Positions 1-47,394 of a stretch of DNA of 47,394 nucleotides are shown piece by piece. Made by a program: the position numbers and the translations under genes. Each line of letters begins with the position of its first letter. Within the stretch, counting starts at the first letter, position 1. Below the pieces are notes generated by a model. The model did not search any database. It saw nothing but the letters and a program-made list of their open reading frames with translations, and had not been told where the DNA came from. Source of the stretch: a virus; IMG/VR virus record IMGVR_UViG_3300013830_000001, one strand, 5' to 3'.

Positions 1-80
1 TCATGGCTCTGTTGTTCGCGATGTTGTTAAAGAGCGCATACCAGATTATCATGACTCTGTTCTCAAGTCCGTTGAACTTC
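1..80. repeat. Terminal direct repeat, left copy (identical to 47315..47394)
   Basis: The 80 nt tcatggctctgttgttcgcg...gtccgttgaacttc occur at both window ends; the repeat lies inside a tail-fibre ORF. Confidence 0.95.
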
Positions 81-664
81 GCAAACAGCTTCAGAATGTC
101 GGATTCGTTCTTAGCAACGCGCGGCTCCAGTGCGTCAAGCCGTGCCTTGTTCTCCTGACACAAGCTGTATGAAAAATCAACTTTCTTAATTAACTCGCTG
201 TAATCCGCATAACTAATGGCGGTGTCAGCTTGGATGTACGCCGCGATATTTACGTCCTCTTTGATCGGGATGACTGCTTCAATTACCTTTTCGATCCCGC
301 CTACAGAGCCGTTTGGCAAAAGCTCATCAGGTGTGTCGGCGTACCCGTAGCAGAAAAGTACATCTCCGCTGTCTGGGTCCTCTGCAAAGACCGCAAGCTC
401 CCTATACATGATTGAGCTTGTAAAGTCCGTAGAGTTGTACTGGCCTGTTAAAATTACGGAGTCTTGCCGATTCCATTTGTACTTCTGTACAGGAATTGAC
501 AGTACCTCATGTGACATTGCGGTCAGGTCGCTCAGCTTCTGGTCTGCTGAGATTTCTCCATCGCCGATTGCAAGCCGTGTGAAGTTAAGCGTTGCCTTGC
601 TAGCAAGTTGCTTCGAGAGGAGCGCCTTACCGGCTTTCGTGATAGATGTTCGGTTAATTGCCAT
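1..664 (-). CDS. Tail fibre protein, 5' part (P2 gpH-type N-terminal anchor); the gene crosses the window junction
   Basis: ATG at 664, one nt after the upstream stop, with GAGGAGG 6 nt upstream. N-terminus MAINRTSITKAGKALLSKQLA..FTRLAIGDGE resembles the tail-collar fibre N-terminal domain. The frame runs through base 1 into 47314 and stops at 47213-47211 (768 nt, 255 aa in total). Confidence 0.75.
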   Translation of the reverse strand, partial: MAINRTSITKAGKALLSKQLASKATLNFTRLAIGDGEISADQKLSDLTAMSHEVLSIPVQKYKWNRQDSVILTGQYNSTDFTSSIMYRELAVFAEDPDSGDVLFCYGYADTPDELLPNGSVGGIEKVIEAVIPIKEDVNIAAYIQADTAISYADYSELIKKVDFSYSLCQENKARLDALEPRVAKNESDILKLFAKFNGLENRVMIIWYALFNNIANNRAM

Positions 665-665
665 G

Positions 666-1232
666 TCATGCCTCCTCGCTAAAGACAACTCGCTCAATTG
701 TTAAGTCATGATAAGCAAACCCGGCATATACCGGGTCTTCTGATTTCATCGTAATTACGAGCGCATCGAGTATGGTTGATGCTCTTTTTACTTTCTCCAA
801 GATGTCCAGAAAGACCACGACGTTGTCAGCCACGTTCTGTATATTATCAGTTGTGATTTCAAAGTGATAAGGCTCGCCGTCATACTCATACCACGGCACG
901 ACCTTACCGCCTCCGAAATAGTCTTTGATGGTCTGGTTCACTGCGTAGTCCGTACCGAGTTTGGCGTGTACCAAGTCAGCGTTCTTCAAAACGTTGACCT
1001 TGGTTTCTTTGTCCGCGCCGGAGTAGTACCAGTCAATATTCAACTCATTTGCGAGTTCATCCAGCTCCGCATCTGTCAGTTGATCGAGTTTATCCCATCT
1101 AGTCAGCACTTTTGCATGATTTGCAAGAGATTTTGTTAACTCGTTTACGGAATCTGAAAAAGCAAGATCAACAGTATCTTCCTGCATCCAAGTTGGAAGC
1201 AAACGTTTAAAGTCAAGAGAATCTATCTGCAT
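666..1232 (-). CDS. Baseplate/tail protein I-like (P2 gpI / Mu gp48 / XkdU-type)
   Basis: 188 aa; N-terminus MQIDSLDFKRLLPTWMQED; sits between the J-like wedge gene and the fibre gene, as in P2/Mu/PBSX. Confidence 0.55.
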   Translation of the reverse strand: MQIDSLDFKRLLPTWMQEDTVDLAFSDSVNELTKSLANHAKVLTRWDKLDQLTDAELDELANELNIDWYYSGADKETKVNVLKNADLVHAKLGTDYAVNQTIKDYFGGGKVVPWYEYDGEPYHFEITTDNIQNVADNVVVFLDILEKVKRASTILDALVITMKSEDPVYAGFAYHDLTIERVVFSEEA

Positions 1233-2624
1233 TTAAATCACTCCAGTCTTAACCTTGTGGCTGATCTTCTTGTTTCCAGAGAAAACAGCAACCTCTGTGT
1301 TGTCAAGCTCTTGCAATTTAGGAGAAACAATATCAACATTGAGCGCACCGTTAACCGCTCCGTCTGTCCAAACAGAGGAAATAATTAGCTGTCTAAGCGT
1401 ATCAGGGTTAATGTCTCTTCCAAGCTTGGAAGTCTGCCAATCAACGTACTTATCTATTGCGCCACCGTCACTTTCGATTTTTTCTGTCAACTCTTTTTCC
1501 GTGCTAAGTGTGACAGTATAAGACAGTTCAATATCAAAAGGAACTTCATGTGGTGCTTCAACTTCCACATAGTCTGTCATTGGGCGGATTGTCTCATCAT
1601 CAAGAACAGAAAGAATCTCTTTCTTTACTTCAGCGTCAAGTACTTTGCCCTCTTCCATCAGAGGAACAATCTTTACGTGTCCCTCAAGCGTCCGCATGAT
1701 TTCTATATACACGCTCGTCTCGTCTTTGAAGCTGTCTCCTAGCGTGACTACCATCAGGTCATTGTCATAGGTTGCTTTATAGTCATCGGTCTGTTCCCCA
1801 TCCAGAAAGACTGCCAGAGTGTCCTGCACAAGATGTGAGCCGCCGATAAAAAGTTTATTGCCGTCGTACACTGGATAATTTGCGCGTACCGTCTCATACT
1901 CGCTCACACACTGCAAGTCGCGAATCTTCTTTGTCGATGTCAAGCCCCAGTACTGGTAAGCTCCTCTTGGGCCAGCACAGCTGAGCTTATTCGGTGCTTC
2001 TCTGATGCGTTCGCGGAAACGGTCATCTCCTGCGCTGGTGTACGGTTCCCCGTCGTCGCCGCCTGACGTCTCGTCCATGTTCTGAACATTTGAGATGTAC
2101 GGTACTTTGTCAACGAGCTGTGACAAGCTGCCAGCTGTAATGTTGTTTCCTTCTTCTCCGTCAACTGTGCAGTAAGCAATGGATTCAACATAGTATGTCC
2201 CAGCTTTCAAGATGATGGTTTCAGGTATAGCAAAGTAATGTACAGAGTCTGACGTTACTTTGGTATATTTTGGGATTTCAATGTCTTGATCCATCGTGGT
2301 CTGTACGTTAAATCGTACAGTACAATGTGCAGGTGTACCAGAAAGTCTTGTTACTCCAAGTCTCGCTCCCAGTGCGTCCAGCACCTCTCCTCTGGCATAC
2401 TGAAGCATAACCTGTTTTGCGCAATCATTAACAAGTGCTGCATAGGTTGTAAACACAGCCGTCAGTCCTTGCCCAAACATGTTCCGCTCATCGCCGTATG
2501 GAAGCGGGCCTGTTACTTCAGTTAGCTTTTTAAAAATTTTATCATGGATTGCTTCTGCATCAATCGGAGTTAGATTGATGGGCTCTCCATAAGTATCAGT
2601 ATGGTTGTCACTCATCGTCATCAT
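1233..2624 (-). CDS. Baseplate J-like wedge protein (P2 gpJ / Mu gp47 / XkdT family)
   Basis: 463 aa; size and position (W -> J -> I -> fibre) are typical; overlaps the upstream W-like ORF. Confidence 0.75.
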   Translation of the reverse strand: MMTMSDNHTDTYGEPINLTPIDAEAIHDKIFKKLTEVTGPLPYGDERNMFGQGLTAVFTTYAALVNDCAKQVMLQYARGEVLDALGARLGVTRLSGTPAHCTVRFNVQTTMDQDIEIPKYTKVTSDSVHYFAIPETIILKAGTYYVESIAYCTVDGEEGNNITAGSLSQLVDKVPYISNVQNMDETSGGDDGEPYTSAGDDRFRERIREAPNKLSCAGPRGAYQYWGLTSTKKIRDLQCVSEYETVRANYPVYDGNKLFIGGSHLVQDTLAVFLDGEQTDDYKATYDNDLMVVTLGDSFKDETSVYIEIMRTLEGHVKIVPLMEEGKVLDAEVKKEILSVLDDETIRPMTDYVEVEAPHEVPFDIELSYTVTLSTEKELTEKIESDGGAIDKYVDWQTSKLGRDINPDTLRQLIISSVWTDGAVNGALNVDIVSPKLQELDNTEVAVFSGNKKISHKVKTGVI

Positions 2625-2922
2625 ACTCCTCTTCGCCTTTTAATCTGATATCTGACAAGAAAGCAAAGTTTCCATTTAAAGCATTCGCAGCCCTAAGACC
2701 GATGCTTTCAACGTCCACTCTCGGTTCATAATCTGAAATTACTCTCTTTGCGTCCTCTACGTACTCAGAAATTGCAATGGTAGTTGGTCGGTCCATTACG
2801 CTTGAGTCAAAGCCTCTCGCTCTGTCATACGCTACCTCGCCCATTTTTGTTCTAAGTAAGTTCATTACACAAACTTTCGGGTTATCGTTTCCACTTTCTC
2901 TCATCAGCTGCCTCCCTTGCAT
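2608..2922 (-). CDS. Small baseplate wedge protein (GPW/gp25-like, XkdS-like)
   Basis: 104 aa directly upstream of the J-like gene; ..AYDRARGFDSSVMDRP.. segment. Confidence 0.55.
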   Translation of the reverse strand: MQGRQLMRESGNDNPKVCVMNLLRTKMGEVAYDRARGFDSSVMDRPTTIAISEYVEDAKRVISDYEPRVDVESIGLRAANALNGNFAFLSDIRLKGEEEYDDDE

Positions 2923-3617
2923 TTTTCACAATTGCTAGCACAAGCTTCCATTTTCGAATTTGTTTTCTTTGGTCTGGAAGATGTTTTCTTCTTTGTGCTG
3001 CTTTTGGAGCTCTTCTTCTTTTTTCCGGGAGTACTCTTTTTAGATTTGCTCTTAGTCGTGGATTTTTTCTTAGAAGCTTCAGGAGCATATTCACGGAACT
3101 CAAGGCTGATTGTGGAATAGAGGACTGCACCATCGTCTCTCAAATTATGCTCAACTTCTACTTTAAGAAGCTGCCAGCTTTTGGGACCATATCGCTTTCC
3201 GTTGAGCTTGAACTCTCCGCTCTGGCCTCGCTCTTTTCGAAGTTCGTTATATTCTTCAAGGCCGTCTTTGCCAAGATAACCAGAAGCAACATAACTGAAA
3301 GACATTTCTTCCAGCTTTCGTGTCAGCTTTTTAGTGGCACTTGATCCTGCTTTATCATCATTTGTTGATTCTTCCATTTCAGCAGTTGATTTCAAAGTAC
3401 CAAAGCCATTGGCTTTTGTGTAGCTGACTTCCCAAGTATGGCCTCTCCATTCTGCTTCCGTCTTTATAACTGGCTGCGGCTCTGGGAGGTCTTCTGTTTT
3501 TTCTTCATCCGCTCCAAGGCCTGTTACTTCATCAAGCGATGCATCTTCATTATTTGGAGTTACCGTTGTTCCGGAAGTATTCGGATCAGTTGGAGTTGTC
3601 ACGGTTGAATCAGGCAT
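2904..3617 (-). CDS. Baseplate-cluster protein of unknown function with an extreme K/S/T-rich C-terminal tail and a terminal Cys motif
   Basis: 237 aa between the spike and W-like genes. T/P-rich N-terminus and a globular middle, then KKKSTTKSKSKKSTPGKKKKSSKSSTKKKTSSRPKKTNSK followed by CASNCEKC. Confidence 0.6.
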   Translation of the reverse strand: MPDSTVTTPTDPNTSGTTVTPNNEDASLDEVTGLGADEEKTEDLPEPQPVIKTEAEWRGHTWEVSYTKANGFGTLKSTAEMEESTNDDKAGSSATKKLTRKLEEMSFSYVASGYLGKDGLEEYNELRKERGQSGEFKLNGKRYGPKSWQLLKVEVEHNLRDDGAVLYSTISLEFREYAPEASKKKSTTKSKSKKSTPGKKKKSSKSSTKKKTSSRPKKTNSKMEACASNCEKCKGGS

Positions 3618-3629
3618 TTCTTAACCTCC

Positions 3630-4298
3630 TTAACCGACAGGCGGTCCAGATTCTCCAGATGGAGTGGTGTGAGTGTGAGCTGCATAAGTTGTCTTGAATG
3701 TCTGAAGATCAGAATTGACAGCGTTCAGAGTCGCGCCAGAGCTGTTAACATCTGCAGCAGAAACATTGCCTGTTGCATTAATAGAACCGCTGGCAGACAT
3801 CGAAACAGCATTGACAGAGCTAAGAGATGTAACGCTCTGACCTGTGACAGATCCATCTGCTGTGATAGATCCGTTTGCTGTAATATTTCCAGTTGCCGTC
3901 ATATTTCCAGTTAACTGAATATCGCCTTCAACAATCAGATTCCCGTGAAGAATGATATTCCCGTCTTTAACTTCAATATTCCCTCTGTCTAACGTCTCGT
4001 TCCCATTTTTGAGTTCAAGATTTCCTTTATCTAAATAAGCGTTTCCTTCTGTGATGGTGAAATCTCCGGCATCCATTGTTAAATGATCCTTTTCATCTTT
4101 GCCTTTAACAAGATGGACAGATCCGTTAATTGTGCCATCCCATTCTCCATCAACACGTTTAATGATGAGCCCAGATCCATCTTCCTGAATCGTATAAACC
4201 ACATCGTCTCCCGGCTTCAGATTTGCCATTTTTCCGCGAAGATACTTGTCTATAACCAAGTCTCCTGTTACTGAATCAGAAGCCGTAGAAGGAATCAC
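3630..4298 (-). CDS. Baseplate central spike (P2 gpV / Mu gp45-like)
   Basis: OB-fold-like N-terminus, beta-helical repeats (GNLELKNGNETLDRGNIEVKDGNIILHGNLIVEGDIQLTGNMTATGNITANGSITADGSVTG) and a C-terminal AHTHT (HxH apex motif). The track start is GTG at 4298, but the frame stays open and protein-like up to 4400 (see finding). Confidence 0.7.
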   Translation of the reverse strand: MIPSTASDSVTGDLVIDKYLRGKMANLKPGDDVVYTIQEDGSGLIIKRVDGEWDGTINGSVHLVKGKDEKDHLTMDAGDFTITEGNAYLDKGNLELKNGNETLDRGNIEVKDGNIILHGNLIVEGDIQLTGNMTATGNITANGSITADGSVTGQSVTSLSSVNAVSMSASGSINATGNVSAADVNSSGATLNAVNSDLQTFKTTYAAHTHTTPSGESGPPVG

Positions 4299-4389
4299 CT
4301 TGGCTGTTTTAGGATTGTTGTTTTCGTCCTTCTGTGATTCATCAATACTTGAGATTTTGCCTCTGTAGAGCGTCTGAAATTGAAACTCG

Positions 4390-5310
4390 TTAATAGTCAG
4401 TCACAACCTTTCTTGCTACTACGTCGGTTTCGTCGTACATCATATCGAAACGGCAAAATTCAACAAAGACATTTCCGTTCCACGATTGCTCACCATCGGT
4501 TTCAATGTGAGCAACAGAGCCAGCGGAAATGTCCCGTTCAAGATATTCAAGGTGAAATTTATATTTTGCTTTTTCGCGGTTAAGATAACGACAATAGTTT
4601 TTAGCAAATCTTTCTGCTTCTTCCTGAGAAGACATTGGAAAAGGGACTCTCAAAATCTTTGTCTGTCCACTATCAGCAGACATATTGAACGCACCTTTTA
4701 CAGTGTTGTTGAAAAGCTCGATTTTCTTAAAGCAATCAAACGTTGTGTCGGTATATTCAAAATCGTGCCCAGTGGTCAGATTCAAACTAACTTCAGGAGT
4801 CTGACTTTCCAACTTCCGCTCATCATAAATAATTAAGTTCCCGTTATAGATTAAGAAGGAAGCGCCTTCTATCTGACATCTGGTATAGAGAAAATCAAGA
4901 TCTGTGATATTGTTCTGAAAGCAATAATCATAAACATGATCCTCTACACCATAATTTTTAAATGTCAGATTGTGGTTTTGCGCTACTTCTCTTCCAAGCT
5001 GCAGAAGATGAACCTGCTCCCAAGACTTATTCTGCGTTGAGTAAGAGTCTGGAGGCATGCTGTAAGCTTCAATGTGATAGTGCCCGCTGGATGGTCCAAC
5101 ATTCCAGATGTACATCTTCCCAGACTTGCATTTACCGTCTTTTACCTCAATGGTTTCTCCACGTTGGAATCCCCATTGGTCGCAATGCTGTTCAGCATCA
5201 TTCAAAACAAGATTCAGATAATTAGCACGCTTTTCAGCATATTTTTCCAAGGTGCAAGCATTAACAGAAATGTTTGGGTAAATGTCTTTGTCTTTATATT
5301 TAACCTCCAT
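4390..5310 (-). CDS. Baseplate hub protein (P2 gpD / XkdQ / late control D-like)
   Basis: 306 aa after the LysM-like X protein and before the spike; ..NITDLDFLYTRCQIEGASFLIYNGNLIIYD.. is typical of gpD-family proteins. Confidence 0.65.
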   Translation of the reverse strand: MEVKYKDKDIYPNISVNACTLEKYAEKRANYLNLVLNDAEQHCDQWGFQRGETIEVKDGKCKSGKMYIWNVGPSSGHYHIEAYSMPPDSYSTQNKSWEQVHLLQLGREVAQNHNLTFKNYGVEDHVYDYCFQNNITDLDFLYTRCQIEGASFLIYNGNLIIYDERKLESQTPEVSLNLTTGHDFEYTDTTFDCFKKIELFNNTVKGAFNMSADSGQTKILRVPFPMSSQEEAERFAKNYCRYLNREKAKYKFHLEYLERDISAGSVAHIETDGEQSWNGNVFVEFCRFDMMYDETDVVARKVVTDY

Positions 5311-5313
5311 CTG

Positions 5314-5604
5314 TTACACCTCAAAGAAGTTGGAATCATCAGTGCGTTCCCATGGAGGCAAGCTCTCATCATCTTCCAATTCTGTTTCATAGAATCTTGG
5401 AATTCTCAGCACCTCTCCACCTTCAAACATGACGGTTTCAAGATACTGAGGATTAACTTCCATGAGCCATTGAGCGAGATATTCACCTGTCAGATCATCG
5501 TCTGCCCATGCATCATAAGCAATTGAATCCCATGTCTCACCTTGTGAGCATGTGTATTCAAAATACTCATCATAATCCGGCATTTTCGCTAACAAGTCTT
5601 CCAT
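5314..5604 (-). CDS. LysM-like tail protein X (P2 gpX / XkdP-like)
   Basis: 96 aa; YTCSQGETWDSIAYDAW...NPQYLETVMFEGGEVLRIP has a LysM-like pattern; lies immediately downstream of the tape measure gene. Confidence 0.6.
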   Translation of the reverse strand: MEDLLAKMPDYDEYFEYTCSQGETWDSIAYDAWADDDLTGEYLAQWLMEVNPQYLETVMFEGGEVLRIPRFYETELEDDESLPPWERTDDSNFFEV

Positions 5605-8600
5605 CCTCCCTCCGTCTCAGTTCGGTTTCTACGCTATCCATAAACTGCGGCATATACCGTTTCAATGCTCTAATTACGTCTTCTGGCTGTGTTTCAGACG
5701 GAGCCATAGTGATATTTGGAGCAAAAGTAATTCCGCCCATCTCGATGTTAGCTGCTGAATCGGCGTAATTTGGAGTCGGAGAATCGCTGTTGATGTAAAC
5801 AGGATTGCGTTGAAGTTCCATGGACTTCATAAGCCAATCTGGTTTTTTCTCCTGCTCATCCATGTTGTAAGAATTGTAGACATTAGGCTGTGCAACACTT
5901 TGTGCTGCTCTCTGCACCATACGATAGAGGGAAGATGTACCCACTACGGCTTCATCTCCGGCCTCTCCAGCGCCAAGCATCCTTCCATTCTGCCCAATGC
6001 CAAAGATCGTAGGCTTTTTCAGAATTGCGCCAAGCTGCATTGCGGATTTATACCAGCTAACACTAATTCTTGGAACTGAACCAGTTTCTGGATTAAATGT
6101 ACCGGACATGTGGAAACGCGGAATTCTTGGTCTGGAAATCTTCCAGCGAATATGTCCAATAGACGCAAGAATACTTCTGATATTATTCCGCATTCTTCTA
6201 ACCGCGCTCAGTGCAGCAGAAGTATTCGGAGTATGAATTGTAATCTTCTGCTTGCCAAGTGCGCTAATAGACTTCTGCATAGATTTCAGGCTTCCCGCTC
6301 CGCTTGTTCTGACTTTTACGGAGATATGCTTGTTTTTAAGCTTGGAAAGATTATTCCTGAGAGATTTGACAGAGCCTCCACCACTAACAGTAACTTTGAC
6401 TTTCTTGTTCTTTATTTTCTTCAAAGTATCTTTAATGGTTTTAACTTTTTTCGCGGACTTCCCAGTATCAACAGTTACTTTAATGCCTTTTGCATTTGAC
6501 TTTAAGATCTTTATTGCATCGTTAAGAGCACTGATCTTAGCGTCTACACCAGATAGATCAACATCAATTTTGATCTTAGCTTTTTGACTTTTGCCAGTAG
6601 AAGCAGCGCGCTTTATCTCAGTTGTTGCATCTGATACATCAACTTTAACGCTTGCTTTCTTTTTGAGCTTGACTTGATCTTCTGGATCAACCTGAGCATG
6701 TGCTTTAACCTTTAGAGGCTTTCCATACTTCTTTGTATACGCCTGTTGTGTTTGCTGATAAGACTTCTCAGCTGCCACCATTGCGGATTTGCTGCCCTTG
6801 CCAGTTTCATAATTTACTTTCGCTTGAGCATACTTATCAGCAGCCTTCTGTACAGTTTGCTTGGCATGTTTCTTATCAAGATGTTTGTTCCATTGATTCT
6901 TAATATGGGGCCATGCAACAGCTAATCCAACTCCAGCCGCTGCTACACCAGCAGCAGCAAGTTTTGCTTGTATCGGCAGAGCTTTTAAAGCAGCCATAAT
7001 TCCGCCACCAGCAGCAGATCCGCCCGCTCCAAGCAAAGTTGCGAGACTTCCAAAGCCATTGGAACCAGCAGCCATTTCTCCAGCCGCTGCCGCTGCCGTA
7101 CCAGCTTTGCCAAACAGGCCAATCATTTTCCCAATACTTTTTGAGAAAACGCCACTTCCAGCAAGCGAAGTGAGAAGTTTACCACCAATGCCAGAGCCGT
7201 TCATGCCTTTAAGAAGTGCGCCGCCGATTTTTCCGCCTAGTCCTTTGCTTGCAAATTTCCCTGCGATTTTTCCGAGAAGGCCTTCACCAGCAAGTGCTTT
7301 CACAGCTGGTGAACCAGCTCCAAGAAAAACATCTTTCAAAAGTGAGCCTTTGCCCATCAGATTTCCGAGCACATCAGAAATACCGCTAAGTCCAGTATGT
7401 AATTTTCCAAGTACAATAAGAGCAGGGCCAAGAAGAGCAACACCAGCAACGGATTTCGCAATTAAGTTTTTCGTCCAGTCAGGCATTTTGGCAAAGCTGC
7501 TGTTGAACCGTTCGAACATCTTGTTGATGTTCTTTAGCCCGTTCAAAAGAGTTGGTGTAAGAGCGTCAAACAACTGAATACCGGCGGTTTGAAGTTTGCT
7601 TTTTAGCAAAGTCAATTGCCCAGGAATATTGTTGACGCGTTCAATTGCCATTTCTGCTGCTTTACCGCCGCCCTTATTGGCCGTATCCAGAGCAGCTTTC
7701 AGCTGTTTATTTTTGGCCATGTTAACTGGGTCGGTAGCCATTAACTGTAACAGTGCTGCCATTCCACGCTTGCCGGCAATGCTTTCTGCAAGCTGTACTT
7801 TCTGGGCCTTGGTCATGCCTTCTGTTTTCTTTTGGAGATCAGCAATTACATCCCCAAAGTTGCGCATAGTACCATCAGCATTTCTTGTCTTAACTGTAAC
7901 TTGGCCTAACTTATCATTGTAGAAGGTCCAATCTTTAGTCATAGACGTAAGAATATTTCTTAAAGAAGTGCCCGCCATGGAGCCTTTAATATTGGCGTTT
8001 GCCATAACTCCTAATGCGTTAATAGTATCTTTTGAAGAATATCCGAAGGCACCTGCTACCGTTCCGACATACTTTAAGGATTCTCCGAGATCAAGAACAT
8101 CTGTGTTGGAGTTCGCAGCTGCTGCGGCCAATTGGTTAACAAGAGTAGAAGCCTGAGAAACAGGCATTTTAAGAGCAGCTAAATTACCAGTTACAATTTC
8201 AGTTGCTTTTTCTGGTTCAATTTTAAATGCAGCGGAAAGATCAATAACGCTCTTTCCGCCTTGCTTCATATCTCTAAATTTCCAACCAGCCATGCCCATG
8301 TTTGACATAGCATCGGCAACTTGAGAAGCTGAAAAGACAGTATCATTACCCATCTTAATGGCATACTGTCTCATCTGCTGAAACGTTTTACCAGTCTCAC
8401 CAGTGATAGCCTTTACTCGGCTCATCTTGTTATCAAATGTAGCTGTTGTTTTCCCAGCCCATCCAATAGCAGCCATAGCAGGGCCAGAAATGGACATCAT
8501 AGATCGTCCCATTCTGGTTAATTTCTCACCAGTTTGTTTCTGCCATCCTGCTAGCTGGTGAAGTCTGTTCCCGGCAGTAGAATAGTAATTGATAGCCTCT

Positions 8601-8941
8601 TTTCGAAGCCTTTTGTAAGCAGACTCAGTTTCGGCAATCTCACGTTCAAGTTTCCTCTGCTGCTCAATTACTTCTTCTGTTTGAGGCATCGCGCGAAGAG
8701 ATTCAAGTGCTTGTCTCTCCTGATCCAGCTTTTCTTTTGTAGAAATTGTCGCTTGCTGAAGATATTGCTGTTTCTGAGTAATCAGTTCAAATGAAGATGG
8801 GTTGAGCTTTAAAGCACGATTTGTTTCACGTAAATTTTTGTTAACATCGCGAGCTTTTTTCTGAACATCGGAGAATGCGTTTTTCAGCGAAGGATCAACC
8901 TGTCCCATTATTTGGACAACTGTTGTAATTTTTTTACCCAA
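5570..8941 (-). CDS. Tail tape measure protein
   Basis: 1123 aa, the longest ORF. Coiled-coil N-terminus, Gly/Ala-rich hydrophobic centre, K-rich repeats. TTG start 4 nt after the GT-frame stop, with a GGGGGTGA SD. Confidence 0.9.
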   Translation of the reverse strand: MGKKITTVVQIMGQVDPSLKNAFSDVQKKARDVNKNLRETNRALKLNPSSFELITQKQQYLQQATISTKEKLDQERQALESLRAMPQTEEVIEQQRKLEREIAETESAYKRLRKEAINYYSTAGNRLHQLAGWQKQTGEKLTRMGRSMMSISGPAMAAIGWAGKTTATFDNKMSRVKAITGETGKTFQQMRQYAIKMGNDTVFSASQVADAMSNMGMAGWKFRDMKQGGKSVIDLSAAFKIEPEKATEIVTGNLAALKMPVSQASTLVNQLAAAAANSNTDVLDLGESLKYVGTVAGAFGYSSKDTINALGVMANANIKGSMAGTSLRNILTSMTKDWTFYNDKLGQVTVKTRNADGTMRNFGDVIADLQKKTEGMTKAQKVQLAESIAGKRGMAALLQLMATDPVNMAKNKQLKAALDTANKGGGKAAEMAIERVNNIPGQLTLLKSKLQTAGIQLFDALTPTLLNGLKNINKMFERFNSSFAKMPDWTKNLIAKSVAGVALLGPALIVLGKLHTGLSGISDVLGNLMGKGSLLKDVFLGAGSPAVKALAGEGLLGKIAGKFASKGLGGKIGGALLKGMNGSGIGGKLLTSLAGSGVFSKSIGKMIGLFGKAGTAAAAAGEMAAGSNGFGSLATLLGAGGSAAGGGIMAALKALPIQAKLAAAGVAAAGVGLAVAWPHIKNQWNKHLDKKHAKQTVQKAADKYAQAKVNYETGKGSKSAMVAAEKSYQQTQQAYTKKYGKPLKVKAHAQVDPEDQVKLKKKASVKVDVSDATTEIKRAASTGKSQKAKIKIDVDLSGVDAKISALNDAIKILKSNAKGIKVTVDTGKSAKKVKTIKDTLKKIKNKKVKVTVSGGGSVKSLRNNLSKLKNKHISVKVRTSGAGSLKSMQKSISALGKQKITIHTPNTSAALSAVRRMRNNIRSILASIGHIRWKISRPRIPRFHMSGTFNPETGSVPRISVSWYKSAMQLGAILKKPTIFGIGQNGRMLGAGEAGDEAVVGTSSLYRMVQRAAQSVAQPNVYNSYNMDEQEKKPDWLMKSMELQRNPVYINSDSPTPNYADSAANIEMGGITFAPNITMAPSETQPEDVIRALKRYMPQFMDSVETELRRREDGRLVSENAGL

Positions 8942-8945
8942 GATT

Positions 8946-9128
8946 TCACCCCCGTTGAGATTTTTCTATTTCCTTAACTTGCTCGTTAATATCTTCTACA
9001 AGCTCAATGTGTTCTTTTATAAAGCTAATTACTGGTTGCTTTTTGAGCTCTCCGACTCCTGTGCAGCAGTAGTGGGCGTATTCTCGGAGTCTCCGTCTGT
9101 ATTCTCTTGGCTGTAGGCCAGCAACCAT
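8946..9128 (-). CDS. Tail assembly chaperone, -1 frame extension (T part of G-T)
   Basis: ORF in the -1 frame overlapping the 3' end of the 130-aa chaperone ORF and ending 4 nt before the tape measure start; the classical G/GT layout. Confidence 0.6.
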   Translation of the reverse strand: MVAGLQPREYRRRLREYAHYCCTGVGELKKQPVISFIKEHIELVEDINEQVKEIEKSQRG

Positions 9129-9421
9129 TCCTCGGTAAAATTTCTTCCTACAACCGTAAACTTATATAAATCCTCTCCGTGGATATTTCTTTCTAAGTCT
9201 CTGATATCAATATCAGGCTGTTCTGCGATAACGGCTTCATAGCCAAAGTAACGATGTACAGCAGAATCAATCTCAAGATATTCTTTCGTCTGATGGGAAA
9301 CTGCTTCATCCCACATTTCACCAGTGATTTTTTCTGAATTGTACTTCAGCTTTTTGTAAGTATGATCCATGATCTTGAGTGGGTTTGAAAGAGTGATAGT
9401 CCCCTTAGAAAACTCGGACAT
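9029..9421 (-). CDS. Tail assembly chaperone (G-like / P2 gpE-like)
   Basis: 130 aa with an acidic C-terminus, between the tube and tape measure genes. Confidence 0.7.
   Translation of the reverse strand: MSEFSKGTITLSNPLKIMDHTYKKLKYNSEKITGEMWDEAVSHQTKEYLEIDSAVHRYFGYEAVIAEQPDIDIRDLERNIHGEDLYKFTVVGRNFTEEWLLAYSQENTDGDSENTPTTAAQESESSKSNQ
9039..9047 (-). promoter_or_regulatory. Candidate -1 programmed ribosomal frameshift site (CUC AAA AAG / C UCA AAA AGC)
   Basis: The only A-run in the 100-nt frame overlap. The zero-frame AAA Lys codon can re-pair on AAA in the -1 frame. It lies 3 codons before the zero-frame stop. Confidence 0.45.
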
Positions 9422-9430
9422 ATATTATCC

Positions 9431-9464
9431 TCCATAAAATAAGCCCCCATAATGAAATGGGGGC
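9431..9464 (-). terminator. Intrinsic terminator/attenuator after the tail tube gene
   Basis: Minus strand GCCCCCAT-ttcatt-ATGGGGGC followed by TTATTTTAT. Confidence 0.6.
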
Positions 9465-9489
9465 TGTTGTATTGCCTTGTGGTAAAGGT

Positions 9490-10008
9490 TTAACCAAGTT
9501 TCATTTTAATGTCGTCCCAAACGTTCATGCCGGACACTTCAACATTGTGTCCAAGCTTGTCAACATAATTGGTACGTTCATTATCAACATATACTTTGTA
9601 GGAAAGTACAGTCATTTTGATCTCGTTGTCGTAAATCTCACCGACTTTGACATTGCGAGAAGGCGCGCCGTTCGGGATGCATTTCATGACTGCACGGCAG
9701 AGAATATTCTCCGTGGTGCCATCCTGCTGAACTACAGCCTGAACCCAGCGATACTCAACAATTTTTGGCTTGTGAGTCGGCTTGACAAGAAGCTTCAGGC
9801 CCTTGTCATCGCCTTTCTTTTTGAACGTTACCTCCATGTTGTTAACGCGTGCATAAATCGGGAAGTTCGTTGTGCCAGTAGCTTCAAATTCTGCAGTCTG
9901 GTAAACGATCTCCGGAAGAGTCGCCTCGATAGAATAACCGCAGCTCACACCATCAACAAACGTTTTTGTCTCTTCAACAGGGCCAGCGTAAGTATTAAAG
10001 CCTAACAT
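9490..10008 (-). CDS. Tail tube protein
   Basis: 172 aa immediately downstream of the sheath gene (stop/start overlap), followed by a terminator and the chaperone genes. Confidence 0.8.
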   Translation of the reverse strand: MLGFNTYAGPVEETKTFVDGVSCGYSIEATLPEIVYQTAEFEATGTTNFPIYARVNNMEVTFKKKGDDKGLKLLVKPTHKPKIVEYRWVQAVVQQDGTTENILCRAVMKCIPNGAPSRNVKVGEIYDNEIKMTVLSYKVYVDNERTNYVDKLGHNVEVSGMNVWDDIKMKLG

Positions 10009-11492
10009 TATTCCTCACCTCCATAAGTGAAAGAAGTATAACCAGCATCAGACCATTTGCAGGAAAGATGGAAGTAATGTGCTTCAGGAGTCGGGGTAGC
10101 AAGGCCGTCAAAGTAGAACTCACCATTAACCCAGTTGGTGTAGCTATCACCATCCGTAACAAAAGTGATAGTCGGAGAAGTTCCGTTCTCAGCGTCACGG
10201 AGAAGTGCGCCAGCGCCAACAAGAGAATCAAGCTGGCTCTGCTCTTCCTCGACAACAGCATCTCTAAGAGCAGTTGTCATTGGACGATCAATTTTGCTTG
10301 CATGTCTCTGTTGGAAGCCATTCATGATGTACTGAATCATGCGAATAGATACATCAAAAATAATGGAAGCGTCATTGTCCACGCCATACTGATATGCTGC
10401 AGTATGACCGCCCCAAAGAACCCACTGGCCACCAGAAGGAATAGCCGTTCCAATGCCAGCAGCATTGAGCTCATTTGCAATAACTTCACCAAATCCATTA
10501 TTAACAGAGTTAACACCGAAGTACTGTTTGATTACAGGAATACTCTTATTGGAGCAAGTCTCCATAGGAATATTCTCATTTGCGTAATCAATTCTCATCT
10601 GCTCAACAGTTGCCAGAGTGGAAAGATGATAGACATTACCATCTGCGCCAGTTGCTCTGGGCCACCATACAGAAGAAATGCTGTTGTTGATGCCGTTCTT
10701 AGACTTCCAATCAATGGCCTTTTCATAGGTGTCAATAAGTTTATTATCTGCACCAACAAGCGGAATGTCAGCCTCAACAAAAGCATCAAAATGATTGTTG
10801 ATCTTCCGTGCAGCGGAGCAAAGAGCCTGATAAATTTTCGGGTTCTCAGAGAAGCCGGGAGCAGCAATCAGGTTGACTACATCAAAGTTCTTGCTGTAGA
10901 CAAGCTCAATAGCAGAAAGCCCCGTCATTTCGCCCTGATCCGATACACCGCCGATAACGTCTTCTGCAGTAACCTTAGTAGGATCTACCACATCATAAGT
11001 TGCATCAACCGTACCAGTGATTTTGTCAGAGGTAACAACAAACTTGGATTTTGTAAAGTTGTAGGTAATGTCATAGTCAGTACCAGCAACTTTGTCTGCA
11101 ATCTTAAAGCTGTCAATAATTGCTTTATCATCAGCAAAAGAAGCAGAACCGTTCGCAAAGTTCAGAGATACTTTCTTGCTCTCCTCGGCCTTATGAGCAA
11201 CCGGATCAAGTACGTTAATCATATAAATTGGAGCAATTGCGCCATTCGCGTTGAAGAAGTGTGCTCTCATTGCCTCGCACAGAGTGAAGCTCTCCCAGTC
11301 ATCAGAGTAGCCACACTGAGCTACAGCGCGAGACCAGTTAATCATCCGAAGCGGTTTGTTTACATAATCAGAACCGTTTTTCAGAAGATTTACTGGAGCA
11401 GTTCCAACGTATACGGCATTAGTTCCAGTCTGTACAGTGCTGCGGGAAATAGTCTCTCCCTGATCAGCACCAATACCATGTTTGTATGCCAT
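10008..11492 (-). CDS. Contractile tail sheath protein
   Basis: 494 aa; N-terminus MAYKHGIGADQGETISRSTVQTGTNAVYVGTAPVN is typical of FI/sheath proteins; followed by the tube gene. Confidence 0.9.
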   Translation of the reverse strand: MAYKHGIGADQGETISRSTVQTGTNAVYVGTAPVNLLKNGSDYVNKPLRMINWSRAVAQCGYSDDWESFTLCEAMRAHFFNANGAIAPIYMINVLDPVAHKAEESKKVSLNFANGSASFADDKAIIDSFKIADKVAGTDYDITYNFTKSKFVVTSDKITGTVDATYDVVDPTKVTAEDVIGGVSDQGEMTGLSAIELVYSKNFDVVNLIAAPGFSENPKIYQALCSAARKINNHFDAFVEADIPLVGADNKLIDTYEKAIDWKSKNGINNSISSVWWPRATGADGNVYHLSTLATVEQMRIDYANENIPMETCSNKSIPVIKQYFGVNSVNNGFGEVIANELNAAGIGTAIPSGGQWVLWGGHTAAYQYGVDNDASIIFDVSIRMIQYIMNGFQQRHASKIDRPMTTALRDAVVEEEQSQLDSLVGAGALLRDAENGTSPTITFVTDGDSYTNWVNGEFYFDGLATPTPEAHYFHLSCKWSDAGYTSFTYGGEE

Positions 11493-11503
11493 AATCAGTC
11501 TCC

Positions 11504-12148
11504 TTAATCTTCAAGTAAAGGTTTTATTGTTGTGTGAATACTGAATGCAGGTGTCAGCACGTTAAATGATATGTAAGTAAAAAAGTACGGGTAGAATTCG
11601 TGTTTGTATTTGTATGCGGATGCATCGCCCTTTTTGATACTTACACTCTGATCTAAGAAGGTATACTTCCCGAAGTGCTGCGAATTTTGAATAACTCGCT
11701 CTGCGACATCTGCAAAATTCCACGCATCTTCCCATCCAGCAATGGATTTTTGGAATTCCAGCTCAGGGTCAGAGCGGTAAAGGATGTTGCCGTTAGAATC
11801 TTTAACAAGATTCCCGTTCTCATCTTTAATTGGATACATAACATCTTGAGAATGAATCCCCGGATTCCACGTTCCAAATACAAGCGTAATTGGAATGGAT
11901 TCAAACTTTTCTATCAGATCACGTTTGACTGGTGATTCATCTCTTCCAGTTACAACTACACAGGACGGATGACGATAGTCTGTCTGGTCCGCGAACTCTG
12001 GATACATCGCATAACATTTTGGAGTAACCAGTTTATATGGGTATTCTCCATCATGTACTGTATCGCTAGCTTGTTTGAGTTTTACAAGAGGGCAAATTTC
12101 TTTCTCTACGAAATCGCGAATTTCATTAATACATACTGTCGTTTGCAT
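11504..12148 (-). CDS. Hypothetical virion protein (neck / tail-completion position)
   Basis: 214 aa between the head genes and the sheath gene; no motif recognised. Confidence 0.4.
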   Translation of the reverse strand: MQTTVCINEIRDFVEKEICPLVKLKQASDTVHDGEYPYKLVTPKCYAMYPEFADQTDYRHPSCVVVTGRDESPVKRDLIEKFESIPITLVFGTWNPGIHSQDVMYPIKDENGNLVKDSNGNILYRSDPELEFQKSIAGWEDAWNFADVAERVIQNSQHFGKYTFLDQSVSIKKGDASAYKYKHEFYPYFFTYISFNVLTPAFSIHTTIKPLLED

Positions 12149-12466
12149 TTAAGTTGCTCCGTTCTCATGCAAAGTAACTGTAGTGTGTCCCATGTCTTCT
12201 CTCCAATCATCCACTACAAAATACTTTCCGTCCAAAAGAAGAACATCTTTTGGCGGTTTAGGCTGTATGGGGAGATCTTTTGTCTTAAAAAACAGAAGAA
12301 CAGAGGATTCAATGATCTTCATTTCCTCTGTTCCTAATCTATCTTTTAGTTCATCATCATCAACGATACAAATTATTTTGTATCCTTCAATGTTGTGATA
12401 TGCGCCAAATACTTCTAAGTCAAAGATTTGATCTAAGTCTTTGTCAAATAAAGCTTTTGGATTCAT
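12149..12466 (-). CDS. Hypothetical head-tail connector-position protein
   Basis: 105 aa, translationally coupled to its neighbours. Confidence 0.4.
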   Translation of the reverse strand: MNPKALFDKDLDQIFDLEVFGAYHNIEGYKIICIVDDDELKDRLGTEEMKIIESSVLLFFKTKDLPIQPKPPKDVLLLDGKYFVVDDWREDMGHTTVTLHENGAT

Positions 12467-12846
12467 ACCAGATCAGAAGCTGCCAGCCTCTCATCCTCAT
12501 ATTTATAAATAGCGTTGATGATATCGGATTTCTTCTTATACTCTGAAATATCAAACCCGCATGCTTCCGCATATTCGCGCAGCTCTTTAACGGTCATTTT
12601 CTCAAGTGGCTTGCCAACCTCATCTGTATAATCGTCTTCCTCTTCATCTTCCGATTCACCAATAGCAGTGTCGGTGTGCGCTGACATTTCGTCATCGGAA
12701 ACAACGTCTTCTGAGCCAACCGGAACAGCCGTTCCTTCCTTAATCCAGCGTTTGGCTACATTGTCATCAATATCAACAACACCCTTGATCATTTCAGTAA
12801 ATCGGCCTACCTCATACGGGCAACTTACAAGAACATTTACGCGCAT
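12463..12846 (-). CDS. Hypothetical protein with an acidic linker and a C-terminal HeH/SAP-like motif
   Basis: 127 aa; C-terminus MTVKELREYAEACGFDISEYKKKSDIINAI resembles Rho-N/HeH motifs often fused to phage head proteins. Confidence 0.4.
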   Translation of the reverse strand: MRVNVLVSCPYEVGRFTEMIKGVVDIDDNVAKRWIKEGTAVPVGSEDVVSDDEMSAHTDTAIGESEDEEEDDYTDEVGKPLEKMTVKELREYAEACGFDISEYKKKSDIINAIYKYEDERLAASDLV

Positions 12847-12857
12847 GTTTTCACCTC

Positions 12858-13928
12858 TTAACCGCTAATTGCCTTGAAGGAAATAAAGCAGTTTTTCTGT
12901 TTCGGAACCACCAGCGGATGAGAAGATACCGTGATAGTTCTGGTGTTGTCTCTCGGATCAGCAAGGAACTTGGAAATTCTCTGGCCTTCTTTAGTAACAA
13001 AAGAATTAGAGCCCTGTTCAATGGAACCCTCACCACCGTAGTACCACTCGGCAGAATCAGGAGCACAAAGAACAGCCATATCCTCCGGGATATAGCGATG
13101 ACGTTTGCCGTCCTGACCAACATAAGAAAGAGCGTAGGTTACAATGTTGATTTCAAATCCGTCAATAACAAGAGTGCCAACATTAGCTGCACCAGTCGTA
13201 ACCTTATCAGAGAAAAGCTCACCAATCGTAATTCTGCGATTGTCAAAAAGCTCCTGAGCCTGCTTGTTGTTGCGAATAGCACGGGCTACTTTCGGAGAAG
13301 TAAGAAGAACATTTGGCATAGTTCCAAGCTCTTCTGCCTCTTCCAGCATTGCACCAATATCATCAATCGGCTTTGCATTCGTATCATCAAAGAGAGTGCC
13401 GACAGACTTTCTTGCAGGGTTAACACCGCCCTCATAGAACTTAACTACATCAGTGTCAGTTACAGTTCCGTTAATTCTGTCAGATACAGTGACAGAGTTG
13501 TTAAGCATGAGGTCAGCAAGCATGCACTCCTCAGTTACAGAAATTCTGTCAGAAAGCTCCTGCATGTCATCCCTGAGAAGCATTCCCTCTCTGGTTGCAG
13601 GATCAACATGAGAGTAAACGTCCTCACCAAAAGCACGCGTGGAGAGCTCATCATAGGTGAGCTGTCTGGAAAGCGCAACTCTTGCAGGGCGATAAGTTAC
13701 CATCTGGTATCCTTTACGCTCAACAATCGGGGCCTGCTGTCTTTCGGATACAAACGGAGCCTGTACCTGATCAATATCACGATACTGAATCAGGACTTCA
13801 GAGCGCGGAAAAATTCCACGTGCAGTATCAAGAACAGAAAAATTGTCATACAGAAATCCGGGTTTCGGTTTGATAACCTCGGAAGCTTTCTGAATGGCAA
13901 TATCAGAATAAAAATTATTGTCAGCCAT
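12858..13928 (-). CDS. Major capsid protein (lambda gpE family)
   Basis: 356 aa following the decoration and protease genes in lambda order; the ..YRPARVALSRQLTYDEL.. region is typical of Phage_cap_E. Confidence 0.85.
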   Translation of the reverse strand: MADNNFYSDIAIQKASEVIKPKPGFLYDNFSVLDTARGIFPRSEVLIQYRDIDQVQAPFVSERQQAPIVERKGYQMVTYRPARVALSRQLTYDELSTRAFGEDVYSHVDPATREGMLLRDDMQELSDRISVTEECMLADLMLNNSVTVSDRINGTVTDTDVVKFYEGGVNPARKSVGTLFDDTNAKPIDDIGAMLEEAEELGTMPNVLLTSPKVARAIRNNKQAQELFDNRRITIGELFSDKVTTGAANVGTLVIDGFEINIVTYALSYVGQDGKRHRYIPEDMAVLCAPDSAEWYYGGEGSIEQGSNSFVTKEGQRISKFLADPRDNTRTITVSSHPLVVPKQKNCFISFKAISG

Positions 13929-13946
13929 TATTCAATAACCTCCTGT

Positions 13947-14294
13947 TTATTCAACAGAGTCAACAAACAGAACGTTGTCCATTCTGCAAGCTTCCTCAAT
14001 ATCCTCAGTAATATCAATGCCAGTAGCTTCTGCAACGGTTTTCTTTACAAAATGGCCGCCAGTATATACGAACACATAAGTGTCGCCGTCTGCAGCGTCT
14101 ACAGCCTCAGATACAATGCCGTAGTTCTTGCCAACCGTAGAAGTTGCAAGAGTTGCAGTCTCACTCGCAATAGTAACAAGTGCGCCAAGCTTTAAGCTCG
14201 TGCCTTTTGCAACTTTAACAACTTTACCCTCAGTAGCAGGACCTACTACGAGATTGTCATATTTAATCTCGCCTACAACTTCAGAGTGTTTCAT
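13947..14294 (-). CDS. Head decoration protein (lambda gpD-like)
   Basis: 115 aa between the protease/scaffold and capsid genes; Gly/Ala/Val-rich beta protein. Confidence 0.65.
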   Translation of the reverse strand: MKHSEVVGEIKYDNLVVGPATEGKVVKVAKGTSLKLGALVTIASETATLATSTVGKNYGIVSEAVDAADGDTYVFVYTGGHFVKKTVAEATGIDITEDIEEACRMDNVLFVDSVE

Positions 14295-15550
14295 TTGCGT
14301 TTTGCCTCCTCATAGAGTTTATTAATCTGCTCATTAAGAGAAATGGTTTTCTCCTCTTCAGAGGGCTCATGGTCAACCATCATGGTATTTGCAGGAAGGG
14401 TTTCAACATCTTCTGCCCCAGAGTTTTTGTAATCCGCTTTCTCTTTGTTGCTGAAGGCTTTCTTCAGCTTTTCGTCTCTCTTTCCGACTTCAAAAAAAAG
14501 GTCTTTTGCATTGACAGAAGACTCATATTTGGCTTTCTCAAGCGTCTTCTCATCAACTGCCCAGGCGATTTCATCAAGTTCCTTCAGACGTTTGCGCTCT
14601 TTTGCGAGTGCTTCTTTTACTGCGTCCTCGGTTTTCTTTTCGTCGTCCTCTGGCGCCTCATCTTCAGGCTCATTGTCGGTTTTGTCCTCAGCCTCAGTCT
14701 CTGCCTTTTCATTATCCTGAAGCTCCTCGATGATCTGTTTTTTCAGTTCCTCGACAAGTTCCGGATAGGCTTTGGCAAGGTCTTCAACTGTGGTGATTTC
14801 TTTCTGCTCCTCTTCCTTTTTCTCAGGAGTAGGCGCATCAGTCGAAGTGGTTTTTTTCTCCTCGTCCATACCGTTCATAACCTCCTTCGTCTTTCCGGTA
14901 ATATGGATATAGGATTTATTCAAAGTCTGCAAAGACTTTGGAACATGTTTATAGTGCTCTTTCGCATACTTCAGACTTGCTACCATCCGCAGCTGTTTAG
15001 CACTTGCTGTGAGAGTCAGCTTTTCCTCATCGTTAACAAGCTCATCGGCAAAGCCAAAATCAATGATGTTCTGTCCGCCTTCAAGCCATGTTTCTTCTTC
15101 CATAAGCTGCAGAAGCTCATGCACGTCTTTTCCGGTTTTCTCGGAATAGATTTCAGCAATCTCTTTTGTTGACTCTCTCAGATCAGTAGAAAGCTCCGTG
15201 AGCTGATGGTGGGACATCGCGCGCTCAGTCGGAAAAAGCATTTTCACTTCATGAATCATGAAGACATCATCTTCATGAACAAAAGTTTTTCCAGAATGTG
15301 AAGCGCATGGAATTAGCGTTGCAATGGAAGCGCAGCAGCCATCAATGTAACAATTCCTATAGTTCTCATCATTCTCAAGGATGTTAAAAATAGCGGCCCC
15401 TGTTTCCACAAGGCCGCCCATTGAATCAATATGCACATCATACTGACCATTTATTTTTGACAAGTCATCCTTGAATGACTCTAGCGTTATGCACTGATCA
15501 TCTGTATAAGTATCATCGGCAAAAGTGCCGTAGAGATATATATCAGCCAT
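14291..15550 (-). CDS. ClpP/S49-type prohead protease fused to an acidic scaffold domain (lambda gpC-like)
   Basis: 419 aa; N-terminal ..VHIDSMGGLVETGAAIFNIL.. serine-protease core, then a long E/K-rich coiled-coil C-terminus; overlaps the portal stop. Confidence 0.8.
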   Translation of the reverse strand: MADIYLYGTFADDTYTDDQCITLESFKDDLSKINGQYDVHIDSMGGLVETGAAIFNILENDENYRNCYIDGCCASIATLIPCASHSGKTFVHEDDVFMIHEVKMLFPTERAMSHHQLTELSTDLRESTKEIAEIYSEKTGKDVHELLQLMEEETWLEGGQNIIDFGFADELVNDEEKLTLTASAKQLRMVASLKYAKEHYKHVPKSLQTLNKSYIHITGKTKEVMNGMDEEKKTTSTDAPTPEKKEEEQKEITTVEDLAKAYPELVEELKKQIIEELQDNEKAETEAEDKTDNEPEDEAPEDDEKKTEDAVKEALAKERKRLKELDEIAWAVDEKTLEKAKYESSVNAKDLFFEVGKRDEKLKKAFSNKEKADYKNSGAEDVETLPANTMMVDHEPSEEEKTISLNEQINKLYEEAKRK

Positions 15551-17129
15551 CTTGGTAATACTCCCTCTCGGTGTATCGGATATTTTGTTCCGTATTCACT
15601 GCTGCATCCTGCAGCCGGTCATTCTCCATCTTGAGCTGGTCAACAATATGATCAAAGTCTCCTGCTCCCATCTCGGTTGCAATATCTTCATGAGTTGCAA
15701 GACCATTGTTGATCTTCATGACGTTTGCGGTAACTTCCTTAACAGGATCAATCTGTCCCATTGCAGGACCTACCCATTCTGCATTAGTGTATGCGGCACG
15801 GATAATCGGGTCTGCAAAATATCCCGGAGCATCAATGCGCCCACTGGCCACAGCTTCATTGAACCAGATTTCATAAACAGGCTGCACAAAGTCAGAGACA
15901 AACCATCCTCTGTACATTTTGAAAGTCTTGTTTGCTTCCAACTGAGAAGCACGGGAAGCACTGTAGGAAGAACTATGGCTCTTCATAAGTACATCTTTAG
16001 GCACCTCGATTGCAGCGCCAATCTTTGTTGCTATGCTTTCATCAAAGTTCTTAAAACCAGAAGAAGGCCGTTTCGGGTCAATCGCCTGAATTTCATCGTC
16101 TATATCTGCATCCACTACAGCGCCCGGAGCAAACTGCATCTCATATTCATTGTGCGGGACTTCTTCGCCTTCGCCGTATGCTTCATTCAGCTCATCGTCT
16201 GCATCTGCATGTTTCCATACGATGGTATAACATGCTTCAATTACCGCTGCTGTTAGTTCGGCCTCGGTATATCTTCTGAGTTGTTCAAGAGGATCAATCA
16301 CTTGTGCAAGAAGCGGAACGCCTCGGTACTGCTCTGGCCTTTCTGCGTTCATGACGTGCAGAACGTTTGGAAGTTTGCTTCTCTGTCCATAAGCTAATAC
16401 CCTTGTCCATTTTTTCTCTGAGCCATCAATCGGTACTTCATTTGGATAAGCGTTGCAAATATGATAGGCAACTACCTTCCCTTTCCTGTCGAGCTCTATA
16501 CCGTTTCGAATGATGTTCCCTGCCTTCGTTTTGCTAACAACAGTTGAAACACCGGGCGAAATGTAATTGTAATTGTCTGCATCCAACGGGGTAGAAACTC
16601 GATCCGCCTCAATGACTCTCAGTCTAAGTGGATAAGGATTTGACGGATCTTTCTTGAAGTCTTTTTCAATCAGGCAAAAAACATCTCCAGACATCAGCGA
16701 CGACAAAAAAGCAAGCTGCTGAAGCTCATAAAAATCATTAACTCCAAGTGAGTCACAATGATTTTTGTTGCATGCCCACATGTGGAACTCGTGCTGAATC
16801 TGTCTTTCAAGTATGTCGGCCTCACCGTTGTCCATGTGAAGAATGTCACGATTCAGCCTCGGTTTTAATCTAAGCCCGGTTCCAATTGCATTAGTTCTGA
16901 TTGTTTTTAGTGCAGATGTAGCATAAGGCTCATCCATATAAAGCATTCTGGAACGATTCCAGAGAGTATATAAGTTCTCATCAATATCCTTTACGGTGTC
17001 AGAAGAACGTTGGCTAAAGCCTCTCAGAGAGCGCTTTGAAGTGCTTGCTCCCGCTTCCCTGTATCCATAGTTAACCAACTGTTCTAGCACGTCCGGAGGA
17101 ATCGTTATATGCTTCCCTTTATTTGGCAT
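15543..17129 (-). CDS. Portal protein (lambda gpB family)
   Basis: 528 aa downstream of TerL and the W-like gene and upstream of the protease. Confidence 0.85.
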   Translation of the reverse strand: MPNKGKHITIPPDVLEQLVNYGYREAGASTSKRSLRGFSQRSSDTVKDIDENLYTLWNRSRMLYMDEPYATSALKTIRTNAIGTGLRLKPRLNRDILHMDNGEADILERQIQHEFHMWACNKNHCDSLGVNDFYELQQLAFLSSLMSGDVFCLIEKDFKKDPSNPYPLRLRVIEADRVSTPLDADNYNYISPGVSTVVSKTKAGNIIRNGIELDRKGKVVAYHICNAYPNEVPIDGSEKKWTRVLAYGQRSKLPNVLHVMNAERPEQYRGVPLLAQVIDPLEQLRRYTEAELTAAVIEACYTIVWKHADADDELNEAYGEGEEVPHNEYEMQFAPGAVVDADIDDEIQAIDPKRPSSGFKNFDESIATKIGAAIEVPKDVLMKSHSSSYSASRASQLEANKTFKMYRGWFVSDFVQPVYEIWFNEAVASGRIDAPGYFADPIIRAAYTNAEWVGPAMGQIDPVKEVTANVMKINNGLATHEDIATEMGAGDFDHIVDQLKMENDRLQDAAVNTEQNIRYTEREYYQDG

Positions 17130-17141
17130 TGGTATTCCTCC

Positions 17142-17450
17142 TTACCAGTTATTGTTATAAACGGCTGCACGAACATGAGTCCGTTTACTTCCTTTTTCAA
17201 TCAGATTCTCGTACTTAGCAATTTCAGACATGAGTTCGGATTCAAGATTGTAAAGCTCATCTGCTGACCAATCATGATGCTCAACATTTCTGGAACCAAT
17301 CTGGTACTTTACAATTTTCCCATCCATCAGTTCTTCAATTGCTTTATATGTGAGTTCCAACTGCTCATTCAGCATTCTGAGATGTCGCTCATAACGATTC
17401 TTTTTAGAACTTGAAATCGTCTCCAAAATTTCCACCTCCGTAAAAATCAA
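17142..17450 (-). CDS. Head-tail joining protein (lambda gpW-like)
   Basis: Lies between TerL and portal as in lambda; ..AIEELMDGKIVKYQIGSRNVEHHDWSADELYNLESEL.. parallels gpW. The true start may be the internal ATG at 17375. Confidence 0.55.
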   Translation of the reverse strand: MIFTEVEILETISSSKKNRYERHLRMLNEQLELTYKAIEELMDGKIVKYQIGSRNVEHHDWSADELYNLESELMSEIAKYENLIEKGSKRTHVRAAVYNNNW

Positions 17451-19362
17451 ATGAAGCCTTTTTACGCCTTGGCTTTTCAGGAGCTTTCTTTACTACATCT
17501 TGTTTGATTTCCTGCTCAATCTGATCCATGTTCAGATTTCCGGAAATGGTTCTAAATGCAGCCATTGCATAATTTCTACAGTCCAACGGCTCATTTCTCT
17601 TGTGTCCAACAATTGGTTTCCACACCCATTTAGACACACCGTTCTTTCTTTCATATACTTTTTTCTCTGACAGAAGGCCATTGAAGTATTCTTCGTTATA
17701 TCCTCTGTCCGGATTTGAAGGAAAATGGCAATACTTTGTCCCCGGAGACTGGACAAGCAAAGAGCTCATAATAAGTTCTTTTCCTGCATCAACTCCAAGG
17801 TTGTACAAGTTAATGTATTTAGGCTTGACAGATTTTCGTTTTGATTTTTTTGATTTTCCCCAAGTGCCTCTCAAAGTTATGTCATATCTGTTCGGGCGGG
17901 TAACGTATGGATAACCAGAACCGCCCCTTCCTCGAATAGCAAAGATGTTTTTGTACTTCCATTTGTAGCAAATTTCATAGACGTCTTCTGTATGATGTCC
18001 TTGGGAGTCAATAAACGTTAATGAAATTCTTCGCCCTTTGCCGTTCTTGTAATGCCATGTTTTGTCCATCAAGCCTTCAAGAGTGCTCCAGACCTGTTTG
18101 TTATCCTTAGAAGGAATGCCCATGATGATTCCTCGCTGGATTCCCCAAGTTTCCCCGAATTTTCCATGCCCTACTACTTCGTACTCCAGTCTGTCATCCT
18201 GAGTATCAACGCCCATAGTAAGCACCAACACTCCGTCTGGAATTTCAGCGTCGTACTCTTCGCGCCTTTTTAGATATTCTGATTCATCGCCTATGTCGCT
18301 TCTGTCTTCCCAGAGCTCTCCAAACAAAGTGTTGCAGACTACCTTCAATCTTTCTGGATCATCTTTTGATTCCAGAAATTTCATAATGATTTTTGCCCAT
18401 GGAGTCCAAGGCGAACAAAAAGCATTCAGCCAAAATGACCGAATGCCTTTGTTGTATGCTGTTGGGTTATTAGCCACCCATTTTTGCTTTTGACGTCTTG
18501 CCGTATCTTCCGGAATTAAACATCCGCAATGTGGGCAAAGCCAGTCAGGGCCAGACGTAATCTTATACTGATTCTTTCCATTTACTTTGGTGTGTGTTTC
18601 CTGATACCGGATGCTATTAAAAGTTATCTCTGAATACTCTCCGCATTCAGGACATTGTGTGCACCATCTTTCTTGTGTGCCTTGCAAATAAGATGTCTCA
18701 ATATTTGACGCGCCCTTGATTGTTGGGGTAGAAACTTCAACAGACTTACTGTTAAAGAACGTGGCTTGTCTTGCCTTGGCAAGCTCCCACGGGTCGCCTT
18801 CGCGTCCTGCGCTTGGAGCCCAGCGGTCGCGCTCATCTCCAATAATGTATCTGGCCGGAGTGGAAGCAAGTGCAGACGGGCTGTTGGAGCCTGTTATAAA
18901 AAGCCTTCCTCCGGGGAAAGACTTGATAAGTTTTGTGTTTGAATTATCACGTCCGCCCTTGGTAGGCTTTATTTTTTTCTTCAGTGGCTTGCAGTCTCGA
19001 ATCATCGGATTGATTCTTAGATCTGAAAACTTTGCTGCATCGTCCAAATTTGGCTGTACATAAATTATTGTCGCTGGGTCCTGATCTACTGCATAAGCAA
19101 TACAATTTAGCTCAAATTCAGACTTGCCAATCTGAGAAGCAGAAACCATTACAATGTTTCGAACTTTTGGATCTGTGAAAGCATCCATCGGTTCTTTCAA
19201 GTAAGGCGTCCTTGATGTTCTCCAAGGCCCAGCCTCGGCTGAACTTTCTGGTGAAAGTCTTCTATATTTATCAGCCCACTCCGAAACCGTTATGTCTTCA
19301 GGAGGGCTGAAGTTTTTACAAACTTTTTCAAATATATTCGTCGTCTGAGTCTTCATCGTCAA
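17404..19362 (-). CDS. terL: Terminase large subunit (lambda GpA family)
   Basis: 652 aa; ..VSEWADKYRRLSPESSAEAGPWRTSRTPYLKEPMDAF.., a Walker-like SASQIGKSE segment, and a Cys cluster CTQCPECGEY...CPHCGC. Confidence 0.9.
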   Translation of the reverse strand: MTMKTQTTNIFEKVCKNFSPPEDITVSEWADKYRRLSPESSAEAGPWRTSRTPYLKEPMDAFTDPKVRNIVMVSASQIGKSEFELNCIAYAVDQDPATIIYVQPNLDDAAKFSDLRINPMIRDCKPLKKKIKPTKGGRDNSNTKLIKSFPGGRLFITGSNSPSALASTPARYIIGDERDRWAPSAGREGDPWELAKARQATFFNSKSVEVSTPTIKGASNIETSYLQGTQERWCTQCPECGEYSEITFNSIRYQETHTKVNGKNQYKITSGPDWLCPHCGCLIPEDTARRQKQKWVANNPTAYNKGIRSFWLNAFCSPWTPWAKIIMKFLESKDDPERLKVVCNTLFGELWEDRSDIGDESEYLKRREEYDAEIPDGVLVLTMGVDTQDDRLEYEVVGHGKFGETWGIQRGIIMGIPSKDNKQVWSTLEGLMDKTWHYKNGKGRRISLTFIDSQGHHTEDVYEICYKWKYKNIFAIRGRGGSGYPYVTRPNRYDITLRGTWGKSKKSKRKSVKPKYINLYNLGVDAGKELIMSSLLVQSPGTKYCHFPSNPDRGYNEEYFNGLLSEKKVYERKNGVSKWVWKPIVGHKRNEPLDCRNYAMAAFRTISGNLNMDQIEQEIKQDVVKKAPEKPRRKKASFDFYGGGNFGDDFKF

Positions 19363-19933
19363 AATCCATGTATTCGTCCCAGCCTTCGCGGTCTCTTACA
19401 AGTTCTGCATATTTGTCTGGGTCATACTTATGATTTGATAACTCATTCAAAATGAGATGAACTTCTTTTTTTATTACATCCGCTGCCTCTGCAGGAGATT
19501 CAGCGTCGTAAACGTCTACAGCAACTCGACTTGGGAGAGCCAGAAGCATTGAACGAATCGTGTATATTAAATCGTTTGTCAGCGTTTCAACGTCTTCTGA
19601 GCGGTGCATTTTGCCCGCCACTTCCTTTAGCTCAAGCTCAAGCTTTTTCCGCTTCGCTCTTTTTATGCCGATATCTTCAGCTATCTTTTTCCCTTCAAGG
19701 CTGTCTTCCTTTGCTGCTCTTCCATAGGCCTTATCGGACAAGTACTTGATGTAAAGACGGACAGTCGGAATCAAATCATATCTTCTGCATTTCCTTCCGG
19801 TCTCTGGGTTCTTTACTTCTGTGGTACTTATGACTCCATCTTGTGTTAACTGCTGCACACGCCTAGTAGTTAGCCCAAAGAGTTGAGCAATTACTTCAAC
19901 CTTTACATAGTTACCATGATGTTCTTCAGCCAT
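19328..19933 (-). CDS. terS: Terminase small subunit (HTH, Nu1-like)
   Basis: 201 aa; N-terminal HTH VIAQLFGLTTRRVQQLTQDGV, acidic C-terminus, overlaps the TerL start. Confidence 0.7.
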   Translation of the reverse strand: MAEEHHGNYVKVEVIAQLFGLTTRRVQQLTQDGVISTTEVKNPETGRKCRRYDLIPTVRLYIKYLSDKAYGRAAKEDSLEGKKIAEDIGIKRAKRKKLELELKEVAGKMHRSEDVETLTNDLIYTIRSMLLALPSRVAVDVYDAESPAEAADVIKKEVHLILNELSNHKYDPDKYAELVRDREGWDEYMDFDDEDSDDEYI

Positions 19934-19941
19934 AACTCACC

Positions 19942-20589
19942 TTATTTGGATACAAGTGTAACCAGATTGCTCTTTTCCATCAGACGTTTCATCTTCTCAC
20001 TTGCGCTCTGCTCATAGTATTCCGCAATGTTCGAAAAATTAAATTTGCAGTGTCTGTAAGCTGCAGCTATCAGAAAGTCTTTTTCTTCTTTGCTGATACC
20101 GGATGATTTAATTTCCTTTAGAAGATTAAACGTTTCTCCCATGTCGTAACAGTCTGAAAGCTCAATAGGTTCCATACCGTTCTTGACTTCTTTCTCTATT
20201 TCCTTAATATCCTCGGACAAGTCAAGCCCGAAATCCGACATATCATAATCAGTAATTTGCTCTAAGTCCAAGTTGAGCTTGTCCAGATCAAAACCACTGT
20301 TCATGGTCAGCTGGTTATGGACAATGCCATAAGCTAGCCGCTGCTGATCTGTGAGAGAGTCGAGCCTGATACATGGTACTTCTTCAATTCCAAGTTCCAG
20401 AGCAGCTAGATAACGGCCATGCCCTTCAATGATGATATTGTCCTTCCAGATTCCAAGCGGATCAAGAAATCCAAAATCTTCAATAGATTGTTTAATCTGC
20501 TCTAACTGTTCTGGAGGATGCTTCTTGGCATTATTCGCATTCTCTTTCAGTTCCAAAGTCGGAACATATTCTACTTTTAATTTAGGCAT
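19942..20589 (-). CDS. ParB-like nuclease domain protein
   Basis: 215 aa; ..LKENANNAKKHPPEQLEQIKQSIEDFGFLDPLGIW..IIEGHGRYLAALELG.. (ParB/Srx N-terminal domain signature). Confidence 0.75.
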   Translation of the reverse strand: MPKLKVEYVPTLELKENANNAKKHPPEQLEQIKQSIEDFGFLDPLGIWKDNIIIEGHGRYLAALELGIEEVPCIRLDSLTDQQRLAYGIVHNQLTMNSGFDLDKLNLDLEQITDYDMSDFGLDLSEDIKEIEKEVKNGMEPIELSDCYDMGETFNLLKEIKSSGISKEEKDFLIAAAYRHCKFNFSNIAEYYEQSASEKMKRLMEKSNLVTLVSK

Positions 20590-21174
20590 TTAGTCTCCAA
20601 AGAATCTATTCATAGCATGATCAATACGTTCCTCAACCATCTTACTGAGTTTTTCTTCAACTTTTGGTCTACCATGCTCAGAAGCCATGATGGACGGTAC
20701 AGCAGGGCCAGTCGCCATTTTATAGTGTCTGTCTCCTCCGGTTCCAATTCTTTCTGTCAGATGATTCATGATCAAGTACGAGGACCGCTGCACATGTTTC
20801 CCAGTTCTCTTTTTGGTATATTCACCAACTTGAACCTTCTTGCCCTTCATTACTTCTGCGTAGGTGTTGTAGTCTCCAGCTGGGCGGGACTTCGGCTCAT
20901 AAGAGTATTCCTCCATAGCAACTGGGCCGCCAACATACGTCATTGACAAGTCATTCTCATTGCCACTCATGGAGATGTTGACTTCTCCTCCTGTGACATC
21001 GCCTTTGCTAATGGTATAAAGTTCTGTAACCGCAGAAGCAATCCAGCCTTTAGCACGTGCTTTAACGTCAGACATACAAGCCCGCATAGCCTTATCACTA
21101 TTTTCAATGCCTTGTTCACAGAACTCAAAGAGCTCATCAATGTTCTTGACCTCAACATAGATCATGTTTGCCAT
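20590..21174 (-). CDS. Hypothetical protein, first gene of the late operon (weak gpZ / HK97 gp10-like resemblance)
   Basis: 194 aa, GAGGTGA SD. Only length and pattern-level similarity to tail-completion proteins. Confidence 0.3.
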   Translation of the reverse strand: MANMIYVEVKNIDELFEFCEQGIENSDKAMRACMSDVKARAKGWIASAVTELYTISKGDVTGGEVNISMSGNENDLSMTYVGGPVAMEEYSYEPKSRPAGDYNTYAEVMKGKKVQVGEYTKKRTGKHVQRSSYLIMNHLTERIGTGGDRHYKMATGPAVPSIMASEHGRPKVEEKLSKMVEERIDHAMNRFFGD

Positions 21175-21188
21175 GAGCTCACCTCACG

Positions 21189-21228
21189 CATAAAAATAGA
21201 AAGCTCATGAATATTTTCAAGAGCTTTC
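21189..21228 (-). terminator. Leader hairpin plus U-tract between the late promoter-like element and the first late gene
   Basis: Minus strand GAAAGCTC-14 nt-GAGCTTTC followed by TATTTTTAT, about 20 nt downstream of the -10-like TATAAT. Confidence 0.5.
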
Positions 21229-21248
21229 TTCCACTTTTCGACATTATC

Positions 21249-21278
21249 ATTATATCCAGTTTGTTGTCCCTCAAATAC
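21249..21278 (-). promoter_or_regulatory. Late promoter-like element, copy C (GTATTTGAGGGACAACAAACTGGATATAAT)
   Basis: 30-nt element ending in TATAAT. It matches the copies at 28382-28411 (23/30) and 28020-28049, and sits 75 nt upstream of the first late gene. Confidence 0.6.
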
Positions 21279-21505
21279 CGAACTTGTATATTTTTTCAAT
21301 TTTCGCATACTGAAGCATCTTCTTTTGAGCACTGCATCCACCAGTTATTGTGTGTCGGTATGTCCTGCAGCGCCTATAAACACTATATATTGTGGTTCGT
21401 AGCGAAAATGCCACAAAATTTAGACAAAAAATAGAAAGTGTTTGGGCGGTCGGACGCAGCCCCGTGGCGCTTTTGGATAGAAGGACCCGTAGAATATACA
21501 AAAAT

Positions 21506-21523
21506 AATGAATAATTATTCATT
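21506..21523. repeat. Perfect 18-bp palindrome AATGAATAATTATTCATT
   Basis: Read directly from the sequence; non-coding, between the GC-rich island terminator and the late promoter element. Confidence 0.9.
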
Positions 21524-21552
21524 GTCGTACCACCCTATTTTTTTGAAGTGCC

Positions 21553-21594
21553 AAAAAGCAGAAAGCAAAAAAGCGGGGCGCCGCCGCGCTCCGC
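21553..21594 (-). terminator. Intrinsic terminator closing the GC-rich island
   Basis: Minus strand GCGGAGCGC-GGCG-GCGCCCCGC (one A.C mismatch) followed by TTTTTTGCTTTCTGCTTTTT. Confidence 0.6.
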
Positions 21595-21800
21595 TCTTGT
21601 GCTTGTGCTCTTGCTCTGTGTGCTGTGCTTCGGTGGGGCTCCGCTTGCTGGGGTGGCACTAGACACGGCCGGGGGCTGTGGGCTCTTGCCTTGCTCTGCT
21701 CTCCCCTTAGTGCTCGGTGCTCTGGCGCTTGCAAGTGCGCGCCGTGCTTGCTTCAGCTGATGGGGCCCGCCGCTAGTGCTCCGCTGTGGGTCTGCTCTGC
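21573..21800 (-). other. GC-rich, strand-asymmetric non-coding island (candidate ncRNA or packaging/cos-type site)
   Basis: About 230 nt with roughly ten A residues on the plus strand (U-poor on the minus-strand transcript). Repeated GTGCT/AGCAC motifs and several G-runs. Preceded by a TTGACA box and followed by a terminator. Confidence 0.4.
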
Positions 21801-21857
21801 TTCTATTCCTTTCCCGCTACAAAAATTAAGACCTATACCAGCATGGCACAGGCCTTA

Positions 21858-21886
21858 TATATGTATGTACTTTTTACATCTGTCAA
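21858..21886 (-). promoter_or_regulatory. Possible sigma-A-type promoter reading into the GC-rich island
   Basis: Minus strand TTGACA (21886-21881), 17 nt, then CATATA within an ACATATATA stretch. Confidence 0.35.
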
Positions 21887-21913
21887 TCAAAGCGGTTTTA
21901 AAATTATCTTTCT

Positions 21914-22159
21914 TTAGTCTTCGATGATCGTGCGGAAGTCTTCAAAGTCAAGTGCCGCGAGGCTTTCCTCTGTGGTCTCCTTGCCGATGCCCTCAAGGCC
22001 GGCATCTGCGATGTAGTCTATGACTGCCTCAAGTGCGGTCATGTCGGATGTGCTGATCTTTTCCCATGCTCTTTCGAGCTCTGCGGTCTGCTCTTCGGTA
22101 AGTGCGTCCCATGCGTCTCTGATCATCTGCTCATCGCCGTATACGTAATTGCTAGTCAT
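21914..22159 (-). CDS. Small, very acidic protein (81 aa), function unknown
   Basis: Own consensus-like promoter, AAGGAGAAAA SD; D/E-rich sequence ..DAWDALTEEQTAELERAWEK..LDFEDFRTIIED. Confidence 0.7.
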   Translation of the reverse strand: MTSNYVYGDEQMIRDAWDALTEEQTAELERAWEKISTSDMTALEAVIDYIADAGLEGIGKETTEESLAALDFEDFRTIIED

Positions 22160-22221
22160 AATTTTCTCCTTTTCTTTATGCCTTTATGTCCTTGGGGGTT
22201 GTCCCCCCTCTCACTGTCTTT

Positions 22222-22249
22222 ATTATAACTCACTAATTATTTTTTTCAA
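22222..22249 (-). promoter_or_regulatory. Sigma-A-type promoter (TTGAAA-16-TATAAT), copy 1 of a duplicated ~50-nt promoter block
   Basis: Minus strand cTATTGAAAaaaataattagtgagtTATAATaaagacag; near-identical block at 22561-22610. Confidence 0.7.
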
Positions 22250-22265
22250 TAGTTTTTTTGAAAAA

Positions 22266-22526
22266 TTATTCTTCTTTTTCATCTTCTTCAAGCCGCTTTA
22301 AAATTCCAATGATTTCGTCGGTTTCGTCCTTCGTGAGTGTGTACTCTTCTTTCATCTCTTCCCGGTCTTCTGCTCTCCATCCGCCGCCGTAGAGTGCCGC
22401 GGCTTCTTCCTGTGCCATATACCGAACATGATCCCAGTATCTAGCGGGATCTGCATCGTATGCAGCTTCTGCGGAAATTTCTTTTTCTTCGATGCTTTCA
22501 AACATATCTTCAAAATAATTTTTCAT
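22266..22526 (-). CDS. Small acidic protein (86 aa), function unknown
   Basis: Own promoter copy, AAAGGAGAAAA SD; E/D-rich ..MFESIEEKEISAEAAYDADPARYWD..LKRLEEDEKEE. Confidence 0.7.
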   Translation of the reverse strand: MKNYFEDMFESIEEKEISAEAAYDADPARYWDHVRYMAQEEAAALYGGGWRAEDREEMKEEYTLTKDETDEIIGILKRLEEDEKEE

Positions 22527-22571
22527 GATTTTCTCCTTTCCCTGTCGGGGTTCTTGTTTCTTTCTGTCTTT

Positions 22572-22599
22572 ATTATAACTCTTTAATTATATTTTTCAA
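22572..22599 (-). promoter_or_regulatory. Sigma-A-type promoter (TTGAAA-16-TATAAT), copy 2 of the duplicated block
   Basis: Minus strand cTATTGAAAaatataattaaagagtTATAATaaagacag. Confidence 0.7.
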
Positions 22600-22672
22600 T
22601 AGTTATTTTTAACAAATAATCCGCTCTGCTTTTGGGCGGATTGCAGAAATAAAAAATGTGCTTGAAAAGCGC

Positions 22673-22701
22673 TTGAAATACACGATTGTATATAATATAC
22701 T
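22673..22701 (+). promoter_or_regulatory. Plus-strand promoter of the opposite-strand moron (TTGAAA-17-TATACT; a TATAAT overlaps)
   Basis: gcTTGAAAtacacgattgtatataaTATACTgtag, followed by a structured 5' leader GGGGCAAGG-GTTGGAG-CCTTACCCC. Confidence 0.5.
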
Positions 22702-22761
22702 GTAGTCACAGGGGCAAGGGTTGGAGCCTTACCCCAAGTATACAGAAAGGAGGAAAAACCG

Positions 22762-22872
22762 ATGAATAAATTCCATTCGGTTTTAGACATTTTCAACGTT
22801 GCCTCAACGGTGTTGAATTTTATTAGCTCAGTTTTAACAATCGTTGCGTTGATAAAGTCTAAGAGAGATTAA
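22762..22872 (+). CDS. 36-aa hydrophobic peptide (holin-like / type I toxin-like)
   Basis: AAAGGAGGA SD 7 nt before the ATG; MNKFHSVLDIFNVASTVLNFISSVLTIVALIKSKRD: one TM span and a basic C-terminus. Below the 60-aa cut-off of the ORF track. Confidence 0.55.
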   Translation: MNKFHSVLDIFNVASTVLNFISSVLTIVALIKSKRD

Positions 22873-22880
22873 ATTCTCGT

Positions 22881-22906
22881 CCAGGGGAGGAGCTTTCCTC
22901 CTCTGG
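22881..22906 (+). terminator. Strong hairpin (possible attenuator) between the two small peptide ORFs
   Basis: CCAGGGGAGG-AGCTTT-CCTCCTCTGG (10 bp with one G.U) followed by TTTCC. Confidence 0.35.
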
Positions 22907-22947
22907 TTTCCACAATGGAATTATAGCACTTCGGAGTATTAATTACT

Positions 22948-23052
22948 ATGGAAATTTTTGAGTTGATTTTAAGCATCACAAATTTCATAATATCCGCCAC
23001 CTTATTTTTCGTTATTGTTAAATACATAGGTAAAAGCAATGGAAAAAAGTAA
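22948..23052 (+). CDS. 34-aa hydrophobic peptide (second holin-like / toxin-like peptide)
   Basis: MEIFELILSITNFIISATLFFVIVKYIGKSNGKK: one TM span and a basic C-terminus; its 3' end overlaps the ATG of the next ORF by 14 nt. Confidence 0.5.
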   Translation: MEIFELILSITNFIISATLFFVIVKYIGKSNGKK

Positions 23053-23221
23053 AAGCAAATACGCAGCGCAGATGAAATATAATAGAAAGAATTATGTCCC
23101 GTTTCATATTGACTTTAAACCGGAAGTTCTAAACGAATTCCGTGCGAAATGTAAGGAAAACGGAACAACTGCGACAACAGAAATAAAAAAATTTGTAAAC
23201 GATTATAACAAATCTCATTGA
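23039..23221 (+). CDS. 60-aa RHH/Arc-like small DNA-binding protein (putative)
   Basis: ..RKNYVPFHIDFKPEVLNEFRAKCKENGTTATTEIKKFVNDY: a strand-helix-helix pattern; followed by a strong terminator. Confidence 0.55.
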   Translation: MEKSKSKYAAQMKYNRKNYVPFHIDFKPEVLNEFRAKCKENGTTATTEIKKFVNDYNKSH

Positions 23222-23253
23222 AGAGTGGCCCCTTTTTGGGGCTTCTCTTTTTT
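23220..23253 (+). terminator. Intrinsic terminator of the plus-strand moron
   Basis: GAAGAGTGGCCCC-TTTTT-GGGGCTTCTC followed by TTTTTT. Confidence 0.8.
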
Positions 23254-23280
23254 CTAAAAAATGTTCAAAAAGAATGTTGA

Positions 23281-23314
23281 AAAATATAACAAAAGCCGCT
23301 GGAAATTCCAGCGG
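23281..23314 (-). terminator. Intrinsic terminator after the 123-aa gene (convergent with the moron terminator)
   Basis: Minus strand GCCGCTGGA-ATT-TCCAGCGGC followed by TTTTGTTATATTT. Confidence 0.8.
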
Positions 23315-23319
23315 CAAAA

Positions 23320-23691
23320 TTATTCTTCGTTCTTTTTTGCATCTCGCTTCTGCTTCATCTTTTCCAAGCAGTCCGGGCAAGTCTTTTTACTGTATCCTTC
23401 CGGTAAAACTTTCCCACAGCGGACGCAACAGTGTGTATCTAAATTTTTATCATAGTAAGTTTTAGCATAAGAATTTCTTGGCGTGTTTGGAATTCTTTTT
23501 GACCTGGAGTCTGGATTCTTTACGTCTTTTCGGATCAACCACACGTTAGAATTTTCTAATCTAAAAGCGGGAATTAAACCTTTAGTAGCCTTGACGGTTG
23601 CAGCAGAAGGGGTAATTCCATTCTTCCGTGCCCACTCTCGAAGCGTTTCAATATCTTTAACCTTGAAATCTTTCGCATATTTTAAATCCAT
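23320..23691 (-). CDS. Putative DNA-binding protein with a C-terminal zinc ribbon
   Basis: 123 aa; consensus promoter and GGAGGTGGAAAA SD; C-terminal CVRCGKVLPEGYSKKTCPDC. Confidence 0.6.
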   Translation of the reverse strand: MDLKYAKDFKVKDIETLREWARKNGITPSAATVKATKGLIPAFRLENSNVWLIRKDVKNPDSRSKRIPNTPRNSYAKTYYDKNLDTHCCVRCGKVLPEGYSKKTCPDCLEKMKQKRDAKKNEE

Positions 23692-23710
23692 TTTTCCACC
23701 TCCGGAAACT

Positions 23711-23739
23711 ATTATAAATCATTCATAAACTTTTTTCAA
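23711..23739 (-). promoter_or_regulatory. Consensus sigma-A-type promoter (TTGAAA-17-TATAAT)
   Basis: Minus strand TTGAAAaaagtttatgaatgattTATAAT, 20 nt upstream of the ATG at 23691. Confidence 0.8.
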
Positions 23740-23749
23740 TAGAATTTCA

Positions 23750-23789
23750 GGCAAAAATATCCCGCCCTAGATTCAAAATCTAAGACGGG
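23750..23789 (-). terminator. Intrinsic terminator after the lipase gene
   Basis: Minus strand CCCGTCTTAGAT-TTTGA-ATCTAGGGCGGG followed by ATATTTTTG. Confidence 0.75.
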
Positions 23790-23802
23790 TAATTTATTAA
23801 TC

Positions 23803-24900
23803 TTAATCAAGTCCATTATACAGTTTCAGCATTCTGTCGAAATCGTTGTATAAATCTTGGATGTTTCCGGAGTGCCCGCACCAGTACAGATGATCTTGCT
23901 TCACGGCTGGCATATTGTACCAGATTCCAGGTCTGAACTTTGTTCCGCTCCAATAGCCGTCCTTATATCTTGCATCGAATGGGGCTGACTGTCCAGCTAG
24001 GTTAACAAAGCCATCGTTACGATACCAGCTCATGAAATCCGGATGATACTTCAGGCCCGCAGCGTTCCCGGAAATAGCCATTATGGTTCCGCAATAGCGA
24101 CAAGCACCAGACATTTCAAAAGTCGGTTCAAATGCTCTCTGAGCAAAATAGTACGTGCCCTTATTTACAACCTGCTTGGGGTTGATATGCTTCTGAACAA
24201 AATCAATATCCATTTCTTTTGATACATCATCGTCCAGACTCAAGCTGTACTTGGTGGCCTTGGCGATAGCTCCTCCTGTCCACTGATCAAGCTTGTTTTC
24301 ATAATCTCCATTGCCGTTGATGGTGTCGTTAAACATGATTCCAAAGATTGTGGCAATGCTGATACCTGTCCGGTCTGTTAAGGTTGCAGCCATCGTCCCG
24401 TTGTTGACCCCTGAGAGAGTCGTCACAGTATGAATCAGGTCGCCATGTCCTCCAGCAAAAAGGGGCGACAAATCGTCTGCAGCGGTTCCGTCCCGTTCCT
24501 CCTTGCTCCCCTGAGTAAAGAGATTAGAAACTTCTTTGACAGTTGCTCCGCCCAAAGAGTGGCCAAACAGGTCAATTTTCATGTGCTTCTCAGACTGCCC
24601 CAAGTCCTTCAATGCTCCTGGATAAGTTGCGCCGTATCTTTCATGGTGGACTCTGGCAGAGTGCACCTTGCCATAGTCTACACGCCCCCCGAACAAATAC
24701 GCCCACAGGATACATGCTCTGTCCCATGCAGAGTTGTAAGGGCCGAGGCTGGGATAATGGACTTCATATCCTTCACTCTGTAAATGCTCTATCAGATTGT
24801 TACCCTTATATCCCCAGTATGGGAGAAGGTCAGAGTTCTTCACTTCGTCTTCGTGTCCGTAGCCGTAAAGGCCATGGATGAGTACAATCGGGTATCTCAC
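23803..24900 (-). CDS. Triacylglycerol lipase / esterase, alpha/beta-hydrolase (staphylococcal/Bacillus family I.5-I.6-like), no signal peptide
   Basis: 365 aa; YPIVLIHGLYGYG, GGRVDYGKVHSARVHHERYGATYPG, nucleophile elbow GHSLGG, ..SPLFAGGHG..TTLSGVNNG.., WYRNDGFVN and KQDHLYW. These are collinear with S. aureus Geh-type lipases. GTG start overlaps the MTase stop (GTGA). Confidence 0.85.
   Translation of the reverse strand: MRYPIVLIHGLYGYGHEDEVKNSDLLPYWGYKGNNLIEHLQSEGYEVHYPSLGPYNSAWDRACILWAYLFGGRVDYGKVHSARVHHERYGATYPGALKDLGQSEKHMKIDLFGHSLGGATVKEVSNLFTQGSKEERDGTAADDLSPLFAGGHGDLIHTVTTLSGVNNGTMAATLTDRTGISIATIFGIMFNDTINGNGDYENKLDQWTGGAIAKATKYSLSLDDDVSKEMDIDFVQKHINPKQVVNKGTYYFAQRAFEPTFEMSGACRYCGTIMAISGNAAGLKYHPDFMSWYRNDGFVNLAGQSAPFDARYKDGYWSGTKFRPGIWYNMPAVKQDHLYWCGHSGNIQDLYNDFDRMLKLYNGLD
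24796..24888. repeat. 93-nt direct repeat, copy 1 (codons 5-35 of the lipase gene)
   Basis: Matches 26536-26628: the first 51 nt are identical and the remaining 42 nt carry 6 substitutions, 5 of them synonymous in the lipase frame. Confidence 0.9.
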
Positions 24901-26336
24901 GCTGTCACCTCAGCAATTAATTTGCCCCCTGATTCAAACTGTGAGTAATACACAATGCCCGCAAGCACGAAATGGACGCACGGCAGAGCGACGCCGTTGC
25001 CCCACAGCTTATATGCCGCACTGTCGGAATACGGATCTGTGAGCCATTTCCTGATCTGCTTTGAGGTCTTCGGCTTGCCGTCAGGATTCGTTGCCTTTCG
25101 CCATGTCTCGAACACCTTATACCAGAAGTACATCTCCTCATCGGTCGGCTTTTCCGTTCCGAGATCATCGCACCACCAATCGGGAAATCCCTGCAGCCTT
25201 GCACACTCGGTCGGTGTCAGCCTGCGGACGATGTAATCCGCTTCATCCTTATCGTTGATGAGCGGAGGGTCTTTATAATCTGTTGCCATAAGCGTGGATG
25301 CCGTTTCTTCGGTCGCTTCTGTGAAGAAAGATGTCCTGCTCGAAGAGTATGTCGGCTCTGCGACTGCGCCCGGTCCCTTTGCCACCACCATCGTAGGCTC
25401 GATTTCCTCCTCGACCGCAATATTGCTGTCTTTAGGACCGAAACCATAGACCTTCGGCTGGAACAGCGTCTGGTCGTTATGGGTGCCGAGCGTAGCGGAC
25501 TTATCATCCTGTATCAAAGCGCCCTTGCCGCCGCCCTCGCAGCCGGAGCGGATCTTCAGCGTTTTCGGTGTCTCCACCACGAACGGCTGATTGTTGCCGC
25601 CCGTTTGGTCGTTTAAACAGACAGTGCCTGCCTCTCCAGAGCCTTCCGGAGAGGGACCGGCAGTCCCTTGCCACGAGCGGAAGCCCTGCGGAGTATACCC
25701 AGACAGGCCTTCGGACTCAAATAGTATTTTTCCGGCACATCCGCCTGTAAAATCTGCGACAAGGTAGATGCGTTTCCTGCGCTGGGGAACTCCCCAGTAC
25801 TGAGCATCAAATACCCGCCATGCGACGGAGTAATCGTCTGCCATGATGCATCCTGCGTTTGGCCACTTCTTCGGTCGAGGAGTATCAGCTTCACTGTCCT
25901 TGACCCGGCAGATTTCATCGAGGACGGCTTTGAAGTCCTCGCCTTTGTTTGAACTGAAAGCGCCTGGGACGTTTTCCCAGACGATGTATCTCGGATATTT
26001 TCCATCGGTTGCACACCTCATTTCCTTTACGATTCGGACGGCTTCATAGAAAAGCCCGGAGCGGTTGCCGTCCAGGCCTTCACGTTTGCCTGCGAGGCTC
26101 ATGTCCTGACAAGGGCTGCCGAAGGTGATGATGTCCACGGGAGGGAGTTTTGCCCCATCAATGGCGGACACGTCACCGTAGTGTTTCATAAACGGCAGCC
26201 GCTTGGTGGTCACCCGAATAGGAAACGGCTCGATCTCCGATGCCCACAAGGGAACGATGCCGGAAATCAAGCCGCCTAAAGGAAAACCGCCGGAGCCGTC
26301 AAAGAGGCTGCCGAGCGTCAATTTATTCTGTTCCAT
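24897..26336 (-). CDS. DNA (cytosine-5)-methyltransferase
   Basis: 479 aa; motif I LFDGSGG, motif IV FGSPCQDMS, motif VI ENVPG, C-terminal RRLTPTECARLQGFPDWW and GNGVALP. Confidence 0.9.
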   Translation of the reverse strand: MEQNKLTLGSLFDGSGGFPLGGLISGIVPLWASEIEPFPIRVTTKRLPFMKHYGDVSAIDGAKLPPVDIITFGSPCQDMSLAGKREGLDGNRSGLFYEAVRIVKEMRCATDGKYPRYIVWENVPGAFSSNKGEDFKAVLDEICRVKDSEADTPRPKKWPNAGCIMADDYSVAWRVFDAQYWGVPQRRKRIYLVADFTGGCAGKILFESEGLSGYTPQGFRSWQGTAGPSPEGSGEAGTVCLNDQTGGNNQPFVVETPKTLKIRSGCEGGGKGALIQDDKSATLGTHNDQTLFQPKVYGFGPKDSNIAVEEEIEPTMVVAKGPGAVAEPTYSSSRTSFFTEATEETASTLMATDYKDPPLINDKDEADYIVRRLTPTECARLQGFPDWWCDDLGTEKPTDEEMYFWYKVFETWRKATNPDGKPKTSKQIRKWLTDPYSDSAAYKLWGNGVALPCVHFVLAGIVYYSQFESGGKLIAEVTA

Positions 26337-26583
26337 CGGGGAGTTCCACCTCCTTCACAAGGTCGGCATAGGGTATCTGTTTCCCGTCCCGCTCCACAAA
26401 AATATCCTCCGGCGCGATACCGTTCTCCACGGCTCTGCGGAGGATGACCGATGCGTACTTTTCATCCAGTTCCATCTCAAGCGCAGCGGTAAGGTCGAAA
26501 TCATCGTCCTTCGCCCCAGAGTCATTTTCATCCTTATTGTTTCCTTTATATCCCCAATACGGGAGAAGATCAGAGCTCTTCAC
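26323..26583 (-). CDS. Small acidic ORF whose N-terminus derives from the duplicated lipase 5' fragment
   Basis: 86 aa from a GTG; (M)KSSDLLPYWGYKGNN matches lipase residues 21-35 apart from one N-to-S change, then unrelated acidic sequence; overlaps the C5-MTase start. Confidence 0.4.
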   Translation of the reverse strand: MKSSDLLPYWGYKGNNKDENDSGAKDDDFDLTAALEMELDEKYASVILRRAVENGIAPEDIFVERDGKQIPYADLVKEVELPDGTE

Positions 26584-26628
26584 TTCGTCTTCGTGTCCGT
26601 AGCCGTAAAGGCCATGGATGAGTACAAT
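26536..26628. repeat. 93-nt direct repeat, copy 2 (orphan lipase 5' fragment)
   Basis: See 24796-24888; the spacing between copies is exactly 1740 bp. Confidence 0.9.
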
Positions 26629-27500
26629 TGATTCAAGTCGTCCACAATTTCCTTTTCTCTGTCTGACAGAGTGACGAGTATTTCATTTTTAGCTTCCGCA
26701 CGAGTCTGCTCGGCCGCACGAATCTGCTCTTCCGCACGAATCTGCTCTTCCGCACGAATCTGCTCGGCCGCACGAATCCGATCGGCCACCCTGTCACTTA
26801 CAAGGAAGCTGCCCCCGAACGGATTATATCCGCAATCCAAATATTTAATATAATCGCACTCGTCGTTCATCAATTCAAATGGGGTTCCGTGTCTTGCCAT
26901 CCGTGTGATGTCCTTCATGCCGATTAGATTTTTTGGAGTGTGATACACTCTTCTGTCTTTCTTGCGCTTTCCTGCCGCTTCAAGCTTGTCTTTTAACTCA
27001 GGTGACACGATAACCGCGTGTGAAGTGTCAAGGTTTGTAACGAAACACGTGTTTACTTTTGCCCCATTTTCATAGGTGATCCTTCCATCGCAAAAAATTG
27101 TACAAATATTCCGTAATAAGGAAGCAGTAGAACACAACTCTGGCGCAAAAAGAAAGAACTTCACTCCGCTTTTGGTATAGAAGTCTAGTATCTTGCTGAG
27201 AATAGAAAAAGGCGGGTTGTCAACGACAACCGCCCATTCAGGGTACTGTTCGTTTTCATAGTCCCCGCCTGGATAGAAAGGCCTGACAAAATTGTCACGC
27301 TTAACGCCATACTGTTTTTCAACAAACTCACACACTACGTCATATATATCGGAGGGGGTATAGCAGTCATCAGTGGTTTTCTTCGGGGTTTTCTTCGGCT
27401 TAAACTTGTCTACAAAATTGTTGTACTGGTCGTTGCCGCTCTCGTGTGCGTCTCCAATTGAGGATTCAGTAATTGCGCGGTCATACTCAGCGTTTTTCAT
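26580..27500 (-). CDS. Putative N6-adenine (or N4-cytosine) DNA methyltransferase with a hexapeptide-repeat linker
   Basis: 306 aa; DDCYTPSDIYD followed by VVDNPPFS (the (D/N)PP(Y/F) catalytic motif), as in phage Dam-type enzymes. Its last 17 codons read the lipase-derived repeat out of frame. Confidence 0.6.
   Translation of the reverse strand: MKNAEYDRAITESSIGDAHESGNDQYNNFVDKFKPKKTPKKTTDDCYTPSDIYDVVCEFVEKQYGVKRDNFVRPFYPGGDYENEQYPEWAVVVDNPPFSILSKILDFYTKSGVKFFLFAPELCSTASLLRNICTIFCDGRITYENGAKVNTCFVTNLDTSHAVIVSPELKDKLEAAGKRKKDRRVYHTPKNLIGMKDITRMARHGTPFELMNDECDYIKYLDCGYNPFGGSFLVSDRVADRIRAAEQIRAEEQIRAEEQIRAAEQTRAEAKNEILVTLSDREKEIVDDLNQLYSSMAFTATDTKTK
26696..26785. repeat. 5 x 18-bp tandem repeat inside the MTase-like gene
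   Basis: ccgcacgaatctgctctt-type units; encode RIRAAEQIRAEEQIRAEEQIRAAEQTRAEA on the minus strand. Confidence 0.9.
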
Positions 27501-27631
27501 CTAACTCTCCTAAAAATATGCACAAAAAATGCGCTCCACTTTGTACAAGCAGAACGCAAAAAATATAGAAGTTCTTTACATACTCTTTAATGCAAAAAAT
27601 ATTGTGTTAAATCAGCTCGACTTTAAAGAAG

Positions 27632-27661
27632 CAACACCCTCGCCAACCGGCGGGGGTGTTG
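27632..27661 (-). terminator. 13-bp GC-rich hairpin (possible terminator/processing site)
   Basis: CAACACCCTCGCC-AACC-GGCGGGGGTGTTG as read on the plus strand; on the minus strand it is followed only by CTTCTTTAAAG (weak U-tract). Confidence 0.4.
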
Positions 27662-27828
27662 TCATGCTGATCGCTGCCGCGAAAGGAGATGACGCGTGGG
27701 AAGATTCCAGTAAAAAACCAGCGCTTGGAAAACGGCAGCTTTTAACAACGGGCAAAGAAATTGGGTACTTCATGCAATTTCCTCCATTTTGGCATTTTTT
27801 GAAATTTCAGCTTTTTCAGTAAAAATGA

Positions 27829-27913
27829 GGCAGAGACAAAGCACCAGCAAAGTAGCGGAAGTGGTCCTTTTTCGATAAAAGCTGAAGTACAGGAATATGG
27901 GCCTGTCTCTGCC
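27829..27913 (-). other. Structured non-coding element closed by a 10-bp stem
   Basis: Minus strand GGCAGAGACA ...65 nt... TGTCTCTGCC followed by TCATTTTTAC; no tRNA features. Confidence 0.4.
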
Positions 27914-27916
27914 CCT

Positions 27917-27948
27917 AAGAAAAAGCACTCACCTTTTCGGAAAGTGCT
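27917..27948 (-). terminator. Intrinsic terminator about 75 nt downstream of promoter-like element B
   Basis: Minus strand AGCACT-ttccgaaaaggtg-AGTGCT followed by TTTTTCTT. Confidence 0.5.
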
Positions 27949-28019
27949 CTTTCTTAGACTTTGTGAATCTTTAATTGGAGTTGAGTTCATGGAGATTTTG
28001 ACTTTCTCACGACACTATT

Positions 28020-28049
28020 ATTGTAGCTTGTTTTATGTCCTTCAAATAC
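28020..28049 (-). promoter_or_regulatory. Late promoter-like element, copy B (GTATTTGAAGGACATAAAACAAGCTACAAT)
   Basis: 26/30 identical to copy A; part of a longer ~70-nt direct repeat (27975-28052 versus 28354-28418). Confidence 0.5.
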
Positions 28050-28073
28050 TGGATTTGTTAGCAATGATAGGCA

Positions 28074-28105
28074 TAAAAAAAGCCCGTGGGGTGCAACCCA
28101 CAGGC
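28074..28105 (-). terminator. Strong intrinsic terminator about 280 nt downstream of promoter-like element A
   Basis: Minus strand GCCTGTGGG-TTGCAC-CCCACGGGC followed by TTTTTTTT. Confidence 0.8.
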
Positions 28106-28381
28106 GAAGAGGAAACAGTCTATTTACTTTAAGGGTAATAAATTTATGTTCCATTTATATTATATCAAGAGGTGATTTCTTCAATTTCCTTATTCTTCCA
28201 AGTGCTCCCCCAGCCTCGGCAACTAGGGGGAACACAAAAATAAGTAGAAAGGAGAATCGCATGAAAGAAGATAACCTATAAATTCGCTATTTTCAGAAAT
28301 GGCCGGAAAAGCTTTCGCTCTCCCGGCCTTGGGAAAATGGAAAATTATGAAAAAGATTGAGTTATCAAACTTCACAACTAT

Positions 28382-28411
28382 ATTGTAGCTAAGTTGATGT
28401 CCTTCAAATAC
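28382..28411 (-). promoter_or_regulatory. Late promoter-like element, copy A (GTATTTGAAGGACATCAACTTAGCTACAAT)
   Basis: Begins 6 nt after the stop of the putative late regulator gene; shares GTATTTGARGGACA...TAYAAT with copies B and C. Confidence 0.5.
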
Positions 28412-28416
28412 CGGAA

Positions 28417-28842
28417 TTAAATTTTTTCAGAAATTTCTTTGTAAAACTTCCTTCGCAGCAAATAATAGGTTTCACGTCCACAGGGCATCCGTAAAATTTC
28501 ATGTAGATAGTTATAAGTCGCTTTTTCGTCAGTTACGCCTCTTTTGAGATAAGAAGCTAAATCTCCACCTACCTCATCAGCCGTATTTTCGATTATTTCA
28601 ATTTTTTTTGATAATTTTGCTCTCTGTTCAACAGCTTGCGCGACTGGATCTGAAATTCCGTTTCCATGTGGCATTCCGTCAGTATTTATCCCCTTGTAAG
28701 TCTGGCAGAGCTCGGCATACTTCCTCTTATACTCCTGATATCCATAGCAAAAATGCACAGTGGAGATGTAAGTATGCTTTGGCAGCCAGTATGGGCTATC
28801 TTGTGCTGGAACTCTCATGTTTGGAATCGTAACCACCTTCAA
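28417..28842 (-). CDS. Putative late-gene transcription regulator (sigma region-4-like; RinA/ArpU/Xpf-type)
   Basis: 141 aa, last gene of the early operon; ..GMPHGNGISDPVAQAVEQRAKLSKKIEIIENT.. and C-terminal ..MPCGRETYYLLRRKFYKEIS resemble small phage sigma-like activators. The track start is TTG; the ATG at 28818 is an alternative. Confidence 0.45.
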   Translation of the reverse strand: MKVVTIPNMRVPAQDSPYWLPKHTYISTVHFCYGYQEYKRKYAELCQTYKGINTDGMPHGNGISDPVAQAVEQRAKLSKKIEIIENTADEVGGDLASYLKRGVTDEKATYNYLHEILRMPCGRETYYLLRRKFYKEISEKI

Positions 28843-28966
28843 ATTTCTTGCTATTTAAGTCATCAAGCTTTGTGGCAAAATCTGCTTCGGTTGCAATCCA
28901 GCTGACAAACCAAAAATTCAGAAGTACCAAAATCAACGAAACAATAACCAGAATTGCAATAATCAT
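28796..28966 (-). CDS. 56-aa small membrane protein (below the ORF-track cut-off)
   Basis: ATG overlaps the stop of the DUF3310-like gene (ATGA); MIIAILVIVSLILVLLNFWFVSWIA TM segment, then a polar tail. Confidence 0.45.
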   Translation of the reverse strand: MIIAILVIVSLILVLLNFWFVSWIATEADFATKLDDLNSKKFEGGYDSKHESSSTR

Positions 28967-29202
28967 TCCTCGCATTCTTCAGCCTCTCTTTCTCGCTCCT
29001 CTTCAATTTCGAACTCAAGATACGTTTTTGCTTTTTCCAAGTCTTCCAATCTGGATACTCCCGGCTTGCTCCCAGCACGAAAAATGTATTTGATAACGTT
29101 TCCAAGAGCGAAATTCATGTCCCAATTCTGAATTACCCTTATAGGCTCGATTTTATCAGAAGTTTTGTAATACTCAGGTCTTATCAAGGCAAATCCTCCC
29201 AA
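28963..29202 (-). CDS. DUF3310-family phage protein
   Basis: 79 aa; ..IEPIRVIQNWDMNFALGNVIKYIFRAGSKPG..EDLEKAKTYL.. is the characteristic DUF3310 pattern. Confidence 0.75.
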   Translation of the reverse strand: MGGFALIRPEYYKTSDKIEPIRVIQNWDMNFALGNVIKYIFRAGSKPGVSRLEDLEKAKTYLEFEIEEEREREAEECEE

Positions 29203-29717
29203 ATTTTGACTTCTACTCGCGGTATGGTGCTGTATAGCTTCCTTCCGTAGACGTTGGCTATAACTTTATCATCTTTGAACGCAATCCCTTGTAGGCCGTC
29301 TAGGACGATTTTAATAACATTGTCGATATCAGGCTTTTTCATGGGGACAAGCTCTCCGTTCAGCATTGCTGCTCTTTTCGTCTTGCTGACCGATTTTGGG
29401 ATTTTGTAAAAAGCATTAACCGACACATTCAGAGCTGATTCTTCCGGGAATTGGTAACTCTCGCAGTACTTGAGATATTCATATGCAACTCGCTTTTCAT
29501 AGTCTTTCGTATTTTGGTCAGTATAGGCATGTCCCTTCTTCGTGAATCTGGGTCTCCCCTTGCCTCTCGGCTCCCCAACCACTGTAAATTGCTTTTTAAT
29601 CAATCGCTCACCTCTTATATCTTGGCTCCACTTTTTCATAGAGAGATTCAAGGTCAATTCCCGCACCCTGAAGCTTTTTGGTGCATATCCATCCATCTTC
29701 ATCCGCTCCAAGTTCAT
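29184..29717 (-). CDS. rusA: Holliday junction resolvase RusA
   Basis: ..FTVVGEPRGKGRPRFTKKGHAYTDQNTKDYE.. and ..PDIDNVIKIVLDGLQGIAFKDDKVI... The track ORF overlaps the upstream gene by 110 nt; the real start is probably internal (for example the ATG at 29639). Confidence 0.8.
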   Translation of the reverse strand: MNLERMKMDGYAPKSFRVRELTLNLSMKKWSQDIRGERLIKKQFTVVGEPRGKGRPRFTKKGHAYTDQNTKDYEKRVAYEYLKYCESYQFPEESALNVSVNAFYKIPKSVSKTKRAAMLNGELVPMKKPDIDNVIKIVLDGLQGIAFKDDKVIANVYGRKLYSTIPRVEVKIWEDLP

Positions 29718-29952
29718 AGCGTTCTCTCAGCTCTTCATGGAGCGTGGAATAGGTATCCACAAAACGCTTCAGCCGTTTTTCTCCAAATCCAAACTCATTG
29801 TGAAGGACAAACAGGATGGTTGCCAGTTCATCCATAAAAAGACGGTCTCCAATTTTAACTAACTCTTCTTTTACCTCTCTTTTTATGTCCTGCTTGATTG
29901 AATTCAGCTGCTGAGAAGACAGATATTGATTTGCGCTAACATGAGCCTTCAT
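29608..29952 (-). CDS. Hypothetical protein
   Basis: 114 aa, in-operon, no motif recognised. Confidence 0.5.
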   Translation of the reverse strand: MKAHVSANQYLSSQQLNSIKQDIKREVKEELVKIGDRLFMDELATILFVLHNEFGFGEKRLKRFVDTYSTLHEELRERYELGADEDGWICTKKLQGAGIDLESLYEKVEPRYKR

Positions 29953-29961
29953 TTTCTACAC

Positions 29962-30168
29962 CTACTGTTCGTCAAATATAATTTTTGCTTTTGGTGGAAT
30001 TCTCAGCAGAATTCCAACCACTTCATCAGCTGTCTTGTCTAGCTGATCTGCGATGTCGTCGTTCACGGAGAGCGTCAGCGTCTTGCCCAGTATCGGCGAT
30101 GAGCGGTAGTCCTTGATCTGGCCTGCAACTTTTAGCTTCATCAGAGCTGTCAAACTTGATACCGTCAA
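29962..30168 (-). CDS. Hypothetical small protein
   Basis: 68 aa from a TTG (ATG at 30141 is an alternative); no clear SD. Confidence 0.35.
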   Translation of the reverse strand: MTVSSLTALMKLKVAGQIKDYRSSPILGKTLTLSVNDDIADQLDKTADEVVGILLRIPPKAKIIFDEQ

Positions 30169-30210
30169 CTACGGTTTTTTTCGCATTATATTTTCTGTAC
30201 ACTTGTCCAC

Positions 30211-30609
30211 CTATTTAGAACGGTAACAGTTCTTCTCAATTTCGTTAAAGTCGTACGCTGTGGTTTTACCTAAATACAAAAAGCTCATCGCATTAATTCT
30301 CTGAAGAGTCAGACCTTCAATTCTGTTTTCAGGAGTCTTTTTCAGACTGTGACCACTCGTATTGACATTGCTGAGATAAGTGCACGGTGGATGTGCAATG
30401 ATTAAGTCCCAGTGCTCAACTTCAATCTTCTCTCCTGTCTGAAGCCGCATTACCCCCCCCGAAATAACAGACAGGCTGTCGTCTAAAATGTGCCATTCAG
30501 GGTGTCCGCCGCTGCACTTTTTGATGTCACTGCTATAGGCGTTGTGTCCTCGCTTCCGAAACTCAATGCAAGTTCTCTGTGACTCCTCACAAGCTACTAA
30601 AACGTTCAT
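30211..30609 (-). CDS. Conserved phage protein with ACEESQ ... HPPCT motifs (C5-MTase-like fold suspected, function unknown)
   Basis: 132 aa; MNVLVACEESQ..GGHPEWHI..DLIIAHPPCTYLS; the pattern recurs in prophage proteins of unknown function. Confidence 0.5.
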   Translation of the reverse strand: MNVLVACEESQRTCIEFRKRGHNAYSSDIKKCSGGHPEWHILDDSLSVISGGVMRLQTGEKIEVEHWDLIIAHPPCTYLSNVNTSGHSLKKTPENRIEGLTLQRINAMSFLYLGKTTAYDFNEIEKNCYRSK

Positions 30610-30621
30610 ACATCGTCCTCC

Positions 30622-31092
30622 TTAGAACGGCAGGTCGTCGTCGCTACCATCTATTAGCCGTGCCAACGGGATTCCGTCATCTTCTGCTGTTGCATTACTA
30701 AACCCCGTGTTGCGTTTATAGCTATTATTATTTCTTTCCATGTTGTTTTGGTTGCTCTGTACGGTTTTGCTTCCATAGTCTCCGCAAAAAGAAATGTCAC
30801 GGGCTAAGATTTCCGTTGTATAAACTTTTTCGCCATCCTGGTTCGTGTAACTTCCTGCTTCAATCTTTCCGCTTATAGCAATCAATTTACCCTTTGAAAA
30901 GTTCCTACAAATAAATTCCGCTGTTCCACGCCATGCAATGCAGTTAATAAAATCCGCTTTCTTTTCCTCTCCTTGCTTCTTAGGACGGTCAACGGCTACT
31001 GTGAACCGTGTATAGTTTATACCGTTGCTAGTGGTTTTTAACTCCGCGTCTTTCGTGAGCCGGCCCATGATGATAGCACAATTAATTGACAT
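30622..31092 (-). CDS. ssb: Single-stranded DNA-binding protein
   Basis: 156 aa; OB-fold N-terminus MSINCAIIMGRLTKDAELK.., acidic tip DGSDDDLPF. Confidence 0.9.
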   Translation of the reverse strand: MSINCAIIMGRLTKDAELKTTSNGINYTRFTVAVDRPKKQGEEKKADFINCIAWRGTAEFICRNFSKGKLIAISGKIEAGSYTNQDGEKVYTTEILARDISFCGDYGSKTVQSNQNNMERNNNSYKRNTGFSNATAEDDGIPLARLIDGSDDDLPF

Positions 31093-31148
31093 TGAAATAC
31101 CTCTTTTGATTATCTATGTAGGGCGGCATTTTGCCGCCCATTGTTTAT

Positions 31149-31967
31149 TTACTTGCTTTCTTCCTGTTCCTCTTCCACTATCTGCGACGTCTGCGATATA
31201 GTTAGACACGGCGTGTCAATCACGTTAGGTTCTGCGGACATATCGTCTGAAATGGTAGTTTTAATCGTTTCATCTGTTGAAACTTCTCTCATAAACTCCG
31301 CGGAAAGTGGCGCATATTTCAACGCCTTTTTAAGAACGGTCTTTTTTGCCATTTCTTCAAAATTTGTTGTCCATGGGGAAGTGTACCCCGAACTATAAGC
31401 CTTGCTATACTTCTTTGCATGTTCTTTTACTTCATCAATACTCATACACTCAAAACCATATCCGCCGCCCTTAGTCTTGAACACGGCATAAACTTTAATC
31501 GGTTCTCCTCGTTCCCCGTCTGCTGGAATATGTTCAAGTTCTGGTTCAAGTCCATATTTGATTTTAAATTCATCGTTTCTATAAACAACATGTGACTGTA
31601 TCGTTACAACTTCGCCAGACCTATAAGCAAGGTCTATCAAGCCCTTATATCCAATCTGGTAAGACGCTTCAATAACCCCATGATTACGGTATGGGATGAT
31701 ATAAGCCTGTCCAATCGGTGTGTTCGGCTCTAACCCTAATTGCGCCGAACTCATCATAGCACCTAAAAAACTTTGGGGCGTACACTCGCCCAATTTAGGG
31801 TTCGTAGAAATAGCGGATAAAACCATTCTTGTAAATCGTTCTGGACTAATAACCGACGGCAACGCCTTTGCTATTTCGCCCTGCATTTCCTTGACGTAAG
31901 ACTGCATGTTTTTATGGTTTCCGTTCTGCATTGCCTGTTCTTTTTTCTGAATAATATCGTTTGCCAT
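31149..31967 (-). CDS. recT: RecT-family single-strand annealing protein
   Basis: 272 aa; ..PERFTRMVLSAISTNPKLGECTPQSFLGAMMSSAQLGLEPNTPIGQAYIIPY.. Confidence 0.85.
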   Translation of the reverse strand: MANDIIQKKEQAMQNGNHKNMQSYVKEMQGEIAKALPSVISPERFTRMVLSAISTNPKLGECTPQSFLGAMMSSAQLGLEPNTPIGQAYIIPYRNHGVIEASYQIGYKGLIDLAYRSGEVVTIQSHVVYRNDEFKIKYGLEPELEHIPADGERGEPIKVYAVFKTKGGGYGFECMSIDEVKEHAKKYSKAYSSGYTSPWTTNFEEMAKKTVLKKALKYAPLSAEFMREVSTDETIKTTISDDMSAEPNVIDTPCLTISQTSQIVEEEQEESK

Positions 31968-31969
31968 AG

Positions 31970-32911
31970 TTATTTATCCTTTCTTGAAAATCTGAACACC
32001 CTTGAACTTTTCGTAGTATAGTACGGTTCTAAGTCAATATTCGGGTTTTCCCTTGCGAACTTCTTAATATCGAAACTCTTTCTAGTTTGATTTTTCCAAG
32101 TGACTTTATAACCGTCATAAGTTCCAACGCTATACTCTTTCATTGCGTCCTTTATATGGTTTTCTTCAAATCTGATTTTGTCGTCAATTTCCTTTTTTTG
32201 CTCTTTTAGTCTGTACAAATTTTCAATGTTATTAGAGAGCGGTAAAAGGTCAATTTCCGTGTCGTTGCTTTCTGAATAAACTGCGCCTAGTGCTCTGCTA
32301 GTGCTTTCCGTATAGTCAACGGGCGGAGGCGTCTCGGTTTTGACGTATTCCCAAAACTGTCTTTCCATTCTCATTAATGCGGATATCTCTTCTTCATCTC
32401 GGTCCAGTTCAAACACATAAAAGCCACTAGAGAAAACCAGAACGGCCAAATATATTTTGTCCGCGCCTGTTACGGAAAGATAGTGTAACATTTGGGTGTA
32501 ATAAGTATCTGGATATTCGCCACTTTTGTATTTCTTTAAATTTAATTCGCTTGTTGTCTTGCACTCCAAAAGACTATTTTCACCAGAAACAACCCTATCA
32601 ACGTCTGCAAGCGCAAACGGGTAATAGGGATTTTTAATAATTGCGTTTTTACGTCTTACTTTCTTCCCCGTTTGTTCTTCAAAACGCTTAGCAACATAAT
32701 TTTCCAAGTCTCTTCCCTGTCTCATTCTCTCGTTATCTTCTATAGGCGGCAACTTTCCTAATTTGTCACAATATACCGCGTAAGGACTACGCCATTTATT
32801 TACTCCAATTACCGCGCCTGCGTCGCTACCGCCTATTCCTTGTTTTCTTTGTTCTATCCACTCTTCATGTGACATGTTTTTCGTATCAATATAAATCAAA
32901 TCCTTATACAT
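31970..32911 (-). CDS. YqaJ-like (lambda Exo-type) recombination exonuclease
   Basis: 313 aa; ..RKQGIGGSDAGAVIGVNKWRSPYAVY.., paired with recT. Confidence 0.8.
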   Translation of the reverse strand: MYKDLIYIDTKNMSHEEWIEQRKQGIGGSDAGAVIGVNKWRSPYAVYCDKLGKLPPIEDNERMRQGRDLENYVAKRFEEQTGKKVRRKNAIIKNPYYPFALADVDRVVSGENSLLECKTTSELNLKKYKSGEYPDTYYTQMLHYLSVTGADKIYLAVLVFSSGFYVFELDRDEEEISALMRMERQFWEYVKTETPPPVDYTESTSRALGAVYSESNDTEIDLLPLSNNIENLYRLKEQKKEIDDKIRFEENHIKDAMKEYSVGTYDGYKVTWKNQTRKSFDIKKFARENPNIDLEPYYTTKSSRVFRFSRKDK

Positions 32912-33050
32912 TCCCTTTCACTCCCTTGTTAAATATATTTCCAATGATAACCGCCCGCGGTTTTTTGCTTGCCTTTTAACGTTTTACCGCGCTTTCATTT
33001 GGTTCTTTCGGCCTTTCTGTCATTGTTTCCCCCTCTCTTTCTGCACTCGA

Positions 33051-33506
33051 TCACGCTCTTCTGCTCCACCACTCCGGGTCTTTAAAATTTCTGTCTGCTT
33101 CCTCTAGGTAGTCGCACACCGTCTTTCCGTGCTGATAAGTGGGCGGGTGAGAGGCTAGCTTCATCCATCGCCTTTCTGCCTCGTCCCTTGGTCTGTGCCA
33201 CTCTGGCGGTGCTTTCTTTTCCTGCTTCTCCTGTTTGATCTTTAGATAGATTTCTCCGTTTTCCCCACGCCTCCCGTCGATGTCTCCGTGCTCATACAGC
33301 TCCCGGATGGCGGCATTTTGATCCTGGATTTTTATTTTTGCGTTTCTCTCACAGAGATAAGGGTCAAATTTTATAAAGCCGTCAAAGTCTTTTGAAATTT
33401 CAAACATCCGATCTGATCGGTACTTGATATGAGTTTTCATCTCGATTGCGTTGCCGGAAAGCCCTTTGCTTTTTTTCTCCATTAATGGAAAATTAAGGTT
33501 GTCCAT
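33051..33506 (-). CDS. Hypothetical replication-module protein
   Basis: 151 aa directly downstream of the initiator-like gene. Confidence 0.5.
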   Translation of the reverse strand: MDNLNFPLMEKKSKGLSGNAIEMKTHIKYRSDRMFEISKDFDGFIKFDPYLCERNAKIKIQDQNAAIRELYEHGDIDGRRGENGEIYLKIKQEKQEKKAPPEWHRPRDEAERRWMKLASHPPTYQHGKTVCDYLEEADRNFKDPEWWSRRA

Positions 33507-33977
33507 TTATTTCACCTCTTCTATTAATGGCAGAAAACTATAGTCATCATCCTCGCGCGAAATATTTAATAAACTATCCCGCGCCGCGCGCGCGTGACAT
33601 TCTTCTTTTCTTATATTTCTTTTATTTCTTTTATATAATGTATAGGGGCGGACGTCCCTCGTCCGACTTTGGACGTCCCTCGTCCGTTGGCGGACGTCCC
33701 TCGTCCGACTTTGGACGTCTCCCGTCCGTACAGAATATTTGGACACGCGTCCATGTTCTACTTCAATTAGCTCTAATTTCACTAGCTTTCTGATAGAGTC
33801 CTTTACTGTACTGCCAGGAATGTTTAGCCTTTTTCCAATCTCGACAGCCGACTGTGCAAGCGGCTCTCCGTGAATGTTTTGCTCGTTTAAGATGTGCCCA
33901 AAAACTATTTTGTCTTGTGGGGACAACTCATCCGAATAGTAAATTTCGACTGGGTATCTTACAAAGGCGTCCATCAT
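33507..33977 (-). CDS. Putative replication initiator (winged-helix) carrying the iteron array
   Basis: 156 aa; wHTH ..AVEIGKRLNIPGSTVKDSIRKLVKLELIEV..; its central heptapeptide repeats (DVQSRTR / DVRQRTR) are encoded by the 4 x 21-bp iterons. Confidence 0.55.
   Translation of the reverse strand: MMDAFVRYPVEIYYSDELSPQDKIVFGHILNEQNIHGEPLAQSAVEIGKRLNIPGSTVKDSIRKLVKLELIEVEHGRVSKYSVRTGDVQSRTRDVRQRTRDVQSRTRDVRPYTLYKRNKRNIRKEECHARAARDSLLNISREDDDYSFLPLIEEVK
33650..33733. repeat. 4 x 21-bp iterons (GGACGTCCCTCGTCCG + 5 nt), putative phage origin, flanked by a ~50-nt AT-rich tract at 33596-33645
   Basis: Four head-to-tail units, each starting with the palindrome GGACGTCC; the AT-rich stretch tcttttcttatatttcttttatttcttttatataatgtata lies immediately adjacent. 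Confidence 0.7.
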
Positions 33978-33986
33978 GTCACCCCC

Positions 33987-34208
33987 TTATCCGTCTATCC
34001 AGTACTCCGCAACTGTGGCATGTCCGTCGCGAGTTTGGACCTTGACCATCTTTGACCGGATCGCCCACCCGTCTTTTCGCAGATCGCATATCCTTGCGGC
34101 CAGCCTGGAGCATCCAAAAAGTGTGAGCGCGTCTAGCTGGGTGATCGAGTTTCCTTCTTCGAGATACTCAAGAATTGCATCTTTCTGCGACTTCTCAGCC
34201 ATCGTCAA
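33987..34208 (-). CDS. Small winged-helix DNA-binding protein
   Basis: 73 aa; ..ILEYLEEGNSITQLDALTLFGCSRLAARICDLRKDGW.. (HTH_39-like pattern). Confidence 0.6.
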   Translation of the reverse strand: MTMAEKSQKDAILEYLEEGNSITQLDALTLFGCSRLAARICDLRKDGWAIRSKMVKVQTRDGHATVAEYWIDG

Positions 34209-34458
34209 CGTCCTCCTCGATTTTTAGCTCGTCGATGCAGTCGCTGTAGTCGTCTGGTAGGAGGACTTTAAAGGCGTCCAGCACAAATATGCTGTCGAGA
34301 TCGTACCCGCTAGAGTAGTCCGACTTTTTTATTGCATACTTGATGGCGTTGACTAAAAGTTTCAGTGTCTTTGAATCTTCTACAAGCTCGTCGATTTGAC
34401 TGTGCAGAAGCTCAATTTTATCCGCGTACAATTTTATGATGTTGTCAAAATCTTCCAT
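34195..34458 (-). CDS. Hypothetical acidic protein
   Basis: 87 aa, AGGAGGAAAAA SD preceded by an 11-bp hairpin. Confidence 0.55.
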   Translation of the reverse strand: MEDFDNIIKLYADKIELLHSQIDELVEDSKTLKLLVNAIKYAIKKSDYSSGYDLDSIFVLDAFKVLLPDDYSDCIDELKIEEDVDDG

Positions 34459-34586
34459 TTTTCCTCCTAAAAGTTGTCATCTTGTAAAAAGTGAAAGTGA
34501 CAACTTTTTTTCTTTTCTTTTGGTGTATAATAGTAATTACTCTTTATTTTTGTTTGCTGTCTGCGGCTCCAACCGCAGGCGGCTTT

Positions 34587-34781
34587 TTATTTTTTTGCGA
34601 GCGTTGCCTCTCCGACGATGCCAGCCAGGACGACCACGCAAGACACAGCAAGCTGAACCATCAGCGACGCAATCGTTGCGTCCGTCGTGTCTGCTCGTCC
34701 TGCCGTGCCGAGGATGCCAAAGAGTCCGACCACGATAAGCGCGATGCACACGACGTGCACAATTTTCTGAGCTTTTGTCAT
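34587..34781 (-). CDS. Small two-TM membrane protein
   Basis: 64 aa; IVHVVCIALIVVGLFGILG and LMVQLAVSCVVVLAGIVG hydrophobic spans; locally GC-rich. Confidence 0.55.
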   Translation of the reverse strand: MTKAQKIVHVVCIALIVVGLFGILGTAGRADTTDATIASLMVQLAVSCVVVLAGIVGEATLAKK

Positions 34782-35119
34782 TTTTTCTTCCCTCCTTCAA
34801 AGGCGCTCACGCCTAACTTGTATGTGTCTCTTGCGTCTCCCAGCGTGCTCTCAAGCACTTTCTTCTCGCGCGGGTGGCAGTACGTCAAGTTCTCTCGCAA
34901 GTCCGCGATCCTGATGTCTAGCTTTTCAAGCTTGTCCCATTCTTTGGACACTATTCCGTGATCTGTCATGTAGGTCTCAAAGAAAGGAAGCTTTCCATCC
35001 TCCGAAATCTCTACGGTTTGAGTCGGGTTCTCTCTAACGATGTCCACGCTCATCCGAATGGCGTCCTCGCGCCGGAGCGTCCGCCTCGTTGCCATACCAT
35101 TGATGAATAAGTAGTACAT
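34778..35119 (-). CDS. Hypothetical protein
   Basis: 113 aa, ATGA-type coupling to the downstream ORF. Confidence 0.5.
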   Translation of the reverse strand: MYYLFINGMATRRTLRREDAIRMSVDIVRENPTQTVEISEDGKLPFFETYMTDHGIVSKEWDKLEKLDIRIADLRENLTYCHPREKKVLESTLGDARDTYKLGVSAFEGGKKK

Positions 35120-35126
35120 TTTTCTC

Positions 35127-35315
35127 CTAGTCTGTTAAATAATGGGCGACTTGGAGTTTTGAGTACTTGCCGCCCTTTTGATGCTTGATGTATCGACTAA
35201 CCGTGTCTGGAGACACGCCAAGAAATTCAGCGACCTCTTTGCGTGTCAGCGTCTCACGGCCCGGATAGGCCATGTCCAGCCGCTCCATTGCTTCCTTAAC
35301 GATGTCTTTCATCAA
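35127..35315 (-). CDS. HTH DNA-binding protein (excisionase/MerR-like HTH_17 type)
   Basis: 62 aa; ..LTRKEVAEFLGVSPDTVSRYIK.. Confidence 0.6.
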   Translation of the reverse strand: MMKDIVKEAMERLDMAYPGRETLTRKEVAEFLGVSPDTVSRYIKHQKGGKYSKLQVAHYLTD

Positions 35316-35323
35316 ATTAATCC

Positions 35324-36103
35324 TTATGATAAAAATTTGTTGATAAAGTACTGCTGACCCTTTCCAGTCACCTTTGTGGTCTTGACTGTCCGCACAGAAC
35401 CGTCTGGGTTGTCGATCGTGCGCTCTTTGATCTCAAAAAGCCCTAAGTCCATAGACTTTTGCGTCGGGATGTTTCGCATGCTCCCACGTGAGCACAAGTA
35501 GCCCTGCTGTCTAAGCTCTTCAAAGAGCCGGTTCTGGCCGATTTCGTATCCGTTCTGGCGCAGGATTTTAGCAAGCTCACCGATCAAAATTGATGTGTCA
35601 GAAGCATTGACCGCATCCGCAAATCTCGCTTTTGGCTCAAGCTCTCTGATGTGGTCGTCTTTCTGCTTGATCTGTCTTTCCTTGTCGTCAATGATCTTCT
35701 GCGCGGCGACAAGTGCCTTAGCAATAAGCTGTTCGGCGCTCATGTTTTCCTGGCCATTGATGTATGCGCCGTTTTTGCGAATAGACGGAAGCACCTCGGC
35801 AGTGACCCATCGTTTGAACTCTTTCGCCCCCGGAAGTTTGGAGCTCAGGATTAAAGAGTAAAGACCCGACTCATTAATAACGGTCATCCCTCTCGGAGTT
35901 TCAAAACTGTCGTTTTGGCAGTTTTGCTTGTCCTCATCATCTACGTGCTTTTTTAAAGCTCCATAGCTGTCTGAATACCCGAGGATTTCCGCCACGTCTT
36001 TCCCGACAAACCACGGCTCGCCGTGCTCGTCTGTCATCGTGCGAACACTTCCGAATTTTTTATTTGTGTAAGTGCTGATTTTTGTCATTGCTACCTCCTG
36101 CAT
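35324..36103 (-). CDS. Antirepressor (Bro-N / KilAC-type)
   Basis: ..FGSVRTMTDEHGEPWFVGKDVAEILGY.. (Bro-N) plus a KilAC-like C-terminus. The likely true start is the ATG at 36088, preceded by AGGAGG. Confidence 0.8.
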   Translation of the reverse strand: MQEVAMTKISTYTNKKFGSVRTMTDEHGEPWFVGKDVAEILGYSDSYGALKKHVDDEDKQNCQNDSFETPRGMTVINESGLYSLILSSKLPGAKEFKRWVTAEVLPSIRKNGAYINGQENMSAEQLIAKALVAAQKIIDDKERQIKQKDDHIRELEPKARFADAVNASDTSILIGELAKILRQNGYEIGQNRLFEELRQQGYLCSRGSMRNIPTQKSMDLGLFEIKERTIDNPDGSVRTVKTTKVTGKGQQYFINKFLS

Positions 36104-36117
36104 TTAGGATTTCCTAA
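36104..36117. promoter_or_regulatory. Palindromic operator candidate TTAGGAttTCCTAA
   Basis: Lies between the cro-like stop and the antirepressor SD. TTAGGA half-sites recur inside the cro promoter spacer (about 36388-36397) and near 36165. Confidence 0.35.
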
Positions 36118-36118
36118 G

Positions 36119-36325
36119 TCAATGTGCAAAAAAATATGCTTTGAACTCTCGCGCCGGTATATTTAGGATTTTCGCAATTTCTTCTATCTCCGACGGTTTA
36201 AATTCGTTTTTGCCGTTCATTTTCAAGTAAATTGCATTCTCAGAAATACCTATTTTGCGCGAAATGCTTGCTGGCGTCTCGCCTTGCTCCGCCATTCTCC
36301 CGCGCAGCTTTGAAAAGTCGTACAA
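36119..36325 (-). CDS. Cro-like XRE-family HTH regulator
   Basis: 68 aa; ..TPASISRKIGISENAIYLKMNG..; TTG start with a GAGGGGG SD; divergent from the repressor gene. Confidence 0.75.
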   Translation of the reverse strand: MYDFSKLRGRMAEQGETPASISRKIGISENAIYLKMNGKNEFKPSEIEEIAKILNIPAREFKAYFFAH

Positions 36326-36374
36326 ATTTCAGCCCCCTCTCTGTTGGTGTCTGTGCATTTCTTTCTGCATCTTT

Positions 36375-36403
36375 ATAATACACTTGCGATATCCTAATGT
36401 CAA
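36375..36403 (-). promoter_or_regulatory. Early lytic promoter (TTGACA-17-TATTAT)
   Basis: Minus strand aTTGACAttaggatatcgcaagtgTATTATaaag, upstream of the cro-like gene. Confidence 0.75.
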
Positions 36404-36479
36404 TTACTTTTTTGGGAAAATCACAACTTTTTTGTTTATTTTTTGCTCGCATTTTGATAGTATAAACGTATAGAGAGAG

Positions 36480-36863
36480 GTGACCATCATGGATAAAAAA
36501 GTATCTACGATTTCGCAAAGATTAAAGGATGCACTTGAAATCAGGCACATGACAGCCGCAGAGCTTTCGCGCTTAACTGGCGTCAAAGAGTCGGACCTGT
36601 CTCACTACAAAAAAGGCGACTACGAGCCAGCTTCTAGAAATCTCGAAAAGATGGCCGACGCCCTCCATGTTTCTATCCCGTGGCTGATGGGCTACGAGGT
36701 GGAAATGGAAGAGCAAACCGATAGCAAAGACGAATTTAGACAAGAGATGTTCGACGAGGACAACGTTCTTTTTGACTATACTCACCTGTCTGATGAGAGT
36801 AAAAAGACAGTCCGCAGCATCATCAACGCCTTAAAGGCACAGGAAAATAACAACAATCCTTAA
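36480..36863 (+). CDS. CI/ImmR-like XRE-family repressor
   Basis: ..ISQRLKDALEIRHMTAAELSRLTGVKESDLSHYKKG.. HTH plus a C-terminal tail; the ATG at 36489 (SD GAGAGGTGA) is the likely start. Confidence 0.8.
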   Translation: MTIMDKKVSTISQRLKDALEIRHMTAAELSRLTGVKESDLSHYKKGDYEPASRNLEKMADALHVSIPWLMGYEVEMEEQTDSKDEFRQEMFDEDNVLFDYTHLSDESKKTVRSIINALKAQENNNNP

Positions 36864-36942
36864 TGTTTGATAAACACAGGCGACTAAGTCCATTTAATAG
36901 GACTAGAAAATATTGACCTGAACATTTGTTCCCTGCTATTCT

Positions 36943-37236
36943 TTGGGCGAGGTGGGGGATAATATGATTTTTGTAAGAGAGGCAGACCTGCCGGGGGATT
37001 GTCGCGGTTTCACAATGGTAGACGCTGATAAAAACTACAATGTGTATTTAAACAGTCGCCTGGATGATCGCGTAAAAAAAGCCACCCTAGAGCATGAGTT
37101 AAGTCATGTCAAGGGCGGTGATTTTTGTCGGTCTGGAAGCGTGGACGCGGTCGAGGCGATCAACTCCGGGCGATGTCTCAATGACTTAGAAGCCGAGGGG
37201 GAAATTGTTTACCTCGGTTTTTGCGACATTAAATAA
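36943..37236 (+). CDS. ImmA/IrrE-like zinc metalloprotease (short)
   Basis: HEXXH motif LEHELSHV; sits between the repressor and integrase genes as in ICEBs1 immR-immA-int; the ATG at 36964 is the likely start. Confidence 0.6.
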   Translation: MGEVGDNMIFVREADLPGDCRGFTMVDADKNYNVYLNSRLDDRVKKATLEHELSHVKGGDFCRSGSVDAVEAINSGRCLNDLEAEGEIVYLGFCDIK

Positions 37237-37320
37237 TTGGCTGTGCGCCAGTCTGGCGGATTTTTGCTTTAAGTCTGATAACTTATAGGCGATAGACAAA
37301 AAGGCCGCACGCGGGCACGT

Positions 37321-38448
37321 ATGCAAAATTTGCCGTATCTCCTGCCACAAAAAGAAAGGAGATTTAAAGCCATGAAAAAAAGAAAAGACGGACGCTATCA
37401 AAAAAAGGTAGTTGTCCAAAGAAACGGACAGGCCTATATCAAGTGGGTCTACGGAAAAACCCGCGCGGATGTACAGCGCAAGGAGGACGATTTTAAAGCA
37501 GAGATCGATAGCATGGCTGTGCCGACTGTGAGCCAGCTAGTCGAGAAGTATCACGATCCGTGCTTCCAGCGCTATAGCTATCTAACAGCAATGCACTACG
37601 ATGATATTTTAAAAGCATGGTGCGAGCGGTGCGGACTGGAAAACGCCAGGATCACCGACGTCCGAGCCAAAGACGTCATGCAGTATGTACAGGAGCTAGC
37701 TGACCAAGGAATGGCAAGCTCATCAATCCACAATGTCATAACAGCCATCCGCAACATCTACAATTTTGCGGCGGTTGAGTACGACAACATGCAAATCGGA
37801 AACCCCGCCGTGACCGTGCTTGTTCCAGTTAACGCGAAACCAGCAAAGAAGGTGCCACCGCCAAGCAAAGAGGACTTGCAGAACGTCGTCAACGGCGTTG
37901 GCCTCCAATTTGGGCTCTTTGCCTATCTCATGCTGTACTCTGGCCTGAGGAGGAGCGAGGCGCTTGCCCTCAAATGGGAGGACTGTTATGACGGCTACAT
38001 CCATGTCCGGCACTCGATCATCTTTGACCGCCATGGTGCGGCCGTAGATCGTCCTTATGCAAAGACCGCCGCTGGTATCAGAGATGTGCCAATCTTTCCG
38101 CCTTTGCAACCTTATCTCAAGCACGGCAAGCGGAAGAAAGGGTACATCTTTAGCCACGACGGTAAGCCTTTAAAAGAAACTTGGTACAACTCCGCGTGGG
38201 ACAAGTACAGACTAGAAGCACACGTAAGCTGTACACCGCACCAACTCCGGCATGCCTTTTGCACGACGTGTTACGAATCAGGAGTCGATGCTAAAGTGTG
38301 CGCCGCATGGATGGGACACGCAAGCATCACGACTACGCTAAACATCTACACGTCCATCTCACTAGAGCAGGAAAAAGAGGAGTCGGAGAAAATGGTAGAG
38401 CTGTACAAAAAACAGGGGCTGACTAACTTTTACCAAAACTCTGACTAA
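37321..38448 (+). CDS. int: Tyrosine integrase
   Basis: ..LYSGLRRSEALALKWED.., ..TPHQLRHAFCTTCYESGVD..WMGHASITTTLNIYTS (R..HxxR..Y). The likely start is the ATG at 37372 after AAAGGAGA. Confidence 0.9.
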   Translation: MQNLPYLLPQKERRFKAMKKRKDGRYQKKVVVQRNGQAYIKWVYGKTRADVQRKEDDFKAEIDSMAVPTVSQLVEKYHDPCFQRYSYLTAMHYDDILKAWCERCGLENARITDVRAKDVMQYVQELADQGMASSSIHNVITAIRNIYNFAAVEYDNMQIGNPAVTVLVPVNAKPAKKVPPPSKEDLQNVVNGVGLQFGLFAYLMLYSGLRRSEALALKWEDCYDGYIHVRHSIIFDRHGAAVDRPYAKTAAGIRDVPIFPPLQPYLKHGKRKKGYIFSHDGKPLKETWYNSAWDKYRLEAHVSCTPHQLRHAFCTTCYESGVDAKVCAAWMGHASITTTLNIYTSISLEQEKEESEKMVELYKKQGLTNFYQNSD

Positions 38449-38646
38449 TAATTTGACTAATGTCTTTTAGTTTTTGCTAGTTTTTTGGCGGCTATCAGCG
38501 TGCAGAAAAACTATAGTTTTTGGCCATCTTATGCCAAAAATGGCCATACTACAGCAAACTGCACGAAGTAGGACTTTTGTAGCAAACGTATTAAGTTAGT
38601 TGCGTAGGTATACCAAAAATTATATATCTGACTAAATTTTGACTAA
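38420..38646. repeat. attP region with five direct TGACTAA arm-type repeats
   Basis: TGACTAA at 38420, 38442, 38454, 38629 and 38640. Two composite units TACCAAAA..CTGACTAA..TTGACTAA lie at 38431-38460 and 38610-38646, flanking about 150 nt. Confidence 0.5.
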
Positions 38647-38684
38647 ATTTGTGGCAGGAAATATAGCCCCCGTGGACATGCTGA

Positions 38685-38720
38685 CAAAGCAAAAGGCCCC
38701 GCTCGTAAAGAGCAGGGCCT
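38685..38720 (-). terminator. Second terminator after the late operon (partly bidirectional)
   Basis: AGGCCCCGCTC-GTAAA-GAGCAGGGCCT; on the minus strand it is followed by TTTTGCTTTG. Confidence 0.55.
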
Positions 38721-38729
38721 TTCTACATA

Positions 38730-38763
38730 CAAAAAGATCCCCCTACTCAGACGGTAGGGGGAT
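38730..38763 (-). terminator. Intrinsic terminator ending the late operon
   Basis: Minus strand ATCCCCCTAC-7 nt-GTAGGGGGAT followed by CTTTTTGTAT, 8 nt after the last stop codon. Confidence 0.8.
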
Positions 38764-38770
38764 AAGTGTG

Positions 38771-39040
38771 TCAGTTTTTCATTTTTTCTTCGCAACTTTT
38801 CACTCGTTGCTCTAGCACGCTAATTTTTTCCTCAGCGCTGTAAACTCGTTTTGTGAGGTCGTTCATCTCTTCCAGTTTGTCCTCAATCCTGCTCAAGTCC
38901 TTTTTTAGGTCTGCAAGTTGCGCCTTGAGCAGTGCATCTTGAACCTTGGCATTTGAACGGTTGCTTACGACGACTGTGATTATCGTTGCAATCGCGGAAA
39001 TCAGTGGAACGACCAGCGCGACGATGCTAGCCTCGTGCAT
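38771..39040 (-). CDS. Small N-terminal-TM, coiled-coil protein (BhlA/UviB- or XhlA-like lysis accessory?)
   Basis: 89 aa; TM IVALVVPLISAIATIITVVV, then a heptad-rich tail; last gene after the holin. Confidence 0.4.
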   Translation of the reverse strand: MHEASIVALVVPLISAIATIITVVVSNRSNAKVQDALLKAQLADLKKDLSRIEDKLEEMNDLTKRVYSAEEKISVLEQRVKSCEEKMKN

Positions 39041-39046
39041 TAGTCA

Positions 39047-39346
39047 TCAGTCCTTCGCCTTAGAGTCATTTGCCTTTTCCTCGCGCTTGAGGTCTTTTCT
39101 GTAAGCCTCTGCCTTGCGTGCGCTCTTGGTGAAGGCGTTGTTCTCCCACCAGTTCCAGAGCGGTACGATGACCGTCAGGATCGCTGTGACGGCCTCGTAA
39201 ACGCCGTTCTCCGTGAATGGAATTTTATCCTTTCCGGAAATTGCAAGGATAGTGTTGACAATGGTCAGCGCAAGTACAACAGTGCGGGTGACGGTTTTCG
39301 CGTCGATCTTCTCAGGGTCAAAGCCCTGTGCTTTTTTCTCGTCCAT
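39047..39346 (-). CDS. Holin (two TM; phi11/phiLC3-type, Phage_holin_1-like)
   Basis: 99 aa; ..IDAKTVTRTVVLALTIVNTILAISGKDKIPFTE..AILTVIVPLWNWWENNAFTKSA.. is collinear with staphylococcal phage holins; charged C-terminus. Confidence 0.8.
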   Translation of the reverse strand: MDEKKAQGFDPEKIDAKTVTRTVVLALTIVNTILAISGKDKIPFTENGVYEAVTAILTVIVPLWNWWENNAFTKSARKAEAYRKDLKREEKANDSKAKD

Positions 39347-39358
39347 GTTTTCACCTCC

Positions 39359-39847
39359 TTAAGCAGTCCTGTACCATGCGATGCATGCAATATATGGTGG
39401 CTCAAAGTGCATCTCTTTCGGAGAGCTCGAACCATAACTAGATGTTGTGTAGTCCAAAGAGCCGTTTATTTTTACGCCGTTCGCCACGCCAGAGCGAGTC
39501 CCGCCGTCGCCGCTTGGCCCGGTCACAGTTGCTGTGTGCGTGTGAGCGGGGAGATTGTCCACAGTCAGCTCGTGCCATGAGTCGGCATTGACGAACTTGT
39601 TCACATAGCTTTGTGTTGATTCATCCAGCATGCGCGGATAAAAGCCACCGTCGCCAGAAGATTTAGGGCGGCACTTTACCCACTCGCCGCCTATGACGGT
39701 GTTCGGGTCGTAAGAGCTGTCTGTGGAAAAGAGCACAGTTCCGACTGGGTAGGCTTCCAGTCTCTTCGCGTTGGCTATCTTTTTCAGTTCTTTAATGATT
39801 TCCTCGCACCCGACTTTGTCAAGCATCTTCATGCGGTGCGCCTCCAT
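39359..39847 (-). CDS. Fibre-tip-like protein with an HxH motif, paralog 2
   Basis: ..YPVGTVLFSTDSSYDPNTVIGGEW.., ..LTVDNLPAHTHTATVTG.., C-terminus ..IAWYRTA. The likely start is the ATG at 39832, overlapping the upstream stop (ATGA). Confidence 0.55.
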   Translation of the reverse strand: MEAHRMKMLDKVGCEEIIKELKKIANAKRLEAYPVGTVLFSTDSSYDPNTVIGGEWVKCRPKSSGDGGFYPRMLDESTQSYVNKFVNADSWHELTVDNLPAHTHTATVTGPSGDGGTRSGVANGVKINGSLDYTTSSYGSSSPKEMHFEPPYIACIAWYRTA

Positions 39848-40266
39848 CCGACGACGCCAAAGTATGACGGAATGATCGAGAAAGGTTTACCGCCACCTGT
39901 TGAAGTGGTCTTTACGGTCATACTTCCTTTCTTGGTGGCACACGTGTAGCCTAAAGCAGAGTAGGCAAGGTACTCAGACTGCCATCCGTCAATTGACACC
40001 GTATGCTTGTGTGCTGGCATCTCATCAACTGTCAGCGTATGCCGGTCAGAGCCCCCGGTGCTTCCGGCTGGGTACTTGTCACCGGCCAGAATGATGTACC
40101 TGTTTTCAATGCGCTCCCACGTTCCACCGAACTTCTTAGCCGGGTCAAAAGTTGTGTCAACAGTGAAATACATCGAGCCGACAGGATGAGGGTCTACGGC
40201 TTCATCAATGTACTTTTTCAGCTTGTCAATAAGCTCTTTCGTCCCAGTCTCGTCTAAGTACTCCAC
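39829..40266 (-). CDS. Fibre-tip-like protein with an HxH motif, paralog 1
   Basis: 145 aa; MEYLDETGTKELIDKLKKYI, ..HPVGSMYFTVDTTFDPAKKFGGTWERI.., ..LTVDEMPAHKHTVSIDG.., C-terminus ..VVGWRRTA. Confidence 0.55.
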   Translation of the reverse strand: MEYLDETGTKELIDKLKKYIDEAVDPHPVGSMYFTVDTTFDPAKKFGGTWERIENRYIILAGDKYPAGSTGGSDRHTLTVDEMPAHKHTVSIDGWQSEYLAYSALGYTCATKKGSMTVKTTSTGGGKPFSIIPSYFGVVGWRRTA

Positions 40267-40270
40267 GAAG

Positions 40271-40516
40271 TCACCCCCACTGCAGTCTTTCTACTAATTT
40301 TTTGCCAACTATCCCCGTGTCGTCCTCTCCTAGGCTTCTCTGGTACGCTCTAACAGCCTTGTCAGTCTTGCAACCATATATTCCATCTATACGGCCAATG
40401 TACACTCCGAGTCGTTGCAACTCATACTGAAGCCACTTGACAGACTCTAAAGGGAGCGTGTGATACTGCCGCACTACTCCAGCTTTCGGGACGGTGTACG
40501 GGTTAAGTGAAATCAT
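40271..40516 (-). CDS. Stand-alone peptidoglycan-binding domain protein (PG_binding_1-like)
   Basis: 81 aa; ..LQRLGVYIGRIDGIYGCKTDKAVRAYQRSLGEDDTGIVGKKLVERL..; overlaps the CHAP ORF by 14 nt in another frame. Confidence 0.7.
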   Translation of the reverse strand: MISLNPYTVPKAGVVRQYHTLPLESVKWLQYELQRLGVYIGRIDGIYGCKTDKAVRAYQRSLGEDDTGIVGKKLVERLQWG

Positions 40517-40976
40517 AAATGCAGCCTTTATACTCTTTATACCAGTGTTTCGGGTTGCCGTACTTCACACGAAGTGCAAGCGCATTTGAGTAAGATCCGG
40601 AGTAGTTGGATTCAAGCCCGATGAAGTGGCCACTGCCGAAGTTGTGCAGAAGGTACACGACATGACCGGCTTTCGTTCCTGCACCATACACGGCGATCGC
40701 ATCCGCTTTCGGCTCATACCCAACAAGGAAGCCACTTCCATTCTTCTTACCTGCGGCGTAGAGCGTGCCAGCGTTGCCGTACAGGCGCTTGAACTTGTCT
40801 TTCGTTCCTCTTGCCATGTTGAACATCCCCCAGCAGAAACCGGTGCAGTTGGAGATGACAGCGCCGTTCCACCAAGGGTGCTTCAGCTCGCTGTTGCAGA
40901 TACAGTCTGAGTACCCGCCGTACTTCTTATTCGTAAAGTACTTTTTCATTTCTGTCATGCCGTGACTTCCTCCCAT
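40503..40976 (-). CDS. CHAP-domain peptidoglycan hydrolase (endolysin catalytic module)
   Basis: ..AVISNCTGFCWGMF.. (Cys) and ..GTKAGHVVYLLH.. (His). The ATG at 40958, with GGGAGGAA upstream, is the likely start. Confidence 0.75.
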   Translation of the reverse strand: MGGSHGMTEMKKYFTNKKYGGYSDCICNSELKHPWWNGAVISNCTGFCWGMFNMARGTKDKFKRLYGNAGTLYAAGKKNGSGFLVGYEPKADAIAVYGAGTKAGHVVYLLHNFGSGHFIGLESNYSGSYSNALALRVKYGNPKHWYKEYKGCIYDFT

Positions 40977-41413
40977 CCTGCCGGATAATCGCTAGGCGTC
41001 CATACGCAGTTAGCAAGAATGCACTTGTACTTCTTCCCATTGTATGTGATTTTGTCTCCGACCTGATAAGCGTCCGTTGACCCGGTCGGTTGCTTATACT
41101 CGGGATACTCGTCTGTGGTCGTGCCACTGGAAGACGACCCGCCGCCAGAAGATGCGCTTGCCTCAAGCGCTGTGACTCTTGTTTCCAGAGACTTCACACG
41201 CTCACCGAGTGCGGTCAGCTGGTCTTGCAAAGGCTTGTAAGAATCTTCCGGTTTTGCTTTATCACGAGCGGATGTGATGAGTTCATCTCTCTGCGCGTCC
41301 GTCAGAGATCCATACGCCCAGGACGTCATTATCTTGTTTTTCTCGTTTACGAGTTCAAAATCTCCGGCATAAATCTCGTTTTTTAGGATGTCATAGACCG
41401 TGGTTTCTGCCAT
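40955..41413 (-). CDS. XkdX-like N-terminus, coiled coil, and CBM5/12-like carbohydrate-binding C-terminus
   Basis: 152 aa; ..SWAYGSLTDAQRDELIT.., Ser/Gly linker, ..YQVGDKITYNGKKYKCILANCVWTPSDYPAGWEEV. Confidence 0.55.
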   Translation of the reverse strand: MAETTVYDILKNEIYAGDFELVNEKNKIMTSWAYGSLTDAQRDELITSARDKAKPEDSYKPLQDQLTALGERVKSLETRVTALEASASSGGGSSSSGTTTDEYPEYKQPTGSTDAYQVGDKITYNGKKYKCILANCVWTPSDYPAGWEEVTA

Positions 41414-41426
41414 TGCTACCTCCTTA

Positions 41427-41459
41427 AATAAAAAAGAGAGTGCAAGGAAGATTCCTTAC
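41427..41459 (-). terminator. Weak terminator between the fibre cluster and the lysis cassette
   Basis: Minus strand GTAAGGA-ATCT-TCCTTGC, then ACTCTCTTTTTTATTT. Confidence 0.4.
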
Positions 41460-41538
41460 ATTCTCCTAGATTTGATAAAAAACATGTTGTAGTTACATCA
41501 TATCACCAAAAATGATGTACGGCATAGTAGTGCAAGCA

Positions 41539-42546
41539 TTACGATGTTGCGCCAGATACCATAGTGTCAATCTCGGAATTCGAGATTGGTATAAGGTCGG
41601 TGATTTTTACATACCCGCTCAGATCTACATCTGTGCTTCCGAGCTTTTCAAATTTATTTGTGCTCTCAATATAAACGTATTCGTCATAGGCGTCACCTGC
41701 TCCGTGGCTGTGCGCGATGAGATAAATCGTTCCCGCCTTTCCAGTCGTCGGAAGCGACGTCACAATTTCAAAGCTGATGCCGGTTACGTCTTTAAGCTTG
41801 CTGGCAATTTCCGCGTCTACCTGTGACTTTGTCTGATATCCCTTCCCGGTGATCGCTGTGTCCACCTGTGCCGCGGTCTGATAGCCTTTTGCAGTGATCG
41901 CTGTGTCCACCTGTGCCGCGGTCTGATAGCCGTAGCCCTCCACAGTGCTCTTGACATTGGACTCCGTCTGGTACCCATACGCCTCTACAGCGGTCTTTAC
42001 GTTAGCCGCTGTCTGATAACCAGCGCCATTGGCGAGAGACGCGTTGTCGGTCGGCACGTTGATATTAACGGCCTTTTCTGAGTCAGGTACAAGCGCAGTG
42101 CCGTTGACCTTTACGGTGTCAATTTTATTCGGCTCGCCACCGGAAGCAGTCAGCGCCGCCACCTTTGCGACGGTATCGTCGTATGTCTTTTTAAGGTCAT
42201 TCGTCAGATCGTTAGACGTGAGCGTCTTTCCGTCCGCCTTGTCTACCTTGCCATTTAAAGCAAGTGCGACAGCAGAGCTGGCGACGGCATTTCCGTCCGT
42301 GCTGCTGATCGTGGTCGTGACTGTTGTTTTGTTTGCGCCAGCTTCAACACCCGCCAGTTTCTCTTTCTCGGACAGCGTGTAGTTGTTGTCCGTGTGCACA
42401 TAGCTTGCATCCGCCACAAAACTCCCGTCATTGCTAAGCTGGCTCATCTTAGTTGGAATCTTTGCAAGGATCGCCTGATAGTAGACAACGCTGAAGTGGT
42501 TCAAGTTGTCATAGGTCACATACTTGTACGTGCTATTATCTGCCAT
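41539..42546 (-). CDS. Tail fibre protein with GYQT 15-aa repeats
   Basis: 335 aa; ..YTLSEKEKLAGVEAGANK.., repeated GYQTAAQVDTAITAK units, globular C-terminus. Confidence 0.7.
   Translation of the reverse strand: MADNSTYKYVTYDNLNHFSVVYYQAILAKIPTKMSQLSNDGSFVADASYVHTDNNYTLSEKEKLAGVEAGANKTTVTTTISSTDGNAVASSAVALALNGKVDKADGKTLTSNDLTNDLKKTYDDTVAKVAALTASGGEPNKIDTVKVNGTALVPDSEKAVNINVPTDNASLANGAGYQTAANVKTAVEAYGYQTESNVKSTVEGYGYQTAAQVDTAITAKGYQTAAQVDTAITGKGYQTKSQVDAEIASKLKDVTGISFEIVTSLPTTGKAGTIYLIAHSHGAGDAYDEYVYIESTNKFEKLGSTDVDLSGYVKITDLIPISNSEIDTMVSGATS
41849..41931. repeat. 45-bp tandem repeats inside the fibre gene (two near-perfect copies; degenerate copies flank them across about 41822-42030)
   Basis: gtgatcgctgtgtccacctgtgccgcggtctgatagcc occurs at 41849-41886 and 41894-41931. 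Confidence 0.9.
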
Positions 42547-42850
42547 TAAAAAGCCTCCTAATCATGTCATCAATATCGCCATTTGTGAGGCTTTGCAGTG
42601 CCTCTTCTTTTAATCCAAAGTCAGCCATGCTCACAGTGCCTACAAGCTCTTTAACAGTCGTGCCGTACTGCAAAGATGGCTTATTCTCTAGCTTTTCGTA
42701 ATCCTTTGTGCCGTTGGAGTAGGTCACGTGGTCGGCGGACAAACTGCCGGACATGGTGTTGCCGCTGACCGCAAGCGTTCCAGCAGGCGATGTGCTGACT
42801 TTCAGCGTGCCTGTGATTTTCGGTGAGTAGTCACTCAACAAAATCACCAT
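42536..42850 (-). CDS. Small fibre-associated protein (..YEKLENKPSLQYG.. motif)
   Basis: 104 aa; the Y..LeNKPs motif is common in Firmicutes phage fibre proteins. Confidence 0.5.
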   Translation of the reverse strand: MVILLSDYSPKITGTLKVSTSPAGTLAVSGNTMSGSLSADHVTYSNGTKDYEKLENKPSLQYGTTVKELVGTVSMADFGLKEEALQSLTNGDIDDMIRRLFNGR

Positions 42851-43244
42851 CCTTCAGGCTCTTCCTAACCTTGACGGTCACATCTTCTGCAAGTGTCGCC
42901 CATGAGTGACTGTCTGCTCCTTTGCCGTAGACCTGCAGGGACACTAGACCAGGAGCAAATTTCCTTGTCTGCTCCTCGGTCAAGTAAAAGCTGACGGAGT
43001 TGCCGGACACATTGATGTCACTGCTTTTCAGCGTAACTGCAGTTCGGCCTTCCCGCTTCCCGTTTTGTGCGATCGTGACCTCTAGAACCGAGAACTGAGA
43101 CAGGTCAAGCGGTCCTCCGGTCGCGTCAAGCATTGTGTAAGTAAACAGTGGAGTGGTTCCACGCACAAACTCCTGCATGGTCTCCGCTTCCTCTGCTCCT
43201 TTTTTAACCTTATCGGTAGGACTCTCATACATGCGTATCACCAC
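42831..43244 (-). CDS. Hypothetical fibre-cluster protein (Ig-like beta domain suspected)
   Basis: 137 aa; ..RGTTPLFTYTMLDATGGPLDLSQFSVLEVTI.. Confidence 0.45.
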   Translation of the reverse strand: MVIRMYESPTDKVKKGAEEAETMQEFVRGTTPLFTYTMLDATGGPLDLSQFSVLEVTIAQNGKREGRTAVTLKSSDINVSGNSVSFYLTEEQTRKFAPGLVSLQVYGKGADSHSWATLAEDVTVKVRKSLKDGDFVE

Positions 43245-43247
43245 CCG

Positions 43248-44186
43248 TCATTTCACTCTAGTCCCAAAATCAAGCGGGTATACCAAATCATAGTCGAGCG
43301 GAAGACCAGCTTTAGTCCCTTGCACAGTGCCCGTTAGAAGCGATGTTTTGGGCTGGACAGACTTGAGCTGAAGCTCTCCACTTTTCGTGAGTGCGCCATC
43401 TAGCTGTGTAAATTTTGAACTGCTTCCTGACAACAAGCTACTGCTCAAGGTGTACCTGAAAATGACAGGAACGCCAAAGTCGGCCGGAGGTCTAAGGCCT
43501 TCCGGCACTGTCATAATTGTCACCCAGTCGCCAGATGTTTGATCTGACGATAGGTAAATCGTTCCGTGCAGATAGGCGATATTGTCCATTTTTACAATTG
43601 TCAAAGAAGATTTTGATGTGTTCACACAAGCGTTCCCACTGTACCCGCTCTTGAGAGTCCATGTTGACGAAATCGGTGGTATGAAAGCCTCCGTATAGTT
43701 CGGAGTGACAAGCGACCAAGCCGACGCAATGCCGCTCCCAGGCAAGTCGTTTAAGCATTGATAGCAAAGCTGGTTTTCTGCGATGTAAAGTGGCGATTCA
43801 TTAGTGGCGGTCGATGTCATAGATGCAGAAGTCGGCTTTGTGACACCCCAAGTGCTTGGGATGTATCCAAAAGAATAATTATACTGTGTTAGCGATGCGA
43901 GTTTTTTCTTCGGTGGATTCATTCTAGCTTTGGTGTTGATTGTTATTAAATTGTCAGTTTTGCATAAGTAAAAAGCTATATTAGTTCCGCTTAGCCGTGA
44001 GGTGTTGGAAGAGTCAAAAATGGCGTACTCGCTTCCCCCGAAGATCGCCTCGCCGGTTACTGCATCTCCAGAGTTCCCAATTGCTCTAGTGCCCTTCGAC
44101 AAGTTACTCTTGTCAACGGTGTCAGACGATATGTCACAAATTGCTGACCCATCCAAAATTATTTTGCTAACTCCCATAGACGGCAA
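43248..44186 (-). CDS. Receptor-binding-like protein 3 with the shared N-terminal module
   Basis: 312 aa; the N-terminus MPSMGVSKIILDGSAICDISSDTVDKSNLSKGTRAIGNSGDAVTGEA aligns with the two upstream genes; unique C-terminus. Confidence 0.55.
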   Translation of the reverse strand: MPSMGVSKIILDGSAICDISSDTVDKSNLSKGTRAIGNSGDAVTGEAIFGGSEYAIFDSSNTSRLSGTNIAFYLCKTDNLITINTKARMNPPKKKLASLTQYNYSFGYIPSTWGVTKPTSASMTSTATNESPLYIAENQLCYQCLNDLPGSGIASAWSLVTPNYTEAFIPPISSTWTLKSGYSGNACVNTSKSSLTIVKMDNIAYLHGTIYLSSDQTSGDWVTIMTVPEGLRPPADFGVPVIFRYTLSSSLLSGSSSKFTQLDGALTKSGELQLKSVQPKTSLLTGTVQGTKAGLPLDYDLVYPLDFGTRVK

Positions 44187-44775
44187 AGCCTCCTAAGAAG
44201 TACGTTTCATTGCTTTCATACTCACCTTTAAATTTGATGTAAATCGTACCGTCTGTTGCAATTTTTACGTAGTATTTAGACATAGTATTGTCGCTTGTAA
44301 GACCGTATAAGTTATAAAATTGCAGATTGATGTCATGTGAGAGTACGCCAGCTGGGAATTTTGCAACTTTATACCACGTGTCATCGCGGTATACGAAATA
44401 GTAATGATCTGTGTCGTCGTCGCTTTTTGTTGTGTAGCCATGCTTAAGCCCAAAGTTCAGCATAATGATTAAGCCAGACTTTGACTTTAAAATCACACTT
44501 TCTTCAGCATCTTTAGTATACCCACAGTACTCATCTTCCGACGCGTATTTTGTCGACCTGATTCCGCTGTCGTATCCTTCTACGCCGCACTCCTCAATCT
44601 GGTATGTTTTTGCTGGTTCTGCGCTTGTCTTCTCAGCAGTTCCAACGATTTTTTTCCCGCTTTTGTCGTGCGCAATGACGCCTTTTGCAAGCTTGTCAGG
44701 AGTCACCGTTACTCCGGTTAAGTCAAAGACGGTGTTTCCATTGATGATTACTTTACTGACGTCTGCCATGCTCAT
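44167..44775 (-). CDS. Receptor-binding-like protein 2 with the shared N-terminal module
   Basis: 202 aa; MSMADVSKVIINGNTVFDLTGVTVTPDKLAKGVIAHDKSGKKIVGTA, unique C-terminus. Confidence 0.55.
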   Translation of the reverse strand: MSMADVSKVIINGNTVFDLTGVTVTPDKLAKGVIAHDKSGKKIVGTAEKTSAEPAKTYQIEECGVEGYDSGIRSTKYASEDEYCGYTKDAEESVILKSKSGLIIMLNFGLKHGYTTKSDDDTDHYYFVYRDDTWYKVAKFPAGVLSHDINLQFYNLYGLTSDNTMSKYYVKIATDGTIYIKFKGEYESNETYFLGGFAVYGS

Positions 44776-45347
44776 CCTCCGATCGTGATTGTCAGCCCAC
44801 CTGTGGAGTTGGTCTCCGTCTTGTAAGGCACTGGGTTGATTGTGACGGACGACAGCCCAGTATACCCGCTGTCAGGCGTGATGGTCTGCTTGACGAAAGA
44901 CGCAGTTGCCTCTTTTGCCTGCATCTTTCCTGTGCCTTCGTGCGTTCCAGTAACTCCAAGAACGGTGACGCCCTGCGCGATGTTGCCTGGAACAAGTTTC
45001 TTTTTCTCGTCTGCACTGATGCTGACTGTCCCGCCGCTTGTATGTCCGGCTGGAATTGTCACGCTTTCTGAAACAGAAGATATGGTCCCGGACGTGTCAC
45101 CATTTGACGCCATCGTGCCAGTGACAGTCGCTCCCTTTGAGTAGGTGACCTTGCCAGATAAGACGTCCTCTGCGTTCGCTGTACCGCCGGACGTGTCACA
45201 GTCATACGGGCAAGACCCAGTGATAGGAGCTCCGTTCTTTCCGTGTGCTGTCTTTCCGGTAAGTACGGTGTCAGCTGTGATTGTGTCGGCGGTAAGGTCA
45301 ATGATTGTTGTCGTGCCAATGACGACCTTGTTATTATATTTCGCCAT
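44772..45347 (-). CDS. Receptor-binding-like protein 1 with the shared N-terminal module
   Basis: 191 aa; MAKYNNKVVIGTTTIIDLTADTITADTVLTGKTAHGKNGAPITGS; C-terminus ..STGGLTITIGG. Confidence 0.55.
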   Translation of the reverse strand: MAKYNNKVVIGTTTIIDLTADTITADTVLTGKTAHGKNGAPITGSCPYDCDTSGGTANAEDVLSGKVTYSKGATVTGTMASNGDTSGTISSVSESVTIPAGHTSGGTVSISADEKKKLVPGNIAQGVTVLGVTGTHEGTGKMQAKEATASFVKQTITPDSGYTGLSSVTINPVPYKTETNSTGGLTITIGG

Positions 45348-45359
45348 GCTGCGCCTCCA

Positions 45360-47195
45360 TTAACCACCAATCGTTACTGTGTTGCCGCCAGCGGCATTTT
45401 CAGAGTATGTTATGCTGGTCGATCCTCCACCTGTTCCGATGGTTGTGGATGTCTCAGACTTACCAGCAAGGAAGTTGAAGAGTACGGACGAAATGTACCC
45501 CTCCGTTTTTCCGCGCTTTACGTGTACGCGGACGCACACGCCCCATTTTTCAGACGTTTTCGCCGAGTTCGTAAATTTGTAGATGGTGCTCTTGGTCACA
45601 GACTCTTTGATGTCCTCCCATGTCGGCGTGTCGTCGAAGCCGTTAGTACAAGCCTCAATTGTGTATAGCTCCACATCTTCCGGGATGTCTCCAAGCACGG
45701 CGCAGATCAATTCGGTCGGTGCTTCCGTTGCCGGTACAGGAATGATGTTCTGGAAGTATGCTTCAGTGACATTCTTTGCGAACTTCTTAGAGTAGGTCGC
45801 GGTCTCTTTACCATCGTCAACTTCTATTGTCATTGTGTGAGAGCCGTTGACAACTCTCAGCCACTCATCAGATGTAAAAGTGTAAGCCCCTCCGTCGCGT
45901 CCTGTGACGGTCTTGACGGTCTTTCCGTCCAGCTTCCATTCCGTTGTCAGCGTGTCTCCCGTGTCCTCGTCTGAGACTGTGTAGACGATTTCAGGAGGTT
46001 CGGTGGTGAATGTTTCTTCCTGCGAGACCTTTGCGATCGTAATTGTCGGCTCGTGGTTGCTAAAGACAATTGACTCACTGCCCTCGGTATACTCAGAGTC
46101 GATGCTGTCGGTCTGGTTGATTGAGCAAACTCTGAACTTTGCTGTGCCAGCTCCGAACGGGACGACGCCAGTCCATCTCGTTCCGATTCCCTCATATACT
46201 GTGGTCCATTCGCCGGAGCCGTACTTCACCTGCAATCTGTACCCAATGGAGGTGATTGACGGGTCTGTACTCTTAGACCACGTTACCGTTGCATCTTTGC
46301 CTCCTCTCAGCTGGGAATCATAAATGATTTTTTCCGGCGCTGGCGGTGCAGTTGAAAGCAGTACAGTGTAGTCACCGTCCGCGTCTTTATCCGATGAAAC
46401 GTATACATCGCCGTCAAGAGACACGCCAAAGCGCACTCCATAGGACGTGTAGGCCTTAGTGCGGAAAGTCTCGCCCTCATTGTACATTGCCATCATACAG
46501 CAATAGTCATAGTAGTAGCAGTTTGCTATCCAGTATGGCCGCGGTACTCCGCTCTTCGGAGTCCAGTCAACTGTGATGGTGTCTGACCCGTTCGGCTTCG
46601 CCTGTGAGTGCTTAGCGCCCTCTTCAGACATGACAAAGTTTCGCTTATACGGGTCGTTAAAGTAAGGGAAGCGTGTACCGTATGAGTACACGTTGTTGTC
46701 GTTTGCATACCCGCCGAGCTCGTTATAGTCGTACAGCCAAATCTTACTGTTAATGGTTACGGTTGAACCGTAGTACAAGTTGTTTTCTACTTTGCGGGAT
46801 GCTGTCTGACACATCGCAATTTCGCGAGGGTCCCACTCGTTCAACATACCAGGGATATTGTCATAAGCATCTACTCCAACGTGAGACGCGTCTGGTGCCT
46901 GATCGGATGCGTGCTTTGCCGTATACCAGTTCTTTTTCCCAGAGTTCATCCACTGAAGGAGGTTCGACCACCCCAGCCTGTTGTTCCCGTAATCGCTAAT
47001 TGATCCCTGGTTGTTGTACGGCTCTTTCGCGTCAAAAGGCCTTGTGTCATCGCAGTACAGATTAGTTAGCTGTACGGAGTTTGTTGGGAAGCCTGTATGT
47101 GCCTTGTCGGTGATGACCATTCTGGTACGCTTTCCCCAGCGTTTACCAAACTTTACAACGTCGCCGACTTTCAAACTGCTAAGTCTTTGCGCCAT
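45360..47195 (-). CDS. Large multidomain fibre/host-recognition protein (DUF6273-like N-terminus, FN3-like and Ig-like domains)
   Basis: 611 aa; ..LKVGDVVKFGKRWG...GNNRLGWSNLLQWMNSGKKNWY.., FN3-like ..DATVTWSKSTDPSITSIGYRLQ..; C-terminus ..AAGGNTVTIGG; AAGGGAGG SD. Confidence 0.6.
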   Translation of the reverse strand: MAQRLSSLKVGDVVKFGKRWGKRTRMVITDKAHTGFPTNSVQLTNLYCDDTRPFDAKEPYNNQGSISDYGNNRLGWSNLLQWMNSGKKNWYTAKHASDQAPDASHVGVDAYDNIPGMLNEWDPREIAMCQTASRKVENNLYYGSTVTINSKIWLYDYNELGGYANDNNVYSYGTRFPYFNDPYKRNFVMSEEGAKHSQAKPNGSDTITVDWTPKSGVPRPYWIANCYYYDYCCMMAMYNEGETFRTKAYTSYGVRFGVSLDGDVYVSSDKDADGDYTVLLSTAPPAPEKIIYDSQLRGGKDATVTWSKSTDPSITSIGYRLQVKYGSGEWTTVYEGIGTRWTGVVPFGAGTAKFRVCSINQTDSIDSEYTEGSESIVFSNHEPTITIAKVSQEETFTTEPPEIVYTVSDEDTGDTLTTEWKLDGKTVKTVTGRDGGAYTFTSDEWLRVVNGSHTMTIEVDDGKETATYSKKFAKNVTEAYFQNIIPVPATEAPTELICAVLGDIPEDVELYTIEACTNGFDDTPTWEDIKESVTKSTIYKFTNSAKTSEKWGVCVRVHVKRGKTEGYISSVLFNFLAGKSETSTTIGTGGGSTSITYSENAAGGNTVTIGG

Positions 47196-47210
47196 TTCAA
47201 CCTACCTCCC

Positions 47211-47394
47211 TTAAAATTCAAGTCGCTCTGCTTCGGAGTTCCAGACACCAGCCGAAATTTTAGCGTCGGTTGCGTCTGCTTCGCTCGCGTTAGCGTGCCA
47301 TGTGTCAAAGTCGATCATGGCTCTGTTGTTCGCGATGTTGTTAAAGAGCGCATACCAGATTATCATGACTCTGTTCTCAAGTCCGTTGAACTTC
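47211..47394 (-). CDS. Tail fibre protein, 3' part of the junction-spanning gene (47315-47394 duplicates 1-80)
   Basis: In-frame continuation ...NNRAMIDFDTWHANASEADATDAKISAGVWNSEAERLEF, stop TAA at 47213-47211. Confidence 0.7.
   Translation of the reverse strand, partial: KFNGLENRVMIIWYALFNNIANNRAMIDFDTWHANASEADATDAKISAGVWNSEAERLEF
47315..47394. repeat. Terminal direct repeat, right copy (identical to 1..80)
   Basis: Exact match to bases 1-80. Confidence 0.95.

Follow-up and report, generated by a model that had tools for sequence, protein, structure and literature searches.

Why does one prophage carry a promoter-like element three times on the same strand, each time followed by an apparent transcription terminator, and what acts on it? 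The window (the whole stretch of viral DNA analysed, 47,394 nt) contains three copies of GTATTTGARGGACA-N10-TAYAAT, all on the minus strand. A preliminary description had placed them at 28411-28382 (copy A), 28049-28020 (copy B) and 21278-21249 (copy C); we re-found these positions and sequences exactly, and an independent count agreed with the identities claimed for them, 26/30 between A and B and 23/30 between A and C. The reading we favor, with a probability of roughly 0.7, is that A, B and C are target promoters of a 133-aa protein that appears to be a divergent RinA-like (Ltr-type) late regulator, the terminators in their leaders acting as insulation.

The prophage in the window is of the myovirus type and runs along the minus strand, with the following layout:

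37321-38448, plus strand: integrase
36480-36863, plus strand: repressor-like gene
Early genes, minus strand, down to RusA at 29184-29717
28417-28818, minus strand: regulator gene, 133 aa from ATG 28818 (141 aa for the mechanical ORF extended to TTG 28842)
About 900 nt, minus strand: gene-poor stretch with copies A and B
21300-27500, about 6 kb, both strands: mosaic accessory region between copies B and C, with its own sigma-A promoters and terminators
666-21174, minus strand: late operon (packaging, head, tail)

The accessory region encodes a 306-aa protein (PHROG 21498, function unknown), a C5 DNA methyltransferase, a Lip_C protein and small ORFs, and by lying between them it places the regulator gene 7 kb from the late operon. 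The late genes run in the order 194-aa protein, ParB-like nuclease, TerS, TerL, portal, protease, major head, sheath, tape measure and baseplate. The length of ~30 kb originally given for this operon was too high for what the window contains: its visible length is at least 20.5 kb (21174 to 666), and it possibly runs off the window end. The gene described as encoding 141 aa probably starts at ATG 28818, which shortens the product to 133 aa and makes it equal in length to a 95%-identical relative (P0001).

The three elements and the structures downstream of them are as follows:

28382-28411, minus strand: copy A, with box GTATTTGAAGGACA at 28411-28398 and -10 hexamer TACAAT at 28387-28382
28106-28381, minus strand: long leader after copy A, with two hairpins lacking a T-run and a promoter-like site inside
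28074-28105, minus strand: intrinsic-terminator-like structure after copy A, a hairpin at 28105-28082 with a 9-bp stem (7 GC pairs), then TTTTTTTA
28012-28049, minus strand: copy B, with box at 28049-28036, -10 hexamer TACAAT at 28025-28020 and a second TAnnnT hexamer, TAGTGT, at 28017-28012
27915-27949, minus strand: terminator-like structure after copy B, a hairpin at 27949-27923, then the T-run TTTCTTAG (14-bp extended stem, z = -4.4)
21241-21278, minus strand: copy C, with box GTATTTGAGGGACA at 21278-21265 and -10 hexamer TATAAT at 21254-21249
21190-21229, minus strand: terminator after copy C, a hairpin at 21229-21198, then ATTTTTAT; leader terminator of the late operon

The 14-mer GTATTTGARGGACA has three exact matches in the window, against 0.77 expected even with two mismatches allowed; a fourth match, at 17711 on the plus strand with two mismatches, is at chance level. 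Similarity extends beyond the 30-mer, with TAYAAT-NA-TARTGTCG common to B and C, and the second hexamer of copy C lies in TGaTAATGT, ending at 21241. As the preliminary description had it, copy A lies 6 nt past the regulator gene, starting at the 6th nucleotide after the TAA (28419-28417) of ORF 28417-28842, which is the place where relatives carry their element. Its distance of 75 nt between copy C and the first late gene also agrees with what we found (C ends 74 nt before ATG 21174), and copy C is a candidate late-operon promoter.

A hairpin and T-run were confirmed behind each of the three copies. The whole leader of copy C folds with -24.1 kcal/mol (z = -3.7), and its terminator is followed by the ribosome binding site GAGGTG and ATG 21174. 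The terminator of copy A is 277 nt from A's -10, and between the two lies another promoter-like site (TTGAAG-N14-TATAAT / TGaTATAAT, 28184-28159); we found no convincing ORF in this leader (28106-28381), about 90 nt of which is absent from one relative (L002). Further terminator-like hairpins occur between B and C and within the late operon, for example at 9465-9442. Rfam and tRNA scans of the window gave no matches.

Copies A, B and C have neither a -35 hexamer at 16-18 nt nor a TG extension, unlike the canonical sigma-A promoters of the accessory region in the same window (TTGAAA-16/17-TATAAT), so they form a separate promoter class, and, because both features are missing, a factor is probably needed for their use. 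The assignment of TAYAAT as the -10 hexamer was correct, and in relatives it corresponds to a near-invariant extended -10. In contrast, the view of TTGARG as a displaced -35 box did not survive comparison with relatives, in which it is not conserved; what relatives do conserve is GTA.T...GGACA, spanning about -37 to -24. The window box is one version of the box seen across the family (GTAtTtgaGGGACA vs GTAcTcagGGGACA), and TTGARG therefore belongs to the recognition box and is not a misplaced -35.

Scans for exact copies of the motif found none in viral contigs, one in GTDB genomes (a chance match) and six in metagenomes. Three of these six come from genuine close relatives (copy A in L107, copy C in L110 and L112), and three are chance occurrences within unrelated sequence. 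The identical 30-mer of copy A stands behind the 95%-identical gene in L002 and L107. The two close relatives of copy C differ from it at nine positions in the ~60 nt upstream of the box and at two in the spacer, and show zero substitutions in the box, -10, leader and terminator.

The regulator belongs to PHROG 11237, which has no assigned function, and the window protein has no sequence match in Pfam, NCBIfam or the PDB. A full HMMER scan recovered 1,398 representative clusters (~1,400 at 50% identity), nearly all of ~135 aa, and an indexed search recovered 2,052 clusters (90% identity) at E < 1e-10, with every named cluster called "hypothetical". The family comes from phages whose hosts appear to be gut Clostridia (Ruminococcus, Faecalibacterium, Lachnospiraceae-type metagenomes). 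Faecalibacterium phage FP_oengus carries a 30%-identical member together with 12 copies of a different promoter-like element that lack leader terminators.

The earlier description of the protein as sigma- or ArpU-like found no support: neither the window protein nor any of 95 family members matched the Pfam models Sigma70_r2, Sigma70_r4, RinA (PF05263), ArpU or DUF1492, and the protein is too short for a sigma factor. Ltr regulators, which late-operon transcription requires and which suffice for it among phage proteins, carry a DNA-binding domain at the C-terminus that is folded like sigma-70 region 4. The AF2 model of the window protein (pLDDT 90) is all-helical and ends in two helices, residues 102-108 and 115-132. 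A Foldseek search of the PDB gave nothing significant (sigma-A chains at E 2-7, TM 0.23), and a search of BFVD placed the protein's own family on top, followed by a weak tail (E 0.02-2, TM 0.45-0.63) of small phage proteins named ECF sigma, sigma-70 region 4, transcriptional activator or DUF1492. Q antiterminator families were represented neither among Pfam, NCBIfam or PDB sequence matches nor, as structures, among Foldseek matches. Aligned by hhalign to a 13-sequence RinA profile, the family gave a weak full-length match (E 6.6e-5, probability 64%, 130 colinear columns), and to a single RinA sequence it gave none; from the profile comparison, a remote relationship to RinA is possible. The label "RinA-like" is apt in a functional sense, given this weak colinear match and a cis grammar like that of RinA phages.

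Genomic context in relatives shows how the element and the gene belong together. A search with the window protein alone returned one weak locus (L001), and a search with a sub-alignment of the family was productive; 101 loci around regulator homologues were collected. There the regulator's homologue closes the early module, and HNH, terS, portal and capsid genes come directly after it. The suggested tie between the element and the small gene upstream of it was borne out, since all relatives with enough flanking DNA carry a related element, either directly past the gene's stop codon or ahead of late genes. The preliminary description had named absence of the motif from late-operon starts in relatives as a refutation; we looked there, and the motif is present.

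Numbering the relatives' promoters with the first hexamer at -12 to -7, the order after the stop codon is a (CC)GTA[AC]TCA[GC][GA]GGACA box, N11, TG (-15/-14), TAWWAT, 2 nt, TAnnnT and an A-rich stretch. The same grammar was found in 59 distinct loci: the box A[AC]TCAnnGGACA spans about -35 to -24, a -35 hexamer is missing, and the extended -10 TGnTAWWAT is followed after 2 nt by the second TAnnnT hexamer (-4 to +2). A-35, T-33, C-32, A-31, GGACA at -28 to -24, TG at -15/-14, TAWWAT, T-4, A-3 and T+2 are each present in 42-47 of 47 distinct sequences, the GGACA and TA/T positions being partly fixed by the search pattern and the remaining conserved positions not. Among them, A-35, T-33, C-32, A-31, G-28, A-26, C-25, A-24, T-15, G-14, T-12, A-11, T-7, T-4, A-3 and T+2 each reach 44-47 of 47. 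In most relatives the extended -10 is near consensus, TGTGnTATTAT. We trained an HMM on the promoters of 47 relatives, leaving out window-type sequences; it matched 92 of the 101 loci (1.14 Mb), always beside the regulator stop codon and nowhere else, and each locus has one copy of the element. Applied to the window, this HMM detected copy C as the only significant match (E 4.7e-4) and did not detect copies A and B.

This position-specific conservation spans proteins only 30-45% identical. The layout is the same in two distant members, P0002 (box ACTAGCGGCGCA) and P0005, in the latter with the box overlapping the stop codon. The box differs along with the protein (variants ACTCAGGGGACA, AATCACAGGACA, ACTCACGGCACA and ACTAGCGGCGCA; ATTTGARGGACA in the window), while leaders and late genes are exchanged freely. 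Repeats are absent from the window box; some relatives have GGAC-N5-GGAC and others (CCGTAATCAGGGGACA) do not. In a third distant member's locus (L101), 10 kb of accessory genes lie downstream of the regulator and a motif-like site occurs only at the far end, a separation resembling that between the gene and copy C in the window. Of the three copies, A retains the ancestral place after the gene, C stands at the late operon and B heads the methyltransferase/accessory block; these positions suggest that accessory DNA was inserted into the original junction between gene and late operon and that the cassette was duplicated in the process. If so, the methyltransferases would be under late control.

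The terminator, too, is a regular part of these loci. The claim that a terminator follows the element extends to relatives, nearly all of whose elements have one ahead of the late genes: of 59 distinct loci, 47 have a hairpin (dG at or below -10 kcal/mol) with a T-run no more than 170 nt downstream of the -10, compared with 4.4% of random windows from the same loci. The intervening leaders are 20-150 nt long and, except for the first bases, unrelated in sequence between phages. Thus, the succession of promoter, short leader, terminator and late genes is a family property and not an accident of the window. The terminator stems of many relatives share the 8-mer GGCAGCAG; we considered a role for it in RNA recognition and rejected this, because the same 8-mer is scattered through same-strand coding sequence and is probably an unrelated strand-biased signal.

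Ltr regulators (RinA, ArpU, LtrA, LtrB and LtrC) are proteins of ~130 aa that are encoded just before terS and bind a cognate-specific block just distal to their own gene (PMC3753634). The characterised sites are arrays of 2-4 direct repeats. A terminator lies in the same intergenic region as the block (PMC3753634, PMC3152322). We compared six RinA loci from five genera (two from Staphylococcus and one each from Latilactobacillus, Lactobacillus, Paenibacillus and a Tenericutes phage). In every one of them, two direct repeats stand immediately behind the stop codon and, 35-42 nt past it, there is TAnnnY-NN-TAnnnT, a pattern with a background of 0.375 per kb; TGn precedes the first hexamer in five, and a hairpin with T-run follows in four. 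The 80alpha 14-mer TATTATGATAGTGT is identical to the core in loci L003 and L009, and in 80alpha the hexamers TATTAT and TAGTGT stand 42-55 nt past the rinA stop codon. For phi13, an LtrC phage, the Ltr-dependent TSS23 with its TATA box has been placed in the 114 nt between ltr and the following gene (PMC13123087), and we found that this region contains TATTATAAT, then a 10-bp hairpin and UUUUUAUUUUU ahead of the next gene. The window cassette is thus one local form of a design that recurs in several Ltr-type systems. One published observation conflicts with our reading of the RinA region: in phi11 and 80alpha, RACE places the RinA-dependent 5' end downstream of the terminator (PMC3152322).

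In the scheme that we favor, the regulator would recognize the 14-nt box GTATTTGARGGACA, at about -37 to -24, in place of the missing -35 hexamer, and host sigma-A RNA polymerase would read the -10 TAYAAT, with the second TAnnnT hexamer 2 nt downstream; binding, activation and the position of the start site are all inferred. On induction, the early operon would make the regulator, the boxes would be bound and units A, B and C would be switched on, A as a noncoding leader, B as the leader of the methyltransferase/accessory region and C as the packaging, head and tail operon. The leader terminator would shield downstream genes from read-through out of early and accessory promoters, and regulator-dependent transcripts would pass it either by partial read-through at high initiation or because the regulator renders the polymerase termination-resistant. 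Support for this activator reading comes from the linkage of gene and box, from a box that varies with the protein where leaders and late modules are swapped, from the precedent of the Ltr regulators, and from the lack of a -35 and TG in the window copies. Its weak point is that it gives no reason for a terminator kept downstream of the promoter. In addition, the near-consensus extended -10 of most relatives may be active unaided, which would fit a Q-type scheme better.

That a regulator-modified polymerase resists termination, with or without activation, is a possibility that we hold with some doubt. Equally tentative is the broader proposal that Ltr/RinA-type regulators, including the Clostridia-phage family, might be loaded at the promoter and let polymerase read through the terminator, as a Gram-positive analogue of lambda Q; the loading site would then be the tandem -10 core TGnTAWWAT-NN-TAnnnT, which is conserved from Staphylococcus to gut Clostridia. 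If true, this would make sense of RinA's need for DNA that lies over 155 bp upstream of the mapped terS 5' end, with a terminator in between. The papers describing RinA/LtrC-type regulators mention the terminator and do not explain it (PMC3753634, PMC3152322). In the literature searched we found no link between Ltr or RinA regulators and antitermination, and no explanation of the terminator-after-promoter layout.

Pure Q-like antitermination, in which the promoters fire unaided to give short terminated leader RNAs and the box-bound 133-aa protein loads onto polymerase for read-through of the leader terminator and later ones, seems to us unlikely. The order of gene, promoter with embedded box, short leader, terminator and late genes is that of lambda Q/PR'/tR' and is kept by 47 of the 59 loci, as it is by phi13 and by four of the six RinA phages, but the protein has no similarity to any Q family, and FP_oengus has its 12 copies of a different element without leader terminators. 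Although most relatives have the near-consensus extended -10 TGTGnTATTAT, copies A, B and C, lacking both -35 and TG extension, are unlikely to be strong unaided promoters. In favor of this reading, leaders can be as short as ~20 nt, too short to hold a cis antiterminator structure, and additional terminator-like hairpins lie between B and C and inside the late operon. Q uses sigma-dependent pause sites near the promoter. The second -10-like hexamer and the conserved first bases (R, T, C/G, A-run) may recall such sites, yet the hexamer lies at -4 to +2, whereas in lambda, phage 82 and phage 21 its counterpart is in the transcribed region. Finally, the need of RinA for DNA over 155 bp upstream of the terS 5' end mapped by RACE, with the terminator between (PMC3152322), speaks for a Q-like mechanism, but phi13 P23 is silent without Ltr in a reporter ending at +50 (PMC13123087); by our coordinates this reporter covers the hairpin and little of the U-run, and its silence points to activation of initiation.

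It is very improbable that the 133-aa protein is a phage sigma factor with the element as its own promoter, RGGACA-N16-18 followed by the second hexamer TAGTGT/TAATGT. RGGACA stands 17-18 nt from the second hexamer in the window and 19 nt in relatives, and the weak Foldseek matches include proteins named ECF sigma and sigma-70 region 4; however, 133 aa is too short for sigma regions 2 and 4, none of the 95 members matches Sigma70_r2 or Sigma70_r4, the PDB matches to sigma-A chains are insignificant (E 2-7, TM 0.23), and the first hexamer with its TG is a textbook, nearly invariant sigma-A extended -10. The second hexamer as the true -10, with RGGACA as its -35, was likewise discarded as a primary reading because of the near-invariant TG at the first hexamer and the 19-nt spacing in relatives. 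We give scarcely any weight to the copies being recombination scars, duplicated module junctions or repressor operators devoid of promoter function, for although the element sits at module boundaries of the mosaic accessory region and in one copy per locus in relatives, it is conserved position by position in a promoter grammar across proteins 30-45% identical, relatives of copy C vary upstream and in the spacer and never in box, -10, leader or terminator, and the element has no dyad symmetry and is far from the repressor gene (36480-36863).

The favored reading would provide a likely function, that of late-gene regulator, and a recognizable DNA target for a large "hypothetical" family of gut prophages. 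Box, extended -10, second TAnnnT hexamer and terminator together would be a signature of late-operon starts in these phages. The layout of promoter, leader, terminator and late genes recurs in at least three regulator families (the window family, RinA and LtrC), and the choice between activation and antitermination is now directly testable, including in S. aureus 80alpha and phi13.

Several known systems invite comparison. T4 middle promoters, which depend on MotA/AsiA, combine a good sigma-70-type -10 with an activator box near -30 that replaces the -35, and the window family likewise has a -10 with a putative activator box in place of the -35; however, the proteins are unrelated, we identified no AsiA-like partner, and we know of no leader terminator at T4 middle promoters.

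The lambda Q/PR'/tR' system, with those of phages 82 and 21, shares more of the arrangement: a regulator gene immediately ahead of the promoter, a regulator site set within the promoter and flanked by the -35 and -10 positions, a short leader with an intrinsic terminator before a long late operon, and a second -10-like element by the start. It differs in that the window protein has no sequence or fold similarity to Q families, the window promoter has no -35, and the second hexamer overlaps the start in the window family and lies at +1 to +15 in the lambda type.

The closest comparison is with the Ltr superfamily, whose hosts are Bacilli, whereas those of the window family are apparently gut Clostridia. 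The window family is without Pfam or NCBIfam membership, it appears to have one asymmetric 12-14-nt box abutting the -10 region in place of 2-4 direct repeats, and in the window the element occurs three times with the gene 7 kb from the late operon. In both, a small protein of ~130-140 aa is encoded directly before the late genes (in the window family, in relatives), a cognate DNA block begins directly behind the stop codon and the intergenic region that holds it also contains a terminator; with RinA in particular, the family has in common the TGn-TAWWAT-NN-TAnnnT core and the weak full-length profile match. On these likenesses, the window family would be a large, unannotated addition to the known Ltr kind of late regulators.

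The regulator gene, which ends just before copy A of the promoter-like element (28411-28382, minus strand), probably encodes a protein of 133 aa, since P0001 (a homologue 95% identical to the regulator) and most other family members begin at the equivalent of ATG 28818. The first codon of the mechanically called 141-aa ORF is a TTG, and the stretch 28819-28842 (minus strand) is what this call adds before the ATG.

The leader that follows copy A contains a further site of the same general type, located 55 nt upstream of the terminator hairpin at 28105-28082:

28159-28184, minus strand: fourth promoter-like site, TTGAAG-N14-TATAAT, which can alternatively be parsed as an extended -10 (TGaTATAAT)

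A small RNA of ~70 nt could be the product of this site. Approximately 90 nt of the same leader (28290-28381, minus strand), including the hairpin GGCCGGGAGAGCGAAAGCTTTTCCGGCC, are missing from the 95%-identical relative L002 (compared at L002 3338-3345) and are retained in the metagenome contig L107.

Elsewhere in the window, a strong hairpin occupies an intergenic gap within the late operon, past the 172-aa gene at 9490-10008, and a second hairpin lies in the accessory region:

9442-9465, minus strand: strong hairpin plus T-run, AGCCCCCATTTCATTATGGGGGCT then TATTTTAT
21604-21563: very GC-rich hairpin, accessory region

Genes in the accessory region are found on both strands, and its composition shifts abruptly: GC content is ~0.51 over 21400-22000 and 0.32-0.38 over 22600-23800, whereas the methyltransferase genes have values of 0.50-0.58. 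This points to mosaic, recently acquired DNA.

Among the compared phages, Faecalibacterium phage FP_oengus (L105, NC_047916) encodes a family member, gp03 (30% identical), and carries a distinct promoter-like element in 12 plus-strand copies, compared with 1.7 expected on both strands:

L105 2284-8254, 22538 and 27682, plus strand: GRCGCGAAAAA-N10-CTTTATGGA

Of these copies, the first overlaps the stop codon of gp03, and the remaining ones are located ahead of small genes and of a tRNA-like sequence. The elements in L105 have no leader terminators, and this pattern suggests that many promoters are driven by some members of the family.

A tRNA or tRNA-like gene directly follows the late-promoter leader in several relatives, as it does in a RinA-type Latilactobacillus phage; in this position, the phage tRNAs appear to be under late-promoter control:

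L018 3377-3451
L019 4175-4249
L020 6528-6600
L034 6593-6666
L116 987-1063

The 8-mer GGCAGCAG shows strong enrichment confined to the coding strand in loci of relatives that include L009, L011 and L043. Its occurrences there are within genes, apparently independent of reading frame, and in 27 of 59 loci it also makes up the 5′ arm of the leader terminator. Over 20 kb of L009, the plus strand has 18 occurrences of GCAGCAG and the minus strand has none; a bias of this type is absent from the window (5 vs 7). The 8-mer may represent a strand-specific signal, either Chi-like or of another kind.

The published RinA-dependent 5′ end of phage 80alpha, a C located 23 bp ahead of the terS ATG (PMC3152322), corresponds to position 1885 of L114 (region 1719-1907), immediately downstream of a terminator hairpin. 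No -10-like hexamer was seen before this 5′ end; the conserved tandem -10 of this locus is 120 nt farther upstream, adjoining the RinA repeats.

Follow-up and report, generated by a model that had tools for sequence, protein, structure and literature searches.

A T-poor, non-coding tract beside the predicted cos site of a temperate phage: a possible accessory element of lambda-type cos regions

The island described here lies in a phage genome, IMG/VR record IMGVR_UViG_3300013830_000001, whose whole 47,394-nt stretch was analyzed and is referred to below as the window. It occupies part of an intergenic region of 740 nt overall. Because all neighboring genes are on the minus strand, the island is described on that strand, as 21812..21596; the core of the earlier finding was 21573-21800. 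The minus-strand order is an 81-aa ORF (22159..21914) upstream of the island, the island itself, a Ne1-like neck gene (20590..21174, minus strand; phrog_27) that is the first gene after the predicted cos site, a ParB-like gene (20589..19942), TerS (19933..19328; phrog_57 at 4e-31), TerL of the lambda gpA type (19362..17404; PF05876 and PF20454 at E about 1e-73; phrog_15), and a portal gene. The gene at the position homologous to that of the neck gene is annotated Ne1 in phages Lagaffe and Shimadzu. The phage is temperate, with genes for an integrase, a repressor, and an Ant anti-repressor, and it also carries RecE-like, RecT-like, SSB, and RusA genes. A comparison of the neighboring proteins with IMG/VR returned no relatives.

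The initial annotation had singled out this region as GC-rich and depleted of A on the plus strand, and base counting bears this out. Positions 21573-21800 hold 10 A, 73 C, 82 G, and 63 T in 228 nt. The A count is the lowest of all 228-nt segments (mean 55.0, S.D. 10.9, first percentile 31), and the GC content of 0.68 is the highest in the 47.4-kb sequence, the runner-up being 0.62. Read on the gene-sense strand, the island as delimited here (21812..21596) contains 11 T in 217 nt. The AGCAC-type repeats noted previously are likewise present, with eight copies each of AGCAC and GAGCA on the minus strand by k-mer count; in 2000 shuffles of the island, the most frequent 5-mer reached a mean of 3.75 copies and a largest value of 9. 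No second copy of the island was found in the window, a similarity search of GenBank phages with the island DNA gave no match, and a search for tRNA and tmRNA genes found none.

Several signals flank the island. At its 3′ end, a hairpin followed by a U-rich tract had been proposed, and this feature is real: an intrinsic terminator at 21551..21595 (minus strand), with stem AGCGGAGCGC/GCGCCCCGCT (21595..21572, 9 of 10 positions paired), runs into the T-rich tail TTTTTTGCTTTCTGCTTTTT. On the upstream side, the TTGACA-17-CATATA site that had been taken for a promoter is present (21886..21858, minus strand, with TTGACA read directly at 21886..21881), but its −10 element matches TATAAT at only three of six positions, and the site is missing from the list returned by a promoter scan. 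No counterpart was found in L018, the one diverged relative. Immediately 3′ of it, moreover, stands a terminator-like hairpin followed by ATTTTT (21857..21820, minus strand; 14 pairs, loop of 3), which starts 57 nt past the stop codon of the 81-aa gene and looks like the terminator of that gene. The TTGACA-17-CATATA site is weak and probably not the promoter of the island.

On the other side of the island, a box, AAATAGGGTGGTA (21528..21540, minus strand), is identical in L018 and marks the start of the conserved cos block. The interval between the island and the cosQ-like box also holds a perfect 18-bp palindrome, AATGAATAATTATTCATT (21506..21523), which is partly conserved in L018; two contigs terminate at its center. 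On the left-end side of the predicted cos site lies a promoter-like box, TTCGCTACG-N3-CACAATATATAGT (21382..21406, minus strand), which is conserved in L018 and is a candidate late promoter or cosB element. A related box, TTTCGTTACG, follows cos in Lagaffe, Shimadzu, Epona, and Taranis.

The cos site of the window was placed by homology of short motifs. A cosQ-like heptamer, GGGTCCT, occurs at 21482..21488 (minus strand), oriented as the terminase genes are; with its flanks it reads TACGGGTCCTT (21491..21481), agreeing with lambda 48470-48480 at 11 of 11 positions and constituting the sole exact match in the window. In lambda, the GGGTCCT at 48473-48479 is cosQ, a coordinate that fits the lambda sequence. 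A GC-rich cosN-like core, CCACGGGGCTGCGTCCGACCGCCCA (21443..21467, minus strand), lies 3′ of the cosQ-like box and is conserved in L018, and the pattern GGGTCCT-N15-27-CGGGGC occurs once in the window versus 0.01 expected. The spacing from the cosQ-like box, which takes the form RGGTNCT in relatives, to the nick is 23 nt in lambda (whose right end reads ...TACGGGTCCTTTCCGGTGATCCGACAGGTTACG|GGGCGGCGACCT), Lagaffe, nd4, Shimadzu, and L018, as counted on the sequences, and it is also 23 nt in 72 of 84 IMG/VR loci, the others having 22 or 24 nt. If the window keeps to this spacing, its top strand would be nicked at 21459|21458, with TGCGTCCGACCG (21458..21447) as the putative cohesive end; a nick at the equivalent position is predicted for L018. 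cosQ has been described as a conserved 7-bp termination subsite whose spacing to cosN is also conserved (PMC4669245, PMC9026076). Placement by alignment to the Lagaffe junction was tried as well and dropped in favor of the lambda cosQ/cosN match, since an nhmmer profile of Lagaffe-type cos sites did not detect the candidate site in the window.

By the features tested, then, the predicted cos core beside the island appears to be an ordinary member of the lambda cos family: the phage has a gpA-type TerL and a lambda-type TerS of phrog_57, the GGGTCCT box is exact along with its flanks and is followed downstream by a GC-rich cosN-like core, and the 23-nt spacing holds in relatives with known ends. 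The likeness ends upstream of cosQ, where lambda has no T-poor tract (T is 36-39% there), and the cohesive end of the window is a predicted one. The cosQ/cosN pair (21488..21443) lies about 110 bp downstream of the island, and the island, at least 108 bp upstream of cosQ, is none of the defined subsites cosQ, cosN, I2, or cosB; it has no conserved sequence, and it is missing in some phages that share the same cos. The proposal in the initial annotation that this might be a cos or pac region thus pointed the right way in that a predicted cos site adjoins the island, but the island itself is not cos.

What the island might be is better judged from its counterparts in other phages. Across the region, 19 contigs recovered from other samples share 98.4-100% identity with the window and are too close to be informative. 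The pair L018/L019 represents a single diverged relative, whose neighboring neck protein is 74% identical. At the same place, L018 has a GC-rich, T-poor tract of its own, which contains AGCAC and GAGCGGCGCGC words and ends in a terminator like that of the window (CCAGGGC...GCCCTGG TCTTTTT). With 51% identity and 64 gap columns, the two islands are in effect unalignable, whereas the 165-nt block just 3′ of the island is 71% identical with 8 gap columns. Searches for the window-type cos motif in IMG/VR and metagenomes yielded chance matches or near-identical copies only.

More distant relatives, identified through TerS, include the Faecalibacterium phages Lagaffe and Epona, phage nd4, and Roseburia phage Shimadzu. 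The records of Lagaffe, nd4, and Shimadzu start about 85 nt before terS and end shortly past a T-free tract located after the Ne1 neck gene, and in MT839859 the same arrangement of tract and cos is read continuously over the junction. The Lagaffe cos has been located upstream of terS by PhageTerm on virion reads (PMC5883640), and the Shimadzu record has the same 11 nt, GTGCTTGCGAG, at both of its ends. Tracts of the Lagaffe type begin at the stop codon of the neck gene and have neither promoter nor terminator; because flanking terminators are missing, transcription probably crosses them. In Epona the tract sits between a sigma-factor gene and a methyltransferase gene and is followed by a hairpin and a GTAGGTACT box.

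To place these cases in a wider survey, the cos junction motif CTGCGGTGCTKGCGAG was searched for in IMG/VR, giving at least 120 stretches, and the 104 loci whose upstream sequence reached 400 nt or more were taken as the survey set. In 63 of these 104 loci, a 100-nt segment with no more than 5 T (mostly 0-2) ends 27-140 nt upstream of the motif, and in nearly all of the 63, this segment is the T-minimum of the entire locus, which can extend to 14 kb. Because about 23 of the remaining loci are chance matches of the motif in unrelated coding DNA, roughly three quarters of the genuine cos sites have the tract. Sixty-one tracts meeting a strict definition measure 74-202 nt, with a median of 163 nt; they begin at the stop codon of the neck gene or close to it and terminate with AAGG|TACT, at the cosQ-like box. 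Their composition is 0.24-0.47 A, 0.30-0.44 C, 0.21-0.33 G, and 0-0.04 T.

These 61 tracts fall into 10 clusters with no detectable mutual similarity; together with the window, L018, and Epona, they make up 13 independent sequence families. In all 13, one and the same base is missing or scarce, always on the strand whose 3′ end is the right end of the chromosome. On this RNA-like strand, C outnumbers G in L018 and in every one of the ten Lagaffe-type tracts. No k-mer of 5 nt or longer is repeated in most tracts beyond what composition-matched shuffles give. The genes on the two sides differ between phages (neck gene and terS in Lagaffe, sigma factor and methyltransferase in Epona, 81-aa ORF and neck gene in the window), and the tract tracks cos, not particular genes. 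A looser case is Lelie, which has a 5′ cos according to PhageTerm. Its right end is a 650-nt non-coding stretch of 46% C, 30% G, 15% A, and 10% T with CCGATGAC repeats; the genes upstream of the tract point away from cos, and the C-rich, T-poor strand is unchanged.

The tract is not universal. In five loci (L066, L101, L110, L132, and L167), the stop codon of the neck gene abuts the cosQ-like box and there is no tract; in two others (L168 and L169), the same cos boxes are accompanied by ordinary AT-rich spacers in its stead; and four further phages (L037, L040, L130, and L137) have relaxed tracts with about 8% T. The headful-packaging phages Taranis and Pioen (PMC11792537) have no tract. Three prophages found through TerL in genome contigs are all without one, and a TerS search of genome contigs gave no match. 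The tract is therefore an accessory, dispensable element, since some phages with the same cos do without it. Our full-text searches of the literature turned up no mention of T-free tracts at cos.

Is the scarcity of T simply a matter of background composition? The tracts contain 0-4% T, whereas at fourfold-degenerate sites on the same strand T makes up 8-13% in high-GC phages, 21-25% in Shimadzu-like phages, 26% in L018, and 32% in the window. Neutral composition was rejected on these grounds. Polymorphism within clusters tells the same story. Although C is the commonest base in the tracts, there are only 16 C/T polymorphic columns, 14 of them singletons, compared with 76 A/G columns, of which 45 are singletons; that C/T columns are few and mostly singletons indicates that new T residues arise but rarely persist. 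Together, these observations point to selection against T. Two specific sources of the bias were considered and rejected, deamination of an exposed strand by reasoning, as it predicts a greater loss of G than of T on the tract strand, and avoidance of a PAM (e.g. TTC) by inspection, as GAA is common on the T-free strand of several tracts. Helical periodicity in the tracts is weak and inconsistent.

The tracts are non-coding and without RNA structure. Families of related tracts vary internally by indels of 1, 2, 4, 5, 7, and 28 nt, and their variable columns fall equally on all three codon phases, with no 3-nt periodicity, which rules out coding on either strand and lends indirect support to the earlier view that the ORFs called in the window island are artifacts. 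When folding was compared with shuffles, the window island gave z = +1.62 for the sense and +0.17 for the antisense strand, and across 15 islands (the window and 14 analogues, both strands) z ranged from −2.6 to +1.6 with no consistent trend. The long-range complementarity previously pointed out in the island exists, but on neither strand does the island fold more stably than shuffled sequences. Rfam at the gathering threshold returned no match in the window; the best permissive local hit had E = 0.64 and overlapped only the terminator. A variable or template repeat of a diversity-generating retroelement (DGR) was set aside, as there is no second island copy in the window and no reverse transcriptase domain in the ORFs scanned, which covered the small ORFs in part.

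What the data establish is a compositional constraint on these tracts and their position relative to cos in many phages. They further constrain any explanation to an element that works in place beside cosQ, is polar, needs no particular sequence and no RNA structure, and is helpful, not essential. We infer a cis role for the tract, exerted as DNA in a strand-polar event at the right end; if the predicted cos is correct, the island would occupy roughly bp 140-350 from the last-packaged end in the virion. The interpretation we tentatively favor, with somewhat less than even confidence, is that the island is a quickly evolving non-coding DNA spacer, selected to exclude T from the gene-sense strand, on the cosQ side of a lambda-type cos.

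How might such a spacer work? The mechanism we prefer, as a hypothesis and not a result, is a signal-free "runway" or insulator ahead of cosQ. A T-free strand paired with an A-free partner would offer no sigma-70 promoter, no ATG, GTG, or TTG start, and no stop codon. It would likewise be devoid of sense-strand U-tract terminators, IHF-type sites, palindromes containing A or T, and sense-strand look-alikes of cosQ (RGGTNCT) or cosN, and its duplex would lack TpA and ApT steps. The terminators that bracket the tract in the window, L018, and Epona, three lineages in all, could serve to keep transcription out. Because the tract would be signal-free and the bracketing terminators would exclude transcription, a translocating terminase could meet cosQ on protein-free, decoy-free, uniform DNA. 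This mechanism leaves the strictness of T exclusion and its one-sidedness at cos unexplained, and we know of no base-specific effects on terminase translocation. Because phages with the same cos boxes, and lambda itself, do without the tract, any role in termination at cosQ would be auxiliary.

Several other explanations could, in principle, account for the tracts. The main rival is that they protect the chromosome end or direct recombination in a Chi-like manner, the T-free, 3′-ended strand being scanned by AddAB or RecBCD and attenuating or redirecting the helicase-nuclease. On such a reading, the enzyme could enter at the free right cos end or at the first-injected end. The known Firmicute Chi sequences AGCGG, GAAGCGG, and GCGCGTG are T-poor, AGCGG itself occurs four times in the window island, always on the sense strand, and four to five times in L018, and both the orientation of the T-free strand and the accessory distribution of the tract suit a host-dependent function of this kind. 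There is also precedent, as the lambdoid phages LLS and MD8 have many top-strand Chi sites clustered at the right end that are active for RecBCD entering there (PMC12315714). Those clusters resemble our tracts in being a strand-specific feature of the 3′-ended strand at the right end and in being accessory, present in only part of a family. They differ, however, in consisting of one host octamer distributed over kilobases, coding DNA included, in phages without a Rec module, whereas the tracts are compact (75-230 nt), non-coding, and without a common word, and the window phage has its own RecE/RecT/SSB module. Six Faecalibacterium-type tracts with near-identical cos sites have no motif in common, and the excess of C over G on the scanned strand is the reverse of the G-richness of known Chi. 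On balance, we regard a Chi-like role as unlikely; each of the remaining explanations is weaker.

A second alternative operates at the level of RNA. A U-free, start-free transcript with more C than G might form a Rho-loading (rut) region, or another kind of insulator, that stops transcription before it reaches cos. The tracts resemble rut regions in being untranslated, C > G stretches past a stop codon, and those of the Lagaffe type, starting at a stop codon, are untranslatable. Intrinsic terminators stand at the same place in the window, L018, and Epona, which suggests that stopping transcription before cos matters. But rut regions are G-poor and tolerate U, as Rho does not disfavor it, while the tracts contain 21-33% G and almost no U and are tied to cos, not to operon ends. 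Moreover, the window already has a terminator upstream of its island, Lelie and Lily have no co-directional upstream gene, and there is no selection for weak structure beyond the effect of composition. We consider this explanation quite unlikely.

A third possibility is that the tract is a series of sites bound by TerS or some other protein of the phage, a cosB- or pacL-like arm whose motif is specific to each phage. Candidate per-phage motifs are RAGCAC in the window, AAAGC in Lagaffe, AAGGC, CACAGCGC, and CCGATGAC in Lelie. Every tract is internally repetitive, a 24-nt unit is present in two copies in L018 and one in L019, and the TerS of SPP1 provides a precedent in binding both sides of pac. 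Similar arrangements flank packaging signals elsewhere. The DR2 arrays of the HSV-1 "a" sequence and the SRL/SRR heptamer arrays of T7 are, like the tracts, short, GC-rich or simple, strand-asymmetric repeats by a cleavage or packaging site, variable in copy number and uncertain in function; they belong to other virus families, are unrelated in sequence, and show no exclusion of a single base. Against a binding array, the tract lies on the cosQ side, while TerS sites of the lambda family are in cosB, sequence periodicity is weak and inconsistent, and T is excluded universally over unrelated motifs, which would not be expected of protein-specific sites. Some phages with the same cos and a similar TerS dispense with the tract altogether. 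The earlier suggestion of TerS-binding repeats is thus unsupported, given that the tracts share no motif and some same-cos phages lack them, and we consider a binding array improbable.

It is just as improbable, in our judgment, that the tracts have no function, being filler generated by slippage or the product of a local strand-biased mutation near a DNA end. Low-complexity internal repeats, quick turnover, and dispensability would fit such an origin. It would not explain why the same base is missing on the same strand in 13 unrelated families, why T is at 8-32% at neutral sites, or why C/T polymorphisms are so few and mostly singletons; exposed-strand deamination would cost G more than T, the opposite of what is seen, and neither a DGR reverse transcriptase nor a second copy was found.

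Last, a stand-alone ncRNA some 290 nt long, acting for instance as a sponge for protein or RNA, would account for the TTGACA box upstream, the strong terminator downstream, and the repeated AGCAC words in the window, but it is very improbable in view of the missing Rfam match, the fold no better than shuffles, the hairpin immediately 3′ of the putative −10, the absence of the promoter in L018, the lack of promoter and terminator in Lagaffe-type tracts, and a sequence unconserved between relatives. The island is most likely not an RNA gene. Nor is an R-loop- or G4-prone element, also offered in the initial annotation, a general explanation, as the excess of C over G on the RNA-like strand of the ten Lagaffe-type tracts and L018 runs counter to the skew that R-loops require, and the A-rich tract of Lagaffe has neither G-runs nor C-runs. 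Both of these earlier options are unsupported.

Returning to the T-excluding spacer, we class the island as cos-region accessory DNA that matches no defined cos subsite and no RNA family. A broader proposal, which we offer with slightly more reserve, is that the tracts constitute an unrecognized class of cos-accessory element, defined not by a motif but by the strand-specific exclusion of one base. With the same reserve, we suggest that this class would exert its effect on the 150-350 bp of the chromosome that are packaged last and injected first. It might tune the approach of the terminase motor to cosQ, influence the seating of the terminal DNA in the neck, or govern the processing of the free right end by helicase-nucleases of the host or the phage.

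The textbook parts of cos, as defined in lambda, are cosQ, cosN, and cosB, and the tract is an extra element beyond these three. If the proposal is correct, cos regions would have a fourth part, which keeps its position, is subject to selection, and is defined by the base that it excludes. The tracts range over a large family of human and animal gut phages, comprising Lagaffe, Shimadzu, Epona, and dozens of metagenomic relatives, and in phage contigs from metagenomes they offer a practical marker of cos and of the physical ends of the genome. Two carriers can be cultured, Lagaffe in Faecalibacterium A2-165 and Shimadzu in Roseburia intestinalis L1-82, so that the hypotheses are directly testable. 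If borne out, the tract would provide a handle on the events that take place at chromosome ends in Firmicute hosts as packaging terminates, DNA is injected, and the ends are processed.

Assemblies break off repeatedly at the island. Several independent contigs (the relatives' contigs L008, L011, L012 and L014-L017) end within or shortly after it, over window positions 21310-21825. Two contigs stop at 21514, the centre of a perfect 18-bp palindrome, AATGAATAATTATTCATT (21506-21523), which lies between the island's terminator and the cosQ-like box. A further end falls at 21481, directly after that box, others lie at 21660 and 21825, and one contig begins at 21786. These breaks could be physical DNA ends, or else could reflect a loss of coverage in the GC-rich tract.

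The palindrome itself is partially conserved in L018, one of a pair of diverged relatives, and two other loci, L161 and L163, carry a T>C variant at its centre. It may be where a dimeric protein binds DNA, with TerS, the window's ParB-like protein or a bending protein as candidates. This ParB-N-like protein is encoded at 19942-20589 (minus strand), and its N-terminal part matches the phage methyltransferase family phrog_498. Its gene is an insertion that separates the neck gene from terS; in the Faecalibacterium phage Epona, a methyltransferase fills the cos-terS interval.

The non-coding tract also varies among relatives. The 24-nt unit AGCACACGCGAGCGGCGCGCTCCA is present in two copies in L018 (385-445) and in one in its partner L019 (385-421), which shows that slippage alters the tract between near-identical phages. 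Long non-coding right ends occur in other phages as well. The last 650 nt of the Faecalibacterium phage Lelie (L156) are 46% C, and in them a CCGATGAC-like repeat recurs about eight times and CCCTACATAGCTATATAGGAGAGGG occurs twice; the right end of the Paenibacillus phage Lily (L164), seen in its last 1 kb, is A-rich, is about 1 kb long and bears GGTAACAG repeats, with HicA/HicB genes adjoining it on the opposite strand.

Elsewhere on the minus strand, the recombination genes at 29184-32911 form a complete module, with a RecE-like exonuclease, a RecT-like annealase, an SSB and a RusA resolvase. A gene for a 365-aa lipase-like protein (23803-24900; PF24708 Lip_C, E = 4e-44), with the methyltransferase genes on one side of it and the right end on the other, is cargo of a kind unusual in phages. 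The window also encodes a Hoc-like head-decoration protein of 611 aa (45360-47195, minus strand; phrog_10993). In Mushu-type Faecalibacterium phages, Hoc-like decoration proteins are reported to bear DGR variable regions (bioRxiv 10.64898/2026.05.08.723808). Among the ORFs scanned in the window, no reverse transcriptase was found.

A conserved box, TTCGCTACG-N2-3-CACAATATATAGT (21382-21406; 762-785 in L018), lies shortly downstream of cos. Many IMG/VR loci have a related box, TTTCGTTACG, after cos, as do Epona and Lagaffe (Faecalibacterium), Taranis, Shimadzu (Roseburia) and Exiguobacterium phage 137. This element may be part of cosB, or a late promoter that the phage's sigma factor would use. 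About 23 nt before the nick, the cosQ-like box RGGTNCT recurs in lambda, Lagaffe, nd4 (a phage among the TerS relatives), Shimadzu, L018, Lelie, Lily, Exiguobacterium phage 137 and the loci L167-L169. It appears to be conserved from lambda to those phages of Clostridia, Paenibacillus and Exiguobacterium whose terminases are of the gpA type.

Follow-up and report, generated by a model that had tools for sequence, protein, structure and literature searches.

What is a small cassette of two tiny membrane peptides and an RHH-like protein, carrying its own promoter and terminator, doing in a prophage? The cassette in question is a three-gene unit of ~580 bp on the plus strand (22673–23253) of the window, which is the whole 47,394-nucleotide stretch of viral DNA that was analyzed. 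Inspection of the sequence bore out the anatomy given in a preliminary description: a promoter and a terminator belonging to the unit enclose genes for two peptides, each with one span and a basic C-terminus, and a third, RHH-like gene that overlaps the second of them. The sense promoter (TTGAAA-17-TATACT, 22673–22701, 10/12 matches) has TTGACA-17-TATAAT counterparts at the same position in relatives. The structured 5′ leader that had been proposed is present as a hairpin (GGGG.AAGG ... CCUU.CCCC, 22711–22735) with analogues in three related cassettes (L154, L153 and L002), but it is energetically ordinary (z −0.85). A Shine-Dalgarno sequence (AAAGGAGGA, 22746–22754) precedes the gene for the first peptide, P1 (36 aa, 22762–22872), which fills the first ("D") slot, and the second ("P") slot is filled by P2 (34 aa, 22948–23052). 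The end of P2 overlaps by 14 nt the gene for the 60-aa RHH-like protein, a putative autorepressor (23039–23221). The cassette closes with an intrinsic terminator (GGCCCC-TTTTT-GGGGCT plus T-run, 23227–23253, stem 23227–23243) that faces the minus-strand terminator of a 123-aa gene (23315–23295). Its neighbors in the window encode a zinc-ribbon protein, a lipase-like protein and small unknowns. The suggestion that, apart from the lysogeny module, no other unit lies on the plus strand is less certain than stated: the CI-like repressor (36480–36863) and the integrase (37321–38448) are encoded on that strand, as are several other ORFs that have no family match.

In order to judge whether the two peptide ORFs are genes, the cassette was compared with 74 non-redundant loci from Clostridia prophages that carry a related RHH gene. 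By a relaxed count, a small transmembrane ORF abuts the RHH start in 64/74 loci and an ORF occupies the first slot in 53/74, with both present in 52/74. A strict count retained the proximal peptide in 57/74, the distal peptide in 41/74 and both in 34/74, compared to 13/74, 24/74 and 3/74 on the antisense strand and to 6%, 14% and 1.1% at random positions. On these counts, the peptide-peptide-RHH layout is non-random. The preliminary description had named conservation of only the 60-aa ORF as a finding that would speak against it; instead, small transmembrane ORFs are kept in position, type and frame beside the RHH family. The alleles of P1 are intact in the related loci L154 and L155, and P2 is identical in L001. 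Among related loci, pN/pS is 0.16–0.31 for the first slot, 0.20–0.25 for the second slot and 0.08–0.16 for the RHH gene, and P2 of the window compared to L155 gives a pS of 0.69 and a pN of 0.20. Judged by these ratios, both peptide ORFs are coding and under purifying selection.

These data bear directly on the view that the RHH protein alone is functional and that the small ORFs are a regulatory leader, or chance ORFs in a long leader. Consistent with such a view, RHH is the most conserved part of the cassette, an abutting peptide ORF is absent in 10/74 modules, and L001 has kept P2 and RHH intact but has other sequence in place of the promoter and the greater part of P1, indicating that the full set of parts is not always retained. 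We nevertheless consider it very unlikely, as pN/pS is far under 1 in both peptide slots, the peptide ORFs strongly exceed the antisense and random controls, the format of a transmembrane span plus charged tail is kept across unrelated sequences of 28–62 aa, and the prophage holds no second copy of the operator described below as an alternative target for RHH.

The format of the peptides bears on their possible function. P1 (MNKFHSVLDIFNVASTVLNFISSVLTIVALIKSKRD) and P2 (MEIFELILSITNFIISATLFFVIVKYIGKSNGKK) each combine one transmembrane span with a basic C-terminus and fit the type I toxin format (<60 aa, hydrophobic, transmembrane span, charged tail). The earlier assignment as type I toxin-like or holin-like peptides stands with respect to format, but neither peptide falls into an established family of type I toxins, Hol-Tox peptides or holins. 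Neither peptide matched an entry in Pfam, NCBIfam or PHROG at meaningful E-values, and no membership in the Fst, TxpA/BsrG, YonT, Hol-Tox or C. difficile toxin families was found in these collections or among deposited phages. Searches of deposited phages by tblastn with P1 and P2 gave nothing significant, an exact-sequence look-up of P1 returned no record, and PADLOC produced no HMM match for P1, P2, RHH or the neighboring genes. The first-slot peptides of relatives mostly have strong Shine-Dalgarno sequences (for example, AGAAAGGAGG), and that of P2 in the window is weak or absent.

Two other readings of the peptides were weighed at this point. As a holin/antiholin-like pair, they would make the membrane permeable or adjust the timing of lysis after RHH has been titrated during induction. 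One or two spans plus a charged C-terminus is indeed a holin format, some second-slot relatives have two spans and resemble class II holins, and the first- and second-peptide types co-vary among relatives, as partners would. However, Pfam assigned no holin family to P1 or P2 and gave only a single weak match, to BlyA, among 54 peptides of relatives. The window cassette also lies on the opposite strand and not beside an endolysin, its relatives occupy varied contexts, and it carries its own putative autorepressor in place of late-gene control, all of which makes this role decidedly unlikely. The preliminary description had further suggested a bacteriocin-like system of two leaderless peptides, here with RHH as regulator, to which the tandem of two small leaderless peptides would conform. 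This option found no support and is scarcely credible, considering that transporter, immunity and modification genes are absent from the window and from the 74 related loci, and that a 20–25-residue hydrophobic span of transmembrane format under presumably tight repression is unlike the secreted amphipathic format.

For the 60-aa protein, an RHH (Arc/CopG-like) fold, as proposed earlier, remains the best assignment, but the evidence is sub-threshold. The ParG profile scored 17.0 bits, short of its 21.4-bit cut-off, and a sub-threshold ParG match recurred in 37/51 relatives. Comparison with a PHROG Arc-like repressor gave 7.6e-4, and comparison with ParG and 2kel in the PDB gave E ~0.13. An AlphaFold2 model (pLDDT 75) places an extended segment before two helices, and a Foldseek search with this model listed ParG, Arc and CopG among the top matches, none of them significant because the RHH domain is too small. 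In the alignment and in the model, nothing lies beyond the RHH core except ~15 aa of N-terminal arm and a handful of residues at the C-terminus, and neither shows a separate toxin-neutralizing domain; in the absence of an evident toxin-binding domain, the protein is possibly just a regulator. One of the RHH alleles has records on 566 contigs, and tblastn of RHH against phages and plasmids gave no match.

A target for such a regulator can be proposed within the sense promoter, where a palindrome (ATACA-CGAT-TGTAT, 22678–22691) lies in the spacer. Among the relatives, ACGNNCGT adjoins the −35 box in the spacer of 56/74, compared to a background of 0.156 per kb. The sequence of this element follows the N-terminal arm of the cognate protein: RHHs with a YNR arm pair with CACGnnCGTG (20/20), those with other arms pair with TACGnnCGTA (35/35), and the operator of one YNR protein is a hybrid of the two types, with an arm from each. 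This covariation, seen in 55/56, could partly stem from shared descent. In the window, the left half of the operator (ATACACG) fits the YNR arm of the window RHH, and the right half departs from the family consensus by lying 2 bp closer. No further exact copies of the palindrome occur in the 47-kb window, in which 22678–22691 is unique, and no additional RHH operators were found elsewhere in the prophage. The palindrome is a candidate RHH operator, and its conservation and covariation point to autoregulation. Small RHH proteins are known to repress strong promoters via overlapping palindromes, with the N-terminal arm aiding specificity, in the cases of Arc/Mnt at P22 immI Pant, CopG and ParG. 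Those systems differ from the present one in their cargo, which is an antirepressor, Rep or ParF, and the sequence match to them is sub-threshold only.

A second layer of control is suggested by the region between the two peptide genes. An 11-bp GC-rich stem-loop without a U-run (22881–22906) lies right behind the P1 stop codon and would be contained in the sense mRNA and in a predicted antisense RNA alike. The intergenic fold of the window reaches −25 kcal/mol (z −3.96), and 28/33 related intergenic regions have z < −2 (mean z −3.5) with differing sequences; compensatory changes are found in the stem-loops of L154 and L155. In an RNAalifold analysis of six intergenic regions aligned with MAFFT, the hairpins were not registered and the weak covariation term was uninformative; conservation of the stem-loop was judged from per-sequence folds. 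Immediately downstream, the minus strand carries an extended −10 box (TGCTATAAT, 22920–22928). With at least 7/8 matches to TGnTATAAT, this box is found in 42/57 relatives (74%), at a fixed position 20–36 nt upstream of the second-peptide start; the control rates are 7% for the opposite strand and 4% for shuffled sequences. Its rate is 77% in cassettes with a first peptide and 33% in those without. The antisense RNA predicted from it would start near 22913 and run leftward through a strongly structured region (z −5.5). A hairpin at 22618–22642 (AATCCGC-N11-GCGGATT, followed by AUUUGUU on the minus strand), which also appears in the fold of 22600–22913 of that strand, is a candidate weak terminator for this RNA. 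A minus-strand terminator occupies the same place in 19/33 related cassettes that have a divergent upstream gene, and the minus-strand late-operon promoters come just after the hairpin. The preliminary description mentioned neither the operator nor the antisense promoter, nor how widely the cassette is conserved.

The arrangement of antisense promoter and hairpin also brings peptide signaling into consideration. In the pCF10 and pAD1 switches, promoters converge and a short peptide gene is followed by a hairpin. By analogy, the first-slot peptide would be a pro-pheromone like SHP/iCF10, with the antisense promoter and hairpin acting as an attenuator as in prgQ/Anti-Q of pCF10. Most first-slot peptides of relatives fit the pro-pheromone format, being rich in Lys at the N-terminus and hydrophobic at the C-terminus. 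Window P1, however, lacks the Lys-rich N-terminus and resembles P2, neither an RRNPP-type receptor nor a ligand-binding domain in the 60-aa RHH is present, and the hairpin has no U-run, leaving a signaling role highly improbable.

The genomic setting of the relatives bears on the possible role of the cassette. The promoter with its palindrome, the two peptide genes, the RHH overlap, the stem-loop and the antisense −10 box are conserved jointly across Clostridia prophages, and the cassette recurs in dozens of prophages of Lachnospiraceae and Oscillospiraceae. Related cassettes vary in orientation and have mixed neighbors, including terminase, HNH, IS30, HicB, Phd, Abi_2, AbiA, TIR, integrase and lysis genes, which indicates an independent accessory (moron) cassette. 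In the related locus L150, three cassette copies are located between RelB/YafQ and Phd/YoeB pairs. No match to the DNA of the cassette neighborhood was obtained in near and distant searches of deposited phages, and exact DNA patterns (the window leader, the P2 start and the operator) had no match in viral and metagenome contigs. Rfam identified no family anywhere in the whole window, and our literature search found no description of the operator sequence or of peptide-plus-RHH modules. The layout, common in gut Clostridia prophages, has apparently not been described previously.

An accessory position in the prophage and a promoter independent of the phage operons would suit superinfection exclusion, in which non-toxic membrane peptides block DNA entry of other phages and RHH sets their level. 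Exclusion factors are commonly small membrane proteins, T4 Imm being an example. Exclusion, however, needs steady expression, whereas here an operator in a consensus promoter, an antisense promoter and a weak or missing P2 Shine-Dalgarno sequence would limit expression, and several copies can share one island with toxin-antitoxin (TA) pairs. We regard this function as rather unlikely.

The explanation that we favor, at roughly even probability on the basis of the sequence comparisons, is that the cassette is an autonomous prophage module in which two membrane toxins are nearly silenced by RHH autorepression and probably an antisense RNA, with a role in addiction or abortive infection. An RHH dimer would bind the palindrome and repress its own strong promoter. 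The antisense promoter would yield an RNA of ~300 nt, with the stem-loop at its beginning and complementary to the P1 mRNA, that may reduce translation or stability of P1. P2 would be poorly translated, with RHH translation coupled to it. P1 and P2, as putative membrane-active toxins, would be nearly silent under these layers of control, and the cassette as an addiction or abortive-infection module would stabilize or defend the prophage-bearing cell. The conserved operator, the conserved antisense −10 box and neighborhoods rich in TA and defense genes support a TA-like reading. The stem-loop without a U-run, the weak candidate terminator of the antisense RNA and the non-consensus operator of the window count against this explanation, as do the want of family matches for both peptides, the absence of an evident toxin-binding domain in RHH, the incomplete set of parts in L001 and the share of the arm-operator covariation that may stem from descent.

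Among known systems, the cassette resembles the type I TA locus yonT-yoyJ/SR6 of the Bacillus subtilis prophage SPbeta with the addition of its own repressor. In that locus, two tandem small toxins share one mRNA, an antisense RNA arises from an extended −10 promoter between the toxin genes, the first ORF has no rho-independent terminator and the second toxin is poorly translated (PMC5848175). The prophage location, the tandem small peptide ORFs and the antisense extended −10 box between them, for which the transcript is predicted here, are shared. The two loci have no sequence similarity, the antisense RNA predicted here stops short of the P2 ribosome site, and the present cassette adds a dedicated RHH gene, putatively translation-coupled to P2, and an operator in the promoter. 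Type I modules of C. difficile prophages (CD0956.3, CD0904.1 and CD2907.2) encode toxins of 34–35 aa that are hydrophobic in their N-terminal part and Lys-rich at the C-terminus, and the modules are proposed to stabilize prophages (PMC6563280). They likewise place small hydrophobic peptides with basic tails in Clostridia prophages, but they have a single toxin and no protein regulator, and no homology to them was detected by tblastn of P1 and P2 against deposited phages. Type II systems (RelBE, ParDE, CcdAB) and omega-epsilon-zeta share with the cassette small overlapping genes and residence on mobile elements beside other TA pairs, and their RHH protein and the operator at their own promoter have counterparts here in the RHH-like protein and its candidate operator. 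Here, in contrast, the putative toxins are membrane peptides of 30–60 aa and not enzymes, the RHH gene comes last and its product shows no separate toxin-neutralizing domain, and the layout includes a predicted antisense promoter. PanT/PanA and RosmerTA (RmrT/RmrA) are protein-controlled two-gene defense modules of phages and mobile elements with membrane-depolarizing transmembrane toxins (PMC10440598). Their antitoxins are of the Panacea/DUF4065 and Xre-peptidase types, their toxins are larger, and neither homology nor a PADLOC match links them to the cassette.

A bolder version of the TA reading, which we hold as doubtful, places the design outside types I–VIII. According to this joint claim, P1 and P2 would be a co-evolving in-membrane toxin-antidote pair under the control of a cis-antisense RNA and RHH, the first peptide being abundant and the second poorly translated; at least two operator specificity classes would insulate co-resident copies; and the system would be common in human-gut Clostridia prophages, serving addiction or abortive infection.

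Small membrane peptides are mostly overlooked by annotation, and the dominant Clostridia of the gut have so far yielded few TA or defense modules. The cassette provides testable parts, namely an operator sequence that predicts the arm residues of the repressor, a predicted antisense RNA and two candidate toxins. If the proposed function is true, these cassettes would add a family of prophage-stabilizing or abortive-infection modules to those of gut anaerobes, would offer a set of small repressor-operator pairs that are naturally orthogonal, and would be a case of RNA and protein control acting on one small-toxin operon.

Reading of positions 22300-23700 together with the ORF listing bore out the layout proposed in the preliminary description, a self-contained plus-strand unit (22673-23253) encoding two small hydrophobic peptides and a protein like those of the ribbon-helix-helix (RHH) class, in all its elements. 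A promoter-like site (TTGAAA-17-TATACT, 22673-22701) and AAAGGAGGA (22746-22754) precede the 36-aa peptide P1 (22762-22872), and a stem-loop (22881-22906) separates it from the 34-aa peptide P2 (22948-23052). The gene for the 60-aa putative RHH autorepressor (23039-23221) overlaps P2 by 14 nt, and the cassette terminator (23227-23253) faces, on the minus strand, the terminator (23315-23295) that closes a 123-aa gene. Nearly all transcription in the window, a prophage, runs on the minus strand, which carries the terminase (17404-19362) and the portal, tape measure, baseplate, anti-repressor, cytosine methylase and lipase-like genes; the plus strand encodes a CI-like repressor at 36480-36863 and an integrase at 37321-38448. 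The early/accessory block ends on one side of the cassette, and the late-block promoters lie on the other.

Several features of the surrounding region were also recorded. The convergent 123-aa protein (23320-23691, minus strand) carries a C-terminal CxxC...CxxC zinc-ribbon with weak family matches, and its gene is kept beside the cassette in the related loci L001 and L154. Two genes away from the cassette lies a 365-aa lipase-like alpha/beta hydrolase (23803-24900, minus strand; Pfam Lip_C, 3.8e-44) with a partial match to staphylococcal YSIRK lipase, also found near related cassettes (L001, L154 and L150). Between an 81-aa gene and a neck-like 194-aa gene, a tract of about 250 nt (21572-21860, minus-strand sense) is 65% GC, nearly T-free and rich in AGCA/GAGCA; a promoter-like site and hairpin stand ahead of it, and it ends at a strong terminator (21585-21572). 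It gave no convincing ORF and no Rfam match and may be a non-coding RNA or a site involved in packaging.

With an RHH profile, 148 loci were collected from genome and viral contigs; exact protein look-up and metagenomes supplied further loci, and the set reduced to 74 modules non-redundant at 90% nucleotide identity. Under the strict definition, a peptide was an ORF of 20-75 aa whose hydropathy averaged at least 2.0 across 17 residues, and it counted as proximal when its end lay -45 to +60 nt from the RHH start. Proximal, distal and both peptides were present in 57, 41 and 34 of the 74 modules, compared to 13, 24 and 3 on the antisense strand of the same regions and 6%, 14% and 1.1% at random positions in the same loci. 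Inspection traced many strict misses to threshold failures; a relaxed census gave 64/74, 53/74 and 52/74. The parts of the cassette, their order and their joint conservation are directly observed.

Selection was examined on equal-length pairs. Pooled pN/pS and median dN/dS were 0.31 and 0.16 for the first-slot peptide, 0.25 and 0.20 for the second and 0.16 and 0.08 for the RHH; for P2, the window and L155 alleles differ with pS 0.69 and pN 0.20. This analysis supports translation of the peptide ORFs, and that the function resides in the RHH alone is improbable. Intact P1 alleles occur in L154 and L155. Promoter and leader are near-identical between the window and L154, yet P1 shows pS 0.62 and pN 0.30, a pattern suggestive of allele exchange or diversification. 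In the related prophage of L001, which lies on a 2.3-Mb contig, promoter, leader and all of P1 except the last 33 nt are replaced, identity beginning 33 nt ahead of the P1 stop (L001 4700-5000 against window 22540-22840), while the hairpin, antisense -10 box, P2 and RHH remain about 97% identical. The peptide sets matched no Pfam family, and P1 and P2 had no match in NCBIfam, PHROGs, PADLOC or deposited phages. Peptide signalling is a very unlikely role for these peptides, and a bacteriocin is hardly credible.

The 60-aa protein alone gave weak matches (Pfam ParG, E 0.0068; PHROG 'Arc-like repressor', 7.6e-4). Database searching brought in 54 relatives, each about 60 aa long, which share 13 invariant residues. 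The RHH fold was accepted on the basis of sub-threshold ParG matches in 37 of 51 aligned sequences (the window protein and 50 relatives), profile matches at E about 0.13 in the PDB to ParG (1p94) and to 2kel (an RHH regulator from a Sulfolobus virus), an AlphaFold2 model with an extended segment followed by two helices (pLDDT 75), and top Foldseek matches including ParG, Arc and CopG, none significant. With 149 representatives at E ≤0.001 among 1.84 billion proteins, the family is compact, and it lies outside the coverage of curated libraries. Some relatives (L024, L095-L097, L045) are extended at the C-terminus by about 60 aa that resemble a second strand-helix-helix unit.

A palindrome, the stem-loop and an antisense -10 box are conserved regulatory parts that the preliminary description had not listed as such. 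In relatives, the first peptide is preceded by a near-consensus promoter (TTGACA-17-TATAAT) with its spacer occupied by the palindrome TAyACG-NN-CGTrTA, and the core ACGNNCGT adjoins the -35 box in 56/74 modules, compared to 0.156 per kb elsewhere in the loci. RHH proteins with a 'YNR' N-terminal arm pair with CACGnnCGTG (20/20) and those with 'HLR/HIR/NLR/SLR' arms with TACGnnCGTA (35/35); the operator of one further YNR protein is a hybrid that joins an arm of either type. This covariation, to which shared descent contributes, is the strongest evidence for RHH binding at the candidate operator. The window RHH is of the YNR type, and its palindrome (ATACA-CGAT-TGTAT, 22678-22691) has a matching left half, ATACACG, and a right arm 2 bp closer; that of L155 reads TATACA-AC-TGTATA. 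Since no second copy occurs elsewhere in the window, the RHH looks like a dedicated autoregulator.

The GC-rich stem-loop 3' of the first-peptide stop recurs in relatives, 28 of 33 intergenic regions folding with z < -2 (mean -3.5), with sequences differing between modules, loops mostly of four bases and no U-run downstream; between the alleles of the window, L154 and L155 there are compensatory changes. TGnTATAAT stands on the minus strand 20-36 nt ahead of the second-peptide start, at 7/8 positions or better in 42/57 modules (7% on the plus strand, 4% in shuffles) and at 8/8 in 23% versus 0.3%; the box is present in 77% of modules with a first peptide and 33% without. In the window it is TGCTATAAT (complement of 22920-22928). 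A predicted antisense RNA starting at about 22913 would comprise the stem-loop first and then run through P1, its ribosome site and the sense promoter. The region is strongly folded (z -5.5), its end formed by a hairpin (22618-22642) with AUUUGUU after it; a minus-strand terminator is in the matching place in 19 of the 33 relatives that have a divergent gene upstream. A 64-66-aa ORF (MSKTEWNLFIGF...) within it (22596-22796, minus strand), across the sense promoter and leader, is probably spurious. Most first-slot peptides have strong SDs and second-slot peptides mostly lack one, the second-peptide stop being overlapped by the RHH start.

We propose that the RHH would repress its own very strong promoter, that the antisense RNA would act against the first-peptide mRNA, that the second peptide and RHH would be weakly translated and coupled, and that the peptides may be toxic to the membrane. 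Every layer restricts peptide output, a better fit to toxins than to constitutive exclusion factors; superinfection exclusion is unlikely. The toxin-cassette reading as a whole stands at even chances, and the regulatory anatomy is more secure. The closest worked example is yonT-yoyJ/SR6 of SPbeta, in which two small toxins lie in tandem, the second barely translated, the first ORF is not followed by a rho-independent terminator, and an antisense RNA arises from an extended -10 promoter between the two (PMC5848175). Type I toxins of 34-35 aa in C. difficile prophages are proposed prophage stabilisers (PMC6563280), and PanT/PanA and RosmerTA place membrane-depolarising toxins under protein control (PMC10440598). 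The cassette components matched no curated family, and full-text literature searches turned up no description of the RHH family, operator or peptide-peptide-RHH cassette. In its logic the cassette joins two known principles, antisense control of the type I kind and a type II-style autorepressor.

Where the records name hosts, these are Clostridia (Lachnospiraceae, Oscillospiraceae, Acutalibacteraceae, Christensenellaceae and others). In L150, a 12-kb island holds three peptide-plus-RHH cassettes (5892-6183; 7005-7290, minus strand; 11439-11880), among which RelB/YafQ and Phd/YoeB pairs, an SPP1-type holin and a truncated Lip_C gene are interspersed; in one of the cassettes the partner of a 39-aa peptide is an RHH of the RepB-RCR_reg type, and the RHH of the first is on record in 566 contigs. 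A holin/antiholin-like accessory role for the cassette is decidedly unlikely. IS30-type transposase genes (rve and HTH_38) lie directly 3' of the RHH gene or are fused into its 3' end in several loci (L147 3986-5272; downstream genes in L016, L102, L127, L028 and L121), which suggests that the cassette end is a preferred IS30 insertion site. Flanking genes are variably oriented (21 (-,-), 15 (+,+), 11 (+,-), 10 (-,+)), and neighbors range from terminases, HNH, sigma-70 region 4/DUF1492, IS30 transposases, HicB and Phd to Abi_2, AbiA-HEPN, TIR, Tad2, integrases and lysis genes. On the basis of this variable orientation and heterogeneous neighborhood, the cassette is an autonomous accessory unit that settles in prophage hotspots.
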